The position numbers and the translations under genes were made by a program. The notes under the pieces are model-generated. The model made no database searches and was not told the DNA's origin. It saw only the letters and a list, made by a program, of their open reading frames with translations. 64,000 nucleotides of DNA from Anaerolineales bacterium (GTDB lineage: Bacteria; Chloroflexota; Anaerolineae; Anaerolineales; UBA4823), in NCBI GenBank assembly GCA_025057645.1, contig JANXBJ010000011.1:24028-88027 (forward strand), in the 5' to 3' direction. Every line of letters begins with the position of its first letter. Within the stretch, counting starts at the first letter, position 1. Shown here piece after piece: positions 1 to 64,000 of this stretch.

Positions 1-888
1 AAAATTGAGGCAGAGGCTCGTCAAGCTGTCTTGGCGGTAGAGGGTGTTCAGGAGGTGCAGATTGAGATGACCTCTAACGTTCCTAATGACGGCCGAGTGC
101 GCAGCTTGCTTGACTTGCCAATTCGGAATGCCATTGCGGTAGGCTCTGGTAAAGGAGGGGTGGGGAAGAGCACGATTGCTGTCAATTTAGCAGTCTGTCT
201 GGCTCAGCGTGGCGCTAGAGTGGGCTTATTAGATGCGGATATTTACGGGCCAAATGTCCCTACGATGATGGGTGTAAATCGGCTTCCTCCTCAGCGGGGA
301 GGGAAGATCCAACCGGCAGAAGCCTACAAGGTCAAGCTCATGTCGATCGGCTTTTTGGTGCGGGCCGATCAACCACTGATCTGGCGCGGCCCGATGTTGC
401 ACTCCGCTATTCGTCAGTTTTTGAGTGATGTAGACTGGGGAGAGTTGGACTATCTCGTAGTTGATTTGCCGCCGGGCACAGGGGATGCGGCACTAAGTCT
501 CTCTCAATCCTTGCCGCTCAGCGGAGGCCTGATCGTCACTCTGCCACAACAAGTTTCCTTAGAGGATGCTCGTCGCGGGATTGAGATGTTTCGGCAGTTA
601 GAGGTGCCTGTTTTGGGGGTGATCGAAAACATGAGTTACCTCGAGCTTCCCGATGGCACTAGGATTGATGTCTTCGGTTCTGGTGGGGGCAAGGTGCTCG
701 CAGATCAGGCCGCAGTACCGTTTATCGGCGCCGTCCCGATTGACCCCCAAGTTAGAATTAGTGGTGACAATGGTGTTCCGGTAGTCATTGCCCACCCCGA
801 CTCGGTAGTGGCCAAAACGTTGATTCGGATTAGTGAAGAGATAGCAGCAAAGATTAGCGTAGCAGCTCTGAGAGGAACGGTGGCCTAA
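1..888 (+). CDS. Mrp/ApbC (NBP35) family Fe-S cluster carrier ATPase, 5'-truncated by the window edge
   Basis: The frame is open from nt 1. Deviant Walker A 'GSGKGGVGKSTIAVNLA', 'DADIYGPN' and 'DYLVVDLPPGTGD' are typical of the Mrp/MinD-type family. Confidence 0.85.
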   Translation, partial: KIEAEARQAVLAVEGVQEVQIEMTSNVPNDGRVRSLLDLPIRNAIAVGSGKGGVGKSTIAVNLAVCLAQRGARVGLLDADIYGPNVPTMMGVNRLPPQRGGKIQPAEAYKVKLMSIGFLVRADQPLIWRGPMLHSAIRQFLSDVDWGELDYLVVDLPPGTGDAALSLSQSLPLSGGLIVTLPQQVSLEDARRGIEMFRQLEVPVLGVIENMSYLELPDGTRIDVFGSGGGKVLADQAAVPFIGAVPIDPQVRISGDNGVPVVIAHPDSVVAKTLIRISEEIAAKISVAALRGTVA

Positions 889-912
889 TCTTTCTTGAGG
901 TTTGGTTAGAAA

Positions 913-1818
913 ATGGACATCTCGAGCCAACCGAAGATCGTTGGTATTCGCTTTCACAAGGTCGGAAAGGTTTATCACTTTGATGCAAGTACCTGTCCGG
1001 AGATCCAAGTTGGAGATTTTGCCGTGGTGGAGACCAGCCGGGGAAGGCAAGTGGGACAGGTGGTTACCTACATCTCCGATCCGCCCCTACCCCCCGAAGG
1101 GGTCTGGAAGACCGTTCAGCGCAAGGCTACTCCCAGAGATTTGGTTTTACGTCAGCTTTACATCCGCAAAGAGCATGAGGTTGTCGTTCAATGTCGCGAG
1201 AAAGCCAAGGAGTTGGGCTATCAGGGCTTGAAAATTGCGGGGGCGGAATTTAGCTTTGATGGCGACAAACTGACGATTTTTTACAGCAGTGAGGGAGAGG
1301 GCAAAGTTGACTTGAAGCGCCTGCGCAACGCCGTGCAACGCTTATATCCAAAAGTGAATATCGAATGGCGTCAGATAGGACCGCGGGACGTTGCCAAACT
1401 GATGGGAGGGCTGGGGGCCTGCGGGCTTGAAAACCGCTGTTGCTCTCAGTTTCTAACAGAGTTCAGTCCGATCTCGATCAAAATGGCAAAAGAGCAGGGG
1501 ATATCCCTGACGCCAGCCGAGATCACCGGGATGTGCGGCCGCTTGCGCTGTTGTTTGATTTACGAATACGAGCAATATGTGGAGGCGCGCAAGCAGTTGC
1601 CTAAAAAGGGCAAACGAGTTGTCACTCCACAGGGTGAAGGGAAGGTAATAGACGTCTATCCTCTCAAGTTGGCCGTGGTGGTGGAGTTTGCGAGCGGGGT
1701 TCAGCAGGAATACCCGGTTAGCCAAATCCAACCTTGGGAGGAGCTGGAGGCCTTGAAGAGAAAAGCCCAATCACCTTGTGAATCGGGGAAGAATGGCGGC
1801 TGTAGTTGTGGGAAATGA
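913..1818 (+). CDS. PSP1 C-terminal domain protein (YaaT/RicT-like)
   Basis: N-terminus 'VGIRFHKVGKVYHFD' and Cys-rich 'ACGLENRCCSQFL...MCGRLRCCLIYE' match the PSP1/YaaT pattern. Confidence 0.75.
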   Translation: MDISSQPKIVGIRFHKVGKVYHFDASTCPEIQVGDFAVVETSRGRQVGQVVTYISDPPLPPEGVWKTVQRKATPRDLVLRQLYIRKEHEVVVQCREKAKELGYQGLKIAGAEFSFDGDKLTIFYSSEGEGKVDLKRLRNAVQRLYPKVNIEWRQIGPRDVAKLMGGLGACGLENRCCSQFLTEFSPISIKMAKEQGISLTPAEITGMCGRLRCCLIYEYEQYVEARKQLPKKGKRVVTPQGEGKVIDVYPLKLAVVVEFASGVQQEYPVSQIQPWEELEALKRKAQSPCESGKNGGCSCGK

Positions 1819-2576
1819 GCGCTGAGCATCAACGGCAAGAAGTGAGGGAATTGCTTCAACCTGAGGGCTGGGACGCACCGCAGCGTATCTTAGTGGTTTT
1901 AGCTCACCCCGATGACCCGGAATTTTTCTGCGGAGCGACCCTTGCACGGTGGATTGATGCGGGTCATTTAGTCTCCTACTGTCTGCTCACTTGCGGTGAC
2001 AAGGGAACACACGACCGTCAGATGAGCGCAGAAAAGTTGTGCCGCATTCGTCACGAAGAGCAAGAGCGGGCTGCGGACTTTTTGGGGGTGAGCAAGGTGC
2101 GCTTTTTAGATTTTCCAGATGGCTACTTGGTGGCTGATTTGAAGTTACGCAAAGCGATTACTCGGGTGATTCGCGAGGAAAGGCCAGATGTGGTGCTAAC
2201 CTGTGACCCCCAGTTGCTCTTCGTGGGGGACGAAAGAATTAATCATCCGGATCACCGCGCAGCCGGTCAAGCTTGTATTGATGCCGTTTTCCCAGCTGCG
2301 CGGGCTCACCTTTATTTCCCTGAATTGTTAGAAGAGGGGCTTGAGCCGCATACGGTGCGCGAGCTATGGGTGAGCTTGCCCGTTGAGCCAAATGTCTTTC
2401 TAGATGTGACTCCCCTCTGGGAGCGAAAAATCGAGGCTATTCTCTGTCATAAGAGTCAAATTGTGGATGAAATGGCGTTGAGAGAAAGGATGAAGAATCG
2501 TCTGGCCAGAGGTAGCACTCCAGAACACCCTCGTTATGAAGAAGCTTTTCGCCGCATCTACTTAAGTCAGCGCTAA
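1815..2576 (+). CDS. PIG-L/LmbE family deacetylase
   Basis: 'VLAHPDDPEF' and 'HPDH' metal-binding motifs. The ATG at 1815 overlaps the upstream stop (ATGA). Confidence 0.8.
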   Translation: MSAEHQRQEVRELLQPEGWDAPQRILVVLAHPDDPEFFCGATLARWIDAGHLVSYCLLTCGDKGTHDRQMSAEKLCRIRHEEQERAADFLGVSKVRFLDFPDGYLVADLKLRKAITRVIREERPDVVLTCDPQLLFVGDERINHPDHRAAGQACIDAVFPAARAHLYFPELLEEGLEPHTVRELWVSLPVEPNVFLDVTPLWERKIEAILCHKSQIVDEMALRERMKNRLARGSTPEHPRYEEAFRRIYLSQR

Positions 2577-2701
2577 CGAGAGGGAGTAAGGATGATCCGA
2601 AAAGAGCCTAACGCATGAGAGGGTATTTCTGGGGACAGAGCTGTAGAGGTCTTTCCGGTTTCGTCGAAAAGCTCAGTGAGAGGTCAATGTGGGCGTATTA
2701 G

Positions 2702-4552
2702 ATGAGTGAGGAGCTGAACCTTATGGAGACTCAAGTAAGGGTAGAGCAGCAAGCCGTTATCACCGAGAAAATCGTCAACGATTTTTCGATCACGGTTGCA
2801 ACTGTCAATGGATCGGGTTCTCAAACCTCGAACGCTGCAATTTTGCGGGCTATCTTCAAGATGGGCATCCCTGTTTCGGGCAAGAATATCTTTCCCTCTA
2901 ACATTCAAGGCTTACCGACTTGGTATACCATTCGAGTGAACAAGGATGGGTTTGTAGCCCGAAAAGAGGAAGCGGACATCCTGATCGCCATGAACCCGGC
3001 CACTTTTAGCAAAGATTTGGCTTCGCTTAAGCCAGGGGGGGCCTTTTTCTACGCCGATGACATCCGCCTTCCCATCCCGCGGGACGATGTGGTGGTCTAC
3101 CCCATGCCGGTAAAGCAATTGATCCGCCAAGTGGAGATCCCCTCTTATCTAAGGGACTATGTGGCCAACATGGTGTATGTGGGGGTTTTAGCTCAAATGA
3201 TCGGCATTGAGCTCGAGAAGATTCGCCAGGCTCTCGAGTTCCACTTCAAGGGCAAGGCCAAGCCCGTGGAAATTAACTTTAGTGTGGTCTCACTGGCGGC
3301 GGAGTGGGCAAGGGAAAATCTTGAAAAAAGGGATCCTTACGTTTTAGAGCCAATGAAGGCCACAGAGGGGCTGATTCTTACTGACGGAAACACTGCTGCT
3401 GCTTTGGGAGCAATTTACGGGGGTGTCCAATTCGTTTCCTGGTACCCCATCACTCCCGCTACAAGTTTGGCCGAAAATTTGCAGCAGTATCTCCCCAAAT
3501 TGCGCAAGGACCCTGAGACAGGTAAAAACACCTTCGTGGTGGTTCAAGCGGAAGACGAGTCGGCAGCGATCGGGATGGCAGTTGGCGCGGGTTGGGGTGG
3601 TCTAAGAGCCATGAGCTCAACCTCGGGACCGGGCTTAAGCTTGATGACCGAGTACCTAGGTCTTGCTTATTTCGCGGAAGTGCCGGTGGTTGTGTGGGAT
3701 ATTCAGCGCGTTGGACCGAGCACAGGGCTGCCTACCCGCACAGCGCAGGGGGACTTGACCTTTGTCGCCTTTATGGGTCACGGGGATACCCAAAATATCA
3801 TTCTTATGCCCGGTTCCATCAATGAGTGTTTTGAATTTGCTTGGAAGGCCTTTGACCTGGCCGAACAGTTCCAAACCCCAGTGGTCGTGCTCTCCGACCT
3901 GGACTTTGGGATGAATCAGTGGATGGGTAAACCTTTTGAATACCCTGATAAGCCCATGAATCGTGGTAAGGTACTTTGGGAAGAAGATTTGGAGAAACTG
4001 GACGGCAAGTGGGCAAGGTATTTGGATGTTGACGGGGATGGCATTCCTTATCGCACCGTGATCGGAAACCGCCATCCGAGGGCGGCCTACTTCACTCGGG
4101 GAACAGGGCACGATGAATATGCCAATTACTCCGAAGACCCCCACCACTGGCATGCCCTGCTCAACCGCCTAAAGAAAAAATTTGAGACCCTAAAGCCATT
4201 CTTACCTCCACCCGTGGTGGAAACCATGGACGGTTCTAGGATTAATCTGGTGGCCTTTGGTTCGACTGAACCGGCGATCCAAGAGGCCAGAGCGCTCTTG
4301 CGGGCGCAGGGCATAGCTAGCGATTTTACGCGCATTCGGTCCTACCCGTTTACAGATCAGGTGAGCCAAATTTGCTCGGGCTATGATCGCAATTACGTCA
4401 TCGAGCTGAACCGAGATGGGCAGTTGCATCAGCTTCTGCGTATGCATTTCCCGGAGCTAGCGCCTAAATTAATCTCCTATGCCTATACGGATGGGTTACC
4501 TCTAACTGCGAAACAAGTCTATGAGTTTATTCTCTCAAAGGAGGGAGGATGA
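2702..4552 (+). CDS. korA: 2-oxoacid:ferredoxin oxidoreductase, alpha subunit
   Basis: 616 aa with a fused gamma/alpha layout ('GSGSQTSN', 'YPITPAT'). Immediately followed by an overlapping beta subunit gene. Confidence 0.85.
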   Translation: MSEELNLMETQVRVEQQAVITEKIVNDFSITVATVNGSGSQTSNAAILRAIFKMGIPVSGKNIFPSNIQGLPTWYTIRVNKDGFVARKEEADILIAMNPATFSKDLASLKPGGAFFYADDIRLPIPRDDVVVYPMPVKQLIRQVEIPSYLRDYVANMVYVGVLAQMIGIELEKIRQALEFHFKGKAKPVEINFSVVSLAAEWARENLEKRDPYVLEPMKATEGLILTDGNTAAALGAIYGGVQFVSWYPITPATSLAENLQQYLPKLRKDPETGKNTFVVVQAEDESAAIGMAVGAGWGGLRAMSSTSGPGLSLMTEYLGLAYFAEVPVVVWDIQRVGPSTGLPTRTAQGDLTFVAFMGHGDTQNIILMPGSINECFEFAWKAFDLAEQFQTPVVVLSDLDFGMNQWMGKPFEYPDKPMNRGKVLWEEDLEKLDGKWARYLDVDGDGIPYRTVIGNRHPRAAYFTRGTGHDEYANYSEDPHHWHALLNRLKKKFETLKPFLPPPVVETMDGSRINLVAFGSTEPAIQEARALLRAQGIASDFTRIRSYPFTDQVSQICSGYDRNYVIELNRDGQLHQLLRMHFPELAPKLISYAYTDGLPLTAKQVYEFILSKEGG

Positions 4553-5601
4553 GCGAGACAACAGCCTCCACAAACGTCAAGGTCGTGGTTAATGCAATCG
4601 GACTTACCAAAGCGGATTATCGCGGCAATCCTTCCACTCTTTGCCAAGGGTGCGGCCATAATTCGATTTCGAGTCAGATTATCGCAGCCTGTTACGAGTT
4701 GAACCTCTACCCTGAGGAGATTGTCAAGTTCAGCGGGATCGGATGTTCGAGCAAGAGCCCCTTTTATTTCCTCAGCCGGTCTTTTGGGTTCAATGGGTTG
4801 CACGGGCGGATGCCTTCTCTAGCCACTGGAGCTCTATTTGCCGACCATACGTTGCGTGGAATCGGGGTAAGCGGTGATGGTGACACGGCAAGCATTGGGA
4901 TGGGGCAGTTCAAGCACTTGCTGCGACGCAATATGCGTCTGGTGTACATTGTGGAAAATAACGGCGTATATGGTTTGACAAAGGGTCAATTTTCTGCAAC
5001 CGCCGATCGGGGTCTAGAGCTTAAGTCGCATGGCATTAATCCTTACATGCCGATCGACATCGCTTGGGAGGCACTGGTCGGACATGCAACCTTTGTGGCT
5101 CGCTCCTTTGCGGGTGATCCGAAGCAGGTAAAAGAGCTGATCAAAGCAGCGTTGAATCATAATGGAGTAGCAGTTCTGGATATCATTTCGCCCTGTGTAA
5201 CTTTTAACAATGTGGATCACTCCACCCACTCTTACGCATGGGGCAAGGATCACGAGACTGCCCTGCACGAGTTATCCTATGTTCCCAAAGCCGAAGAGAT
5301 TCTACTCGAATACGATGAGGGGGAGACACGCGAAGTACAATTGCACGATGGCTCGGTGATTATCCTCAAGAAACTAGGTCGGGACTACGACCCTACTAAC
5401 CGCGAGGCGGCTATTAAGGTGTTGGAAGAAGCGAATAGCTGTCAGTGTCTGATCACCGGCTTAATCTACATTGATCCCGATCAACCCTCGATGCTGGATA
5501 TCTACCAGTTAACGGAGACTCCATTGAATCGCTTGCGTGAAGATCAACTCCGACCACCTAAAGAGACGCTAGAAAGTCTCAATCGGATGTTTCAAGCCTG
5601 A
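4549..5601 (+). CDS. korB: 2-oxoacid:ferredoxin oxidoreductase, beta (TPP-binding) subunit
   Basis: 'CQGCGHNS' and 'GDGD' TPP motif. SD AGGAGG upstream; ATGA overlap with korA. Confidence 0.85.
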   Translation: MSETTASTNVKVVVNAIGLTKADYRGNPSTLCQGCGHNSISSQIIAACYELNLYPEEIVKFSGIGCSSKSPFYFLSRSFGFNGLHGRMPSLATGALFADHTLRGIGVSGDGDTASIGMGQFKHLLRRNMRLVYIVENNGVYGLTKGQFSATADRGLELKSHGINPYMPIDIAWEALVGHATFVARSFAGDPKQVKELIKAALNHNGVAVLDIISPCVTFNNVDHSTHSYAWGKDHETALHELSYVPKAEEILLEYDEGETREVQLHDGSVIILKKLGRDYDPTNREAAIKVLEEANSCQCLITGLIYIDPDQPSMLDIYQLTETPLNRLREDQLRPPKETLESLNRMFQA

Positions 5602-6491
5602 CGGACCTTGTGCCAGTAGCGGTAGAGCCCGGAGGCGCTCATCCATGTAGGGTTGAGATATGTAAAATAGGGTTGGTAGGCTTGAGGGAGTTGGTTGCGA
5701 CCTTGTTGGTCGAGCCAATGCCTCAGTGCCTCGGTTAGTTCTTCAAGCGAGGGGTTAGAGAGCATTTGCTGTTCCAACCATTCCTCGAGCAGGTCAAGCT
5801 TTATGAGCAACTGATTGAGGTGGTACTCTACGTCGGAATATACGCCAAAATGCGTGGGAGCGATTGCGCAAAGCTCTAGTTCCTGAAGGCGCCTAAGACT
5901 GGCGCGCCATTTGAGGGGGTCGAATTCAGGAGGAGGGGTGGGAAGCTCGATATGTTTCGTGTCCCCGATGCGAATGCCGCCAATGTCTCCCGCAAAGAGC
6001 GTCCCTTCGAAGAGAACCGTGTAGTGATGGTTAGCGTGTCCGGGGGTGTCGAGGACTTGGAACTTGTGACCATCGATGGAGAGGATTTCGTTGTCTTCTG
6101 GTATATGAAGATGGTCCTCCGGTACCGGTTTGATTTCTCCCCAGAGGGTATCCATAAGTTCACCGTAGATGCGGGAGGCGCTTTGGATCAGTTTTTCGGG
6201 GTTAACCAGATGGGGTGCACCCTTGGGGTGAACGTGGATAGTAGCACCTTGCCGGGCAAGCCATCCGACAGAGCCGGCATGATCGAGATGAATGTGCGTA
6301 ATGAAGACATCTTTCACGTCGGAAAGACTGATTCCGCAATCGGTGAGCGCTTTTTGTAGAGCTGGGATGGTTGTAGAAGGGCCTGGCTCAATTAGCACTG
6401 CTTGGTGAGGTAGGCGTATAAGGTAAGAGGCAATAGCTCCCGGATACCCAAAGAAATTGAGATCAATGGTGATAATTTGGGGAGAGGACAT
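5592..6491 (-). CDS. MBL-fold metallo-hydrolase
   Basis: 'THIHLDHAG' (HxHxDH). I prefer the start at 6491 (MSSPQII...), which has GGAG 8 nt upstream, over the longest ORF start at 6515. Confidence 0.75.
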   Translation of the reverse strand: MSSPQIITIDLNFFGYPGAIASYLIRLPHQAVLIEPGPSTTIPALQKALTDCGISLSDVKDVFITHIHLDHAGSVGWLARQGATIHVHPKGAPHLVNPEKLIQSASRIYGELMDTLWGEIKPVPEDHLHIPEDNEILSIDGHKFQVLDTPGHANHHYTVLFEGTLFAGDIGGIRIGDTKHIELPTPPPEFDPLKWRASLRRLQELELCAIAPTHFGVYSDVEYHLNQLLIKLDLLEEWLEQQMLSNPSLEELTEALRHWLDQQGRNQLPQAYQPYFTYLNPTWMSASGLYRYWHKVRQA

Positions 6492-6587
6492 CAGATCGCT
6501 CCGAATGCTTATCATCTTGAGATTTTGTTATCAAACCCCAATATATTGGGAAGTAGTGTTGGTTATCCCCATATATAGGGCTGATGC

Positions 6588-6616
6588 TTGACATTCCCTA
6601 TCATTTGTGGTAAAAT
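6588..6616 (+). promoter_or_regulatory. Sigma-70-type promoter with extended -10, upstream of the small peptide ORF
   Basis: TTGACA (6588-6593), a 17-nt spacer, then TGgTAAAAT with the -10 hexamer at 6611-6616. It lies in an AT-rich intergenic region. An AGGAGG SD precedes the ATG at 6669. Confidence 0.55.
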
Positions 6617-6668
6617 GGAGTAGATTATTCTACAATAATTATAATCCCTTTACTAGGAGGAAGGTAAA

Positions 6669-6884
6669 ATGACACTCGCCCAAGTTGTCTACCAGCTTTC
6701 TACTGACTCCGAGTTTGCTGCTCGGATGCGAACCGATCCGGAAGGCGCCTTGGCCGAAAAGGGACTCCAGCTTAGTAACGAAGAGAAGGCGTTCCTTGCC
6801 TATGGACTGCGGCGTTCTCTTCACGCCGATGGAAGCCCGGTTTCCATCCAAGAAGTTGCCTCCCTATATCTCGGATGGCGCTAA
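6669..6884 (+). CDS. 71-aa peptide, candidate pheromone/RiPP-like precursor (C-terminus ...ASLYLGWR)
   Basis: Strong SD (taggaggaaggtaaaATG) and promoter. The stop overlaps the downstream gene's ATG by 10 nt. The N-terminus 'DSEFAARMRTDPEGALAEKGLQLSNEE' is leader-like. Confidence 0.5.
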   Translation: MTLAQVVYQLSTDSEFAARMRTDPEGALAEKGLQLSNEEKAFLAYGLRRSLHADGSPVSIQEVASLYLGWR

Positions 6885-7918
6885 GCGAGATTGAGTCGCT
6901 TGCCGCCCGAGAAGTTGGCTTAATTTTTCAAGCGGTCCGTTCTTTTCTGAAAAAGTCTTCCATATCGCACAAATATAAAGATGCGCTATGGAAGACTTTT
7001 ATATCTCTCTCCCCGAGTCCGGGTAAGTTATCAAGGGGAAATTTTACGCTTCTTTTACCTCGTCTCTCTTATCAGGCTTGTGGAGGAGAGGGCGAGTTTG
7101 TATCGAAAATCAGCGCCGCCTGGTATTTATTTTACCTGGCAGCCGATATGATGGACAGCATTCAAGATCAGGAGAATAGGGATGAGGGAAGCATAATATC
7201 GGTCGCAGAGGGCCTCAATCTTGCTTCGGGATTTTTCTTTATCGCCAATGCCTTACTAACCGAAGTGCTGAAGACAAAAAACGACTTCCCTGCCCTCTAC
7301 GATGTGATTGGGGCGTTTCACACCCGACTGCTAGAAATGTGCGACGGACAACAACAGGATTTGTGTGCGAAGGAACTTTCACTAGAGGGTTACCTTGATA
7401 TGTTGCGCAAGAAATCCGGCGCATTTTTCTCGCTGGCTTGTTATATCGGGGCAAGGATGGCTTGTGGGAGGCCGGATTGGTGGAAACGTTTCTCGGATTT
7501 CGGTTCTCACTTGGGTGTTGTGATTCAAATCCTGGATGATTTGGAGGATTGGTATAAGTTGCAGGAACTGCAAAACAATGCACAGTCTGTTCTTCCCAAA
7601 ATGGACTGGTATAAAAACTTACCTGCTGTTTATGCGCTCGAAGTTTTACCCAGTAAGGAAAGAAGGGATTTTAGAAGAGCAATTGATAAGGTCGGAAAAG
7701 AGACAAGCGCAGTAAGCGATTACATTGGGTGGGTCAATCGCTCTGGTGCTGCGCTTTTCATCCTCGCATTGATCGGCCGCGAAGTCGGCTATGCAAAGGA
7801 GGCCTTAAGCGAAGAAGCCCTCGTTGCTCAGCCCAAGGAAGACTTGATTCGCATTCTGGAGCTGTTGGTGGGGAAATTGGGAGCTTGTTCAAACGACCCA
7901 ACTCAGCGCGCTCAGTAA
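6875..7918 (+). CDS. Polyprenyl-synthase-fold (isoprenoid synthase superfamily) protein, ComQ-like candidate
   Basis: 'GQQQDL' (GQxxDL), 'KKSGAFF' (KTAxL-like) and 'VIQILDDLED' (second Asp-rich DDxxD) are present. The first Asp-rich motif is atypical ('DMMDSIQD'). Confidence 0.7.
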   Translation: MALSEIESLAAREVGLIFQAVRSFLKKSSISHKYKDALWKTFISLSPSPGKLSRGNFTLLLPRLSYQACGGEGEFVSKISAAWYLFYLAADMMDSIQDQENRDEGSIISVAEGLNLASGFFFIANALLTEVLKTKNDFPALYDVIGAFHTRLLEMCDGQQQDLCAKELSLEGYLDMLRKKSGAFFSLACYIGARMACGRPDWWKRFSDFGSHLGVVIQILDDLEDWYKLQELQNNAQSVLPKMDWYKNLPAVYALEVLPSKERRDFRRAIDKVGKETSAVSDYIGWVNRSGAALFILALIGREVGYAKEALSEEALVAQPKEDLIRILELLVGKLGACSNDPTQRAQ

Positions 7919-7964
7919 AGACGGCACGTTTATTGCTCCCCGCTGGGTAGCTTAGCAAGCTAGG

Positions 7965-10802
7965 ATGAAATCTATTCAGCCTTTGCCGCAAATCAATCAG
8001 AGTCTTCCCTTCCTCATCGGGCTGGTGATCTTCGGAGTCATTATGTGGGTTGTCTTCTTGGTGCTCAAGTATCCCGATGATGGGATTCGTGCCCTCTCGG
8101 CGTCTCACCAAGTTCTTGCCGTTGATGAGCAGAGACCGGGAGGTAACCCCTTACAGGTAGGGGATATCCTGCTAGAAGTCGACGGCCAGCTGCTCTCCGG
8201 TCAAAGTGCATGGTATTGGGGAAAACGCCCCGGCGATTATGTCCGCTTTCGCATCCAGAGGGGAGAGAAGATCCTCTCCGTTGCACTTCAGTTGAGCACA
8301 CCGCAACCCTTAGAACTCTTTCGGAGACTCATACCTCTATCCGTCGCGCTGGTCTTTCTGTTCATTGCTCTTGCAGTTGAGGCATTCGCCCCCCGATCTC
8401 CCACGACAAAGATGTTTTTTGGGTTCTTTGTAGCTTCGAGCTTGTTGCTTACCTCAGGACAAGCCTCCGGACTCGGGCCTGTAATTGTGCTCGATTTGTA
8501 TTATTTTTTGTGGTGGATGGTCGGCCCGATCTCGGTACACTTTCATCTTTATTTTCCCCAACAGAGGAGCAGCCCTCAGATAAAGGGCGGCCTAATCCTC
8601 CTCTACGGAATCGGGTTGCTCGGGGGTTTGTTTCACTTAGGCATGGGAACGACGAGACTTCACGAACATGCCTACTTCAGTTTGCTCATTCCCATCTCTC
8701 GCCTGTTTTTGGCCCTATGTATGTTGTTAAACATCTGTTTACTATACTACAATTACCGCACTACGATTAGCCCTGCAGCCAAGGCAAAAATTCGTCTGAT
8801 TTTGCTAGGTGGAGTTTTGGCGGCTACTCCGTTGGTTACCACCTACCTTGTGCCAGAGGTGCTTCTTAATCGTCCGTTCTTGCCTGCATCGGCCATTTTT
8901 TTGTTTCTTTGCTCGCTGCCTTTGGTCTATGGATACGGGGTGTTTCGCTACCGTCTGATTGAAATCGAGCATCACATCAATCGCGGGGTTACCCTGTTAT
9001 TGGTGGTATTCATTTTAGTGGGCATTTACTCGGGGGTATTCTCTCTGGTGACTCGTTTCCTTCCGCGCCAGTACTTATTCGATCCCGCCCTAAATACCCT
9101 GATTATTCTGTTGCTTGCAGCGACCATTTTGCCTATTTCGCGTCGCGTGCAACGCTTTGTCGATACACTCTTTTATGGCGGTTGGTATGACTATCGTTCG
9201 GCTATCCTCCAAATTACGTCCGGTCTGGAGCAGGTCAATGACCTCTCCACTCTCGCCAGAGAAGTAACAAAGCGGTTGGTGAAAACCCTGAGAGTCGCCG
9301 ATGCTTGCATTTTCCTAAGCGACATTTATGGGGATCTTTCGGTGGTTGCGGTAGCACCTGAGGAAGCTGCCGATCAAGCAAACGGAAAGATGGATCGGGC
9401 AGTACTGCCCCGCAGTAGCTTAGAGTTTCTCTTGAAAGTCGGTGAGGAAGAGAGAGAGACGATTGCAAAGGCGCTGGCTCAGGCAAAGCTTTCGCCACAG
9501 GAGTTTCAATTGCTTCGCAGCCCGCAAGCCTATCTTTGGGTGCCAATTCTCAGTCATCAACAAGTGAAGGGCTTGATCGCCTTAGGACCAAAATACGGAG
9601 GGGACGTCTTCAGTGCTGAGGATATGGATATCCTGCGCGTTGTCTCCCGCAATCTCGGGCCTATAATTGAAAACATCCACTTGCTCAACCAGCTACGTCA
9701 ATATGCTGCGGATTTGGAGCTGCGTGTTCAGGAGCGGACGAGTGAATTATTTGAGGCCAAAAGGCGGGTCGAGGCGATTTTGGCGAGTGTGGGCGATGGT
9801 GTAGTGGTTACAAATCTGAGGGGAGAAATTGAGTTGACGAATCAGGCGATGGAAATCCAGACGTCTTACACTCAGGAGGAAATCCTACAGCGAAATTACT
9901 TTGATTGGTTGGCGCTGAGCAATTCTGTGGCAACAATCGAAGCAATCCAGATTTCTCTATCCAGAGGGGACGTGTGGAACGGAGAATTGGTTCACCAGAG
10001 AAAGAACGGGGAGCTCTACGACATTTTAGTGACCATTGCCCCTGTTCGGGATCAAAGCGGCGAAATCATAAACTATGTCGCTACGCAGCGTGACATTACC
10101 TACCGTAAGGAATTAGAGCGCTTGAAAGATATCTTCGTGGCCGATGTCTCTCATGAGCTGCGCACGCCCATCACGAATATTGCGCTCTATCTCGAGTTAC
10201 TTGAGACAGCACCCGAGTACAAAAGAGAGGAGTATATTCAAGTTCTCAAAGAGCAAAGCCGATTGTTGCGTCGCTTAATCGAAGATATCTTGGATTTATC
10301 CCGATTGGCGATTGGGAAGACCCGTAAAATCGAGTTCGAGCCAGTAGACTTGAACCTTCTCATAGAACAGGCTGTGATCGCTTACACCCCGGCTGTTGAG
10401 AAGGCCGGGCTAAAACTTCTCCTGGAAACCGTTCCCAGTGCGAAGGTGCGGGGAGAGCTCCATTACCTCTCACGCGCTCTCCAAAATCTGCTCGGAAATG
10501 CTATCCAGTACACCCCAAAAGGGTGGGTTAGGATAACAAGCCGGCGAGATGGAGAGTGGGTCTGCTTGGAAGTCCAAGACAGCGGCATCGGAATCCCCGA
10601 GGAGGACTTGCCCCATATTTTTGAGCGTTTCTATCGCGGCAAACTCGTGCGTCAGTCAAAAGTGCCCGGTACCGGTTTAGGGTTGGCTATTGTGAAGGAA
10701 ATTGTAGAGCTTCATAACGGTCAGATCGAGGTGGAAAGTGAGGTGGGAAGAGGGAGTGTGTTCCGGATTTATCTACCAGCCTGGATCGATGGAGATCGTT
10801 GA
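7965..10802 (+). CDS. Polytopic (~10 TM) sensor histidine kinase with a PDZ-like outer loop, then GAF-like, PAS, HisKA and HATPase_c regions
   Basis: H-box 'VADVSHELRTPIT', N-box 'LLGNAIQYT', G-boxes 'DSGIGI' and 'GTGLGLAIV'. About 10 hydrophobic segments lie in aa 15-400. The PDZ-like stretch is 'LQVGDILLEVDGQLL...PGDYVRFRIQRGEK'. Confidence 0.85.
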   Translation: MKSIQPLPQINQSLPFLIGLVIFGVIMWVVFLVLKYPDDGIRALSASHQVLAVDEQRPGGNPLQVGDILLEVDGQLLSGQSAWYWGKRPGDYVRFRIQRGEKILSVALQLSTPQPLELFRRLIPLSVALVFLFIALAVEAFAPRSPTTKMFFGFFVASSLLLTSGQASGLGPVIVLDLYYFLWWMVGPISVHFHLYFPQQRSSPQIKGGLILLYGIGLLGGLFHLGMGTTRLHEHAYFSLLIPISRLFLALCMLLNICLLYYNYRTTISPAAKAKIRLILLGGVLAATPLVTTYLVPEVLLNRPFLPASAIFLFLCSLPLVYGYGVFRYRLIEIEHHINRGVTLLLVVFILVGIYSGVFSLVTRFLPRQYLFDPALNTLIILLLAATILPISRRVQRFVDTLFYGGWYDYRSAILQITSGLEQVNDLSTLAREVTKRLVKTLRVADACIFLSDIYGDLSVVAVAPEEAADQANGKMDRAVLPRSSLEFLLKVGEEERETIAKALAQAKLSPQEFQLLRSPQAYLWVPILSHQQVKGLIALGPKYGGDVFSAEDMDILRVVSRNLGPIIENIHLLNQLRQYAADLELRVQERTSELFEAKRRVEAILASVGDGVVVTNLRGEIELTNQAMEIQTSYTQEEILQRNYFDWLALSNSVATIEAIQISLSRGDVWNGELVHQRKNGELYDILVTIAPVRDQSGEIINYVATQRDITYRKELERLKDIFVADVSHELRTPITNIALYLELLETAPEYKREEYIQVLKEQSRLLRRLIEDILDLSRLAIGKTRKIEFEPVDLNLLIEQAVIAYTPAVEKAGLKLLLETVPSAKVRGELHYLSRALQNLLGNAIQYTPKGWVRITSRRDGEWVCLEVQDSGIGIPEEDLPHIFERFYRGKLVRQSKVPGTGLGLAIVKEIVELHNGQIEVESEVGRGSVFRIYLPAWIDGDR

Positions 10803-11632
10803 TGTCTATGGTTCATCGCATTTACACCGTTTCGGATGCATCTGGTGCCACCGCCGAGCGCGTCGTCAAGGCCGCCTTGCTTCAGTTTGATGCAGTGAAC
10901 GTCGAGGTCATTCGGATCGGGGAAATCCGCACCAAGGAGCAAGTCTGTCAGATTATCGCTGAGGCAGCTGCGAACAAGGGAATTATCGTGCATACCCTCG
11001 TTTCTGAAGAGCTAAGACACTTGATGGTGACCGAAGGACGCGCAATGGATGTAGTTACCATCGACATCATGGGCCCTTTGCTGGTGCGCTTGTCTGACAT
11101 GTTTGCGCTAAAGCCCAAAGGAATTCCGGGGGGAATGACCCCTTTTGACCGAGGTTATTTAGAACGCATAGAAGCCATTGATTATACGGTGCGACACGAT
11201 GATGGCAAAAATCCACACGAATTACATCAAGCTGAGATCGTTTTGGTGGGGGTCTCGCGGACGTCCAAGACACCGCTGAGCTTTTACCTTGCCTATCGAG
11301 GGTGGAAGGTGGCGAATGTTCCGATTGTCTTAGGGATCGAGCCTCCTAAGGAGCTTTTTGAACTGCCTAAGCACCGTGTCGTGGGCTTGACCATCCGTCC
11401 GGAGCGCTTGGCCGAGCTGCGTCGCTCACGAGTGGAGCGCTTAGGCACTCTTCCGGCCGGGTATGCAGACCTAAGTTATATTCAACAAGAGCTCGCTTAC
11501 GCTTATGAGATTTTTGACCGCCGCAGGGACTGGCCACTGGTCGATGTCTCGGTCAAGCCGATCGAGGAAACCGCTTCTGAAGTGCTATCGCTGCTTGGGA
11601 AATCTCTGCAACGTTTTGAAGTGCACGAGTAA
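10802..11632 (+). CDS. PpsR/PDRP-type bifunctional kinase/pyrophosphorylase (DUF299; PEP synthase / PPDK regulatory protein family)
   Basis: P-loop 'LVGVSRTSKTPLSFYLA' and about 275 aa in length. The ATG shares one nt with the kinase stop (TGATG). Confidence 0.8.
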   Translation: MSMVHRIYTVSDASGATAERVVKAALLQFDAVNVEVIRIGEIRTKEQVCQIIAEAAANKGIIVHTLVSEELRHLMVTEGRAMDVVTIDIMGPLLVRLSDMFALKPKGIPGGMTPFDRGYLERIEAIDYTVRHDDGKNPHELHQAEIVLVGVSRTSKTPLSFYLAYRGWKVANVPIVLGIEPPKELFELPKHRVVGLTIRPERLAELRRSRVERLGTLPAGYADLSYIQQELAYAYEIFDRRRDWPLVDVSVKPIEETASEVLSLLGKSLQRFEVHE

Positions 11633-11643
11633 CTCCTATTGGG

Positions 11644-12162
11644 TTACCACTTTTCCCAATGGACAATTTGCTCCAGGGGTTTCCGTCCCCCTTTGCGCGG
11701 CGGTGCTGTGAGGATGCTTTCATCTAGCGGGTAGCCGAAGGAAAGGGCAATCCTCAGGTGGTATTCCGCAGGAAAGCCGAGCAGTTCTCTGGCCGCTTCA
11801 GGTTGGTAGATGGTGGCTAAACAAGAACCAATACCCATTTCCCAGGCTGCTAGCTGCATGTATGCTGCGGCTTGACCTGCGTCGAATAAGATTGAGAAGC
11901 GCTCGGCGGGATCCCGGGTGAGGATGGCCACCCCGAGTGCTGCCCCGGCAAGATGGCCTGCCCATTCCCCTAACTTGGAAAGGGCGACCAAGCGTTCACG
12001 CTCTCGAATTGCGATAAAGTGCCATGGCTGAGAGTTCTTAGATGACTGTGCTCTTCTACCGGCGTTAAGAATGGCTAGCACTTCCTCCTCTCGCAAAGGG
12101 CGATCGGCGAACTGGCGGACTGCCCGCTTGGTTCGGATTGCTTCTGCTACTGACAGCGCCAT
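11644..12162 (-). CDS. Nitroreductase family protein
   Basis: 'AIRTKRAVRQF', 'RRAQSSKNSQPWHF'. I chose the start at 12162 (MALSVAEAI) because the longer ORF would overlap the upstream lipoprotein gene; a purine-rich SD lies upstream. Confidence 0.75.
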   Translation of the reverse strand: MALSVAEAIRTKRAVRQFADRPLREEEVLAILNAGRRAQSSKNSQPWHFIAIRERERLVALSKLGEWAGHLAGAALGVAILTRDPAERFSILFDAGQAAAYMQLAAWEMGIGSCLATIYQPEAARELLGFPAEYHLRIALSFGYPLDESILTAPPRKGGRKPLEQIVHWEKW

Positions 12163-12182
12163 TTTATTTCCCTTTCTTTCCT

Positions 12183-12863
12183 CTACTGGCTTCGAAGGAC
12201 AATCGTGACGAGGGTGTCCTGCGTAGCAGGGCTGAAGCTGATGGAGATCGAAGCAGTGCGACCCTCTTTGACATAGTTCAAAAAGGACGAGTTGGGAAGC
12301 TCCCTCGATGAGTCTGCTTGATAATTCCATCCCCTTCGGGGCATTTCGCTCTTGTAGAAAGCAACTACTTCGGTATAAGGCATCGCCACAGTATAGGTTA
12401 TCGTGTGGCGGGTTAGGACGAAATTCTCTTTAGCTCCCTCTATGATCGGGATGTCCTCTGGGGCTGTGGGAGAGAGAGCAGGGATCGGAGTCAGGGCCGC
12501 CCTAGCTGTTTCTTGAAAGTTCGGAACTTCTTGGGTGAGAAAGGCTTGGAGAGTCTTGTCGAGACCAGGAGCTTGCTCAGTGAGCACGGCCTCCAAGGTT
12601 GCCAAAGCCCCTGATTGGTTTACTTCTGTAGCGAGGGCTTGGGCTGTTTCTAGCAAATTGCCTTGTACGAGTTGGGTAACGAGAGCCTGAGCAGTCGATA
12701 GGACTTCTCTGCCTCCTTCTGCTTCTGTGGCTACAGCTAAGGCGGTTGCAAACGCGCCTTCAACTCCTCTCTGGAGGGTATTGAGTAAGTTACATCCTAG
12801 CAAAAGAATGAGCAATAGGACCAGCGCAATCAGTTTCTTAGGTTTTTGCGGAGAAACATCCAT
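12183..12863 (-). CDS. Hypothetical lipoprotein
   Basis: Signal peptide with lipobox 'LLLLGC'. GGAAGGAAG SD upstream. An Ala/Thr/Leu-rich repetitive region is followed by a globular C-terminus. Confidence 0.6.
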   Translation of the reverse strand: MDVSPQKPKKLIALVLLLILLLGCNLLNTLQRGVEGAFATALAVATEAEGGREVLSTAQALVTQLVQGNLLETAQALATEVNQSGALATLEAVLTEQAPGLDKTLQAFLTQEVPNFQETARAALTPIPALSPTAPEDIPIIEGAKENFVLTRHTITYTVAMPYTEVVAFYKSEMPRRGWNYQADSSRELPNSSFLNYVKEGRTASISISFSPATQDTLVTIVLRSQ

Positions 12864-13104
12864 ATTTTATTACTTCCTTCCTTTCTGGGAGACTGGTCTC
12901 TCGGTCTGTGTCTTTACCTGCGAGGCCACCTTGCGCCCGTGAAGGCCTCTGAAGAGCGCAGCAAGGAGTTTCATAACGACTCAGCTGAAAAACCGTTTGT
13001 TCTGCGCTCGTACTGCTGCTTTCTCAACCTTATTGGACTAGGTGCGACGAAGCAAGGCTGCCATCCGCTCGCTTCGTCGCCGTCGTTCCTTTTGAAGGAA
13101 AGCG

Positions 13105-14139
13105 CTAACCGTCATACATCCGGATAAACTCTTCGGCCTTCTCGACCAGTTCGCGGTTGCCAATGAAGAGTGGGACGCGCTGGTGTAAGTCATGGGGCAC
13201 GATTTCGAGGATATCTTGGTAGCCGTCTGAAGCATACCCGCCTGCCTGAGCCATCACAAAGGCCAAAGGCGCAGCCTCGTATACCAAACGGAGCTTTCCG
13301 GTGGGGCGTTTTGGATCCTTCCTGTCCGCCGGGTAGTAGAAGATACCTCCTGTGAGCAGTGTGCGGTGGAAATCAGCGACCAAGGAACCGATATATCGGC
13401 TTGAGAGCGGTTTGATCTGTCCATCTTTCCCCTGGAGATACTCGGTGAACTTGCGCACCCCTTCGCTCCAGTAGATGTCGTACCCTTGGTTGACACTGTA
13501 GTATTTGGGCTTTGAGGGAATCTGAATATTCGGGTGGGAAAGCAAGAACTCTCCGAGATAGGGGTCTAGGGTGAAGCCATGCGTGCCGTTGCCGGAGGAG
13601 TAAACCAACATTGTGCTGGTCCCGAACAGAATGTACCCTCCAGCGACCATGTTTTTTCCCGGTTGGAGACAGTCGGCGAGGGTCCCCGGTCCTTCTTGGG
13701 TGATACGGCGGTAGATTGAAAAAATCGTCCCCACCGGCGCATTAACGTCAATATTGGAAGAACCGTCTAGGGGGTCGAAGAGCAAGACATACTTTCCGAT
13801 CGGGTACTGCTCCGGGATAGGGATGATATCAGGATGCTCTTCGGAAGCCATGACGGCTAGGCGGCCGGTGCGCTGATTGAGACGGATGATGGTTTCGTCA
13901 GCAAGTTCGTCCAGACGCATCACAACTTCCCCCTGCACATTAATGGCCGTTGTTGCACCGAGGATGTCCGCTAAGCCGGCACGGGAGATGCGACTGGCAA
14001 TGTATTTCCCGACAAGAGCGATGTCATAGAGCAATGAGGTCAAAACACCGGTTGCTTCAGGGTAAATCTTTTGTTCTTCAAGGATATGTCGCTCGATAGT
14101 GACAATCGAATCGGATGAATAGGTAACGGGTGCGCTCAT
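13105..14139 (-). CDS. fbp: Fructose-1,6-bisphosphatase, class 1
   Basis: 344 aa. '[11 protein letters not shown]' metal-binding motif and 'GGIFYYPAD'. GAGGAGG SD upstream. Confidence 0.9.
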
Positions 14140-14471
14140 ACGTCCTCCTCACACTTGGGGGATTTCTTCGGGGCAGAAAGCTCTCTGAGTATAGTATAGC
14201 GAGATTTTAGGGTTTTGACTATAGTGTCCCGCTCCGGGTGCGGACTTTGGTTGTTCCGATCTTTTGGCAGGGACTTGCTGGGGTCTACCTCGACTTGCCG
14301 AGGGTTGTTTCTCGGGGTTTGCTCTTAGATAGGCCTGGCCTGAGCTCGGTCTTGACTAAAAAGTCAGAGGAGTATTTCTTGGAATAAAACTTGTATCTTC
14401 CTAGGGCGGTGAGTGCATTTTCCCGGTCCGAAAAACGGGTTGAGTTATCGGAGAAAGCGGAGACTTCAAGG

Positions 14472-15641
14472 ATGACAGGAGTTTACTATGTCATCGGCCC
14501 TGAAGACCGGAACTTTGTGATCACATATCATGCGGAAGATTCGACCAGAATCGAGTATCTTAAGAGCCAGTGGAGACGTTTTCGGTGCTATGACCCGGCG
14601 CTCGCCCAAACCTACGAGATTTTGAGCCGCCCTACCAATCCCAATCTGGAGGTCACCGTAGATCGCTACCTGCCGGCAGGCGCTCCGGCCGGACCCTATC
14701 GCGTTGAGGTCTTTGTTCCGGCCAAGCACGCCACCTCAAAGAGAGTGATTTTTACCATAACCCATCACATTAATTATTCAACAGCAGCGGCTCAAGAGGA
14801 GTACAGTTATGTGATGGTGGATATGTCGGAATTGTCGGATGTGTGGCATCCATTGGGGGAGTTTTATCTCGATCCCGCACTGGGAAGAGAAATCGGCAAA
14901 GTGCGTCAATATGACTTGAGCCTCGAAGAGCCGCCGGCAGAAGCTGCCTATGGGCCGGTGCGCTGGTTACCTCTGTTTCCCTTGCCCGGTACGCGCATTC
15001 GTTTCGATGCGCCGGTCGGGACGCCGGAGGAGCGTGAGGCGCCCTTTCCCACGGGAAGGGTAATGTTTGGTAAGTTCCCTATCTGGGTTGGAAAGTGGTA
15101 CGATGCAAATCCGTTTTTATCTTGGTATACCTATGGGTATCACACCGGTGCAGACTTAAACTTGCCCGGCAACAGCGAGGCTGATCGTGGCAAGGAAGTT
15201 TATAGTATCGGAGACGGAACCGTAACATTTGCCGGAAGGGCAGGAAGTTGGGGAAATCTTGTGGTGATTGCACACCCCGAAGCAAAAGTTACCTTGCCAG
15301 ATGGAACACAACGTAGGCAACCGATCTTCTCACGCTATGGGCATCTCGACAAGCGTGTTCTAGTTCGCCTGGGTCAGCGGGTGAAACGCGGGCAGCCGAT
15401 TGGTTATATTGGCTTAGCTGCCAATGCTTTGACGGGTTCCCATTTACATTTTGATATTTGTTATACGAACTTGCTGGCCAAACGTCCGGCTCATTGGCCC
15501 AATCTAGATGTGATTCGCGCGCTTCATTGGTACTCGGCCCGAAGAGAGTCCCGTGCTTACATCAATGCTCAACTGCGCATTAGGCAGGAAGTAGTCGACA
15601 ACTATTTAGATCCCTTTACGTTCCTGAAAGAAAATCATTAG
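14472..15641 (+). CDS. M23 (LytM) family metallopeptidase with an uncharacterised N-terminal domain
   Basis: 'GYHTGADLN' (HxxxD) and 'GSHLHFDI' (HxH). The start is uncertain: ATG at 14472 versus TTG at 14391. Confidence 0.72.
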   Translation: MTGVYYVIGPEDRNFVITYHAEDSTRIEYLKSQWRRFRCYDPALAQTYEILSRPTNPNLEVTVDRYLPAGAPAGPYRVEVFVPAKHATSKRVIFTITHHINYSTAAAQEEYSYVMVDMSELSDVWHPLGEFYLDPALGREIGKVRQYDLSLEEPPAEAAYGPVRWLPLFPLPGTRIRFDAPVGTPEEREAPFPTGRVMFGKFPIWVGKWYDANPFLSWYTYGYHTGADLNLPGNSEADRGKEVYSIGDGTVTFAGRAGSWGNLVVIAHPEAKVTLPDGTQRRQPIFSRYGHLDKRVLVRLGQRVKRGQPIGYIGLAANALTGSHLHFDICYTNLLAKRPAHWPNLDVIRALHWYSARRESRAYINAQLRIRQEVVDNYLDPFTFLKENH

Positions 15642-15649
15642 AGGAGTGG

Positions 15650-16273
15650 CTATCCGGTTCCGAACTGGCGATCGCCAGCATCCCCAAACCCAGGTAGGAT
15701 CAAGCCTTGTTCATTCAGCCGCTCGTCAATTGCGGCGAGGTAGATCGGGATATCGGGATGCCTCGCTTGAAGAAACTGAATACCCTCGGGCACACCTACA
15801 ATCCCCATAAACTTGATCCGCCTGACTCCCCACTCCTTTAGGATATCGACTGTTGCAACGGCCGAACCACCGGTGGCTAACATGGGATCCAGGACGATGC
15901 ACACCGAAACTGTCGGTTCGACAGGCAGTTTCCGGTAGTATTCTACCGGCTTGAGGGTTCTCTCATCTCGATATAAGCCGATATGCCACACCTCAGCCGA
16001 GGGCAAGAGCTCCCACACTCCCTCAACCATCCCAAGACCGGCACGCAAAATGGGTACCAATCCGACACGGTCCTTAAGTTCGGCCCCATTGGTGCGTGCC
16101 AAAGGAGTTTGAACGGGGCGAGGGCGTAATTCCAGGTCCTGGGTTGCTTCATAGGTCAGCAAAGTGGCAATTTCTTTCATCAGCTCGCGAAAGGTGCGAT
16201 GATCGGTTGTGTGATCCCGTAATAAGGTGAGCTTATGGGCTACCAGGGGGTGAGTTGAGATGTGAACGGCCAT
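15650..16273 (-). CDS. upp: Uracil phosphoribosyltransferase
   Basis: 207 aa. '[13 protein letters not shown]', 'PILRAGLGM' and PRPP motif '[11 protein letters not shown]'. Confidence 0.9.
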
Positions 16274-16353
16274 TTTTGCTCCACAAAAGTAAAAGAAATG
16301 CTACTTTGTGGGATGGGGCTTATTATAATGGATTACCGGTTATAATCTTAGCC

Positions 16354-17385
16354 ATGAGCGCAGACCGAGAGCGCATCATTGACCCGGCTTCTAAGCCAGA
16401 TGATCGCTTTGACTTGACCTTACGTCCTCGTTCCCTTTCAGAAGTCATTGGGCAGGAGCGGGTCAAGGAAAATTTACGCATTCTAGTTGAGGCTGCCATC
16501 CGGCGCGGTGATCCCGTAGAGCATATTTTGTTTTATGGGCCGCCCGGCCTAGGAAAAACTACCTTGGCGCACGTGGTTGCCGGTGAGATGGGAGTTAGCA
16601 TCAAAGTAACCTCTGGGCCGGCGATCGAGCGCCCTGGGGATTTAGCGGCTATACTAACCAATCTGCAGCCTGGAGACATATTCTTTATCGATGAAATTCA
16701 TCGCTTGGGAAAGGCGGTGGAAGAGATTTTATACCCCGCAATGGAAGATTTTGTGCTCGATTTTGTAGTGGGTAAAGGGCCTTCGGCACGTTCAATCCGC
16801 CTAAAGCTGCCTCGCTTTACGGTGATCGGAGCCACGACGCGGCTGGCGTTGGTCACTGCTCCGCTCAGAGCGAGGTTTGGAGCAATTTTCCGTTTGGATT
16901 ACTATGATGTTGAGGCGATAAGTACGATCGTAGCCAGGGCAGCAAGCCTGATGAGGGTGCAGATCGATGAAGGAGGGATCCGGGAGATCGCCCGCAGAGG
17001 GAGGGGAACTCCACGCGTTGCCCTGCGTCTTCTGCGTCGGGTGAGAGACTTCGCCGCTGTGCGTGCGAACGGCGTCATCAACCACAGCGTTGCGTGCGAA
17101 GCGCTTGACCTTCTTGAAGTCGACTCCCTGGGCCTAGATGACATTGACCGAAGAGTGCTGCGCACGATTATTGAGAAGTACAATGGGGGGCCTGTAGGCC
17201 TAAATACAATTGCAGCCTCATTGAGTGAGGAGTCGGATACAATCATGGACGTAGTTGAGCCTTACCTGCTTCAACTAGGGATGATCGAACGCACCCCTCA
17301 AGGGCGGGTGGTTACACGGATGGCTTATGAACATCTGGGCTGTGAGTACCCGAATAAGACAACTACTCAACCGACCTTATTTTAG
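16354..17385 (+). CDS. ruvB: Holliday junction branch-migration helicase RuvB
   Basis: '[13 protein letters not shown]', Walker A '[11 protein letters not shown]', 'FIDEIHRL'. I chose the ATG at 16354 (MSADRER) over the extended ORF. Confidence 0.92.
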
Positions 17386-17401
17386 GAGGTGAACTCTGGA
17401 A

Positions 17402-17647
17402 ATGGCAACCCAAATGGCGAAGTGGCTTATCGGTCTGGGGCTCGTCCTCGTCATTCTTGGCGGAATCATTTTGTTGGCGAATCGCCTTGGCCTCGGAGGA
17501 TTAAGATTGCCTTTGGGGAGACTCCCGGGGGATATTCGAATTCAAGGTGAAAATTTCACTTGTTTTATTCCCCTTGCCACTTCGATTCTCCTCTCCATTC
17601 TCTTGACGGTGGTGCTTAACGTCATCGTTAGACTGCTCAATCGCTAG
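17402..17647 (+). CDS. DUF2905-like small membrane protein
   Basis: 81 aa with two TM segments and a 'LPGDIRIQGENF' loop, the usual DUF2905 pattern. It sits just upstream of queA, as is common. Confidence 0.65.
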   Translation: MATQMAKWLIGLGLVLVILGGIILLANRLGLGGLRLPLGRLPGDIRIQGENFTCFIPLATSILLSILLTVVLNVIVRLLNR

Positions 17648-18676
17648 ATGAAGCTGAGAACAGACGACTTTGATTACGAGCTCCCTCAAGAGTTAATTGC
17701 TCAAGTCCCTGCCGAGCCAAGAGACTCGGCAAGGCTGCTTGTTGCATTTCGAGAGACGCGCCAAGTAGAGCATACCGTGTTTCGGGAAATCGGCAGGTAT
17801 TTACAAGCGGGTGATCTCTTGGTTATCAATGAGACCCGGGTGATTCCGGCGCGTCTCTTCGCAACGAAGGCGCTTTCAGGGGGAAAGGTGGAGATTTTGC
17901 TCTTGAAAAAATTGGATGCGACAAGGTGGCAGGCGTTGGTTGGAGGCAAGCGTGTTCGAGAGGGCACAGAACTGTGGGTTGGAGGTCAACTTCGGGCGAA
18001 GGTTGTTGGGTCACTCGAAGGCGCGCAGCGTATTATACAGTTTGAAGAGCCTATTGAACCTCACTTAACTCGGCTTGGACACACTCCTTTGCCGCCGTAC
18101 ATCCACGGGCAAATCGAGAACGTAGCCGAGCGTTATCAAACCGTCTATGCCAAGGTAAACGGGTCAGCGGCGGCACCGACCGCTGGGCTGCATTTCACTC
18201 ATCGCTTGATCGAAGAGCTGGAAGCGATGGGCGTACGCCTTGCCCGGGTTGTTCTCCATATTGGGCTGGACACGTTTGCTCCGGTCACCGAGGATGATCC
18301 CACCCAACACCGAATGCACACGGAGTGGTGTCAGGTGCCCGAGGAGACTGTTCAATTAATCGAAGAGACATGGGCGAAGAAGAGGCGGGTGGTCGCCGTG
18401 GGAACAACGAGTGTGCGGGCGTTGGAGACAGCAGCGGTGCGCAGCCCCGGGGGAGAACTTCGGCCTTACACTGGGCTGACTGATTTGTATATTTTGCCGG
18501 GCTATACTTTCAAGGTGGTGCAAGGGCTGATTACTAATTTCCACCTGCCGCGCTCTACCTTGCTTATGCTGGTTTCAGCTTTCGCAGGGCGCGAGTGGGT
18601 GTTGTCCCTTTATCGGACGGCGGTTCAGATGCGTTACCGATTCTATTCGTTTGGGGACGCGATGTTGATTTTATGA
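17648..18676 (+). CDS. queA: S-adenosylmethionine:tRNA ribosyltransferase-isomerase
   Basis: 'FDYELPQELIAQ', 'LPPYI', 'AAPTAGLHFT', 'VGTTSVRALE', 'FYSFGDAMLI'. Confidence 0.92.
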   Translation: MKLRTDDFDYELPQELIAQVPAEPRDSARLLVAFRETRQVEHTVFREIGRYLQAGDLLVINETRVIPARLFATKALSGGKVEILLLKKLDATRWQALVGGKRVREGTELWVGGQLRAKVVGSLEGAQRIIQFEEPIEPHLTRLGHTPLPPYIHGQIENVAERYQTVYAKVNGSAAAPTAGLHFTHRLIEELEAMGVRLARVVLHIGLDTFAPVTEDDPTQHRMHTEWCQVPEETVQLIEETWAKKRRVVAVGTTSVRALETAAVRSPGGELRPYTGLTDLYILPGYTFKVVQGLITNFHLPRSTLLMLVSAFAGREWVLSLYRTAVQMRYRFYSFGDAMLIL

Positions 18677-19356
18677 GCCAGGTGGATTGGTGTGCTCTGG
18701 AAAAAGAAATTGTGGAGTGCCGGCGGTGCGAGCGCCTGGTTTCCTACCGTGAGACGGTGGCCAAATTGAAACGGCGTGCGTACCGGGACCAAATATACTG
18801 GGGAAAACCTGTGCCCGGCTTCGGGGATCGCAACGCTCAGGTTCTCATCGTAGGGCTTGCTCCGGGAGCACACGGGTCCAATCGTACGGGAAGAATGTTC
18901 ACGGGCGATGCGTCAGGGGATTTCCTCTACGGAGCGTTATATAGGGGTGGGTTTTCCAACCAACCCGATTCGATCCATCGGGGGGATGGGCTAGAATTGA
19001 AGAATGTCTATGTCAGTGCAGTGTGCCGATGTGCTCCTCCCGGGAATAAGCCGACATCCTCCGAAATCCACAGTTGTCTCCCCTACCTTTACCGAGAGAT
19101 TGAAATGCTATCCCAGTTACGCGTTGTGGTCGCTCTCGGGAGAACCGCATTTGAGGCGATGACTGCATATTTTGGCTTTTCGCCCAAGCCTCCCTTCGAA
19201 CACGGGGGCAGCTATCCAACCCCGAGAGATGGTTTGGTGTTGGTTGCCTCTTACCACCCCAGCCGCCAGAACACCCAAACCAGACGTTTGACTACAGAGA
19301 TGTTCGACCAAATCTGGTCGAACGTGAAATCGATTTTAGAAAGGGAAGAAACTTGA
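18673..19356 (+). CDS. Uracil-DNA glycosylase, family 4/5 (UdgB-like)
   Basis: 'CRRCERL' Fe-S Cys, 'GLAPGAHGSNRTGRMFTGDASG', 'SYHPSRQN'. ATGA overlap with the queA stop. Confidence 0.8.
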   Translation: MSQVDWCALEKEIVECRRCERLVSYRETVAKLKRRAYRDQIYWGKPVPGFGDRNAQVLIVGLAPGAHGSNRTGRMFTGDASGDFLYGALYRGGFSNQPDSIHRGDGLELKNVYVSAVCRCAPPGNKPTSSEIHSCLPYLYREIEMLSQLRVVVALGRTAFEAMTAYFGFSPKPPFEHGGSYPTPRDGLVLVASYHPSRQNTQTRRLTTEMFDQIWSNVKSILEREET

Positions 19357-20657
19357 GAGCAGTCGATATCATCGCTAAGAAACGCGATAAGCAAGAGCTC
19401 ACGGCGCAGGAAATCGAGTGGTTCATTCAAGGATTTACCCGGGGTGAGATCCCCGATTACCAGGTAGCGGCCTGGGCGATGGCTGTCGTCCTTAATGGGA
19501 TGACGAACGAGGAAACCGTTGCCCTTACTCTGGCTATGGCGCGTTCTGGGGAGATGCTGGACCTTAGTTTGGTTGCACCTACTGCGGTGGATAAGCACTC
19601 GACGGGCGGCGTAGGAGATAAAACCACCTTGGTTGTAGCTCCGCTGGTGGCCGCCTGTGGCTTGCCGGTGGGGAAAATTTCCGGTCGGGGGTTGGGATTT
19701 AGTGGAGGTACCCTGGACAAATTGGAGTCGATTCGGGGATTTCGGGCTAATTTGACCAGAGAACAATTTTTGCGTCAACTCGCCGAGGTCGGGGTGGTGG
19801 TGTGTGGCCAGACGGCAGATTTAGCTCCTGCTGACGGAAAGCTCTATGCGCTGCGCGATGTGACCGGAACGGTTCGGTCCATTCCCCTGATCGCCTCGTC
19901 AATTATGAGCAAGAAGATTGCCGCTGGTGCTCGGGCGATCGTGCTCGATGTGAAAGTGGGCTTAGGGGCCTTTATGAAGACCCTTGCAGAGGCCGAGGAG
20001 TTGGCTAAACTAATGGTTGAGATTGCGCGTCAAACTGAGCGCAAAGCGGTCGCCTATCTCTCGGATATGAACCAGCCCCTGGGCGTTGCTGTAGGGAACG
20101 CTCTAGAATTGCGCGAAGCGATAGATACCTTGCAAAATCGGGGGCCAAGGGACTTTGAGGAACATTGTCTAGAAATCGCCAGCCGAATGTTAGTCATCGG
20201 AGGACAAAGCTCCTCAATGGAAGCCGCTCGCCTCGTGGTTGAGCAGGCCCTTAGGAACGGCGCCGCTTGGCAGAAGTTTCTCGCTTGGATAGAGGCTCAA
20301 GGGGGAGACTTGGAGGTTGTTCTCGATCCCCAAAAGCTACCGAGGAGCGAAATTCAGCGAGAAATTTGTGCCCCTGTTTCGGGGTACGTCCATCGGATCG
20401 ACGCAGAAAAGGTGGGTACTGCAGCAGTTCTGCTAGGTGCGGGCAGGGCTAAGAAAGGGGATGCGGTGGATTACGGGGTCGGAATTGAGGTGCATCACAA
20501 GGTCGGCGAGGTTGTCCATAAAAGCGACCCCCTCTTTACGGTTCACGCTAACACAGAGGCAGATATTCAAAAAGTGGGGGATTTGCTTAGCGAGGCGGTG
20601 GTGATCCGGGAGGAGCCCGCAGAGCCCCCAGTCCATTTCTATGGGGTCATCGAGTGA
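19353..20657 (+). CDS. pdp: Pyrimidine-nucleoside (thymidine) phosphorylase
   Basis: 434 aa. 'DKHSTGGVGDKT', 'SGRGLGFSGGTLDKLES'. The TTG start overlaps the udg stop (TTGA). Confidence 0.88.
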   Translation: MRAVDIIAKKRDKQELTAQEIEWFIQGFTRGEIPDYQVAAWAMAVVLNGMTNEETVALTLAMARSGEMLDLSLVAPTAVDKHSTGGVGDKTTLVVAPLVAACGLPVGKISGRGLGFSGGTLDKLESIRGFRANLTREQFLRQLAEVGVVVCGQTADLAPADGKLYALRDVTGTVRSIPLIASSIMSKKIAAGARAIVLDVKVGLGAFMKTLAEAEELAKLMVEIARQTERKAVAYLSDMNQPLGVAVGNALELREAIDTLQNRGPRDFEEHCLEIASRMLVIGGQSSSMEAARLVVEQALRNGAAWQKFLAWIEAQGGDLEVVLDPQKLPRSEIQREICAPVSGYVHRIDAEKVGTAAVLLGAGRAKKGDAVDYGVGIEVHHKVGEVVHKSDPLFTVHANTEADIQKVGDLLSEAVVIREEPAEPPVHFYGVIE

Positions 20658-20666
20658 GGATTGCGG

Positions 20667-21242
20667 TTACTCGGGTGGGTCCATCGGGATCAGCCAAAAG
20701 GACTTCCCGTCACTTTCTGGAGTCCACCCTGTAAGCCCGTAGTCGGTTTCGACCATCCACATCAGCCAACCCCACGAGCACACGGGACCGCTAATGACCT
20801 GAAGGTGCTCTCCGGGTAGGGCATACCCGATGATATTGTGAGCACTGCTGATGTCAGGGGTGTTGCGAATTGCGTTCTTGCCACCCTCTAAGCTGACGTA
20901 GACATCAAAGCCAACCTGTACAATTGAAGGGCCACACCCTTCGATAGGGTAGTAAACGTAAAAGCCCATTTTGCGCAAGGCACGCTCTTCGGCCGGGTTA
21001 GGCGTAGGGGGGAGGGGAAGAAAAGTGGGCGTTGCAGTTGGGTAAATAACTGGGCTAGGTGTTTCCGTTGCGGTCGGAGGGGGTTCGAGAGTGACGATTT
21101 GAGTGATAACTTGGGTTACAATCACTGTTTGGGGTACTTCACGGATCACTTCGATCACTTGAGGGGTTGACGTAGTACAGGCAGCGAGCAAGAGGGTCGC
21201 GCCGAACAGAGAGAAAAGGCTTAAGGTTGCAATTGTCCTCAT
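20667..21242 (-). CDS. Lipoprotein with a Pro/Thr linker and an SH3b-like C-terminal domain
   Basis: 'MRTIATLSLFSLFGATLLLAAC' has a lipobox, with GGAG 6 nt upstream of this ATG. The C-terminus 'GEHLQVISGPV..WGWLMWMVETDYGLTGWT' is SH3b-like. The longest ORF would start at 21302. Confidence 0.55.
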   Translation of the reverse strand: MRTIATLSLFSLFGATLLLAACTTSTPQVIEVIREVPQTVIVTQVITQIVTLEPPPTATETPSPVIYPTATPTFLPLPPTPNPAEERALRKMGFYVYYPIEGCGPSIVQVGFDVYVSLEGGKNAIRNTPDISSAHNIIGYALPGEHLQVISGPVCSWGWLMWMVETDYGLTGWTPESDGKSFWLIPMDPPE

Positions 21243-21322
21243 AAGACACTCCGTTTTCATCGTAGCGCCGATCATACTCGCTCTATTCGTTCTGCGCAAC
21301 ACTAGGATGAGAAAGTTTTCAT

Positions 21323-22366
21323 CTACGAGGAGAGGAGATACGCTTCAAGAAGCTTTTGTGGGGAATACCTAAAAGCGTCAAGGGGTATCGTCCCTTGGAT
21401 CATTGCATTTAGTGTTTGCCAAAGGAAACGATTTGCCGGAGTAGGCAGATGGACCCGTTCTCCAAAGCGAACCACAGCTCCATTGAGAGCATCGACCTCG
21501 CTTTGTCTTTTTCCGGCTTTTAGGTCTAGATATAGGGAGGGCATCTTGTTGCCGCGTCCTTTTGCCACAAACCGGCCGAACAGCGGCCGGCTGAGCCAGA
21601 GAGGGAGACTCCGTATCGACCAGGCGAGGAGACGCACCGGGGTAGCGGGCAGGTCGGTCACGTAGATTTTATGGGCATTCATCACTGTGAGCGTTTCGCG
21701 GATTTGAAGCATTTCCAGTCGAAAGCTGGCAGGGTGAGATAGAACCGCACGAGGAGTCATGCCCAAGATCGCACACGAGGCGTTGACCAGTTGATTAGTA
21801 ATCAATTTCGACCATTTCATATCCGCTGCACGAGGATAGCCTTTGACACGGAAACCGGCCTGGCGGAAAACCTGAATTAATCTCCGGCTGAACTCGTTTT
21901 CAGTGGCAATACCGATGCCTCGTTCTTTTTCAACTACGATCTCCCCGGTTTCCTTCCGGCTGATAGCACTGGTTACAGTTCCGGCGATGACCCGCTCCTT
22001 TCCGAAGCAAGAGCGAAATTGGTCCTCGTTTTCTACCCCGTTTTGTAAGACCAGAATGGGGGGAAGGTGCTCTTTGAAGGGCTTCAGCGAGTCAATCAAA
22101 CTAGGGGTGTCATAAGCTTTGATGACCACGAGGATCAAATCAAAAACGTCGCACAGGAGAGCTTGATCCAAAGAAGAGGTCACTTCGATCGGCTGTATGT
22201 GGAGTAGCTTGCTGGCGTAGTGGATTGATAACCCCTTCTCCGCCAGGACTTGAGCCACCGCGGCTTTCCCTAAAAATACGACCCGCTGCCCGGCGAGCAT
22301 CAGGCGTCCGCCAAGGTAAGAGCCGAGGGCGCCGGCCCCAATAATAAGGATTTTCAGTTGGCTCAT
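21323..22366 (-). CDS. Ketopantoate reductase (ApbA/PanE) family oxidoreductase
   Basis: Rossmann motif 'ILIIGAGALGSYLGGRL'. C-terminus 'SLYLDLKAGKRQSEVDALNG' is typical of the PanE family. Confidence 0.75.
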   Translation of the reverse strand: MSQLKILIIGAGALGSYLGGRLMLAGQRVVFLGKAAVAQVLAEKGLSIHYASKLLHIQPIEVTSSLDQALLCDVFDLILVVIKAYDTPSLIDSLKPFKEHLPPILVLQNGVENEDQFRSCFGKERVIAGTVTSAISRKETGEIVVEKERGIGIATENEFSRRLIQVFRQAGFRVKGYPRAADMKWSKLITNQLVNASCAILGMTPRAVLSHPASFRLEMLQIRETLTVMNAHKIYVTDLPATPVRLLAWSIRSLPLWLSRPLFGRFVAKGRGNKMPSLYLDLKAGKRQSEVDALNGAVVRFGERVHLPTPANRFLWQTLNAMIQGTIPLDAFRYSPQKLLEAYLLSS

Positions 22367-23016
22367 GAGGAGGGCTGGCCTTCTGCGTTTTCGGTAAGGA
22401 TGGGTTGAACTAGCTCAGCTAGCAGCCAGTTGTGGGTTTCGGGGTAGAAGTGCAAGACGGCGTAACCTGTGTTCGTGAAGAGGAATTGTGCTCCATAGAA
22501 GTTCGGCTGGGGAAAGATACCCAAGGTTGCGTACATCACCATATTCAGGATGCCGCCGTGAGAGACCACCAAATACCGGCCCGGGCCGCACCGCAGGATC
22601 GACTCGATGGCTTGCCCCGCGCGCAGGAAAAGTTCCCATTGACTTTCGCCTGTTTTCCCGATCTTCTCGTAGAGGCTGATGAAGTCCGGACGGGGATAGA
22701 GCTTCTGGGCTTCTTCGGGGCGCAAACCGGAAAGCAGACCAGCGTCTCTTTCCATCCAAATCGGATCAAGTTCGAGCGGGACCGAAAGGGTTTCAGCGAG
22801 AATTTCCGCTGTCTGGCGTGCTCGAGAGAGTGGGCTACTGATGATTCGATCGAAATTTAGTCCCCTCGCTTTCAGGAGTGAGGCAAGGCGACGAGCTTGC
22901 TGTGTTCCTTTCTCTGAAAGAGGGAAGTCATACTGGCCTTGGTGATAACCGTTGGCGTTACCGGTTGACTCGCCGTGTCTGAGAAGATAAATCTGGTAAT
23001 AATTTATCGCTTCCAT
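22363..23016 (-). CDS. Histidine phosphatase (phosphoglycerate-mutase-like) family protein
   Basis: 'LLRHGESTGN' RHG motif and 'SPLSRARQTA'. ATGA overlap with the downstream gene. Confidence 0.8.
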   Translation of the reverse strand: MEAINYYQIYLLRHGESTGNANGYHQGQYDFPLSEKGTQQARRLASLLKARGLNFDRIISSPLSRARQTAEILAETLSVPLELDPIWMERDAGLLSGLRPEEAQKLYPRPDFISLYEKIGKTGESQWELFLRAGQAIESILRCGPGRYLVVSHGGILNMVMYATLGIFPQPNFYGAQFLFTNTGYAVLHFYPETHNWLLAELVQPILTENAEGQPSS

Positions 23017-23065
23017 GATCGTGCCTCAAGGAATGATCGTAGAGCAGGGCTTATTTATGGGAGGG

Positions 23066-24022
23066 CTAGCCGCTCCTGGTTGACTCCTCCCAATGGGGTA
23101 GGACGATCCTTCCCCATTCTCGGTAGCCATTGATCAGGTCAGGGCCTGAAATCGGTTTCTTGCCGCTCGGTTGAACCTTGACAAGCTCAAGGAGCCCCTC
23201 AGCCGTAGCAACGGCGGCTTTTTTCTGAAAGCACAGGGTCTGGCCCACTGGATACTCATGTTCAAAGGCGATTGGAAGGGCCTCGTGGATAATTAAGTGC
23301 TTGCCGTTGAGAAACGTGAAAGCTGAAGGCCAGGGATAAAAGGCGCGCACTTTTCGCCATAGGGAAACAGCCGATTGAGAAAAATCTAATTCGCCTTGTT
23401 CTTTTTTCAACATCGGGGCGTAAGTAGCCTGTTTGTGATCTTGCTCTCGAGGAGTGAGTTTACCGGTGAGGTAATCTGCTAGTGTCTCAGGTAAAAGTTC
23501 TGCGGCGATCTCCGCCAAGCGAATCGTTAGGGATAAAGTGTTGTCAGTGTCCAGGATAGGGACAGCTCTTTGACTGAGGATCGGTCCTGTATCAACTCCT
23601 TCGTCCATTTTCATAATCGTTATACCGGTTTCTTGATCTCCATGAAGAATGGCATAAGGAATCGGAGCTGCACCACGCCAGCGGGGAAGGAGCGAGGCGT
23701 GCACATTGACACACCCGTAAGGAGGCAAATTCAGCACAGGTGGCTTTAGGATTTGACCAAAGGCAGCGACCACGATGAGGTCGGGTCGCCATTGTTCTAG
23801 CTGACTCATTGCACTTGGCTCGGTTAGACGCTGAGGTTGAATGAAAGGAATGCCAAGCTTTACGGCTAGTTCTTTGACCGGGGGGGCGGTTAGGGTTCTG
23901 CCCCTGCCCGCTGGTCGGTCGGGTTGGGTGACCACCCCGACCACGTTATATTGCTCGGCGAGTCTTTGGAGAATAGGGACAGCGAAGTTGGGGGAGCCCA
24001 TAAAAACAATACGGGGAAACAT
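23066..24022 (-). CDS. fmt: Methionyl-tRNA formyltransferase
   Basis: 'IVFMGSPNFAVPIL', 'VVTQPDRPAGRG', 'NVHASLLPRWRGAAPI'. I chose the ATG at 24022 (MFPRIVF). Confidence 0.9.
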   Translation of the reverse strand: MFPRIVFMGSPNFAVPILQRLAEQYNVVGVVTQPDRPAGRGRTLTAPPVKELAVKLGIPFIQPQRLTEPSAMSQLEQWRPDLIVVAAFGQILKPPVLNLPPYGCVNVHASLLPRWRGAAPIPYAILHGDQETGITIMKMDEGVDTGPILSQRAVPILDTDNTLSLTIRLAEIAAELLPETLADYLTGKLTPREQDHKQATYAPMLKKEQGELDFSQSAVSLWRKVRAFYPWPSAFTFLNGKHLIIHEALPIAFEHEYPVGQTLCFQKKAAVATAEGLLELVKVQPSGKKPISGPDLINGYREWGRIVLPHWEESTRSG

Positions 24023-24196
24023 CCTCTCTGCACTCCATTTAACAGAGAATAATACCACGAATGAGGCAATGAGAGGTCTCATTTCCGAAATAAGAGCAAG
24101 TCCGGAATAAGAGCAAGGCAGCCGCTGAGCAACAAAGACCCCGGCGGTCTGCTTATGCCTCTAAGCGGACCGCCGGGTCTGTAAAAGTAGGTGGTG

Positions 24197-24282
24197 TGGG
24201 GCGGGTGGGAGTCGAACCCACAAGGAGTGTCACCTCCGGAGGATTTTAAGTCCCCTGCGTCTGCCAATTCCGCCACCGCCCC
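24197..24282 (-). tRNA. tRNA-Leu (anticodon UAA), long variable arm
   Basis: The reverse complement reads GGGGCGG-TG-GCGGAATTGGCAGACGC...GGGGA-CTTAAAA-TCCTC...GTGGGTTCGACTCCCAC-CCGCCCC-A. It has a 7-bp acceptor stem, a T-loop TTCGA and a class II variable arm. CCA is not encoded. Confidence 0.9.
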
Positions 24283-24314
24283 CTGTTCTGATTTTACTCG
24301 AAATATGGAATTGG

Positions 24315-24971
24315 TCAAGCGATTCTGGAGGATTTTTTCCACTGTGCGTAGCGAGAAAAAAGGTGAACCCAAGGTAAAGCTAGGCGGGTGTGTTTTTTCG
24401 AGTTTTGAAGCGCGGCGCGGAATTGTTCGGGCGTTTCAAAGTCCTCCATCAAGTGATACGCAGTGCCGATTTCTCCGGCCGTATGGGCGTCTGAGCCCAC
24501 CGTTCCGAGGAGCTTGTGCTGCGCAGCAAAGGCCGAAGCTTGGCGGTTGTAACGGTCGGATAGGCAGCGCGCATTGAAGACTTCGATAGCGTCTACTTCC
24601 CCGATGATCTTCTCCAGCTCGGTCTTCTGCCAATGTCCCTTGCGGAGTGGGTCAAACGGATGAGAAACACTGATGAACGCCCCCTGTTTGCGCAGTTCTG
24701 CAATAACGTGCTGAGCATCTAATCCGGGGGGGATCTCTTCCTGGACAAAAAAAGCGAGCAATTCTCCTTGGCGGGTTAAGATTTCTTCACCAATGATGAT
24801 TTGCCTAGGTGCAATTCTCTGAGCCAGGAGTGCATTGCGAATGGTGTTGTGATCGGTGATAGCGATCTTGTCGATCCGCTTGCGACGACAGGTCTCGAGT
24901 AATTGAGAGATGTTCAATAGACTGTCTGGGGAAGCATCGGTGTGGCAGTGAAGTTCGACCCGAATGGGCAT
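24315..24971 (-). CDS. PHP-domain metal-dependent phosphoesterase
   Basis: 'VELHCHTDASPDS', 'ITDHNT', 'SDAHT' PHP motifs. Confidence 0.75.
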   Translation of the reverse strand: MPIRVELHCHTDASPDSLLNISQLLETCRRKRIDKIAITDHNTIRNALLAQRIAPRQIIIGEEILTRQGELLAFFVQEEIPPGLDAQHVIAELRKQGAFISVSHPFDPLRKGHWQKTELEKIIGEVDAIEVFNARCLSDRYNRQASAFAAQHKLLGTVGSDAHTAGEIGTAYHLMEDFETPEQFRAALQNSKKHTRLALPWVHLFSRYAQWKKSSRIA

Positions 24972-25062
24972 TGTTGGGCTTCCAGCTCCCGCTTAGGAGT
25001 TAGGCTAAAACTTTCACACTGTCTCCCTTTTGACAGCGCGCTGCTATTATAATTGAGGTAAC

Positions 25063-26022
25063 ATGGTAAAGCAAAACAATTTTGAGTTCAGGTCAGATGG
25101 CCCGGTAGTGGTCATCGGTGCAGCAGGGGTGGACATCGTAGGCAGATTAGAAGGGGAATTGCATGAAGGATCGTCTAACCCGGCACGTATCCGCATAACC
25201 TACGGCGGGGTGGCGAGGAATGTGGCCGAGAACCTGGCCCGTCTAGGTCAAGCTGTTTTCTTGTTGACAGCAGTTGGGCAGGACGAATATGGGCAGCGCC
25301 TGGTGGAGAGCGCTCGAGCGGCGGGCGTGGATACAGAATACGTGATCTTCTGCGAGGACTGCTTAACAGGAATGTATATGGGGATATTGAATCCTAAAGC
25401 AGAGATTCTCTTTGCGCTGGATAGCATGGAGGTGACCCGTAATCTGACACCAGCCTACGTGCGCAAACATGCTCCGCTATTCAAAAAAGCCTCCTTCGTG
25501 TTCATTGACATGAATCTTCCCTCTGAAACAATTCGCACCGTGTTTTCACTGGCGAAGAGGTATCGAGTGCCGGTTTGTGCCGATCCAACTTCCATGTATC
25601 TAGCACCTCGCTTATTGCCCTACTTGGCACAGACCTTTCTGATCACCCCCAACTTCTCCGAGGCCTGCCTGTTAGCACAACAGCCTGAAAAACCACCTTC
25701 ACCTCCCCAGGCCTTGTTGATTGCAAAGGCGTTGGTCAGCCAAGGCGTCAGTGTGGTGATTATCACTCTAGCAGAGCAAGGGCTGTGCTATGCCTCTTCC
25801 GAGACCAATGGACATATTCCGGCGATCCAAACTGAAATCTTGGACCCGACCGGCGCTGGGGATGCCTTGACTGCAGCAGTTTTGTTTGCTTTACTCAACG
25901 AGATGCCGCTAGATGAAGCGGTGCGTTTAGGGGTTTCTGCGGCAACTTTGACGCTGCGTTACCCCGGTGCGGTTGTTCCGGACCTCACTCTTGAAAAACT
26001 TTACGATCAACTGGTGATTTAA
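25063..26022 (+). CDS. psuK: PfkB-family carbohydrate kinase, probably pseudouridine kinase
   Basis: 'GGVARNVA' and 'DPTGAGDALTAA' PfkB signatures. The stop overlaps the psuG start (TAATG). Confidence 0.7.
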   Translation: MVKQNNFEFRSDGPVVVIGAAGVDIVGRLEGELHEGSSNPARIRITYGGVARNVAENLARLGQAVFLLTAVGQDEYGQRLVESARAAGVDTEYVIFCEDCLTGMYMGILNPKAEILFALDSMEVTRNLTPAYVRKHAPLFKKASFVFIDMNLPSETIRTVFSLAKRYRVPVCADPTSMYLAPRLLPYLAQTFLITPNFSEACLLAQQPEKPPSPPQALLIAKALVSQGVSVVIITLAEQGLCYASSETNGHIPAIQTEILDPTGAGDALTAAVLFALLNEMPLDEAVRLGVSAATLTLRYPGAVVPDLTLEKLYDQLVI

Positions 26023-26963
26023 TGCAAGCGGATCTCCCGAGAGCCTTTCGCGTCTCTCGATCGGTGGCAGAAGCTCTGACAGCAGCGCGGCCGCTGGTGG
26101 CTTTGGAAACGACAGTGATCACCCATGGATTACCCTACCCGCAAAATCTTCAATTAGCCTGGGAAATTGAGGAACTCGTGCGGGACGAAGGGTGTACCCC
26201 GGTGACGATTGGTATTCTTGAGGGACAAGTTGTCTGTGGATTGACCAAGGAGGAACTGCACCACTTGGCAACGGCTCAAGAGTTGGCTAAGGTAAGCTTG
26301 CGCGATATCGCTCGATTGGTGGTGCAAAAAGGATGCGGTGGGACTACGGTAGCTGCAACAATGTGGATCGCCGAACGGCTCGGAATTCGGGTTTTCTCGA
26401 CAGGCGGGATCGGCGGTGTTCACCGCTATTCAGAGTCTCTGCGCCACGCCGATGTCTCGGCCGATCTTCAAGCCTTGGCTACAATCCCGGTGATCGTGGT
26501 CTGCTCCGGGGCGAAAGCAATTCTTGATCTCCCTGCTACCTTAGAAGTTCTAGAGACGTATTCGGTGCCCGTGCTCGGTTACCAGACCGAGTGCTTTCCG
26601 GCCTTTTATAGTAGCGGATGCGCCGAGCTCAAGGTGAGCGCGGTGGCTCACTCACCCCGAGAGGTGGTTGAATTTGCGCGCGTTCACTGGGGATTAGGAT
26701 TTCGCAGCGCTGTTCTCGTAGCCGTGCCCCCACCTGAGGCGGACGCGTTGCCTAGGGCGGAAATCGAAGCTCTGATCCAACAAGCAATTCGGGATGCGGA
26801 AGAGAGAGGAATCCACGGTCAGGCCGTCACCCCTTTTCTCTTGCAGCGGCTGAGTGAGTTATCTGGGGGTCAGAGCGTTCGCACGAACATCAGTTTGCTC
26901 AAAAACAACGCGCGAGTTGCTTCTCAGATCGCCTCGGCTCTGGCCGATAACGCTAACCGCTAG
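26022..26963 (+). CDS. psuG: Pseudouridine-5'-phosphate glycosidase
   Basis: 'ALETTVITHGLPYPQN', 'GGTTVAATM', 'FSTGGIGGVHR', 'VVCSGAKAILD'. Confidence 0.88.
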   Translation: MQADLPRAFRVSRSVAEALTAARPLVALETTVITHGLPYPQNLQLAWEIEELVRDEGCTPVTIGILEGQVVCGLTKEELHHLATAQELAKVSLRDIARLVVQKGCGGTTVAATMWIAERLGIRVFSTGGIGGVHRYSESLRHADVSADLQALATIPVIVVCSGAKAILDLPATLEVLETYSVPVLGYQTECFPAFYSSGCAELKVSAVAHSPREVVEFARVHWGLGFRSAVLVAVPPPEADALPRAEIEALIQQAIRDAEERGIHGQAVTPFLLQRLSELSGGQSVRTNISLLKNNARVASQIASALADNANR

Positions 26964-28200
26964 GGGTGGGGGTGCGTGTTAGGGTTGGGTAGGGGGTGAT
27001 GCTCGGAGTAACCGGTGTGCGTGTCAGGGTCGGGTAGGGAGTGATAGTGGGGGTGAGTGGTGTGCGTGTTAGAGTCGGGTAAGGGGTTCTAGTCGAGGTT
27101 GCGGTTGGGCTAACGTAGGGAGTGCGGGTTAGGGTCACTGTAGGGGTTACCGTAACCGTCCAAGTGGGCCGTCTAGTCGATGTGACTGTCGGAGTAAATG
27201 TGGGAACGGGTGTCCGTGTCGGGGTTACCGGTGTGGAAGTAGCGGTTGGATAGGGAGTTCGAGAAGGGGTCACCGTAGGGCTGTATAAGGGTGACGGTGT
27301 GAGGTTCGATTGAGGAGGCGGCGTTTGAGTTCGTGTGGAGGTAGGGGTACGGGTTGACGTGGAAGTTCGAGTGGGAGTTGGAGTCCTCGTTGAGGTCGGG
27401 GTTTGGGTAAAAGTGGATGTTGATGTCGGTGTCGGTGGTTCTCCAATAACGCGGAAGCGTCCTGATCGTTTCCACACAGTACCGACATACAACTGAACCT
27501 CGTATTCACCGGGCAACCACTTGGAGGGGTCGGGATTCCAATCGGTGTATCCGTAACCTCCGGTTCCGCCGTCCCAGACTTTCGTTTCAAAATGAACCAG
27601 CTCGCCATCTCTATACCAGAGTGCCGTCCATTGGGATCCATCGACCATCTGATCGTAACTGAAGAGGCCATACAGATGTCCGACTGGATTGCGGAACTCT
27701 TCGCCCGGCGCGAGTGGTTGATAATTCTCCCCGATGCCTTGGGTGAAGATAATTGGGCTGAATTTCGCCTCCGGATTCGGGGTGACGGTGGCCTCAAAGC
27801 GGGCTTCGATGGCAAGAGGAATATACGGAGTGGGAGTGATCGTGGGAGTGTCGGTGACTTCTGGGGTAGGGGTGATCGTTGGGGAGAGCGTGAGAGTGGG
27901 GGTGAGAGTAATGGTCGGCGTAAGGGTAATGGTTGGGCTTAGAGTCGGGGTTGGCGAAGGGGGAAAAACGGAATAAATTAGCGGCTCGGCGCGAGCATTA
28001 ACGATCAGAGCAAGAATGAAAACCACAAAGGCAGCACCGAGCAATCGCCACCCTTGCAGGTTGCGATTGCGACGCAGGCGGAAGAAGGGCAACTTCCGGG
28101 CGGAGCGGATCGAGCGGATGCCCTGCCAGATCATCAAGGCGGCTGAGAGCAACAAGAGAAGAAAAGCAACTCGGACAGCGGTGTGGATGTCCAGAGTCAT
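26953..28200 (-). CDS. Membrane-anchored protein with two Pro/Thr-rich low-complexity regions flanking a globular domain
   Basis: N-terminal TM 'VAFLLLLLSAALMIW' and a second TM segment. It contains 'TPTLSPTITLTPTITLTPT...' and a C-terminal run of 'ITPYPTLTRTPxTPx' repeats. Confidence 0.6.
   Translation of the reverse strand: MTLDIHTAVRVAFLLLLLSAALMIWQGIRSIRSARKLPFFRLRRNRNLQGWRLLGAAFVVFILALIVNARAEPLIYSVFPPSPTPTLSPTITLTPTITLTPTLTLSPTITPTPEVTDTPTITPTPYIPLAIEARFEATVTPNPEAKFSPIIFTQGIGENYQPLAPGEEFRNPVGHLYGLFSYDQMVDGSQWTALWYRDGELVHFETKVWDGGTGGYGYTDWNPDPSKWLPGEYEVQLYVGTVWKRSGRFRVIGEPPTPTSTSTFTQTPTSTRTPTPTRTSTSTRTPTSTRTQTPPPQSNLTPSPLYSPTVTPSRTPYPTATSTPVTPTRTPVPTFTPTVTSTRRPTWTVTVTPTVTLTRTPYVSPTATSTRTPYPTLTRTPLTPTITPYPTLTRTPVTPSITPYPTLTRTPTPSG
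26968..27102. repeat. Three imperfect ~45-nt tandem repeats inside the PT-rich gene
   Basis: ggtg(t)gcgtgtYagRgtYgggtaRggg... recurs at about 26971, 27014 and 27059. On the minus strand it encodes the 15-aa 'ITPYPTLTRTPxTPx' unit. Confidence 0.6.
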
Positions 28201-28218
28201 GGGAAGCGGTTTTGACTC

Positions 28219-28989
28219 CTAGTAGGGAGTTTCTGCCTTTACCGGATTTTCCAGGGTGCCGATCCCCTCAATGGTGATGCGCACAATGTCACCATCGGCT
28301 AGCGGGCTTACCCCTGCCGGTGTTCCGGTGAGGATGAGGTCACCGGGCTCGAGGGTCATCACCGAAGAAGCGAAGGCAACGAGCTGATGCACATTAAAGA
28401 CCATATCCTGGGTTGATGCCATTTGACGAATCTCGTCGTTCACTGTGCAAGTGATCAGAGCATCGGCGGGGTTAAATTCGGTCTCGATCCAAGGGCCGAT
28501 GGGACAAAAGGTGTCGAAACCTTTTGCCCGTGTCCATTGATGATCTCGGTTTTGGAGGTCTCGAGCGGTGACGTCATTAGCGATCGTGTAGCCTAGGATG
28601 TAATTTTCGGCTTCATCAGGAGGAATCCAACGCCCCCGTTTTCCAATCACCACGGCTAGTTCCGCTTCGTGCTCAACTTGGTGGCTTTGTGGAGGGAGAA
28701 GAATGGTGTCCAAGTGACCGATCACCGCTGAGGGAGGCTTGAGGAACAGGAGCGGTACTTCGGGGACTTGCACGCCGTGTTCCGAAGCATGTGCAGCATA
28801 GTTTCTTCCGACGCAGATGATTTTGCTGGGCAGGACTGGAGGAAGAAGTTTGACTTGGGAGAGGTCTTCTTCAGCTTCCAGACGACGAAATTCCGTGAAA
28901 ATGGAGCCCTCAATCGGGCCGATCTCGTTGCCGGAAAGCCAGCCTTGGCGAGGGGGCTGATTCGGTTTTTGGTAGCGCACGAATCGCAT
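28219..28989 (-). CDS. Fumarylacetoacetate hydrolase (FAH) family protein
   Basis: 'KIICVGRNYAAHA', 'HEAELAVVIGK', 'GYTIANDVTARD', 'GDLILTGTPAGV'. Confidence 0.85.
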   Translation of the reverse strand: MRFVRYQKPNQPPRQGWLSGNEIGPIEGSIFTEFRRLEAEEDLSQVKLLPPVLPSKIICVGRNYAAHASEHGVQVPEVPLLFLKPPSAVIGHLDTILLPPQSHQVEHEAELAVVIGKRGRWIPPDEAENYILGYTIANDVTARDLQNRDHQWTRAKGFDTFCPIGPWIETEFNPADALITCTVNDEIRQMASTQDMVFNVHQLVAFASSVMTLEPGDLILTGTPAGVSPLADGDIVRITIEGIGTLENPVKAETPY

Positions 28990-29009
28990 GAGGGGTTCTC
29001 CATTCGAGG

Positions 29010-29846
29010 TTATTTGACAGGTTGTTGGATGCGGTTTGAAATTTCAAGAATGGCCTGTTCGGTGCCAGCAAACCGATCGGCATACCGTCGGCGCAGCAGC
29101 TTAGCCAAGGTGTAGATGATCGCTTCTAACGAGACAATCCCCACTCCCACGGAAGGGTGAGAAGCGGCTGCGATGACAATGTCGGCACATTGGGTTGAAG
29201 TGAGAGAAGCTGCCCCAACGATGGCAGCAGTTGGAATACCCCGTGAGCGCGCTTCGCACAGCGCAGAAGCAATGTAAGGGGTTTGTCCGGTGATTTCTAC
29301 AGCGAGGATCAAATCATGATGGGTGGCGTTGTTGAGGGCTCGTGCTAGATCAACCACTCCTGCGCGAGCGATGTAGACAGGAAAACCTCCTTGTTCGAGG
29401 TATTGAACTAGGCTGTAAGCGTTTGGTTGTGCGGGGCCTTCGGCGAAAATAACCGTGCGCCGGACATGGCCGAGCAGTTCCACTAATCTGGAGAGGGCTT
29501 CCGTGTTGAGGGAGATCTTCGTGTGTTCAATAGCCTCTGCGATCTCTTGCATCGCAGATTGAGCAATGCCGGCCACACTGTTTGGCTCTAGAGCCTCGCG
29601 GGGACGGAGCAGCAAGTCATTGCGCACTTTTTGACGAATTTCCTGCTGTAGCTCCGGAAAGCCATGATAACCGAGAAACTGGGAAAAACGAACCACCGTG
29701 GCTGCATCTAGATTCAGGGTGTGGGCGAGTTCGCTGGCGGTCATAAAAGAGGCTTCGATGTAGGAATCCAGAAGATAATCAGCCAATCGAGAGAAGCTTT
29801 TCGACATTTTCGGCTTGGCAGCCCGAATTCTCTCCTCGTAATTCAT
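29010..29846 (-). CDS. MurR/RpiR family transcriptional regulator (HTH + SIS domain)
   Basis: 'LADYLL...MTASELAHTLNLDAATVVRFSQFLGYHGF' HTH followed by a SIS domain. The ATG at 29846 has GAGGAG 6 nt upstream. Confidence 0.8.
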   Translation of the reverse strand: MNYEERIRAAKPKMSKSFSRLADYLLDSYIEASFMTASELAHTLNLDAATVVRFSQFLGYHGFPELQQEIRQKVRNDLLLRPREALEPNSVAGIAQSAMQEIAEAIEHTKISLNTEALSRLVELLGHVRRTVIFAEGPAQPNAYSLVQYLEQGGFPVYIARAGVVDLARALNNATHHDLILAVEITGQTPYIASALCEARSRGIPTAAIVGAASLTSTQCADIVIAAASHPSVGVGIVSLEAIIYTLAKLLRRRYADRFAGTEQAILEISNRIQQPVK

Positions 29847-30019
29847 ATACGCTCCTCGTGAAACCACCTAAAGCTGGATTCTCAATAAATATTACCACAT
29901 TTGCTTCAAAAATGCAAACTTTTCTGAAAGACGGGGTGATTCCTCAATCTGAATCGTGAGGAAAAGTTCCCAAAGTTCCCCTTGCAGTGAGGAATTTAGG
30001 GTATAATCGGAATGTGAAT

Positions 30020-30093
30020 GGGCGGATAGCTCAGTTGGTTAGAGCGCCTCTCTTACACAGAGGAGGTCGGGGGTTCGAGTCCCTTTCCGCCCA
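30020..30093 (+). tRNA. tRNA-Val (anticodon UAC)
   Basis: GGGCGGA-TA-GCTCAGTTGGTTAGAGC-G-CCTCT-CTTACAC-AGAGG-...-TTCGAGT-...-TCCGCCC-A cloverleaf. CCA is not encoded. Confidence 0.9.
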
Positions 30094-30100
30094 TCGGTCG

Positions 30101-30138
30101 CATCCTATGAAGTTCGTCCTTCATAGGATGATTTTCTT
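30101..30138 (+). terminator. Rho-independent terminator after tRNA-Val
   Basis: Perfect 12-bp stem catcctatgaag / cttcataggatg with loop ttcgtc, followed by attttctt. Confidence 0.75.
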
Positions 30139-30680
30139 AACTTGACCGGAGTGTTTTGGAGGAATAGAATTGAAGCGGAAAGGACCGGGAGGCAAGGATG
30201 TCTCTGCCAGTGAAATCGGAGAGAACAAGCTTGGCCTTGCAATTCTTCGTGATCTCTGCACCTAGTGGCGGCAGAATTTTACTCATTTCTCTGCCGGGGG
30301 GTTGAGTTTGAAATCGAAGGAATGTCAATCGGCTATCCCTCAACAAGGCGGTGCTTTGGCTATGTCGAGCACCTGTACTTGGTTGAGCGCATCCAAAACC
30401 AAGCTCGTTGACGTTTCTATAGCTTGCCAGAGAACGATGGGCTTCCCCGGAGGCGCAACCTTTGTTCTAACTGCCGAGAAGCTGACCCAGACCGAGAAGT
30501 TGTTCCTTGATGGAACGATATGGAAACAACAGATTGTCAAGTCCTTGAAGGACAAAGTTTTGTGTGGGGGAATAATTCTGTAAGCCGAGGAGCGAGGTGT
30601 CCCGCTCTGCGGCAAGCCTCATCAAGCTCTGCCTGCTATTACACCAGATTGCCAAATCCTATATTACCAAGGAGCCTGCA

Positions 30681-33600
30681 ATGAGTGATTTTCTATTTCG
30701 AGGTTCAATCCACGACTTTGACCGGGACCTCAAGGAACTTATAGACCTAGAAACCGAGCGGCAAGCGCGCAAATTGATCTTGATTCCTAGCGAGAGTATT
30801 GCGCCTCTGGCTGTGCGCGAGATTCTTAGTTGCGCGTTTCAAAATATCTACGCCGAAGGATACCCTCCGGAGGAAAGCCGCCGATACCTCGAGCGTGAGA
30901 TTTTGGATTACGATTTTCAACTCTCCTACTATCGACGTTTCTCCGACCAGCGCTATTACAAGGGGGTGGAGTATGCAAACTTGGTGGAAATGCTGGCCCG
31001 ACGGCGTTGTGCTGAGTTGTTCGCCAATGAGAAAGTGAGTGCCGATGAGCTCTTTGTCAACGTTCAAGCGCTCTCGGGCGCACCGGCGAACAACGCCGTT
31101 TTTCATGCCTTGTTGAACCCGGGCGATCCGATTTTGGGAATGAGCCTGCTCCATGGCGGGCATCTGACGCATGGATCATCTGTGAATCGGTCTGGGAAGT
31201 ATTACCAGGCGCACCATTACACGGTCGATCCCGAAACAGAACAGATCGACTATGAAAAAATCCAGGAACTGGCTGAACAAGTGCGTCCGAAGATCATTAT
31301 AGCAGGGTACTCTTCATACCCCTGGACAGTGGACTGGGAGCGCTTTGCTCAGATCGCTCATTCCGTGGGGGCATTCTTGATGGCCGATATTGCTCATGTA
31401 GCGGGTTTGGTTGCGGCTGGTGTATACCCTTCTCCGGTTGGTTTTGCAGATGTGATCACTTTCACCACCCATAAATCTTTGTGCGGCCCGCGTGGGGCTT
31501 GTATCCTTACTACCGATCCAGCTTTGGCGAAGAAAATCGACCGGGCGGTTTTCCCGGGAGAGCAGGGCGGTCCACATGTGAATACCTTTGCAGCAATGGC
31601 TCTGGCATTTAAGCTTGCCCAGACCGAACAGTTCCGGCAGTTACAAGCCCAAGTGGTCAAAAATTGTGTAGCGTTAACCCAAAGGCTGAAAGAACTTGGC
31701 TGTCGCATCTCGTATGGTGGGACAAACACCCACCTGACTAACGTGGATTGCCGAACCTTTGTCGGGCCGGATGGGACAACCCTTTCCGGCGATCAAGCTG
31801 CTCGTATTTTGGACATCGCCGGCATTGTGGTCAATCGCAATACGATCCCGGGCGACACATCGGCAGCAGATCCTTCAGGCATCCGCTTGGGCACGCCGTG
31901 GGTAACCCAACGTGGACTCAAAGAAGAGCATATGGGCCGGATCGCCGAGCTAATTGTCGAGGTGCTCAAGGCAACCAAGCCCTATACCTATGCCGTTCGG
32001 GTAGCCAACTTGCGCCGTGCCAAGGTAGATTTCGATACCCTCGAGACCGTCAAGATTCGGGTGCGAGAGCTTGCCGAAAAAGCCAGTGTGTATGAGACGG
32101 TTGGCTGTCATGGGTATCCTCACTATTATTATATAGACGATCCCTATCCGACGTCTGAAGGATGGGCTGTGTTCCTCATCAAGGGGGATAGTGTGCGCCA
32201 GTTCATAAACTATGCTACGGACGTGGATGTCTCGTGGATTCAGCCCGGCGAAGCAACCTCTGTGCACATCTCGGCGCGCCAGAGAACCGGCAAGGGACTG
32301 TTAGCTTGCCGAGCCGAAAGAGAGTTCCTCCTATTCTTGCCTCCCCGGGATGCCGCTTATATCGCAGCTTGGCTGCGTGCTCTTTCGGATGGATATGTCG
32401 AGTTCGAATCCTCAGACGGTGCTTTAGACCGGGTGATGAAAAAGCTGCCCGGACCGGTAATTGTCAAGGACGTCCCAAGCGAACCCCCGCCCGGAATCTT
32501 ACAGCCCAATAGAAGTGCTGAAAAACCTTATTTCATCGGGATTCCTGCCGGGAGCGGTGTGCCGAAGCCGGAGTTCCGCTGGTATCAGTCAGAGTCTCCT
32601 CTGAAGAGAACCCCCCTTTATGACTTGCACCGTCGGTTGGGAGCCAAGTTGATTCCTTTTGCGGGATGGGAAATGCCGGTATGGTATAGTTCAGTGATCG
32701 AGGAGCATCGGGCGACCCGCAGTGCAGCCGGCCTTTTTGATGTTTCTCACATGGGTGTCTATCAGGTCGAAGGTGCAGATGCCGCAGCTTTTCTAGATAG
32801 CGTTTGTGGAAACGATATTGGCGGGCTGGAAGTAGGGGAGTCATGTTATACCCATTTCCTCGACCCGAACGCTAACGTTATTGACGATACTTTGGTTTAC
32901 CGTAGAGCACAGGATGTTTTCCTAGTGGTGGTCAATGCAGCTAACGACGAGAAGGATTGGGCGTGGCTGAATGCCGTTTTAGCAGGGGAAGTCTGCGTGG
33001 ACAGAGATCGGCCCTGGGCTCGTGCTTTTGGGCGGAGAGCGCGCCTGCGCAATCTGCGTGACCCTAAGGAGGGCGAAGATATGCGCGTCGACATTGCCCT
33101 TCAAGGACCAAAGTCACGAGAGATATTGTTGGAATTAGAGGTTGACGCTGAGACCCATAAAAAGATCCTCGCCCTAAAGCGAACCGAATTGTGCGATGCT
33201 CGGATTGGAGGCTTCGATTTGATTGTTTCGCGAACGGGCTATACCGGCGAAAAGATGGGGTTTGAGCTGTTTGTTCATCCCGACCAGGCGGTTGATCTGT
33301 TTTGCGCACTGCTGGAGAAGGGTGAGCGCTATGGGATTAGACCTGTGGGCCTGGGAGCGAGGGATTCCCTTCGGACGGAGGCTGGTCTGCCGCTGTATGG
33401 TCATGAAATGGGGGAAGGCTCTGGCAAACTCGGTCAGCCGGATTTGGGGGTTGCAGAGGCTGGTTTTGGAAGTTATGTCAAACTCCATAAGCCGTGGTTT
33501 ATCGGTCGCCAGGCTTTTGTTGAGCGGGAGAGGACCCGTAAGGGGGTGGTAGTGCGCTTTCAGTTTTTGGAGAAAGGGGTTCGGGTTGCGCACAGCGGTG

Positions 33601-33839
33601 ACCCAGTGCTAGACAAGCGTGGTCGGGTGATCGGCTGGGTTACTAGTTGTGCGATTGATCAGCAAGGTTCGTTGACTGGGCAGGCCTTCGTTGAACTGAA
33701 GAGCGCCGAAGAAGGTACGCGAATCTTGATCTACCAAGGCTCCCCAGATCAATCAATAAAGGCGCCGGCGGCATTGACTCTGGGAGAAAAATCAATCCTA
33801 CCCAGTGAAGCAGTGGTGGTAAGCCGTTTTCCGAAATAA
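30681..33839 (+). CDS. Fusion protein: serine hydroxymethyltransferase-like N-terminal domain, a ~150-aa middle region, and a glycine-cleavage T-protein (aminomethyltransferase) C-terminal domain
   Basis: The N-terminus has '[14 protein letters not shown]', 'AEGYP' and PLP-Lys motif '[13 protein letters not shown]'. The C-terminus has '[27 protein letters not shown]', '[11 protein letters not shown]' and '[20 protein letters not shown]'. The ATG at 30681 has an AAGGAG SD. Confidence 0.85.
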
Positions 33840-33885
33840 TTGTTTTCTGGGAGGAAGGTTTTCACAGAGGAAGGAGGAGGATCAA

Positions 33886-35172
33886 ATGGTACGACCCATC
33901 GTAAAAGTTACGGGTGCAATTCGAGACGAAAGAGGCTTGCAAACTCCTTGGGATCATCGCTACGCGCATCGCACAAAGCGGATGGGGAGTTCGGCAGTGC
34001 GAGAGTTGCTCAAATTCACCGAACAACCCGATATTATCTCTTTTGCAGGCGGTCTGCCTGCTCCGGAGGTCTTCCCAATTGAAAGGTTTGCCGAGGCTTG
34101 TCAGAAGGTCTTGCGCGACTACGGGGCTCAGGCGCTGCAGTACGGTCCCACGGAAGGCTATTTGCCCTTGAGGGAACAAATCGCACGGCACACCGCACGC
34201 TACGGGATCAACGTAAATCCGGAGAACATTCTGATCACCTCGGGGTCGCAACAAGCCCTGGACCTGATTGGGAAGGTATTTATTAATCGTGGGGATCGCA
34301 TCTTGGTCGAGTCCCCGACATACTTGGGCGCGCTTCAGGCGTGGAATGCCTACGGGGCGGAGTACGTGGCAGTACCATCGGATAAGCAGGGGATGATTAC
34401 CGATGCCCTGGAGGAGGCGCTGAGGTATGGACCGAAGTTCATCTATGTCCTGCCTAATTTCCAAAACCCGACCGGTGTGACTCTCTCCCTCGAGCGTCGT
34501 TACCAGTTAGTTGAGCTTGCAAATCGGTTTGGAGTCCCCATCATTGAGGATGATCCCTATGGACAGTTGCGCTACGAGGGGGAGCACTTGCCTTCTATTG
34601 TAGTGGTAGATGGCCAGTATCGGGGAAACCACGACCGCTGCTATCGGGGAAATGTGATCTACCTTAGCACCTTCTCGAAGATCCTTGCGCCGGGCTTGCG
34701 GCTAGGTTGGGTGGTGGCCCCACCCGAGGTGATTCGGAAGATGGTGGAAGCGAAACAAGGGGAGGATTTACACACGGCTACCTTTAACCAGCTTGTCGCA
34801 CACGAGGTTTCAAAGGGTGGCTTCCTAGACGAGCATGTAAAGGTGATCCGTCAGGTCTATCGCCAGCGTCGCGATGTCATGTTGGCCGCTATGGACCGCT
34901 ATTTTCCTTCGGAAGTGGATTGGACGCACCCGGAGGGGGGCTTGTTCCTGTGGGGAACAATGCCCGAGTACCTTGATGCCAAAGAGGTGTTGAAGGACGC
35001 CCTCGAACAGAAAGTGGCCTTTGTGCCGGGGGAAAGCTTTTACCCGGGCGGGGGAGGACACAACACGATGCGCCTGAATTTTTCGAACGCAACACCTGAA
35101 AAAATCGAAGAAGGCATCTACAGGTTAGGGAATGTAATCCGCGCAAAAATGCAAGAGCTAGCCCCAGCCTAA
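33886..35172 (+). CDS. PLP-dependent aminotransferase, class I/II (2-aminoadipate/aromatic aminotransferase-like)
   Basis: 'SFAGGLPAPEVFP', 'NFQNPTG', 'YLSTFSKILAPGLRLGW' (PLP Lys). GGAGGAGG SD upstream. Confidence 0.8.
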   Translation: MVRPIVKVTGAIRDERGLQTPWDHRYAHRTKRMGSSAVRELLKFTEQPDIISFAGGLPAPEVFPIERFAEACQKVLRDYGAQALQYGPTEGYLPLREQIARHTARYGINVNPENILITSGSQQALDLIGKVFINRGDRILVESPTYLGALQAWNAYGAEYVAVPSDKQGMITDALEEALRYGPKFIYVLPNFQNPTGVTLSLERRYQLVELANRFGVPIIEDDPYGQLRYEGEHLPSIVVVDGQYRGNHDRCYRGNVIYLSTFSKILAPGLRLGWVVAPPEVIRKMVEAKQGEDLHTATFNQLVAHEVSKGGFLDEHVKVIRQVYRQRRDVMLAAMDRYFPSEVDWTHPEGGLFLWGTMPEYLDAKEVLKDALEQKVAFVPGESFYPGGGGHNTMRLNFSNATPEKIEEGIYRLGNVIRAKMQELAPA

Positions 35173-35196
35173 GCGACCTTGACCGAACGTTGCTCG

Positions 35197-35231
35197 TGGA
35201 GGGTTTTTTCTTGCCCTCCATGAGCTTTTTT
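35197..35231 (+). terminator. Possible terminator hairpin between convergent genes
   Basis: TGGAGGG / CCCTCCA stem with a 10-nt T-rich loop; a TTTTTT run begins 5 nt downstream. Geometry is imperfect. Confidence 0.4.
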
Positions 35232-36378
35232 ATGGGCAAGCGTTCGCAAGGTGCTCGGCGTAAGTTTTAGCAAAAAGATGCCGCCCGCTGCCATCGCAGG
35301 CGGCGCGAAAGTAGAAGTATTCACTCGAAGGGGCGTTGGCTACGGCAAGGATTGCCTCTAAGCTGGGATTACAAATCGGTGTGGGGGGGAGGCCGGGGTA
35401 AAGATAAGTGTTGTAAGGTGAGTCAACCCTCAGGTCGGCTTTGCTGAGCGGGTTTTTCCACCAAGTGTTTTGTTGCTCGTCGTAACCCAAAGCAAATTGG
35501 ACTGTGGGGTCGGAGTCGAGTTTCATTTGCACCCGCAGGCGGTTGAGGAAAACCGAGGCGATAAGAGGCATTTCCTCTGCAATTACCCCCTCGCGCTGAA
35601 CAATCGAGGAAAGGATAACCCCCTCATAAAGAGATAATCCCTGGTGGCGCAGTTTCTCCTCAATCTCTCGGGTCACTTGGAAGTCGAAACTCTGGGTGAA
35701 TTGGCGCAGTAACTCTTCTGCCGAGGCGGTTTTGCGGAAGCGATAGGAAGCCGGCATCAGAAACCCTTGAAGGCTTTTTGCGGTTTCCGAGGAACTGCGG
35801 TGGGGGAGATAGAAACTCACAGGGTGGTTAGCTGCTTCGAGGAAAGCTTCGACTGAGAAATTCAACCCTGAGGCCACAAGGGCCTCGGCTACCTCTTCGT
35901 TGCGCCAGCCGGCTAACAGGTTGAACTGAATTAGCAAATTGGCCGGATTGATCAGCGCCTGTGCGATTTGGAAAGGGCTCATTCCTGCGCTTAACAGATG
36001 TTCTCCACTCTGAATTTGGGTGTCGTATCCAAGGTATTGCAGCAGGATTTGCATCGAATCCGGGTCGGCGATCAATCCCTCCTGGGATAATCTGAGGAGG
36101 ATCCCCTGAGTTGGTTCACCGGGCGTGATCAGAAAGGACTTTGGCTGAGCCTGCGGGTTGAGGGGGGTCAACAAGGTCTCTCGGTTAGCAAAAAGCAAGA
36201 GTTCGAACCAAGTTCGCTCTGCATAGTCAAGAGATGGGTCGGGTCTCCCGAAGGCTCGCTCCACTTCTGCATGGATGGTTGAGAGGGCTGTGAGCCCCCC
36301 GGTGCTGAGCACCCCGCAAAGGGCAATCACTAGAGCCAAGAGGAAGCATGAAAAAGAAAGTTTTTGTCTATTCGGCAT
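35230..36378 (-). CDS. mltG: Endolytic murein transglycosylase MltG (YceG-like)
   Basis: N-terminal TM, then 'SIVQREG', 'VFLNRL..M.LDSDPTVQFA', 'YNTYLYPGLPPTPICNP'. The ATG at 36378 (MPNRQKL) overlaps the ruvX 3' end. Confidence 0.85.
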   Translation of the reverse strand: MPNRQKLSFSCFLLALVIALCGVLSTGGLTALSTIHAEVERAFGRPDPSLDYAERTWFELLLFANRETLLTPLNPQAQPKSFLITPGEPTQGILLRLSQEGLIADPDSMQILLQYLGYDTQIQSGEHLLSAGMSPFQIAQALINPANLLIQFNLLAGWRNEEVAEALVASGLNFSVEAFLEAANHPVSFYLPHRSSSETAKSLQGFLMPASYRFRKTASAEELLRQFTQSFDFQVTREIEEKLRHQGLSLYEGVILSSIVQREGVIAEEMPLIASVFLNRLRVQMKLDSDPTVQFALGYDEQQNTWWKNPLSKADLRVDSPYNTYLYPGLPPTPICNPSLEAILAVANAPSSEYFYFRAACDGSGRHLFAKTYAEHLANACP

Positions 36379-36796
36379 GGTCGGAGAGAGACCTGCTTTC
36401 GATGTAAGATTGTAGGAGTACCACAGCGGCATAAGCATCGATGTTCAGGCCCCGCTTTTTACTTTTCGCTCCCATTTCCTTTCGAGCATTCAGGACGATC
36501 TGGGTAGTTTCGTATTCGTCGTGAAGCACAACGGGAATCTGAGTTCGGGCGCGGATGGCTTGGGCGAGGTTGAGCGAGCGGCGGCCTTGCAAAGTGGGTT
36601 GTTGGTCAAGGCCAAGCGCCTGGCCAACAAGGATTAGGTCGACACCGTGTTGTTCGGCTAGTGCCGCAATGCGGCCTGCATCGACTTGCTTGGAACAGTG
36701 CGGAATCACGGTTAGGGGAAAGGCAACCCTTCCCGAAGGATCGCTGATGGCGATACCGATGCGTTTCTGGCCGGGGTCAACGGCGAGGATTCTCAT
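36368..36796 (-). CDS. ruvX: Holliday junction resolvase-like protein RuvX/YqgF
   Basis: 'MRILAVDPGQKRIGIAISD', 'DERLTT'-like 'HDEYETT'. ATGA overlap with the upstream gene. Confidence 0.88.
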   Translation of the reverse strand: MRILAVDPGQKRIGIAISDPSGRVAFPLTVIPHCSKQVDAGRIAALAEQHGVDLILVGQALGLDQQPTLQGRRSLNLAQAIRARTQIPVVLHDEYETTQIVLNARKEMGAKSKKRGLNIDAYAAVVLLQSYIESRSLSDHAE

Positions 36797-38295
36797 CTTT
36801 CCACGAGAATCGCAAGACGCACGGGTAACAAGGGAAAAATTGGAAACCATTGCGGGAAAATTTCGATCTTTGGTGCTTCGGAGAGAGGGTAGATTTGTTG
36901 GAGACGATACAAGCCGCTTCGGATCGGTCTACCGACCAGAAGACTACGCACTTGTTCGGCATCGATGTCTGGTTGAATCTCACGGGATAGCTTTAGCGTG
37001 CAGCGGTAGTCACCGCTTTCTGTTTGCAGAAAGTCCTCCTGACATTGAGCCGAGAACGTCTCCTCCAGCGGCAGGTAACCGACAGGCAATGTGGGAGCAA
37101 GGATTTGATTGCCGAAATCTACGAGAGTCGATTGAGTAATTATGCCAAACAGGACATCTAACTCCAATTCCAGAGAGATTGAGGTGGCGGCAATGATTTC
37201 GCTTGGGGTATAGTGCTGACGCATTACCTGAGTCTTGATTGCCGAATCGGGTAGCAATAGATCCCCCTCGCCAAGTTCTGTTTTCACGAGCTCCTTGGCT
37301 CGCTCGATCAATTCGGAACGCAACTGCTCAAGGAGAGATCGCCGATCGAGCTCGCTTGGAGCAGGTGCGGTTATATCGCTGCCACCGTGGATCGGCCCAG
37401 GGTTCTCGACACTCACTTTTGGCCCTAACCACCCTTCCACCGCTCTGATTTCATTCGCTTGGGCGTTTTGGGACTCGCCGGCCTCTAAAGCTTGAACAGG
37501 AACCGTGGCGCGCTTCGCCTCGCCGGTTTGGAGTTGGACCGCTCGTTGAGTAGCATAACGGCGTGGCTTGGCATCGAGGGTACGCACAATAGTACCGGCA
37601 GGGACTTCAAGAGGTTGTTCGGTGAGATTGGTAAGCAGGACTTCTCCTCGGGCAAACTCCTTTGGCAGGGTGATTGAGCCGGTGGTTTTTGCGCTTCTCT
37701 TGCCGCTTACTGTGACCTTGAGGGTAGAAATCGGGAGTTCTCCGGAAATGCGGGCGCGGTCAACCCGCGCAGTAGCGAGGATCGGAACGAGCATCCTCTG
37801 GGTTTGAGTCTCGGGCTTGATACGAATAGTGGCACGGGGTGTGAGCGCAGCAAGAAGGCTGAGCACTGCGAGGATGCCCAAGGAGAACCAAAGCAGTCTT
37901 AGCCCTAGGGGGATTTTGCGTCTTGCGGCCAACCGAAGCTGTTGGATTTGTACGTCGAGGGGGGGCTTATTGGACCTCGGGTTGGTGGGAGTACAAGCGT
38001 AAGAGGGATACTTTACTTGCCATTCTGTTCGGTGAGCCTTTTGGATCGAAGGATAAGTCGGGAGCTCAATTTCTCTTGCCAGGGCTTTGAGCAGAGGATC
38101 GCTGGTTACCAGAGCTATCTGGCAACCCTTTTGGAGAGCATATCTTTGTAAACGGAGAAGTTCGAGTTTGTTGCGCAAGATTCTCTTGCGTTGGGGAAGG
38201 ACGAGCAAGACTCGCTCGGTTTGGGTCCAGCTAATCTTGTCAAGAATTGAAATGAGATCATCAAAAGGTTCCAGTTGGAGAATTTGGGTTTTCAT
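36793..38295 (-). CDS. Hypothetical single-pass membrane protein (500 aa)
   Basis: Long ORF translationally coupled to ruvX. It has one central TM 'LRLLWFSLGILAVLSLLAAL' and no motif I can assign to a family. Confidence 0.55.
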   Translation of the reverse strand: MKTQILQLEPFDDLISILDKISWTQTERVLLVLPQRKRILRNKLELLRLQRYALQKGCQIALVTSDPLLKALAREIELPTYPSIQKAHRTEWQVKYPSYACTPTNPRSNKPPLDVQIQQLRLAARRKIPLGLRLLWFSLGILAVLSLLAALTPRATIRIKPETQTQRMLVPILATARVDRARISGELPISTLKVTVSGKRSAKTTGSITLPKEFARGEVLLTNLTEQPLEVPAGTIVRTLDAKPRRYATQRAVQLQTGEAKRATVPVQALEAGESQNAQANEIRAVEGWLGPKVSVENPGPIHGGSDITAPAPSELDRRSLLEQLRSELIERAKELVKTELGEGDLLLPDSAIKTQVMRQHYTPSEIIAATSISLELELDVLFGIITQSTLVDFGNQILAPTLPVGYLPLEETFSAQCQEDFLQTESGDYRCTLKLSREIQPDIDAEQVRSLLVGRPIRSGLYRLQQIYPLSEAPKIEIFPQWFPIFPLLPVRLAILVER

Positions 38296-38301
38296 AAAAT
38301 G

Positions 38302-41073
38302 CTACTGCATTGCCGGTTGCGACTGGATGCTGCGGCTTTTTTGAAGAAGCCACTCTTCGGCTCGGATAAATGTCTGATCGAGCTTTGCTCCCTCTTTTCC
38401 ACCTGCCTGAGCCAAGTTGGGCCGACCCCCGCCCCCGCCCCCGAGGGGTTCAGCCAAATAGCGCACAAGTTCTACAGCATTCCATCCTTGCTGAACCAGG
38501 TCGTCAGTGATGCCGACAACCAATTGTGGCTGTCGGTTTGGCTCGCTGGAGAGAACGATCACACCCCTGCTAGAGGTCTTTTGTCTGAACAAGTCAACGA
38601 GTTGGCGGAGAGTGTGGAGCTCAGCGTCGGGGAAATGCATAGCCAAGAAAGTTATCCCATTGAGCTGTTTTTGGCGAACAGGCCAATGCTTCTCGAATTC
38701 GTGGCGGAGAACTTGTTGTCTCAAGGTCAGGTTCTGCTTTTGAGTGTTTTCAAGCTCTTGGATTAGGTTTTCCAGCCTTGGTAAGACGTTTTCGGGAGAC
38801 ACCGAGAGGCGCTCTGCTACCTCCGACAGGGTGCGCAAACGACTCGAAGCGATTTCGTAAGCCCTTTGCCCGGTTACGGCCTCGATACGGCGAATGCCGG
38901 CGGCGGCACTGCTTTCAGAGAGGATCAAGAAGAGGTGAATTTCACCGGTATGTTGCACATGAGTGCCGCCACACAACTCGTTCGAGAGAATTTCCGTATC
39001 GCCGATCTTAACGTTACGGACAATTTCGGCGTATTTTTCTCCGAACAAAGCGATAGCGCCTTCCTCTATTGCCTTTTGCAAGGGCTTGAATTCCACATGG
39101 AGAGGATAATCTTCAAGAATATCCCGGTTGACGCCGTCCTGGATCGCTTGGAGTTGCTCCGGAGATAGAGGTTCGGGATGCGTGAAATCGAACCGGAGTC
39201 GATCCGGAGCAACTAAGGAGCCGGCTTGACGGGCATGTTCGCCCAACACTCGGCGGAGGTGGCGGTGCAAGAGGTGGGTTGCGGTATGATTGCGCATGAT
39301 ATCTTTACGGCGGTGACGGTCGACCAGAGCAATTGCCTTGTCTCCCACTTTCGGTTCGCCTTGAAGCACTTTGCCAACGTGGACGAGGATGCCTGCAGCA
39401 GGCTTGCGCATCTCTTCGACCTCAATTTGCCAATCGTTTCCATCCAGAGAGCGAATCCAGCCGGTGTCTGAAACTTGACCACCGCTCTCGAGGTAGAAGC
39501 AGGTCTGGGGCAGGAGAATTTCCACTTTTTGACCGGGTCGGGCGTGAAAAATTGATGTGCCCTCACTCACGATCGCCAGAACTTCTCCTGTGGTTGATAA
39601 CTGGGAGTAAGGATCGTGCTTGACCCCTTCGGGAGGCAATTTGTTCTGTTGAGTGAGTTGCTCGAAGATTTGCCGATAGATATCCACATCTTCCCCACCC
39701 AATTCGCCGAATGCTTCACCAGCCCCCGAAGCTAGGCGATGCTCTTCCATCGCTTGGTGGAATCCCGGTTCATCGACAGAGAAGCCGTTTTCCAAGAGGA
39801 TGTCCCTCGTGATCTCCAAGGGCAGACCATAAGTAGCGTAAAGGTCGAAAGCTAGCTCACCTTCAAGGATGGATTTGCCCCGCTCGCGCAACCGTTCTAT
39901 CAGGTTCTCTAGTTTCGTGAGGCCTGTTTCCAAGGTTCTGTGGAAACGAACTTCCTCGCGAGTGATAGCGTCGCAGATCGCTTTGCGGTTGCGTTCGAGT
40001 TCTGGGTAGAATTCACCATATCGGTCGATGACGACTTCGGCAACTTTGGCTAAGAAGGGTTCTCGCAACCCAATCTTGCTTCCGAAGCGGGCAGCACGGC
40101 GAATGATCATCCGGCAGATATAATTACGACCGACGTTGCCCGGAACAACGCCATCAGCGATCAGGAAGGTGGCTGCACGAGAGTGGTCAGCGATGACCCG
40201 ATAGGGGGTAATATTCTCCTCGCGTTCCGCATCTGAATGACCTGCAAGCGATTGGACACATTCGAGCATCGGCCAGAACAGGTCGGTGCGGTAATTCGAA
40301 GAAACATTTTGCAGGACCGAAACGATGCGTTCCAAGCCCATTCCGGTGTCGACATGTTTCTCAGGAAGAGGTTCTAGCTCGGTTGGACTGAGCCGGTTGT
40401 ATTGAATGAAGACCAGATTCCACAGCTCCAGGAAACGTTGGCAGCCTCCGTTAACACGACATACGTGTCCGGGTTGACCTCTCTTGTCGCAATACTCTGG
40501 CCCTCGGTCAATGTGAATCTCGCTGCAAGGCCCACAAGGGCCGATCTCGGCCATTTCCCAGAAGTTTTCTTTGCGCCCGAAGAAGAGCACATGATCCGGG
40601 TTCATGCCCGGTTGTGAGCGCCAATTCTCAGCCGCTTCGGTATCTTCGGGGATGACGCCCATTTCGTCGCGGAAGCAAGTTGCCCACAAACGCTCCTTGG
40701 GCAGTTTCCAGACTTCGGTGAGCAACTCCCAGGCCCATGCGATGGCTTCCCTTTTGTAATAATCCCCAAAGGACCAGTTGCCGAGCATTTCGAAGAAGGT
40801 GTGGTGAGTGTCGTCTCGCCCGACATCTTCTAGGTCATTATGTTTACCGGCTACGCGCATACATTTTTGGGAGTTGGCAGCCCTTTTGTAGGGGCGTTTT
40901 TCAATCCCCAAAAACACATCCTTAAATTGAACCATCCCTGAGTTGGTGAAGAGCAGGGTTTGGTCTCCACCGGGAACAAGGCTGGAGGACGGCACAAACG
41001 TGTGGCCCCGTGCAACGAAAAAATCGATAAATTCCTTGCGCACTCTCGCCCCAGAAAACCGTTCAGCCGACAT
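38302..41073 (-). CDS. alaS: Alanine--tRNA ligase
   Basis: 'FVPSSSLVP..DQTLLFTNSGMVQFK', 'RVAGKHNDLEDVG', 'HHTFFEMLGNWSFGDY', editing-domain 'HTATHLL', 'CGGTH', C-terminal DHHA1 'GGGGGGRPNLAQAGG'. Confidence 0.93.
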   Translation of the reverse strand: MSAERFSGARVRKEFIDFFVARGHTFVPSSSLVPGGDQTLLFTNSGMVQFKDVFLGIEKRPYKRAANSQKCMRVAGKHNDLEDVGRDDTHHTFFEMLGNWSFGDYYKREAIAWAWELLTEVWKLPKERLWATCFRDEMGVIPEDTEAAENWRSQPGMNPDHVLFFGRKENFWEMAEIGPCGPCSEIHIDRGPEYCDKRGQPGHVCRVNGGCQRFLELWNLVFIQYNRLSPTELEPLPEKHVDTGMGLERIVSVLQNVSSNYRTDLFWPMLECVQSLAGHSDAEREENITPYRVIADHSRAATFLIADGVVPGNVGRNYICRMIIRRAARFGSKIGLREPFLAKVAEVVIDRYGEFYPELERNRKAICDAITREEVRFHRTLETGLTKLENLIERLRERGKSILEGELAFDLYATYGLPLEITRDILLENGFSVDEPGFHQAMEEHRLASGAGEAFGELGGEDVDIYRQIFEQLTQQNKLPPEGVKHDPYSQLSTTGEVLAIVSEGTSIFHARPGQKVEILLPQTCFYLESGGQVSDTGWIRSLDGNDWQIEVEEMRKPAAGILVHVGKVLQGEPKVGDKAIALVDRHRRKDIMRNHTATHLLHRHLRRVLGEHARQAGSLVAPDRLRFDFTHPEPLSPEQLQAIQDGVNRDILEDYPLHVEFKPLQKAIEEGAIALFGEKYAEIVRNVKIGDTEILSNELCGGTHVQHTGEIHLFLILSESSAAAGIRRIEAVTGQRAYEIASSRLRTLSEVAERLSVSPENVLPRLENLIQELENTQKQNLTLRQQVLRHEFEKHWPVRQKQLNGITFLAMHFPDAELHTLRQLVDLFRQKTSSRGVIVLSSEPNRQPQLVVGITDDLVQQGWNAVELVRYLAEPLGGGGGGRPNLAQAGGKEGAKLDQTFIRAEEWLLQKSRSIQSQPAMQ

Positions 41074-41200
41074 GTTCTCACCTCAGAAGGAAAGGGTTAT
41101 GCGTATTATACCCAAGCACGGCTCGCTCGGGGTGTCTTAATGGTTTCGTTTGGGCTGGGTTATAATCTGGGATAGGAAGTTGAAGAGATCCCGAACTCAG

Positions 41201-41914
41201 ATGGACTTGATGTCGTCTCCCCATCCAAACAGCTTGAGATCCTATAGGATTGCGGCAATTCTGCCCGTTTATAACGAGGAGAGAGGTGTTCAAGAGGTTT
41301 TGAGGGTCCTCCAGGAAGTTCCAACAATTCATGAGGTGATTGTGGTTGATGATGGTTCGCAAGACCGGAGCATGCAGATTATTCTTCAATCTCAGCAGTC
41401 CGATCCGAGGATGAGGTTGGTTGTCCATCCGAGAAATCAGGGCAAAGGTAGGGCGGTATATTCGGGTTTATGCTATACTCAGGCGCAGTTGATTGTGATG
41501 CTTGATGCGGATCTAAGAGGTTTGTGCGCGTGTCACGTCGAAGACTTAATCCTGCCGATGGTTGCCGAGCAGTTGGATATGACGATTGGAATTTTTCGGA
41601 GAGGAAAGTTTTACTCCGATTTCAGCCACTGGGCGACTCCTTGGCTTTCCGGTCAGCGGTGCATCTGGAGAAAGAATCTCGAAAGAATCTGTTGGAGGGC
41701 TGCAGAAGGGTACGGCTTGGAGACGGCACTGACTGTTGCCAGCTTGCGCTATAAGTGGAAATGCAAGAAGGTGATCTGGGCGGGGGTTTCACATTTGCCA
41801 AGCGAGATGCATCGAGGCTTCTTCGCCGGCCTCCTCAATCGGGCAAAGATGTATTCGCAGATCGGACGGGCGTTCCTCCTTGCCAGTCTATACACCGAAA
41901 GTCGATCGCACTGA
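41201..41914 (+). CDS. Family 2 glycosyltransferase (polyprenol-phosphate sugar synthase-like)
   Basis: 'IAAILPVYNEE', 'VVDDGSQDRS', 'NQGKGRA', 'LDADL'. The start is uncertain among 41150, 41201 and 41210. Confidence 0.75.
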   Translation: MDLMSSPHPNSLRSYRIAAILPVYNEERGVQEVLRVLQEVPTIHEVIVVDDGSQDRSMQIILQSQQSDPRMRLVVHPRNQGKGRAVYSGLCYTQAQLIVMLDADLRGLCACHVEDLILPMVAEQLDMTIGIFRRGKFYSDFSHWATPWLSGQRCIWRKNLERICWRAAEGYGLETALTVASLRYKWKCKKVIWAGVSHLPSEMHRGFFAGLLNRAKMYSQIGRAFLLASLYTESRSH

Positions 41915-41921
41915 AGGGCTT

Positions 41922-43496
41922 ATGAACATCGCCGAACGCAAGTTTGTTTACCTAGCGGTGTTTATAGCTGGGATGACCGCTTTGGCTGTTGAGATCAGCG
42001 CTTCCCGCCTCATTGGGAGTGTCTATGGCAACAGCAATCTTGTTTGGGCCTCGATCATTGGGCTGATCCTTATCTTTCTCGCTGTAGGATATTGGCTTGG
42101 GGGGAGTTTGGCCGATCGACACCCTTCGCCGATTTGGATGTACCAGCTCTTAGGGTGGGGAGGATTTTCCACTGGGTTAATCCCTTTGGTTTCACAGCCC
42201 ATTCTGCGCTACGCAGCTCAGGCTTTTGACGAGTTGAACCTGGGCGTGTTGTTCGGTTCCTTTAGCGTGGTCCTAGTCCTGTTTAGCGTCCCCGTCACTT
42301 TATTAGGAATGATTTCCCCTTTTGCGATCCGCCTGCTGGTAGAGGACCGTCAGTCCTCGGGAAAGACTGCGGGGAAGCTATATGCCTTGTCCACTCTAGG
42401 TTCTTTTTTGGGAGCATTTCTGCCGGTCTTGATTACGATTCCCCTTATCGGCACCTATCGTACGTTCTATTCCTTAGGCCTAGTGGTCTGCCTGACGAGC
42501 TTAGTAGGAGCATGGAGGCACAAGTGGACCCTGAGGGTTTTGTTTGGTAGTATGTCCCTCTGTCTGCTTCTCTGCATAATTTATCTTGGTTCGAGGCCAC
42601 TCAAGAGCAGTTTGGGACAAATCTATGAGGGCGAGTCGGCTTATAACTACATTCAGGTACTGGAGCGAAGTGGCTACCGTTATTTACGCTTGAACGAAGG
42701 CCAGGGAATCCATTCGATGTGGCATGAGAGCGAGTTGTTTTATGGTGGGCCGTGGGAGCAGTTTCTTGCTGCGCCGTTCTTTAACCTTGCGCCCGATGGA
42801 GGAGTTTACGAACCGAGCAACGTCCGGAGGATAGCGATTATCGGTTTGGCTGCCGGAACCACCGCCCGCCAGGCGACAAGGGTCTTTGGGCCGATCCCGA
42901 TTGATGGGTATGAGATTGACCCAATGGTCATCCGAATCGGTCAAGAGTACTTCGGGATGACTCTAACAAACCTAAATGCTATCGCCCAAGATGGACGTTG
43001 GGGGATAGCACACAGTCCTTATCGTTACCAACTGATTGTGGTCGATGCCTATCTCCCGCCTTACATCCCGTGGCATCTGACCACGGTCGAGTTTTTCCAA
43101 ATCCTCTTCGAGCGTCTGACCGAAGATGGCGTGGTGGCTGTTAATGTTGGGCGTGCTCCTAAAGATCGTCGTCTAATTGAGGGTTTTGTCGGCACGTTGA
43201 AGGTCGTCTTCCCTTCAGTTTATGTCATGGACCTTCCGGGCACTTTTAATTCAATCCTCTATGCGACCAAATCGCCCACTCGCGTTGAGAACTTTTACCG
43301 CAACTTGTTGGCCTTTTACCAGAGGGAGGATATTCATCCCTTGTTGATCGAAGTGATGCAACGGTTCGTACTTTACCAACAGCCCCTGCCCCAGTCGAAG
43401 CTCGTCTTTACTGATGACCGCGCTCCAATTGAATGGATGACCAATTTATTGATGATAAATTTCTTACTTTCCGGCGAAGTGGAGAGTTTGCAATGA
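41922..43496 (+). CDS. Fused polytopic membrane / spermidine-synthase-like methyltransferase-fold protein
   Basis: About 7 N-terminal TM segments, then 'IAIIGLAAGTTARQ' and 'VVDAY' (SpeE-like Rossmann motifs). Confidence 0.75.
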   Translation: MNIAERKFVYLAVFIAGMTALAVEISASRLIGSVYGNSNLVWASIIGLILIFLAVGYWLGGSLADRHPSPIWMYQLLGWGGFSTGLIPLVSQPILRYAAQAFDELNLGVLFGSFSVVLVLFSVPVTLLGMISPFAIRLLVEDRQSSGKTAGKLYALSTLGSFLGAFLPVLITIPLIGTYRTFYSLGLVVCLTSLVGAWRHKWTLRVLFGSMSLCLLLCIIYLGSRPLKSSLGQIYEGESAYNYIQVLERSGYRYLRLNEGQGIHSMWHESELFYGGPWEQFLAAPFFNLAPDGGVYEPSNVRRIAIIGLAAGTTARQATRVFGPIPIDGYEIDPMVIRIGQEYFGMTLTNLNAIAQDGRWGIAHSPYRYQLIVVDAYLPPYIPWHLTTVEFFQILFERLTEDGVVAVNVGRAPKDRRLIEGFVGTLKVVFPSVYVMDLPGTFNSILYATKSPTRVENFYRNLLAFYQREDIHPLLIEVMQRFVLYQQPLPQSKLVFTDDRAPIEWMTNLLMINFLLSGEVESLQ

Positions 43497-44146
43497 AAAC
43501 CTTGGTGCTCAATGGGCTCTGGAAGCTTGTTTCCCTGCTCACACCTGTGCTCTTGACCCTCACTGCGGTGAGGTTGCTCATGACACCCGCTTTTCTGCAA
43601 GTTGAATATAACCTACCCGGTTTTCCTGCGGATCCTTACGGTTTTACCAAAGAGGAGCGTCTTTATTGGTCTGGGATCGCTTTAGAGTATCTTCTGAACG
43701 AGGCCGGGATCGAATTTCTGGCCGACTTGCGTTTTGCGGATGGTACTCCGGTGTATAACCAGCGGGAGTTGCGTCATATGGTCGATGTTAAGGACGTGGT
43801 GCAAGCGACCTTGAGGGTGTGGTATGGAGTGCTGGTCTTCTTCGCCGGCGTGTCCATTTTTGCTTGGAGAAGTGGGAGATGGGCGGAGTTTCGGGTTGCC
43901 TTGCGGCAAGGCGGTCTTTGGACAGTGCTCTTGTTAGGAGTTATACTTCTGTTTGTCTTAGTAAGCTTTGGGGTGTTTTTTGTGGCTTTTCACAATGTCT
44001 TTTTTGAACCGGGCACCTGGGTGTTTCATTGGTCAGATACTCTCATCCGTCTCTTCCCCGAACGATTCTGGCGCGATGCTTTTCTATTCGTCGGCGGTTT
44101 GGCAATGTTAGGTGGGTTGATCCTATGGAGGTGGAAAACGGAGTGA
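43493..44146 (+). CDS. TIGR01906/DUF1461-like integral membrane protein
   Basis: About 217 aa and 4 TM segments. 'FTKEERLYWS', 'ELRHMVDVK' and 'FHNVFFEPGTWVF' match the DUF1461 pattern as I recall it. ATGA overlap with the upstream gene. Confidence 0.6.
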   Translation: MKTLVLNGLWKLVSLLTPVLLTLTAVRLLMTPAFLQVEYNLPGFPADPYGFTKEERLYWSGIALEYLLNEAGIEFLADLRFADGTPVYNQRELRHMVDVKDVVQATLRVWYGVLVFFAGVSIFAWRSGRWAEFRVALRQGGLWTVLLLGVILLFVLVSFGVFFVAFHNVFFEPGTWVFHWSDTLIRLFPERFWRDAFLFVGGLAMLGGLILWRWKTE

Positions 44147-44153
44147 AACCCGT

Positions 44154-44195
44154 CAAAAAACCGCTCGGTTTTCAGAAGAACCGAGCGGTTTTTTG
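44154..44195. terminator. Bidirectional rho-independent terminator between convergent genes
   Basis: A-run, 10-bp stem ccgctcggtt / aaccgagcgg with loop ttcagaag, then a T-run (tttttt). Confidence 0.75.
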
Positions 44196-44226
44196 CCCTT
44201 GATCAGCCCGCACAATCGGTTTGTAG

Positions 44227-44991
44227 CTAGACTTTAGCTTTTCCCTGGGCTGCTACCGCTTCCGCAGCTTTGCGGACCGTTTCTTCGTCGGCTAGGTAGT
44301 AGTGTCTGATGGGCTTCAAGTCTTCATCTAGCTCATAAACCAGAGGAATGCCGGTAGGGATGTTCAGCTCCACAATATCTTCGTCTGAAATGTTGTCCAG
44401 ATACTTCACTAAAGCGCGCAGGCTGTTGCCGTGGGCCGAGATCAGGACGCGCTTGCCACTTTTGATGGTTGGAGCAATGGTGCTAAACCAAAATGGGAGC
44501 ATTCGGTTGACCGTGTCTTTGAGCGACTCGCAACTAGGGAGTTGATCACGACTCAGGGAGGCATAACGTCGATCAAACCGTGGATGGCGGGGATCATCCC
44601 AGTCTAAGGGAGGCGGGGGTACATCATAGCTCCGTCGCCAAAGCTTGACTTGGGCCTCTCCGTATTTGGCAGCCATTTCTGCCTTGTTTAGACCTTGGAG
44701 TGCGCCGTAGTGGCGCTCGTTTAGTTGCCAAGCGTTGACAACCGGCAGCCATTCCAGTTCCATTTCTTCTAGAATAATCCACAGGGTTTTAATTGCCCTT
44801 TTGAGCACCGAGGTGAAGGCGATGTCAAACTCGAAGTTTTGTTCTCGAAGCACTCTGCCGGCGTAGATTGCCTCTTGGACTCCCTGCTCGGTTAGACCCA
44901 CATCTGTCCAACCGGTAAATCGGTTTTCCAAATTCCACACGCTTTGTCCGTGGCGGACTAGGACAAGTTTGTAAGGGGATGTTTGTGCCAT
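44227..44991 (-). CDS. gpmA: 2,3-bisphosphoglycerate-dependent phosphoglycerate mutase
   Basis: '[20 protein letters not shown]', 'ERHYGALQG', '[10 protein letters not shown]'. Confidence 0.9.
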
Positions 44992-45043
44992 AGTGTAACC
45001 TCCGTTGTTAGCCAGGTTGAACTTCAGGTGGGTGCGTTTTCCA

Positions 45044-46144
45044 TTAACGCACAGCTAACTCGGTTGTTGGATCGAAGAGGTGCATATTGGCCATATTGAA
45101 GACCACTTGAGCCCGTTGGTTGATCGTGTAGCGTGACCGTGGGTCAACGCGGGCGATAAAGTTATGCTCGCCTGACTTTAGATAGACAAAGATTTCGTTC
45201 CCCATCAATTCGGTTACGTCGACCACGGCTTCGACCGGTTGGGCAAGAATGCCCGGTGGGGCAAATTCCGGGTTGTAAATATCTTCAGGGCGAATCCCCA
45301 AGATCACTGGCCGGTCAATATAAGGAGCATAGACTGCATGGCGGTCGCTGGGAACTTCGACTGCGAAGGTTTTTGCATCCACATACATCTTGCCATTGTC
45401 ACGGCGAAGATGGGCAGGGAAGAAATTCATTGCCGGCGAACCGATGAATCCGGCCACGAACAGGTTCTTCGGTTTGTCGTATAAGTTTTGAGGAGTATCG
45501 ATTTGTTGAAGGACGCCGTGGTTGAGGACTGCGATGCGCGTTGCCATGGTCATGGCTTCGACTTGGTCATGGGTAACATAAATGAAGGTGGTTTGAAGTT
45601 GGAGGTGAAGTTTGCTGATATTGGCGCGCGTTTCAACGCGCAGCTTTGCGTCCAGGTTAGAGAGGGGTTCATCAAAGAGAAAAACCTTCGGCTCGCGTAC
45701 GATGGCTCGACCAACGGCTACTCTTTGGCGCTGACCACCGGAAAGTTGGCGAGGGCGGCGATTGAGCAGATCTTGAATCCCTAGGAGTTCGGCGGCTTGG
45801 TGAACGCGGCGTTTGATTTCCTCTTTCGGTACCTTGCGCAACTTTAGGGCAAAGGCCATGTTGTCGAAAACGCTCATGTGAGGGTACAAAGCGTAGGACT
45901 GAAAGACCATTGCAATGTCGCGGTCTTTTGGAGGGATATCGTTGACAACCTGGTTGTCGATCAAGATCCGCCCCGACGTGACGTCTTCCAATCCGGCCAA
46001 GCACCGCAGCGCAGTTGACTTTCCACACCCCGAAGGACCTACAAGGACTAAAAACTCTTTATCCTCAATATGGATATTGAGATCATTTACGGCGACAACA
46101 TCACCGAACCTTTTCGTGACATGGTCGAACGTTACGCTTGCCAT
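45044..46144 (-). CDS. Carbohydrate-type ABC transporter ATP-binding protein (MalK/UgpC/MsmX-like)
   Basis: Walker A 'GPSGCGKST', signature '[10 protein letters not shown]', Walker B '[11 protein letters not shown]', and a C-terminal TOBE-like domain. There are no adjacent permease or binding-protein genes. Confidence 0.88.
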
Positions 46145-46227
46145 GGTTTTTCTCCTTTCTATCCGTATATCGTACTTCTATTATAGCACAGCTCTGGGAG
46201 AGAAGAAGGGCTGCTCCTTATCTTCTC

Positions 46228-46256
46228 TTGTCGAAACTTTCATGGCATTTTAGAAT
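46228..46256 (+). promoter_or_regulatory. Candidate promoter for mutS
   Basis: TTGTCG (46228-46233), a 17-nt spacer, TAGAAT (46251-46256). The ATG lies only 7 nt downstream of the -10 and has no SD. Confidence 0.4.
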
Positions 46257-46263
46257 GTAAAGT

Positions 46264-48849
46264 ATGGCACAGCACGAAGAGATCACTCCGATTCGGAAAC
46301 AATATTTGGAGATCAAGAAACAATATCCTCACGCCATTCTTTTCTTCCGTCTGGGAGACTTTTATGAGACTTTCGATCAGGATGCAGAGATTACCTCGCG
46401 TGAATTGGATATTGTGTTGACTTCACGCAGTGTCGCCAAGGGGGTTCGTGTGCCCATGGCCGGCATCCCTTATCACGCAGTTGACAATTATCTGGCGCGG
46501 CTGATCGAAAAGGGCTATCATGTGGCGATTTGTGAACAGGTGGGAGATCAACCCAGTCGAGGGCTGTTTCAACGCCAAGTCGTGCGTGTGGTCACTCCAG
46601 GGACGGTTATCGAACCCAACTTATTGCCTGCGCGTTCGAACAATTACTTGGCGAGCGTGGTCGTTGAGCCGGAAAACCGCCGTGCTGGCATCGCTTTTGC
46701 GGATATTACTACCGGAGAATTTCAGGTGACCGAATTCCGGGGAGAAGAGGCTCTGGCTTCCTTACAGGCAGAGCTGACTCGTCTTCAGCCGGCCGAGACC
46801 CTTTATGCAGAAGACTTGAACTGGGAACTGGGTTTCCCTGGTCACCGAACTCCTTTGCCTAGTTGGCGATTTGAGTTAGGACGCTGCGAGCAGGAGCTCT
46901 TGCGCCATTTTGGGGTAGTCTCCCTAGAAGGCTATGGGCTAAAGGGGTATACCTGCGGAATTCAGGCGGCCGGAGCGATCCTTCAGTACTTACGAGAGAA
47001 CCAGCCGCAGGCGTTAGCCTTGTTGAATCACCTAAGCACCTATTCTTGTGAAGATTTTATGATCATCGACTCGGCAACGCGCAGAAATTTGGAGTTGACC
47101 GAAACAATCCGTAACTCGGGCGGACGAGGCACTCTGCTCAGTGTCCTTGATCAGACTTTGACCCCGATGGGAGCGAGATTGCTACGTCAATGGGTCCATC
47201 AGCCTCTGCTGGACGTGGAACGCATTCGGTGGCGCCAGAGGCGAGTGGGGATTTTTTATCAAGATGGGCTTCTTCGGGCATCCATCCGCAATGCTCTAAA
47301 ATCGATGGTGGACCTCGAACGTCTGGTGAACCGGGTGGTGGGAGGTGTTGCTCAACCCCGTGACTTGGCTGCTCTTCGGGCGAGCTTGCAGCAGGTGGAG
47401 AAGTTGGCAAGGATTCTTGCCGAACATTCTCATATTGAGGTGGCCATGGAGCATTCTTTTGACCCGTGCTCTGACGTCAAGTCTCTGCTAGAGCAGGCGT
47501 TAGTCGACTCGCCGCCGGCAACTTTGCAAAACACGGGTATTTTTCGAGAAGGTTATTCTGCGGAGTTGGATGAGGTCATCGAGAAATCCCGGTCGGCTCG
47601 GGACTGGATTGCTAACTTGGAGAGTTTGGAGCGCGAACGAACGGGCATCAAGTCGCTCAAAGTGGGATATAACAAGATCTTCGGTTATTACATTGAGGTG
47701 ACCCATGCCAATCGAGAGATGGTTCCGCAGCACTACATTCGAAAACAGACTCTGGTCAACGCAGAACGATACGTGACTCCCGAGTTGAAAGAGTATGAGA
47801 GTCTCGTTCTTACCGCCGAGGACCGCATCCGAGAAATTGAAGAGAAGTTGTTTCGTGAACTTTGTCGTCAAATTGGGCACGAGAAAAATCGCCTGTTGGA
47901 AACGGCTCGCTTTCTCGCTGAGTTGGATGTCGTCAGCAGTTTGGCAGAAGTAGCTATATCGAACCGATATGTCTGTCCTGAAGTGGTCGAAGAAGATGTG
48001 CTGGAAATTCGCGAGGGGCGTCACCCAGTGGTGGAGCGGACACTCAGCGGAGAAAGATTTGTGCCCAACGACACCGAATTCAAGAATGGCGAACGTATTC
48101 AAATTATCACTGGGCCGAATATGAGCGGGAAGTCCACTTATCTACGTCAGGTGGCATTGATCGTCCTCCTAGCCCAAATTGGCAGCTACGTGCCGGCCTC
48201 GGCGGCAAAAATTGGGATTGTGGATCGCATTTTCACCCGCATCGGCGCCCAGGATGAAATCTACGCCGGGCAATCCACTTTTATGGTGGAAATGCTCGAA
48301 GCGGCAAATATCTTGCATCACGCAACCCCTCGTAGCCTGCTCATCTTAGACGAAATCGGGCGTGGAACCAGCACTTACGATGGCGTTTCCATTGCTTGGG
48401 CGATTATTGAGTATATCCATAATCATCCTAGGCTGAGGGCGAAGACATTATTCGCCACTCACTATCATGAGTTAGTCCAATTAGCGGAGTGGTTACCCGG
48501 CGTAGGGAATCGCAACGTCGCTGTGAGCGAAGTGGATGGCAAGGTTGTCTTTTTACACAAAATCATTGAAGGGAGTTGCGATCGTTCTTATGGAATCCAT
48601 GTCGCTCAACTTGCAGGGTTACCCAAGCCGGTGGTACAGCGGGCGAATGAAATCCTCCGGCAACTTGAAAAGTCGGCAAGGAGGGCGGTGCGCAGAGAAC
48701 CTGCTTCCCCCCGACAGTTAGCCTTGTTCCCCGAGCAGAGCCCCTTGCTCGAAGAGCTGAAAGAGATCGACCCCGATTCGCTTACCCCTATAGAAGCGCT
48801 GAACAAAATCTACGAGTGGCGCAGTAAGTATCTTAAGGGAGAAAAATAA
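46264..48849 (+). CDS. mutS: DNA mismatch repair protein MutS
   Basis: 'TPIRKQYLEIK', 'FFRLGDFYETF', Walker A 'TGPNMSGKST', 'STFMVEM', 'DEIGRGTSTYDG'. Confidence 0.93.
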   Translation: MAQHEEITPIRKQYLEIKKQYPHAILFFRLGDFYETFDQDAEITSRELDIVLTSRSVAKGVRVPMAGIPYHAVDNYLARLIEKGYHVAICEQVGDQPSRGLFQRQVVRVVTPGTVIEPNLLPARSNNYLASVVVEPENRRAGIAFADITTGEFQVTEFRGEEALASLQAELTRLQPAETLYAEDLNWELGFPGHRTPLPSWRFELGRCEQELLRHFGVVSLEGYGLKGYTCGIQAAGAILQYLRENQPQALALLNHLSTYSCEDFMIIDSATRRNLELTETIRNSGGRGTLLSVLDQTLTPMGARLLRQWVHQPLLDVERIRWRQRRVGIFYQDGLLRASIRNALKSMVDLERLVNRVVGGVAQPRDLAALRASLQQVEKLARILAEHSHIEVAMEHSFDPCSDVKSLLEQALVDSPPATLQNTGIFREGYSAELDEVIEKSRSARDWIANLESLERERTGIKSLKVGYNKIFGYYIEVTHANREMVPQHYIRKQTLVNAERYVTPELKEYESLVLTAEDRIREIEEKLFRELCRQIGHEKNRLLETARFLAELDVVSSLAEVAISNRYVCPEVVEEDVLEIREGRHPVVERTLSGERFVPNDTEFKNGERIQIITGPNMSGKSTYLRQVALIVLLAQIGSYVPASAAKIGIVDRIFTRIGAQDEIYAGQSTFMVEMLEAANILHHATPRSLLILDEIGRGTSTYDGVSIAWAIIEYIHNHPRLRAKTLFATHYHELVQLAEWLPGVGNRNVAVSEVDGKVVFLHKIIEGSCDRSYGIHVAQLAGLPKPVVQRANEILRQLEKSARRAVRREPASPRQLALFPEQSPLLEELKEIDPDSLTPIEALNKIYEWRSKYLKGEK

Positions 48850-48962
48850 CAGGCGACACTCTGTTCCGGCAAGCGACTTGGCTCTTTGGAGCCTCGGTCA
48901 AAAAGGGAGGGATTAGGCATTCTCGTTGCGCCGGCGCATGAGGCTTTCGGGAAGTCGGTTTC

Positions 48963-49613
48963 CTAGCCCACAGAGGCCGCAATTAGCTTTCGGGTTAGCA
49001 TACTTCCCGCAATCGCACAAGCGTCGGTGGGAAGATAGGAGTCGATGCTGGCATCGAAAAGAATTTGGTAATTAGCAGGAAAGTCCTCATCGCCTTCCCA
49101 ATACACCAACAAAAGCGGAACCCGCGGGAGAACCCAAAACAAATAAGCTTGATTAGCGAAGGGGTAGGGGCTTCCTCCGCAAGCCCGAACGGCCTCCTCC
49201 ATCCTGTTAAGCTGGTTGGAAAAATGACGGCCGAGGAGACGGCCAGTGTAGCCTTGGAACGCCTGATTATAGAAGCGTCCATCAGGTAATTCCGCAAAGG
49301 AGATCCACTTTTCAACCAAAGGTCTGGGGCGAGCGGTGAGAAAGTAATATAGGATCAAGGCTTGATGCGCTATTCCCAGTTCGTTTTGATCGGGGACAGA
49401 CGTTGCAAGAAAAGCGGGATAGCTCAAGGCGGTCTCTTTCTGCCAGTAAGAGAAGCAAAATTGTCCTCTGCCTTCAGCGAGCGGTTGGTAGACTGTCGCA
49501 GTATTTACGGCGAGTTCCAGTGGATTGCGCTGAGCAAGCTCATTGCGCAGTTCCCGAACACGGTCGAGTAAGTGACTGGGTCTACCTAGGGATAGGACGT
49601 GGTCTTTTTTCAT
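48963..49613 (-). CDS. Hypothetical protein, DUF3786-like
   Basis: 216 aa. 'ALILYYFL...WISFAELPDGRFYNQAF' resembles DUF3786 as I recall it. ATGA-coupled to the upstream hydrolase gene. Confidence 0.5.
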   Translation of the reverse strand: MKKDHVLSLGRPSHLLDRVRELRNELAQRNPLELAVNTATVYQPLAEGRGQFCFSYWQKETALSYPAFLATSVPDQNELGIAHQALILYYFLTARPRPLVEKWISFAELPDGRFYNQAFQGYTGRLLGRHFSNQLNRMEEAVRACGGSPYPFANQAYLFWVLPRVPLLLVYWEGDEDFPANYQILFDASIDSYLPTDACAIAGSMLTRKLIAASVG

Positions 49614-50404
49614 AAGGTTTGGATAAATTCACGAATGGCCTGATTGAACTGCTCACTGGCCTCCAAATTGGGCAAATGCCCGGCTCGGTCTAGAAGCACT
49701 AGCCGACAATTAGGGATGGACTCTTGCATGGCCTTAGCTTCCTCCACGGGGATTAGAGGGTCCTCTTTTCCGTGAAGAATTAGAGTCGGGACAGTAATTT
49801 GCTTAAGGAACGGACGCGAATCGGCTCTTTCCATCATACCCTGAAGATCGCCCAGGATAGCTTGAAGTGAGGTGCGTTGCATAATCTTGCGGACAGTTTG
49901 GACGAGATCGGGGCGGTTTTGCAACGTGGTGGGAGAAAGAACCCTAGGCAGCATAGCTTCGATAATCGGCTCAAGGCCCTGTTCCTTGGCTAGGGCGAGG
50001 CTACGTTGGCGGTTGAGTTTGTGCTCTTCCGTGTCAGGGGCGGCGCGAGTGGCAGTTAGAATCAAACCCGCAAGGCGCTCAGGGTAGTTTCTGGCAAATG
50101 CGAAACTAATATAGCCCCCCATCGATAATCCACAGAGCACAATCTTCTCTCGGATACGCAGATGATCCAGCAGCTTAGCGCAGTCCTCTGCCAGTAGGTC
50201 CATGGTGTAGATACCCTCCGTTGGAGTCGAATCACCATGGCCGCGCAAGTCTGGAGCAATTACACGAGCATCCTTGCCAAGCTCATCGAGCTGAGGCTGC
50301 CACATATGTCGGTTAAGTGGGTATCCATGGATCAGCAGTAAGGGGATGCCTGATCCTACCTCCTCATATGCCATCTTAAAGGACTCAAACTCGGCAAACT
50401 TCAT
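49610..50404 (-). CDS. Alpha/beta-fold hydrolase
   Basis: 'LLLIHGYPLN', nucleophile elbow 'GLSMGG', C-terminal 'AGHLPNLE'. ATGA overlap with the valS stop. Confidence 0.8.
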   Translation of the reverse strand: MKFAEFESFKMAYEEVGSGIPLLLIHGYPLNRHMWQPQLDELGKDARVIAPDLRGHGDSTPTEGIYTMDLLAEDCAKLLDHLRIREKIVLCGLSMGGYISFAFARNYPERLAGLILTATRAAPDTEEHKLNRQRSLALAKEQGLEPIIEAMLPRVLSPTTLQNRPDLVQTVRKIMQRTSLQAILGDLQGMMERADSRPFLKQITVPTLILHGKEDPLIPVEEAKAMQESIPNCRLVLLDRAGHLPNLEASEQFNQAIREFIQTL

Positions 50405-53121
50405 ACTTCTACTCCTAACTCGCGCAGTTGCTTTTTCAGTTTATCCGCTGCGACTTCAAGATCGGCCAATTTCTGCCTCTCTTTTTCTACAATGGAGGCC
50501 GGTGCTTTCTGTGAGAAGGGACTCTCTAGCAGTTGCCGCAACCGCTCGATATGCTGGTTGACCTCGCTCAACTCGGCTTGCAGGCGCTGGCACTCCTTTT
50601 CGGGGTCGATGAGAGCTTCGAGGTCGAGATAGATTTCTACTTCCTTTACTACCAGAGGGAGTTTGCCATGCGGTTTCGCAGCAAGTGAATCCGTCACCGC
50701 TAGGCGAGCTAAGTCAAGGCGAGCTAGCTTGGCGATCACTTCTAATTGTTCCCTGAGTAAAGGTAAGTAGGCCGACGAGACGAAGGTTGCCCCAATAGGT
50801 TGAGCTATCGGAACATTGTTCTCGGAACGGGCATTGCGGATTCCACGCACGATCTCCTGCACCAGATTAAACTGGGCAATTTTCTCATCCTCCCAACCTT
50901 CTGGGTTACGCAGCTCGGGCCACTTTGCAACGATTAGGGCTTCTTCCCAGCCCTGTTTTGGGGAAAGTAGTGGGGAGCATTTCTGAGCGGCCTCTTTCAG
51001 ATAGCCCCAAGTCGCCTCGGTGACAAAGGGGGTAAAAGGATGTAACATGCGCAGACATTGATCGAAGACCCATACGAGGGTTTGGGCGGTGTAAAAGGCC
51101 CGATCCCCGCCTTTTTGGAGCTGGATTTTGGCGATCTCGACATACCAATCGGCAAACTCGCTCCAGAGGAAGTCGTAGATCAATCGGCCGGCTTCCCCGA
51201 ACTGGTAACTTTGAAAGAGCCGTTCTACATCGCGAATTACACCTTGCAACCTGGCCCAAATCCAAGAGTCGGCCAAAGTCCATTGAGGAGGGGCTAGAGG
51301 AGCGCTGGGCACTTGAGCGAGAGATTGAATAATAAAACGGCCAATGTTCCATACTTTGTTGGCAAAGTTGCGATTTGCCTCCACCTTCTTTATGCTCAAG
51401 TTGGTGTCATTTCCGGGCGTAGAGCCGACCAATAAGGTAAAGCGTAAAGCATCGGTGCCGTATTCATCCATCACTGTGAGCGGGTCGATGATGTTGCCCA
51501 GAGTTTTGCTCATCTTTCTCCCGTGCTCATCGCGGATCAGGCCATGTAGGTAGACTGTATGGAAGGGGATTTGGCCCGTGAATTCGAGGGCGGTCATGAT
51601 CATCCGCGCAACCCAGAAGAAAAGAATGTCATAGCCGGTTTCCATCACACTGGTAGGATAGAAGTAACGATAATCTGGGGTCTCATCGGGCCATCCTAGG
51701 GTGGAGAAGGGCCATAGGGCGGAGGAAAACCATGTGTCCAGGACGTCTGGGTCTTGTTCGATATTAGGGCTGTGGCAATGTTGACAATGGGTTGGATCGG
51801 TCCGTGAGACGGTTAGCTCGCCGCAGTCGGCGCAGTACCAAACCGGAATCCGATGTCCCCACCACAGTTGACGGGAAATACACCAGTCTTCAATATTCTC
51901 CAGCCAATTGATGTAGATTTTAGTGAATCGCTCGGGGATAATACGAATGCGTCCCTCTTGAACGACTTTGAGGGCAGCTTCGGCTAGGGGTTGGATTTTG
52001 ACAAACCATTGGGTGGAAATCATCGGTTCAATGATCTCGTTACCACGCTGAGAGCGAGGAATGCTCATTAAGTAGGGTTCTTCCTTGATAGCCAGCCCCA
52101 AAGCCTGCATGTCTCTCCAGATGTTTTTACGCGCCTCAAACCGATCCTGACCAGCGTATGGGCCACCGTGTTCATTGATCCTCGCCGCCTCGTCCAGTAC
52201 AGAGATGATTTCTAGCCCGTGACGCAGTCCGATTTCGTAGTCGTTCGGATCGTGACCTGGGGTGATTTTGAGGGCTCCGGTTCCAAATTCTCGGTCAACA
52301 TAGGTATCGCCGATCACCGGAATCTGGCGGCCGAGGATTGGCACGATAGCCTTCCGGCCGATAAAGTGACGGTATCGCTCGTCCTCTGGATGGACGGCTA
52401 CAGCTGTGTCTCCTAGGATGGTTTCGGGGCGGGTAGTGGCAACCGGGATATATTCTTCAGCAGAAGAACTGCCCTCAGGGACAAGCATGTATTTGAAATA
52501 GTAGAGTGTGCCCATTTCCTGCGAGTACTCGACCTCCAGGTCCGACACCGCAGTTTTTAGGCCGGGAGACCAGTTGATCAAGCGTAGGCCACGATAAATC
52601 AAACCTTTCTCGTAGAGGCGAACAAAGGCTTCTCGCACAGCGCGCGATAAGCCCTCATCTAGGGTAAAACGTGTGCGCGTCCAGTCACAGGAAGCACCTA
52701 GACGGCGAATTTGGTGGTAGATAATGTTGCCGTATTTCTCCTTCCATGCCCAGGTGCGCCGTAGAAACTCTTCACGTCCGATCTGCTCGCGGGTTAGCCC
52801 CTCTGCGGCAAGCGCCTTTTCGACCTGGAGCTGGGTGGCAATCCCCGCATGATCACTCCCCGGAATCCATAAGGTTGGTTCACCCTTCATACGGTGGTAG
52901 CGGATCATAAGGTCTTCCATGGAGACGAACATAGCGTGACCTAGATGGAGCTCGCCGGTGACGTTGGGAGGAGGGATAGCAATGACGAAGGGTTTGACAC
53001 TGGGGTCAAAGTTCGGCTTATTCGGATCGTTCCAGGGTTGGAAATAGCCCCTCTCCTCCCAGAATTGGTAAATGCGTTCTTCGGTGGACTTAAACTGATA
53101 TGACTTTGGAATTTCAATCAT
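50401..53121 (-). CDS. valS: Valine--tRNA ligase
   Basis: 'PPPNVTGELHLGHA' (HIGH), 'KMSKTLGN' (KMSKS), and a C-terminal coiled coil. The ATG at 53121 has GGAGG upstream, and a Val T-box lies upstream. Confidence 0.93.
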   Translation of the reverse strand: MIEIPKSYQFKSTEERIYQFWEERGYFQPWNDPNKPNFDPSVKPFVIAIPPPNVTGELHLGHAMFVSMEDLMIRYHRMKGEPTLWIPGSDHAGIATQLQVEKALAAEGLTREQIGREEFLRRTWAWKEKYGNIIYHQIRRLGASCDWTRTRFTLDEGLSRAVREAFVRLYEKGLIYRGLRLINWSPGLKTAVSDLEVEYSQEMGTLYYFKYMLVPEGSSSAEEYIPVATTRPETILGDTAVAVHPEDERYRHFIGRKAIVPILGRQIPVIGDTYVDREFGTGALKITPGHDPNDYEIGLRHGLEIISVLDEAARINEHGGPYAGQDRFEARKNIWRDMQALGLAIKEEPYLMSIPRSQRGNEIIEPMISTQWFVKIQPLAEAALKVVQEGRIRIIPERFTKIYINWLENIEDWCISRQLWWGHRIPVWYCADCGELTVSRTDPTHCQHCHSPNIEQDPDVLDTWFSSALWPFSTLGWPDETPDYRYFYPTSVMETGYDILFFWVARMIMTALEFTGQIPFHTVYLHGLIRDEHGRKMSKTLGNIIDPLTVMDEYGTDALRFTLLVGSTPGNDTNLSIKKVEANRNFANKVWNIGRFIIQSLAQVPSAPLAPPQWTLADSWIWARLQGVIRDVERLFQSYQFGEAGRLIYDFLWSEFADWYVEIAKIQLQKGGDRAFYTAQTLVWVFDQCLRMLHPFTPFVTEATWGYLKEAAQKCSPLLSPKQGWEEALIVAKWPELRNPEGWEDEKIAQFNLVQEIVRGIRNARSENNVPIAQPIGATFVSSAYLPLLREQLEVIAKLARLDLARLAVTDSLAAKPHGKLPLVVKEVEIYLDLEALIDPEKECQRLQAELSEVNQHIERLRQLLESPFSQKAPASIVEKERQKLADLEVAADKLKKQLRELGVEV

Positions 53122-53413
53122 AACCGGGCAACCTCCGTAATAAAGAAAACCTTTCGCCCTTGAGGACGAAAGGGAAAACTTCCGCGGTACCACCTCAGTT
53201 CACCATAAATGGTGCACTCATTCCGAATGGCTATGCACACTCGGCTCAAGTGATAACGGACTGCTCCGTGCTGGTCTACTCTTGGCAAAACAGGCCAATT
53301 TCTTCAGCAAGGCGTTGGGCGACCTTCAGCGCTTTACAACCTCGGCGGTTCTCAGCCTATGACCTCTCCTTCTCTGTAGGCCGAAAGACGCTTACTCTTC
53401 CCAACGGACTTTG
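53122..53413 (-). promoter_or_regulatory. T-box riboswitch leader, Val specifier (GUC), with terminator/antiterminator
   Basis: Minus-strand reading: stem I 'GGGAAGAGTAAG'; specifier 'GAGAGGTCAT' with GTC at 53361-53363; T-box 'GAGGTGGTACCGCG' (core at 53183-53194). This is followed by a 10-bp terminator stem (53150-53173, one G-U pair) and TTTTCTTTATT. Confidence 0.85.
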
Positions 53414-53419
53414 CGGTTG

Positions 53420-53448
53420 ATTATAACGGCGAGCGATAATTTGGTCAA
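53420..53448 (-). promoter_or_regulatory. Promoter of the valS T-box leader
   Basis: Minus strand: TTGACC (53448-53443), a 17-nt spacer, TATAAT (53425-53420). Confidence 0.6.
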
Positions 53449-53485
53449 TGTTTTTTAGGAAAGATGAGTTTTTGATTAAAGTTTC

Positions 53486-53515
53486 TTGACTTTAGAGTTG
53501 GATTTGTGCTATGCT
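53486..53515 (+). promoter_or_regulatory. Candidate divergent promoter for the MBL-fold gene
   Basis: TTGACT (53486-53491), an 18-nt spacer, TGcTATGCT with the -10 at 53510-53515. Confidence 0.45.
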
Positions 53516-53544
53516 ATTTCCATTCTAGCATTGGGAGCGGGTGA

Positions 53545-54441
53545 GTGGTTCAAAGAGAGCGCATTGCTGAAAATGTTTATTCCTTTCAAAGTGAACTTTA
53601 TGCTCAAGTAACCTGTGGCGCCGTAGTCGGCCCGAATTGGGCCGTAGTCATTGACACCTTGGCTGTTCCCGAGGAGACCCTTCAAGTGCGGGACTTTATC
53701 GAGCAGGAGTTGAATGTACCAGTTCGTTATGTGATCAACACCCATTACCATGCAGATCACGCATGGGGGAATTGTTTTTTCTACGGTGCAACCATCATCG
53801 CCCACAAGCTCTGCCGGCAGTATTTGGAGACGAGAGGAATCCCAGCGCTGAAGATTGCTCAAGAACGACATGCGGTCTACCAGTCGATCCGAATCGTGCT
53901 CCCCCACCTCACTTTTGAGCGGGGAAGAATGAACCTCCGAGTAGGTAAGAAGACGCTGACCATCTTTGGATTGCCGGGTCACAGCAAGGACAACCTGGGT
54001 GTGCTGGTTGAAGAGGATAAAGTGCTGTTCGCCAGCGATGCTGGAATGGCGTTGCCCTATATCGTGGACGGTGATTTTGAGGAGATGGTGCAAAGCCTGA
54101 AGCTGATGTCTAAAATGGGGCTGGAAAATATTATTCAGGGACATGGAGATATTGTTCTGCGGGGTGAAATCGATAGCTTTATCAAGGAGAATTTGGCTTA
54201 CCTTGCCGCGATCAAAAAGGTGGTGCGCAGAGCGGCGTTGCGCAAGTATCCCATGGACCTCCTCGAAAAGGTGAGTGTTGAGGAGTGTGGTAAGAGCCGT
54301 GTATTGATCGGCGGCTTAGCCGAAGAACTTCACCGCAAGAATCTAATCGCACTATATAAACAGCTTTACGGCAAGTTGCCCGAGCGCTCTCCGCAAGACG
54401 AAGATTACGAAGAGGAAGAAACCGAGGAAGAGGAGGAATGA
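53545..54441 (+). CDS. MBL-fold metallo-hydrolase with an acidic C-terminal tail
   Basis: 'NTHYHADHAWGN' (HxHxDH) and 'LPGHS'. GTG start. The tail is 'QDEDYEEEETEEEEE'. Confidence 0.75.
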   Translation: MVQRERIAENVYSFQSELYAQVTCGAVVGPNWAVVIDTLAVPEETLQVRDFIEQELNVPVRYVINTHYHADHAWGNCFFYGATIIAHKLCRQYLETRGIPALKIAQERHAVYQSIRIVLPHLTFERGRMNLRVGKKTLTIFGLPGHSKDNLGVLVEEDKVLFASDAGMALPYIVDGDFEEMVQSLKLMSKMGLENIIQGHGDIVLRGEIDSFIKENLAYLAAIKKVVRRAALRKYPMDLLEKVSVEECGKSRVLIGGLAEELHRKNLIALYKQLYGKLPERSPQDEDYEEEETEEEEE

Positions 54442-55109
54442 CTTGAGGAAGTGGGCGTTTGCCTCAGCTGCTTAGCGCGCCGACCGACAAGGCGTTCGTT
54501 GCCGCTTAGAAGGCGGTGAATGTTAGGTCTGAGTGCCCAAATGAGGAGCATCTCGCCGAGGATTCCATAGGCGATGTATTGCCAAGGTGCATCGAACCAA
54601 AGAGTGCGCACGGTGAACACAATTGTGGTGATCAGCGCCGTGCTCATGGTGGTTACGGAGGCATATCCAACAAAATATAGAATTAAGGCTCCGATGGGGA
54701 CGAGGATGGCCAGACTAGGAGGCCAAATCCCAAAGGCACCTCCCACAAACGGAGCCCCTCCGGCTCCGCCCCGAAGTCTGAACGTGCCTTCAGTGGATCT
54801 CTCCATCAGAAATACAGAATAGTTGTGACCGATGACCGCCACAAGCGGGGCGAAAACCTCCATCCAGATCAAGTTGGGAGTCAGCGCTCTGGCAATCCAA
54901 ACCGTCAAGGCAGCTTTTAGACCGTCAAAGAATGCGGTGAGGAAACCGATCCAAAAGCCGGCTGCTCGCCCTGCGTTGGTTCCCCCTGTGCGACCACTCT
55001 CGATCTGGCGCAGGTCCTTGCCCGTGCTCAGCTTGACCAGAATCAACCCGAACGGGATTGAACCGAGTATGTAAGAGGTTACCAGTATCAGTAGAATTCT
55101 TATGGCCAT
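54405..55109 (-). CDS. plsY: Glycerol-3-phosphate acyltransferase PlsY, with a Ser-rich C-terminal extension
   Basis: 'YILGSIPFGLILVK', 'ESGRTGGTNAGRA', 'GHNYSVF', 'GGAGGA'. The tail is 'TSSSHSSSSSVSSSS'. Confidence 0.88.
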   Translation of the reverse strand: MAIRILLILVTSYILGSIPFGLILVKLSTGKDLRQIESGRTGGTNAGRAAGFWIGFLTAFFDGLKAALTVWIARALTPNLIWMEVFAPLVAVIGHNYSVFLMERSTEGTFRLRGGAGGAPFVGGAFGIWPPSLAILVPIGALILYFVGYASVTTMSTALITTIVFTVRTLWFDAPWQYIAYGILGEMLLIWALRPNIHRLLSGNERLVGRRAKQLRQTPTSSSHSSSSSVSSSS

Positions 55110-55256
55110 AAAATCTCCAAAGGAAGGATTGGGTTTTGACTCTTAATTTCCTAGGAAGGCTAAGGTTGAGCTAGACAAAGAGGCTACGAGAGGAATCCCT
55201 TCGTTTGGACCGCTTTTTAGCACTATGTTTGGTCTCATGGAGAATAACGCCTAAGG

Positions 55257-55691
55257 CTATAGAATATTTTCCCCTGAAAGAGTTGACTTTGTGACTTGGA
55301 TAGCGACAGGATAGTAGCTATCCTGTTGGATGCGATAGGCACGATAGTTCCATGTCTCACCGTCTCGATAAAAAATGAAATAGACAGCTTCTGGGTAGTA
55401 GGCTTCCCGGAGGTCAGTCTGAGAGGGAGAGTCTAAGCCATTGGGATGGGAGTGCACAATTCCAAGGAGGTCTTGTCCGTTTTGTTCAAAAAGAAGCAAA
55501 GCCTGAAGTTGTTGTTCTGGATCCATCCGATACCGAGTAGTGCTCCTGAGCACGTTGGCAATAGGAATCCAAACCTGAAAGGTTTGGTCTTTTCCCGCCA
55601 ATAGACCGCAGGCTTCCTCGGGGTGGCAAGCTTGAAGATGCTCGACAATTTGAGCGATCAATTTTTCTGGGACAAAGTACGTTTCTATCAT
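55257..55691 (-). CDS. JAMM/MPN+ (Mov34) family metalloprotease
   Basis: 'EEACGLLAG' and 'HSHPNGLDSPSQTD' (E...HxHx7Sx2D). The ATG at 55691 overlaps the upstream gene's stop (ATGA). Confidence 0.8.
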   Translation of the reverse strand: MIETYFVPEKLIAQIVEHLQACHPEEACGLLAGKDQTFQVWIPIANVLRSTTRYRMDPEQQLQALLLFEQNGQDLLGIVHSHPNGLDSPSQTDLREAYYPEAVYFIFYRDGETWNYRAYRIQQDSYYPVAIQVTKSTLSGENIL

Positions 55692-56542
55692 CTTTGCTCT
55701 AGCCAATAGGCAAGTAGCCAAGTTAGGAAGAGAAGGATAAGCGGCTCGAGGAATCCAATTCGTTTAGCTGGATTGGATTTCAGCCAGCAGACCGTTTGGA
55801 ATAGAGCATATGCTGCCCCAAGTAAAGCTAGGCCATATGCGAGCTCCGAGATAGGCCAATAGTGGAGAGCACTTGCAAGTTGTAAAACGGGAATAGAGAT
55901 CAATAAGGCCTCAGGGAATGCCCATCCGTAGGGGAAACGCAGTCTCAAGTTGCGGAGAGAAACCAACAAGGTGGCCAGGAATAGGCTCGGCAAAAGAAGT
56001 AATAAACGAAAATAAAATATTCGAAGGAGGATGCAGAACAAGATATAGAGCAGGTAAGAGGTGGCTGTGAGGACAGAAATGGCCAGGGGGTAGCGTGAAT
56101 CAGTTGGACTAACAGCAATGTACTCGGCTACCAGCACCCCCACTAGGAAACCCGCCCCAAGGAAATAGCCGATCCAACCATACAGGTCATATTCTAGCTG
56201 ACCGGTTAGGAAACCTAGCACGAGGGCTGTGAGTAAAGGAAGTAACCAATGCTCGAGGGTGCTTTTTCGATTCCAAAGGGGGTGATTGCGGATAAGCCAG
56301 TCGGCGCCAAAGCCAGCCATCAGCGCTGCCACAACAGTCACCAACATCCTTGCGTTGATAGAGAACACAACGTATAAGTTCCAGAATTCAAAGCGTAACT
56401 CTCGCTCGGGGAGGGTGATCAGACCCGCTATAGCATAGGTGAGAATAATTGTAGCGGCGATCACGCTGAGTTGATCGGAGTTGGGTACGCAACGAGTCGC
56501 AGGCGAAACTGACGTACTATTAGAGTGAAGGGACAATGACAT
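55688..56542 (-). CDS. Hypothetical polytopic membrane protein (~8 TM)
   Basis: 284 aa, hydrophobic throughout, with no recognisable motif. Translationally coupled to the JAMM gene. Confidence 0.55.
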   Translation of the reverse strand: MSLSLHSNSTSVSPATRCVPNSDQLSVIAATIILTYAIAGLITLPERELRFEFWNLYVVFSINARMLVTVVAALMAGFGADWLIRNHPLWNRKSTLEHWLLPLLTALVLGFLTGQLEYDLYGWIGYFLGAGFLVGVLVAEYIAVSPTDSRYPLAISVLTATSYLLYILFCILLRIFYFRLLLLLPSLFLATLLVSLRNLRLRFPYGWAFPEALLISIPVLQLASALHYWPISELAYGLALLGAAYALFQTVCWLKSNPAKRIGFLEPLILLFLTWLLAYWLEQR

Positions 56543-56625
56543 GAAGACAGGACCTGAAAGAACGGCGGAATCGATGGAGAAGATTATAATACGAGAAAGT
56601 TGTTTTGATTCAGGGTAAAAGTAAA

Positions 56626-57828
56626 ATGCGCATAGGTATGCTTACTGACGTTTACAAGCCTTACGTCAGTGGGATCACGAATTATATCGAGTTAAACAAA
56701 AAGTGGTTAGAGCAAAAAGGGCATGAAGTCTTTGTTTTCACCTTTGGGGGCGAGAACTATACGGATGGAGAGGAGCGAAACATTATCCGCTCTCCTGGAC
56801 TGCCCCTTCTAGACACCGGTTACTATTTGGGTTTTCGTTACAGCAGCGAAGCCACCCGCTTGTTACGGATGATGGACATCGTTCATGTCCATCATCCCTT
56901 CCTAAGTGGTTCGTTGTCGCTGAGGTACTGTCGTCCTAGGGGGATCCCGATTGTGTTTACCAATCATACCCGATATGACTTGTATGCGCGAGCATACTTG
57001 CCCGTGCTAGGGGAATTGGTCGGAGAACCAGCTCTTGAGGCCTATTTGCCTGTGTTTTGTCGGGCTGTGGACGTAGTGATCTCTCCTTCCGATGGGATGC
57101 GCAAAGTGCTGCTTAGATTGGGAGTCAATGTCGAGATACAGGTTGTGCCCAACGGCGTTGATCTCACAGCGTTTCGCCAACCTATTCAGGCAGCTCATCG
57201 AGTCGATCTCGGCTTCGACGAACAAAATATCGTCTTGATCTACGTTGGAAGGTTAGGCCCTGAAAAGAATCTACCCTTTCTAATCCGCTGCTTTGCGGGC
57301 GTCATTCAGGCTTTTCCTCAGACTCGCTTGCTCTTGGTCGGTGACGGCCCGGAAAAAAAGACGCTTCAGGAGTTGGTTTCTCAATTAGGGATCAGTCCCT
57401 ACGTTTGCTTTACCGGAATGGTGCCTTACGAGAGGGTTTGTCAATACTTGAAAATGGCTGACGTATTCGTAACTGCTTCAGTGACCGAAGTTCATCCTTT
57501 ATCCGTGATAGAGGCTATGGCTGCCGGGCTGCCTGTTTTAGGAATCCATTCTCCCGGCATCAGCGATACGGTTTGCGATGGAGTGAGTGGGTTCTTGGTA
57601 GGAGAGGAAGATATGGTGGCTTACGCCGCAAAGATGGCGCGGATGATTTCTGACAAAGAGGAGCGACGAAGAATGGGGGAAGCCGCTCAAAAGGAGGCGG
57701 AGCGCTTTTCCATTGATCAGACCGGAGCTAGAATGCTGGAAATTTATCGGGAAGCGATTGAGAAGAAAGCCGAGAAACAACGGAGCTTCTCGGTGCGGGT
57801 GCGCCGCTTACTCGACCGAATTGGATGA
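56626..57828 (+). CDS. Family 4 (GT-B, group 1) glycosyltransferase
   Basis: 'MRIGMLTDVYKPYVSGI', 'YVGRLGPEKN', 'FVTASVTEVHPLSVIEAMAAGLPV' (EX7E region). Confidence 0.8.
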   Translation: MRIGMLTDVYKPYVSGITNYIELNKKWLEQKGHEVFVFTFGGENYTDGEERNIIRSPGLPLLDTGYYLGFRYSSEATRLLRMMDIVHVHHPFLSGSLSLRYCRPRGIPIVFTNHTRYDLYARAYLPVLGELVGEPALEAYLPVFCRAVDVVISPSDGMRKVLLRLGVNVEIQVVPNGVDLTAFRQPIQAAHRVDLGFDEQNIVLIYVGRLGPEKNLPFLIRCFAGVIQAFPQTRLLLVGDGPEKKTLQELVSQLGISPYVCFTGMVPYERVCQYLKMADVFVTASVTEVHPLSVIEAMAAGLPVLGIHSPGISDTVCDGVSGFLVGEEDMVAYAAKMARMISDKEERRRMGEAAQKEAERFSIDQTGARMLEIYREAIEKKAEKQRSFSVRVRRLLDRIG

Positions 57829-58214
57829 GTATGAAACCTTTTTCAGCTCGTGCCTTGGGCCACTGCGGGGAGGACATCGCTGCGAGGTATCTTGAAGCAA
57901 AAGGGTATCGCATCCTTGAGCGTAATTACGCTACTCGATACGGAGAAATCGATCTGGTTGCGCTCTGCTGTCTCTCTGAGGAAGGGGGACGACTGGTTTT
58001 TGTCGAGGTGAAAACCCGCCGCAACCAGCGCTGCGGGTATCCGGAAGAGAGCATTACCCCTAAGAAACTCAACCACCTGATCCTAGCATGTCAAGAGTAC
58101 CTTCAGAGTCATCAAAAGGAGGAGGTGGATTGGCAAATTGATGTGGTGGCTATCGAACTGAGTCCCGGGTCTCCGGTGCAAGTTACCCACCTTGAGAATG
58201 TTACTCTCCCCTAG
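57825..58214 (+). CDS. YraN family (UPF0102) endonuclease-like protein
   Basis: 'GEDIAARYLEAKGYRILERNY..RYGEIDLVA' and 'LVFVEVKTRR'. ATGA overlap with the upstream gene. Confidence 0.8.
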   Translation: MSMKPFSARALGHCGEDIAARYLEAKGYRILERNYATRYGEIDLVALCCLSEEGGRLVFVEVKTRRNQRCGYPEESITPKKLNHLILACQEYLQSHQKEEVDWQIDVVAIELSPGSPVQVTHLENVTLP

Positions 58215-58232
58215 AAGGGCCAGAGTTTTAGG

Positions 58233-59162
58233 ATGCCGATGGACTCTCGCAGATTGCTTGTCATCGTAGGACCGACGGGCGTGGGAAAGAGCGAGTACGC
58301 AATCCGACTTGCTCAAGCGATCGGGGGAGAGATTGTCTCGATTGACTCGCGCTATCTCTATCGAGGGATGGATATTGGAACAGCAAAACCTGATATCAGG
58401 CTGAGGCAGCTTGTGCCTCACCACCTCATCGATGTGGCCGACCCTGATGAAAGCTGGAGCCTCGCGCTCTTTCAGCAAAGAGTTTATGAGGCTTTAGAAG
58501 AGATTTTCTCGCAAAGTAAGATTCCTCTGTTGGTAGGCGGAACTGGCCAATATTACCGGGCAATCTTGGAAGGCTGGCAACCTCCACCCGTGCCACCCCG
58601 TCCGAGGTTAAGGGAATGTTTGGAGCGCTGGTTAGCTAAGCTTGAGCCTGTGGAACGACAGAAGCGGTTAGCCCTTCTGGATAAGGGAGCAGCCGAGATT
58701 ATTGATGCGCGCAACCTGAGGCGAGTGGTTCGAGCGCTAGAGGTGGTTTTTTCTACCGGCAGACCTTTTTCTTCGCAGAGAAAGGCGAGTCCTCTACCGT
58801 ATCCGCGTTTGGTCATTGGCCTAATTCTGCCCCGAGCGGAACTTTATCGTCGCTGTGACCTGCGGTTGCAGCACATGTTTGAGCAGGGATGGGTGCAGGA
58901 GGTCGAAAGTCTTTTGCGAAAAGGGTACTCTCCTAGCCTCCCCTCGTTTAGCGCTATCGGTTACCGTGAGATCGCTGCTTACCTTGCAGGCCTTCTGTCG
59001 ATGGAACAAGTTGTGACTCAGATCAGGCGACGCACGCGGGCACTAATCCGTCGTCAAGCGAACTGGTTTCGCATCGACGACCCCGATATCCATTGGTTTC
59101 ATGCCAGTGAGCAGGGGTATGACGAGATGCTAATGACTGTTTGGCGATGGCTGCGGAGTTGA
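58233..59162 (+). CDS. miaA: tRNA dimethylallyltransferase
   Basis: P-loop 'VGPTGVGKSE', 'SIDSRYLYRGMDIGTAKP', 'VPHHLIDV', 'LVGGTGQYYRA'. Confidence 0.9.
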   Translation: MPMDSRRLLVIVGPTGVGKSEYAIRLAQAIGGEIVSIDSRYLYRGMDIGTAKPDIRLRQLVPHHLIDVADPDESWSLALFQQRVYEALEEIFSQSKIPLLVGGTGQYYRAILEGWQPPPVPPRPRLRECLERWLAKLEPVERQKRLALLDKGAAEIIDARNLRRVVRALEVVFSTGRPFSSQRKASPLPYPRLVIGLILPRAELYRRCDLRLQHMFEQGWVQEVESLLRKGYSPSLPSFSAIGYREIAAYLAGLLSMEQVVTQIRRRTRALIRRQANWFRIDDPDIHWFHASEQGYDEMLMTVWRWLRS

Positions 59163-59172
59163 AGACCGACAA

Positions 59173-61896
59173 ATGAACGTGGCCTCCCTAGGCGTTCTCC
59201 TGCTTCTCTTGCTGGTTGTAGCCCTATACTCTTCTGCTTGCTGGGTGGAGCGCAAAAAGCTCCTAGAGGGTTGCAGAGTTTTGAGAGGGCAGCTAAGAGA
59301 GGCTGGGAGAAGACTGCACCAGTTCCAAAATCTGCGTTCCAAACTTGAGTGTTATCAAGGCGAGCCCTTTGTGACCAGTCTTTTGGAGATGGAGGGTGAA
59401 TTTGAGCATCTCAAGCGTGAACTTGAGTCCGCTTTTCGACAGTATACCTCTCTTGTACGGCGGGTGAACCACCTCAGAGGGCCTCAGCTCCGAGACATTC
59501 GCAGAAAGTGGAATTTGCCCTTTCTCCGTGCTTTGCGAACGAGCTGTGTCGAAATGATTGAGAACAGTCGACTTTTAGGGATGAGGATCGAGCAGCTAGA
59601 GATGCGCTTGGACCAAGTGAAAGAACTCCCCTGGTCCATGGCCTTACAAGTTCGGGAGGTGTTTGCTCATCTACAGGAAGTAGATGCTTTGCTCAAAGAC
59701 TTGGTTACGCTGGGTGTGCGTGGAGAGGAATTCGACCGTCTTTTCTCCCGAGCTCGTGGAATCGAGGACGATCTTCGCGCTGTTCCGGTCTACTTTTTCT
59801 CTGACTCGCGCGAGGAGCTGCTCAAGAGGGCAGAGCAAGAAAAGGTGCAAAGACTTTATCAGATAGTTCAATCCGATCTGCCCGAAATCATCGAGATTCT
59901 CCGCCAAGCTGACCGTTGGAAAAACCGCTTTCTCTCCTTGGAAAACCAGGTTAAGCTAGCCGAGGACGAGCTGCAGAGAGTGCATCTGCTGCTTGCCCAT
60001 TTCCCAGAAGAGGTCGATCTCTCTGCGGAGAAAAGAACTGTGGAGGAATGGAGAGAGCGCTTGATGGAGCTTTATCAGAAAGGCAGGGATCTGCCTCCGG
60101 ATAAGATTTCAGCTTTGGCGGGGGAGATAAGCGCTCTAATCCACGGGATTCAATCGACACAACGGAAATTGCGCCAGGGCCGCCAGAAGGTCCACCAATT
60201 CCAGCGTCTCCAGAATTCTGTAGCTGAGTTGGCGGTTCAAATTCAGCAACGCCTTGAAGCGCTTGCCCGAGCTGCGTTAAGGGTTGAGTGGGATATAAGC
60301 GGTGAGCGATATCGCCAAGCTTTTGAGAAGTTCTGCGCCTTGCAAGCAGTGCCTAAGCCCTACTCTCTAACAGAGTTAGAGAGGTATTGCCTAGAAGCCT
60401 GGGCCCTTCAAGATGTGTTCCTAGAGCTCCAGCGTCACACAAGAGGTGTGGAGAGCAACTATCACCTTTGCGAAAGGATTTACACCAGCCAGGAGATCCG
60501 AACGTATAAGCAATGGATTCAAGAGGCAAGAAAGTTAGCTGAGGAAATTCGACCCTACGATCCCCGTAACTTCCCTAATCGCGATCTGGTCTCGAGCTTT
60601 GGTCAGCAAATCCAAGAGGTGGAAGCGAAGCTCGAGGGCCTAAAAGAATGGATTCAAGCAGAAGTCCTTCTCGAGAGCTCGCTTGGGGAGGTCGCCCGCG
60701 CTCTGGAGGAGATTTATCGTCAGGTAACGACATTGCGAGAGCGCATAAGCCTGATCGACCAGGTGTATCAGCACTTAGTCAATCTGGAGAAAGAGAACTG
60801 GGCTCTCCTAAAGGTTGCCCGCAATCAGTTCGCTCAGGTAACACACCTCGTCCTAGCCCAGCCCCTGCTAGCAGATAAGGTGGAAAAAGAGGTTATCCAA
60901 TTGGATCGAAGGTTCGACCTTTGTGAAACTGTGTTCCACCAACGTAGTAAAGATACGGTCCTACGCAAGCAAGCAAAGCTTCATCGGTTGATTGCGGACC
61001 TTGAACAAGCTGCGAATCGATGGCTTTCAATTGTAGAAAGCGATTGCATAAGGCTCTTAGATGATATAGAAAAGAGGGTCGTTCAGTTAGGTCAAATAGC
61101 TCACTTTGAGGATCCCCTGATCGATCGGGCTCGCGAACTGCTTGCGAGAGGGGAGGAGTTTCTGAACCTCCGAACTGCTCGAGCTCATATGCCGTTGGAT
61201 CAGATTGTCGGTGTGATGAAAAAGGTCTTTGACGCTTGGCAAGAAAGCTTTGCCGTGAGTAGGCAATTGGCGGAGCAAATCGAGTCGCCTCTATCTTCCC
61301 TCTATCAGGAGTTTCAAAGCTTACGCCAAAATGTTCGGGCGAAATTTTTGAAATTGGAGAGTCTAATCCCTGTGCAAAGGAAATGGCCGCCCAATTCCTT
61401 GCTCCTCACGGTCGAGAGAAACGAAATAGTTCAGTTAGAAGAGAAGTGGAGAAACCTTCAGGATAACCCCGGATCGGTGATCCAATTTATCGGAAGCTTG
61501 AGCGAGATGATCGCCAGTCACCGCGGCCTACTGGAAAAACTGCTTCAATATGAGCAGTGGGCGCTACAAGAGCAGAGTCGAATCGAGCGTATTGAGGCAG
61601 AAATATACCGCCTCGACCGATTGTGGGAAATCCAACAACGCCGTTTTCGGCAAGTACCCGAGATTGAGGGACAAATTCAAAAGTTACGTCAGGAAGTCAA
61701 TCAAGAACTCTCCTCATTGCGTCAGTACTGGCTTACGAATGCGAGTCGGCGGCCTCCCTCGGTAGATTACGATATTGTGCTGAGAAGGTTAATTGAACTC
61801 TCACGTTCTTTTGCTAACGCCAAGGTATATTGGATCAACGAGCAGGGTCAACAGGAAGTAATGGATATCAATGGTCAGATTCTTCAGAAAGGATAA
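59173..61896 (+). CDS. Membrane-anchored, predominantly coiled-coil protein (907 aa), function unknown
   Basis: N-terminal TM 'LGVLLLLLLVVALYSSACW'. The rest is rich in E/L/R/Q heptad-like helical sequence with no enzymatic motifs. Confidence 0.6.
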   Translation: MNVASLGVLLLLLLVVALYSSACWVERKKLLEGCRVLRGQLREAGRRLHQFQNLRSKLECYQGEPFVTSLLEMEGEFEHLKRELESAFRQYTSLVRRVNHLRGPQLRDIRRKWNLPFLRALRTSCVEMIENSRLLGMRIEQLEMRLDQVKELPWSMALQVREVFAHLQEVDALLKDLVTLGVRGEEFDRLFSRARGIEDDLRAVPVYFFSDSREELLKRAEQEKVQRLYQIVQSDLPEIIEILRQADRWKNRFLSLENQVKLAEDELQRVHLLLAHFPEEVDLSAEKRTVEEWRERLMELYQKGRDLPPDKISALAGEISALIHGIQSTQRKLRQGRQKVHQFQRLQNSVAELAVQIQQRLEALARAALRVEWDISGERYRQAFEKFCALQAVPKPYSLTELERYCLEAWALQDVFLELQRHTRGVESNYHLCERIYTSQEIRTYKQWIQEARKLAEEIRPYDPRNFPNRDLVSSFGQQIQEVEAKLEGLKEWIQAEVLLESSLGEVARALEEIYRQVTTLRERISLIDQVYQHLVNLEKENWALLKVARNQFAQVTHLVLAQPLLADKVEKEVIQLDRRFDLCETVFHQRSKDTVLRKQAKLHRLIADLEQAANRWLSIVESDCIRLLDDIEKRVVQLGQIAHFEDPLIDRARELLARGEEFLNLRTARAHMPLDQIVGVMKKVFDAWQESFAVSRQLAEQIESPLSSLYQEFQSLRQNVRAKFLKLESLIPVQRKWPPNSLLLTVERNEIVQLEEKWRNLQDNPGSVIQFIGSLSEMIASHRGLLEKLLQYEQWALQEQSRIERIEAEIYRLDRLWEIQQRRFRQVPEIEGQIQKLRQEVNQELSSLRQYWLTNASRRPPSVDYDIVLRRLIELSRSFANAKVYWINEQGQQEVMDINGQILQKG

Positions 61897-61911
61897 GGAT
61901 CGAGGAAATCG

Positions 61912-62979
61912 ATGGAGCGTAAGAAGCGCATCGCTGTCCTAGCAAACCTAAAGAAAAACGCCCCGAGGCTTGAGGGCTTGCCCTCCGACCAGTGGGATGA
62001 TTTGGACTCAGAGAAAACAGTTCAAGCAATTGTTGAGGCAATTCGGGTGGCAGGCCATGAGTGCGAATTTCTGGAGGGCAACATTACGCTTGTCGATACA
62101 GTGCGCAAATATAAGCCGGATTTATGTTTCAACATCTGCGAAGGTCACTTCGGCGATGCACGCGAGGCGCAGGTGCCGGCTCTTCTGGAGATGCTCCGCA
62201 TCCCCTATACGGGTTCTAAAGTCTTAACTCTGGCGCTAACCCTAGATAAACCCATGACAAAGAGAATTCTGGTTTATCATGACTTGCCCACCCCCCCTTT
62301 TCAGGTTTTCGAAGATCCTAACGAACCGCTAAGCCCGGACTTAACGTTCCCTCTCTTCGTGAAGCCCAGTCGCGAGGGAACCGGGATTGGGGTCTCCGAG
62401 AAATCGATCGTCTCCAATCTAGCGGAGCTAAGGCAGCAAGTCGAAAGGATTCTCATCCACTATCGACAGCCGGCATTGGTTGAGCGGTATATTGAGGGCA
62501 GAGAAGTTACTGTGGGCGTGGTCGGGAATCTGAAACCTCCTGCGGCGCGCCGCCTGCCCGAAGACGAGAATTCGCCTAGGATTCAAGCCGGTCTGTTGTT
62601 TTTGCCCCCTTTGGAAGTGGACCTAAAACCTTTTGAACACAGCGATGTCGTCTATAGCAATCGCCTGAAAGTCGATCTGGCCGATCAGCTAAACTACCTT
62701 TGCCCCGCTCCGCTTGAAGAGAGAATGGTCCGAGAGTTGAATTGGTATACGGCGGCGGTGTTTCGAGTGACCGGAGCACTAGATGTCGCAAGGGTGGATT
62801 TTCGCCTGGCGCAAGACGAGGATTGGAAGCCGTATATTCTTGAGATCAATCCTTTGCCCGGTTTGTCGCCGGGAGTCTCGGATTTGGTCATCGAAGCTGC
62901 GGCGTTGGGAATCAGCCACACCGAGCTGATTAATATGATCTTAGAGACAGCTATGCGTCGATATGGGATGTTGCCCTAA
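61912..62979 (+). CDS. ATP-grasp protein of the D-alanine--D-alanine ligase family
   Basis: 'FNICEGHFGDAREAQVPALLEMLRIPYTGS', 'FVKPSREGTGIGV', 'VERYIEGREVTVGV', 'ARVDFRL...ILEINPLPGL'. Confidence 0.75.
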   Translation: MERKKRIAVLANLKKNAPRLEGLPSDQWDDLDSEKTVQAIVEAIRVAGHECEFLEGNITLVDTVRKYKPDLCFNICEGHFGDAREAQVPALLEMLRIPYTGSKVLTLALTLDKPMTKRILVYHDLPTPPFQVFEDPNEPLSPDLTFPLFVKPSREGTGIGVSEKSIVSNLAELRQQVERILIHYRQPALVERYIEGREVTVGVVGNLKPPAARRLPEDENSPRIQAGLLFLPPLEVDLKPFEHSDVVYSNRLKVDLADQLNYLCPAPLEERMVRELNWYTAAVFRVTGALDVARVDFRLAQDEDWKPYILEINPLPGLSPGVSDLVIEAAALGISHTELINMILETAMRRYGMLP

Positions 62980-63004
62980 GAAACCCGGATCTCCAAAAGG
63001 CTCC

Positions 63005-63033
63005 TTGACCAAAGCGTTTTTTTCTTATATAAT
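63005..63033 (+). promoter_or_regulatory. Promoter upstream of rpoB
   Basis: TTGACC (63005-63010), a 17-nt spacer, TATAAT (63028-63033). This leaves a ~130-nt leader containing the small hairpin cccgct-ggaa-gcggg. Confidence 0.6.
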
Positions 63034-63168
63034 ACACGTTTGTCTATCGGATAAATTTATTGTGCGCTTTGACTGGTGAACGGCCTTTATTCAGTTTGAG
63101 TAGAGTTCCCGCTGGAAGCGGGGGTGTTGTTGTTTAACGAGAAAGTCGATCGGGATCAGGAGTAATTT

Positions 63169-64000
63169 ATGGCTGCGTTGCCTACCAAGTCTTACGCTCG
63201 GATTGATGTAAAGTTGGAACTTCCCACCCTAATCGAGGTGCAGCTTGAGTCTTTCCGTCGCCTCAAAGAGGAAGGCTTGGCCGACTTGTTTCACGAGCTT
63301 TCTCCGATTGAGTCCTACAACAAGGGAATGCGTTTGCATTTCCCCAGTCGCAGCAAAATATCTGCCGAATGGGGATTGAAATATTGGTTCGGAAAGCCGA
63401 AACACTCGATAGAAGAATGCGTGGAAAAAGACCTAACCTATTCTAGTCCCCTTTATGTCAGTGTTTTGTTGGAGGGCCCAGAAGTTCGCGAGCCGATTAA
63501 GCAGGATATCTTTCTGGGGGACTTTCCGGAGATGACTGAGAAGGGGACGTTCATTATCAACGGCACGGAACGCGTGGTTGTCTCCCAGCTCATTCGCTCG
63601 CCGGGGGTGTATTTTGAAGCCATTCCGGATCGCACGACCGGGCGACGCTTGGCAATGGCTAAGCTAATTCCGGATCGGGGGGCTTGGATGGAATTTGAAA
63701 CGCGCAAGAGCGATTATCTTACCTTGCGCTTCAATCGGAAACGTACCGTGCCAGTGACGATTTTTCTGCGCGCTCTGGCAGCTGTGAAGGATGCTAATAT
63801 CGGTGTGCCTTCGCCCATTGAAAAGGGCACAGATGAAGAGATCCTCAACCTCTTTGCCCATGTAGATAACAACCCCGACCGGTTGTATATCCCTTCTACA
63901 TTCGCCCAGGAGCCCGAATGGGATCTTTCGCACGGGATGACGATTGCTGAAGCTGCTTTGCTCGAATTTTTCAAGCGGATGCGACCGGGAGATCCTGCAA
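63169..64000 (+). CDS. rpoB: DNA-directed RNA polymerase beta subunit, 5' part (runs off the window)
   Basis: ATG at 63169 with an AGGAG SD. The translation 'LPTLIEVQLESFRRL...', 'FLGDFPEMTEKGTFIINGTERVVVSQLIRSPGVYF' is a canonical RpoB N-terminus. It is absent from the ORF track because there is no stop before 64000. Confidence 0.92.
   Translation, partial: MAALPTKSYARIDVKLELPTLIEVQLESFRRLKEEGLADLFHELSPIESYNKGMRLHFPSRSKISAEWGLKYWFGKPKHSIEECVEKDLTYSSPLYVSVLLEGPEVREPIKQDIFLGDFPEMTEKGTFIINGTERVVVSQLIRSPGVYFEAIPDRTTGRRLAMAKLIPDRGAWMEFETRKSDYLTLRFNRKRTVPVTIFLRALAAVKDANIGVPSPIEKGTDEEILNLFAHVDNNPDRLYIPSTFAQEPEWDLSHGMTIAEAALLEFFKRMRPGDPA

Follow-up and report, generated by a model that had tools for sequence, protein, structure and literature searches.

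Can two consecutive enzymes of folate metabolism, serine hydroxymethyltransferase (SHMT) and the aminomethyltransferase GcvT (T-protein), really be joined in one polypeptide, and if so, what does such a protein do? This question is raised by a gene of an Anaerolineales bacterium, found in a stretch of 64,000 nucleotides of contig JANXBJ010000011.1 (assembly GCA_025057645.1), hereafter called the window. Amino acids are connected with the folate C1 pool mainly through two gateways, SHMT and the glycine cleavage system. Both also form the final two steps of the reductive glycine pathway, a target of current engineering for growth on formate and CO2. In our reading, the gene probably encodes a bifunctional one-carbon enzyme, which serves both as the housekeeping SHMT of the organism and as the T-protein of its glycine cleavage system. 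The architecture, the identities of the domains, the conservation of their motifs, the homology of a remnant between them, the spread of the fusion and the lack of stand-alone glyA and gcvT genes are established at the level of the sequence; the protein would possess both activities, and its T domain would depend on the H-protein.

The fusion gene extends from position 30681 to 33839 of the forward strand and consists of 1052 codons plus a stop codon, with the order SHMT, pseudo-GcvT, GcvT. No stop is present within the 1052-residue translation, and an AGGAG sequence is located at 30670-30674, 6 nt before the ATG; both this sequence and the start codon are conserved in three relatives. An earlier note on this DNA had described an uninterrupted 1052-aa frame with an SHMT and a GcvT part, which is confirmed by translation, Pfam and NCBIfam, and the positions it gave are also correct: the 13-residue motif with the PLP lysine corresponds to aa 260-272 (nt 31458-31496), the 16-residue stretch opening the GcvT part, placed at about nt 32600, starts at aa 641 (nt 32601), and a 10-residue stretch quoted from the middle segment starts at aa 478. 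The AlphaFold2 model of the full-length protein, calculated as a monomer, has a mean pLDDT of 83.5 and a pTM of 0.82, and residues 590-640 are ordered only in this model as compared to a model of the isolated linker; together, the pTM and the context-dependent order argue for a predicted fixed architecture. A Foldseek search of the PDB with the whole model retrieved SHMTs only and no fused architecture. In an alignment of 70 homologues, no conserved methionine precedes the T domain; a separate T-protein product is therefore unlikely.

The SHMT (GlyA) catalytic domain comprises aa 1-430 (30681..31970, + strand), and K265, encoded by nt 31473-31475, is the PLP lysine. Pfam detects SHMT (PF00464) at aa 83-425 with an E-value of 8e-123, plus a second short N-terminal stretch (410.4 bits, cut-off 27), and the NCBIfam SHMT model NF000586 reaches 438.5 bits (cut-off 335). 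Solved SHMTs are around 40-43% identical overall in Foldseek alignments, with a higher identity in the phmmer-matched core (aa 83-432); the best structural match of the model is 9J4H_C (TMt 0.95, rmsd 2.2, E 4e-39), and the top 50 matches are all SHMTs. No variation is seen among 70 homologues at D236, H239, H264, K265, R271 or R402, or within the F291-P298 block; the cofactor- and substrate-site roles of the conserved Asp, His and Arg residues are presumably those of the E. coli and B. stearothermophilus enzymes. The earlier note had allowed for the possibility that the N-terminal part is another fold-type I PLP enzyme, but profile matches, catalytic motifs and fold all identify it as SHMT. 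Two additions distinguish this domain. A clade-specific loop insertion of about 29 aa (aa 62-90; 30864..30950, + strand) lies between AEGYP and RYYKG, contains three short helices in the model (64-68, 71-74 and 77-87) and breaks the Pfam and NCBIfam profile match in two. The domain is followed by an extension (aa 431-475; 31971..32105, + strand) consisting of a β-hairpin and a long helix (strands 432-438 and 443-450, helix 451-467 in the model), in which R445, R446, D450 and F451 are nearly invariant among the 70 homologues and up to aa 474 of which the long-SHMT model NF010094 aligns.

The GcvT domain covers aa 641-1052 (32601..33836, + strand). It matches GCV_T (PF01571) at aa 646-913 with an E-value of 3e-78 and scores 262.5 bits with the gcvT equivalog model TIGR00528 (cut-off 235.85), positions 1-342 of 362 of which are aligned. 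A second gcvT model, NF001567, is narrowly missed (294.8, cut-off 300), and the score of NF010093 (220) is below its cut-off of 459. Using phmmer, GcvT of B. subtilis (1YX2) was found with an E-value of 1.7e-64 and that of T. maritima (1WOO) with 2e-55. D735, D736, V750-A753, T852-E857, R894 and S896-G907 are invariant in the 70 homologues, and the DD, VVNA, GYTGE and ARDxLRxEAG motifs, the first of which is the catalytic Asp pair D735-D736 (nt 32883-32888, + strand), align to the same motifs in 1YX2 and 1WOO; across the whole protein, THK, the DD pair, VVNA, GYTGE and one 15-residue motif are invariant in these homologues. The C-terminal barrel (PF08669) is not called by Pfam; the model shows strands at 955-1049, and marginal PF08669 matches occur in related fusions. 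At around aa 776-802, the domain also contains an insertion of about 27 aa that is specific to the clade. With PF01571, a TIGR00528 score above the cut-off and retained catalytic motifs, the assignment of the C-terminal part to GcvT, as the earlier note had it, holds.

The remainder of the genome, a 63-contig draft with a completeness of 95.8%, contains no second copy of either enzyme: PF00464 matches are confined to the fusion gene, and the search for canonical glyA and gcvT genes that had been called for found neither a second SHMT nor a stand-alone gcvT in this 96%-complete genome. PF01571 is matched by the fusion gene and by two FAD-oxidase-GcvT proteins of 808-825 aa. The latter were considered as candidates for the actual T-protein and rejected, as their TIGR00528 scores of 197.6 and 177.4 bits fall short of the cut-off (235.85) and they reside in ETF, Rieske and MttB-like catabolic contexts. 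A gcvH-gcvPA-gcvPB operon without gcvT is present on another contig of the same assembly, in agreement with the observation that gcvH and gcvP are not adjacent to the fusion. Fhs and FolD are also encoded in the genome, so that a reductive glycine route is possible. At the locus itself, a gene for a class I aminotransferase of the PH0207/LysN/multiple-substrate type (33886..35172, + strand) starts 46 nt downstream of the fusion gene and is probably co-transcribed with it; its best PDB relatives are 1X0M and 3AOV (PH0207), 1WST, 2EGY (LysN) and 2ZC0 (alanine:glyoxylate transaminase), and in 55 of 80 related loci, the fusion gene is immediately followed by an orthologue of this aminotransferase gene. 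A search for an upstream glycine or THF riboswitch, performed at the Rfam gathering threshold for the whole window and at E <= 1 for positions 29800-30750, yielded only tRNAs. The seemingly non-coding stretch upstream of the gene is a frameshifted pseudogene of the MmpS family.

The two enzymes are connected by a module of aa 476-640 (32106..32600, + strand), which had been described as a joining segment of unclear identity. This description has to be revised, since hhalign, profile and fold searches as well as longer relatives identify it as a degenerate GcvT sub-domain. Its core, aa 497-578 (nt 32169-32414), corresponds to about residues 50-140 of GcvT; hhalign aligns the linker with the GcvT domain of the same protein with a probability of 94.8% and an E-value of 5e-8, and the linker profile finds GcvT 1YX2 in the PDB at E 1.4e-6, while five of the remaining seven listed matches (E up to 10) are GcvTs at the same aligned positions. 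The top 44 Foldseek matches of the AlphaFold2 linker model (pLDDT 72) are all GcvT-fold proteins, and in the full-length model, the order of the module's secondary structure elements matches that of aa 692-767 of the GcvT domain. A single-sequence phmmer search of the PDB with the linker gave nothing meaningful, GcvT being seen only by profile and fold search, and among 1.84 billion representatives phmmer found 90 matches, all of them fusion proteins or fragments and none an independent family. In the alignment with the GcvT domain, VIDD stands opposite a gap plus KG and VVNA opposite FLPP. As the catalytic motifs are lost and only about 80-100 residues of the GcvT fold are left, the module is a pseudo-domain rather than a second enzyme. 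Longer relatives (1134-1256 aa) have kept a fuller first GcvT copy, and profile and model evidence together identify the middle module as a decayed partial GcvT duplicate, the catalytically dead remnant of a tandem copy.

What the remnant is good for is a matter of graded likelihood. Most likely, it acts as a structural adaptor; a role in ligand binding or partner docking is less certain. Both halves could be active with the pseudo-GcvT serving as a regulatory or binding domain, either as a second site for folate or its polyglutamate tail or as a dock for GcvH, which we consider possible, if rather doubtful. The module has invariant motifs of its own, YPH (479-481), WLRxLSDG (564-571), KPY (615-617) and FxW (632-634), it is still attached to SHMT in two lineages whose active T domains were lost independently of each other, and it originates from a portion of GcvT by which the folate cavity is lined in T-protein structures. 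However, GcvT's motifs for catalysis and folate contact (DD, VVNA) have disappeared, and the module evolves faster than both enzymes, with a mean column identity of around 0.55-0.75 as compared to 0.8-0.95. The forms make up a decay series: first a full second GcvT, then a remnant of about 100 residues, and finally a remnant still attached to SHMT once the T domain has gone. This series clearly illustrates how a dead copy of an enzyme is retained as a structural module.

The reading as a T-protein has to be weighed against the proposal that the GcvT-like domain does not depend on the H-protein, but is an internal folate module for the neighbouring domain, for instance trapping formaldehyde from SHMT side reactions, or uses a different aminomethyl or methyl donor, comparable to dimethylglycine oxidase, sarcosine oxidase and TMAO demethylase. 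Dimethylglycine oxidase (DMGO, 1PJ5), DMGDH (4PAB), SoxA (2GAG) and Tdm (9Q59) were all among the search matches, and to our knowledge all characterised natural GcvT-fold fusions, namely these four, work without an H-protein. Furthermore, the N-terminus of the T domain is buried in the fusion instead of being free, and Okamura-Ikeda reportedly found that the N-terminal region of E. coli T-protein matters for H-protein binding; the NF001567 score marginally under its cut-off points in the same direction. Nevertheless, SHMT itself binds THF and needs no helper, and the domain passes the gcvT equivalog cut-off, at which the true oxidase-linked GcvT domains of the genome fail. Genome context adds to this: gcvH, gcvPA and gcvPB are adjacent in 14 of 14 relatives tested, without a GCV_T match beside them in those relatives whose GCV_T genes were mapped, and in four genomes (G411, G071, G418 and G419, of which G071 is a single contig and 99% complete) the fusion is the only gene with a GCV_T domain, so that their glycine cleavage systems would be useless unless the fusion is the T-protein. 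Two relatives, G116 and G346, moreover possess this type of GcvT as a gene of its own, with an open frame of some 420-430 aa. An H-protein-independent module is thus improbable, and we retain the assignment as T-protein; some relatives also possess a GCV_T paralogue of about 400-445 aa, and the fusion is therefore not the sole possible T-protein everywhere.

For the SHMT half, it had been suggested that HKSL instead of the canonical HKTL indicates a different substrate. A changed specificity, as a threonine or β-hydroxy-amino-acid aldolase, an α-methylserine transferase or a folate-independent enzyme, could be read from the Ser for Thr after the PLP lysine, from the 29-aa insertion, which adjoins the loop bearing the active-site tyrosines, and from a weak match to the fluorothreonine transaldolase model TIGR04506 (100.7 bits, cut-off 650). 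It is, however, very unlikely: the score exceeds the SHMT subfamily cut-off, the folate- and substrate-binding motifs are invariant, HKTL is found in other, more distant members of the fusion family, and the TM-score to solved SHMTs is 0.95. In addition, the domain is the sole SHMT homologue in its own genome and in fusion-bearing relatives, and it must therefore supply glycine and C1 units. All fusion-type genomes, including a complete one-contig genome, show the split SHMT match signature only and no second SHMT. The suggestion of a different substrate was thus not borne out.

An artefact, in which neighbouring glyA and gcvT genes were merged by a frameshift in the sequencing, the loss of a stop codon or chimeric assembly, might be suspected from the draft state of the source assembly and from the relative G346, in which frames for SHMT plus remnant and for gcvT are adjacent and overlapping in different reading frames, so that split versions do exist. 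The suspicion is effectively refuted, however: the same frame of 1040-1130 aa recurs in over 100 assemblies obtained independently, complete chromosomes and a cultured isolate among them, and what separates both enzymes is a conserved module of about 165 aa rather than an intergenic spacer. More than 100 full-length homologues are 64-84% identical to the protein, 120 homologues of about 1040-1080 aa originate from independent NCBI, JGI, ENA and Logan assemblies, and the whole frame is present at 80 named genome loci; as this frame is conserved across independent assemblies, an artefactual merger is excluded, and the concern about a frameshift, raised in the earlier note, is answered by conservation.

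The survey of the phyletic distribution, which had also been proposed, revealed that the fusion is typical of Anaerolineae. Among 401 Chloroflexota genomes sampled, 77 carry it, representing 34 of the 218 genera of the phylum, and in the order to which the window belongs, it is present in 32 of the 34 other genomes sampled; named hosts are the cultured Bellilinea caldifistulae GOMI-1, Anaerolinea thermophila, Longilinea, Leptolinea and Ca. Desulfolinea. The fusion also occurs in some other Chloroflexota, and outliers are found in metagenome-assembled genomes of Planctomycetales and Kiritimatiellia. Phylogenetically, the SHMT parts of all forms with an appendage group in a single clade (SH-aLRT 100), from which canonical Chloroflexota SHMTs are separate, and forms consisting of SHMT and remnant (586-656 aa) arise twice inside this clade.

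For the bifunctional enzyme, the following mechanism can be envisaged. GcvPA/PB, encoded in the separate gcvT-less operon, would load GcvH, the C-terminal GcvT domain would accept the aminomethyl group carried on GcvH's lipoyl arm and hand it to tetrahydrofolate, thereby producing 5,10-methylene-THF and ammonia, and the N-terminal SHMT domain would use methylene-THF and a second glycine to form serine. Both the GcvT and the SHMT step should be reversible, and flux might run in the direction of reductive glycine synthesis or of glycine catabolism. Coupling through 5,10-methylene-THF is the natural reading of the fusion. One polypeptide would fix a 1:1 stoichiometry of both sites, and folate cycling would probably be kept local between them. 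C1 channelling between the sites is plausible; a cofactor that diffuses freely, however, is not channelled by proximity alone. The working form of SHMT is a dimer, whereas the AlphaFold2 model obtained here is a monomer. A bolder version, which we regard as unlikely, holds that throughout Anaerolineae and in some other Chloroflexota, the fusion took the place of glyA as well as gcvT and works as a glycine-serine machine of fixed geometry: two T-protein modules would be attached to a core formed by an SHMT dimer, and the dead GcvT together with the SHMT insertion would form a cradle or conduit that shuttles one (polyglutamyl)folate or docks GcvH, so that methylene-THF would never equilibrate with the bulk. 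If true, this would be natural, evolved C1 channelling at the heart of glycine cleavage or the reductive glycine route.

As a natural fusion that is the sole copy of both enzymes in its genome, the protein offers an experimental handle on the passage of methylene-THF between them, which has been proposed for the glycine cleavage system and SHMT of plant mitochondria. It is also a ready-made part for synthetic C1 assimilation. Genome annotation labels the fusion proteins either "SHMT" or "GcvT", and due to these single-function names, pathway reconstructions of Anaerolineae will wrongly report one function as missing.

How does the fusion compare with known systems? With stand-alone GlyA (EC 2.1.2.1; E. 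coli 1DFO, E. faecium 9J4H/7V3D, T. thermophilus 2DKJ), it shares the fold-type I PLP domain, the THK Schiff-base motif and the folate and substrate motifs at around 40-43% identity and TM-scores of 0.93-0.95, and it fills the role of the sole SHMT in its genome; however, it adds the insertion of 29 aa after AEGYP, the hairpin-helix extension of 45 aa and about 620 further residues, and its SHMT part falls into a clade separate from canonical Chloroflexota SHMTs. With stand-alone GcvT (EC 2.1.2.10; 1YX2, 1WOO, E. coli 1VLO, T-H complex 3A8I), the fusion shares DD, VVNA, GYTGE and ARDxLRxEAG; its T domain passes the TIGR00528 cut-off, and the partner genes gcvH, gcvPA and gcvPB are present in its genome. 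In contrast to stand-alone GcvT, the fusion gene is located outside the gcv operon, the N-terminus of the T domain is joined to another domain, the insertion at aa 776-802 is present and the C-terminal barrel appears too divergent for PF08669 in Pfam. A C-terminal GcvT-fold folate domain on an enzyme that makes or uses C1 units, with transfer of C1 to THF within one protein, is shared with 1PJ5, 4PAB, 2GAG and 9Q59, and two proteins of this oxidase-GcvT type are encoded in the same genome. In the oxidase and demethylase fusions, the partner is a flavin or metal oxidase from which an iminium or formaldehyde is released, and the H-protein plays no part, whereas here the partner is a folate enzyme, the GcvT domain resembles a true T-protein and the dead GcvT copy is without a counterpart. 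We found no published description of a natural covalent fusion of SHMT and T-protein in the literature searched. Fusions of consecutive folate enzymes recur, as exemplified by DHFR-TS, FolD and C1-THF synthase. In plant mitochondria, glycine decarboxylase (GDC) and SHMT are physically unlinked and coupled via a shared methylene-THF pool, thereby converting two glycines to serine, CO2 and NH3; by analogy, the fusion would carry out the same net chemistry with the two enzymes covalently joined.

The fusion gene (30681-33839, plus strand) is a single open frame of 1052 codons with an AGGAG sequence (30670-30674) 6 nt 5' of its ATG, and both start codon and Shine-Dalgarno sequence are kept in all three of its closest relatives. 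Pfam finds serine hydroxymethyltransferase (SHMT) at aa 83-425 (E 8e-123), with another short match towards the N-terminus, and GCV_T at aa 646-913 (E 3e-78); the NCBIfam SHMT subfamily model scores 438.5 bits (cut-off 335) and the gcvT equivalog TIGR00528 262.5 bits (cut-off 235.85, aa 641-1016 aligned). The earlier note had read SHMT and GcvT domains in one uninterrupted frame and had proposed domain annotation and a phyletic survey as checks. Its motif positions are correct, and both databases assign the N-terminal part to SHMT and the C-terminal part to GcvT. An artefactual frame created by sequencing or assembly can be dismissed, since the same architecture recurs across NCBI, JGI, ENA and Logan assemblies and in a cultured isolate; the gene is thus a genuine fusion and not a merger of two neighbours.

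A search of 5.8 billion proteins gave, among the matches listed, at least 120 homologues, nearly all of 1038-1082 aa, which are 64-84% identical at 100% query coverage, come from these four sources and for the most part carry the label Anaerolineae, Anaerolineales or Chloroflexota. In a scan of species genomes, at least 570 stretches encode a relative and 80 named loci carry the whole frame; the hosts include the cultured isolate Bellilinea caldifistulae GOMI-1, Anaerolinea thermophila, Longilinea, Leptolinea and Ca. Desulfolinea nitratireducens. An even sample of the phylum contains a fusion-type protein (E <= 1e-150) in 77 of 401 genomes and 34 of 218 genera, and of the 34 further genomes sampled from the window's own order 32 have one. 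Outlying members, by label, are a Planctomycetales protein (MCI0339843.1, 1187 aa) and one from Kiritimatiellia (MBN1673259.1, 1027 aa). Public-database entries of the fusion are years old and named for one half or the other.

Both enzyme halves appear competent, as judged from conserved residues and models. The SHMT half is about 40-43% identical to solved SHMTs overall, and more so over the phmmer-matched core, with a TM score of 0.93-0.95. Across 70 homologues, neither its PLP lysine K265 nor the cofactor, substrate and folate motifs around it vary. Two additions are specific to the clade: 29 aa inserted after AEGYP, and an extension at aa 431-475 that forms a hairpin and a helix. The GcvT half matches B. 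subtilis GcvT (1YX2) with E 1.7e-64 and carries an insertion of ~27 aa at 776-802; invariant in the same homologues are DD (735-736), VVNA (750-753), TGYTGE (852-857), R894 and S896-G907. Separate translation of a T-protein from within the frame is unlikely, because the alignment of the 70 homologues contains no conserved methionine ahead of the T domain.

The window's own assembly (3.1 Mb, 63 contigs, 95.8% complete) has no SHMT match outside the fusion gene, and the fusion-type genomes show the split SHMT signature only. GCV_T matches are the fusion and two FAD-oxidase-GcvT proteins (825 and 808 aa), encoded on contigs C60 (L010, 4892-7369, minus strand) and C9 (L011, 4585-7011, plus strand), which reach 197.6 and 177.4 bits against the gcvT equivalog, both under its cut-off. 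The search for glyA and gcvT elsewhere in the genome, which the earlier note had recommended, thus yielded neither a second SHMT nor another GCV_T gene above the gcvT cut-off. That gcvH and gcvP are not adjacent to the fusion was also borne out: a gcvH-gcvPA-gcvPB operon without gcvT lies on contig C11. The window's genome differs here from two relatives (G411, contig C49; G415, contig C20), in which the fusion lies 4-6 kb from gcvH-gcvPA-gcvPB on the same contig. Adjacent gcvH-PA-PB genes occur in 14 of 14 relatives tested, and in four genomes (G411, G418, G419 and G071, the last a single contig, 99% complete) the fusion is the only gene with a GCV_T domain. Since there is no other SHMT, the gcv operon lacks a T-protein gene and the fusion is the sole GCV_T gene of these four relatives, it must, judging by gene content, supply both SHMT and T-protein functions in these organisms.

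The two FAD-oxidase-GcvT proteins look like dimethylglycine/sarcosine dehydrogenase-type enzymes. One gene adjoins ETF alpha/beta genes; the other has genes for a Rieske oxygenase and for an MttB-like methyltransferase as neighbours. This setting suggests a catabolism from glycine betaine via dimethylglycine and sarcosine to glycine, from which the fusion enzyme would receive glycine and CH2-THF. CRISPR-associated genes (L011, 381-3235) lie a short way upstream of the second oxidase-GcvT gene and a DeoR-type regulator; by eye, two of them resemble Cas1 (349 aa) and Cas4 (232 aa, with a C-terminal Cys motif), and another Cas-like ORF comes before these. Fhs and FolD are present in the genome, so that all folate steps and most cleavage-system genes of the reductive glycine route exist; such genes are common and carry no information on which way the flux runs.

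A class I aminotransferase gene (33886-35172, plus strand) starts 46 nt downstream of the fusion and is probably co-transcribed with it as an operon partner; an orthologue directly follows the fusion in 55 of 80 related loci. The enzyme is closest to PH0207, LysN and the Thermococcus multiple-substrate aminotransferase, with the alanine:glyoxylate transaminase 2ZC0 as a more distant relative; a glyoxylate- or serine-linked transamination is a candidate role. Upstream, Rfam detected no riboswitch, its only matches in the window being two tRNA genes (24197-24282, minus strand; 30020-30093, plus strand). The second of these sits between a divergent RpiR/MurR-family regulator (29010-29867, minus strand) and a pseudogene of the MmpS family of small membrane proteins (PF05423; 30198-30583, plus strand). 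The ~590 nt between this tRNA gene and the fusion start codon, for which a cis-regulatory RNA had been suggested, are accounted for by the decayed, frameshifted MmpS-family gene: its N-terminal transmembrane segment lies in frame +3, and its C-terminal domain, in frame +2, is 4 aa shorter through a deletion and has lost conserved residues. The closest relative (L016) has an intact 152-aa gene in the same place. Further upstream, a 415-aa ORF (26953-28200, minus strand) with an N-terminal transmembrane segment and long Thr/Pro-rich repeats (TPTxTLTPT..., TRTPxPT...) probably encodes a low-complexity surface or cell-envelope protein.

The segment between the two enzymes, correctly placed in the earlier note and there held to be of unclear identity, is a dead copy of GcvT, as several independent lines of sequence and model evidence concur. 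In hhalign, linker columns aa 497-578 pair with aa 693-776 of the fusion's own GcvT columns (probability 94.8%, E 5e-8), and the catalytic VIDD and VVNA are both replaced in the linker. A single linker sequence had no match among PDB sequences; a profile of 29 linkers matched residues 55-144 of 1YX2 (E 1.4e-6), and five of the seven other listed matches (E up to 10) were GcvTs at the same alignment positions. The structure search advised in the earlier note, run with an AlphaFold2 model of aa 431-645 (pLDDT 72, core above 85), returned 44 consecutive GcvT-fold matches in Foldseek, including GcvT, DMGDH, DMGO, SoxA, LigM, YgfZ, DmdA and Iba57. The full-length model (pLDDT 83.5, pTM 0.82) shows the same succession of secondary-structure elements at aa 495-570 as at aa 692-767. 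The active-domain HMM also matches a second time, more weakly (HMM positions ~45-140), within the linker of each fusion representative examined. Longer relatives retain more: the first GcvT copy of P0176 (1250 aa) spans HMM positions 5-310 (E 3e-25), and ...TNDV...VMDDVFVMR... is still legible in that of a 1216-aa protein (G338). By sequence, the relatives grade from proteins with an almost complete tandem GcvT copy to the remnant of the window protein, a series of progressive decay. Searched against 1.84 billion representative proteins, the linker matched only 90, all fusions or fusion fragments. It has its own invariant motifs (YPH 479-481, W564/R566/S569-G571, K615) and the nearly invariant residues P616, Y617, F632 and W634.

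In a tree of the SHMT part, all appended forms fall into one clade (SH-aLRT 100), and the canonical SHMTs (~430 aa) of other Chloroflexota stand outside it. Short proteins of SHMT plus remnant (586-656 aa) arise twice inside this clade (G116/G346; G227/G251/G291), which indicates that the fusion is ancestral and that the T domain was split off or lost at least twice. In G116 and G346, which represent a single family within the class of the window's genome, the protein ends with the pseudo-GcvT module (586-612 aa). In G346 (L101, contig C25, 1-4200) it is followed at once by a gcvT frame that overlaps it in a different frame, which indicates either that fission was recent or that a frameshift went uncorrected; the gcvT of G116 is on a contig other than that of the short protein (L012, contig C6). 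Because the dead GcvT piece stayed on SHMT on each occasion, the remnant probably has a role tied to SHMT, structural or otherwise.

In the proposed mechanism, the T domain would take the aminomethyl-lipoyl arm of GcvH and form 5,10-CH2-THF, which the SHMT domain would combine with glycine to serine, or the reverse. A single polypeptide would fix the stoichiometry and probably allow local THF/CH2-THF recycling. The high pTM and the fact that aa 590-640 are ordered solely in the full-length model suggest a fixed geometry. True channelling between the two sites would be a plausible further step, and the remnant may bind folate or GcvH. The main caveat for a GcvH-dependent reading is that the fusion leaves the T domain without a free N-terminus and that the known GcvT-fold fusions are, to our knowledge, H-protein-independent. 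The separate parts are ordinary GlyA- and GcvT-family members; our literature search found no paper that describes their combination, in which SHMT and T-protein are covalently joined around a pseudo-GcvT and take the place of the two stand-alone genes across a bacterial class.
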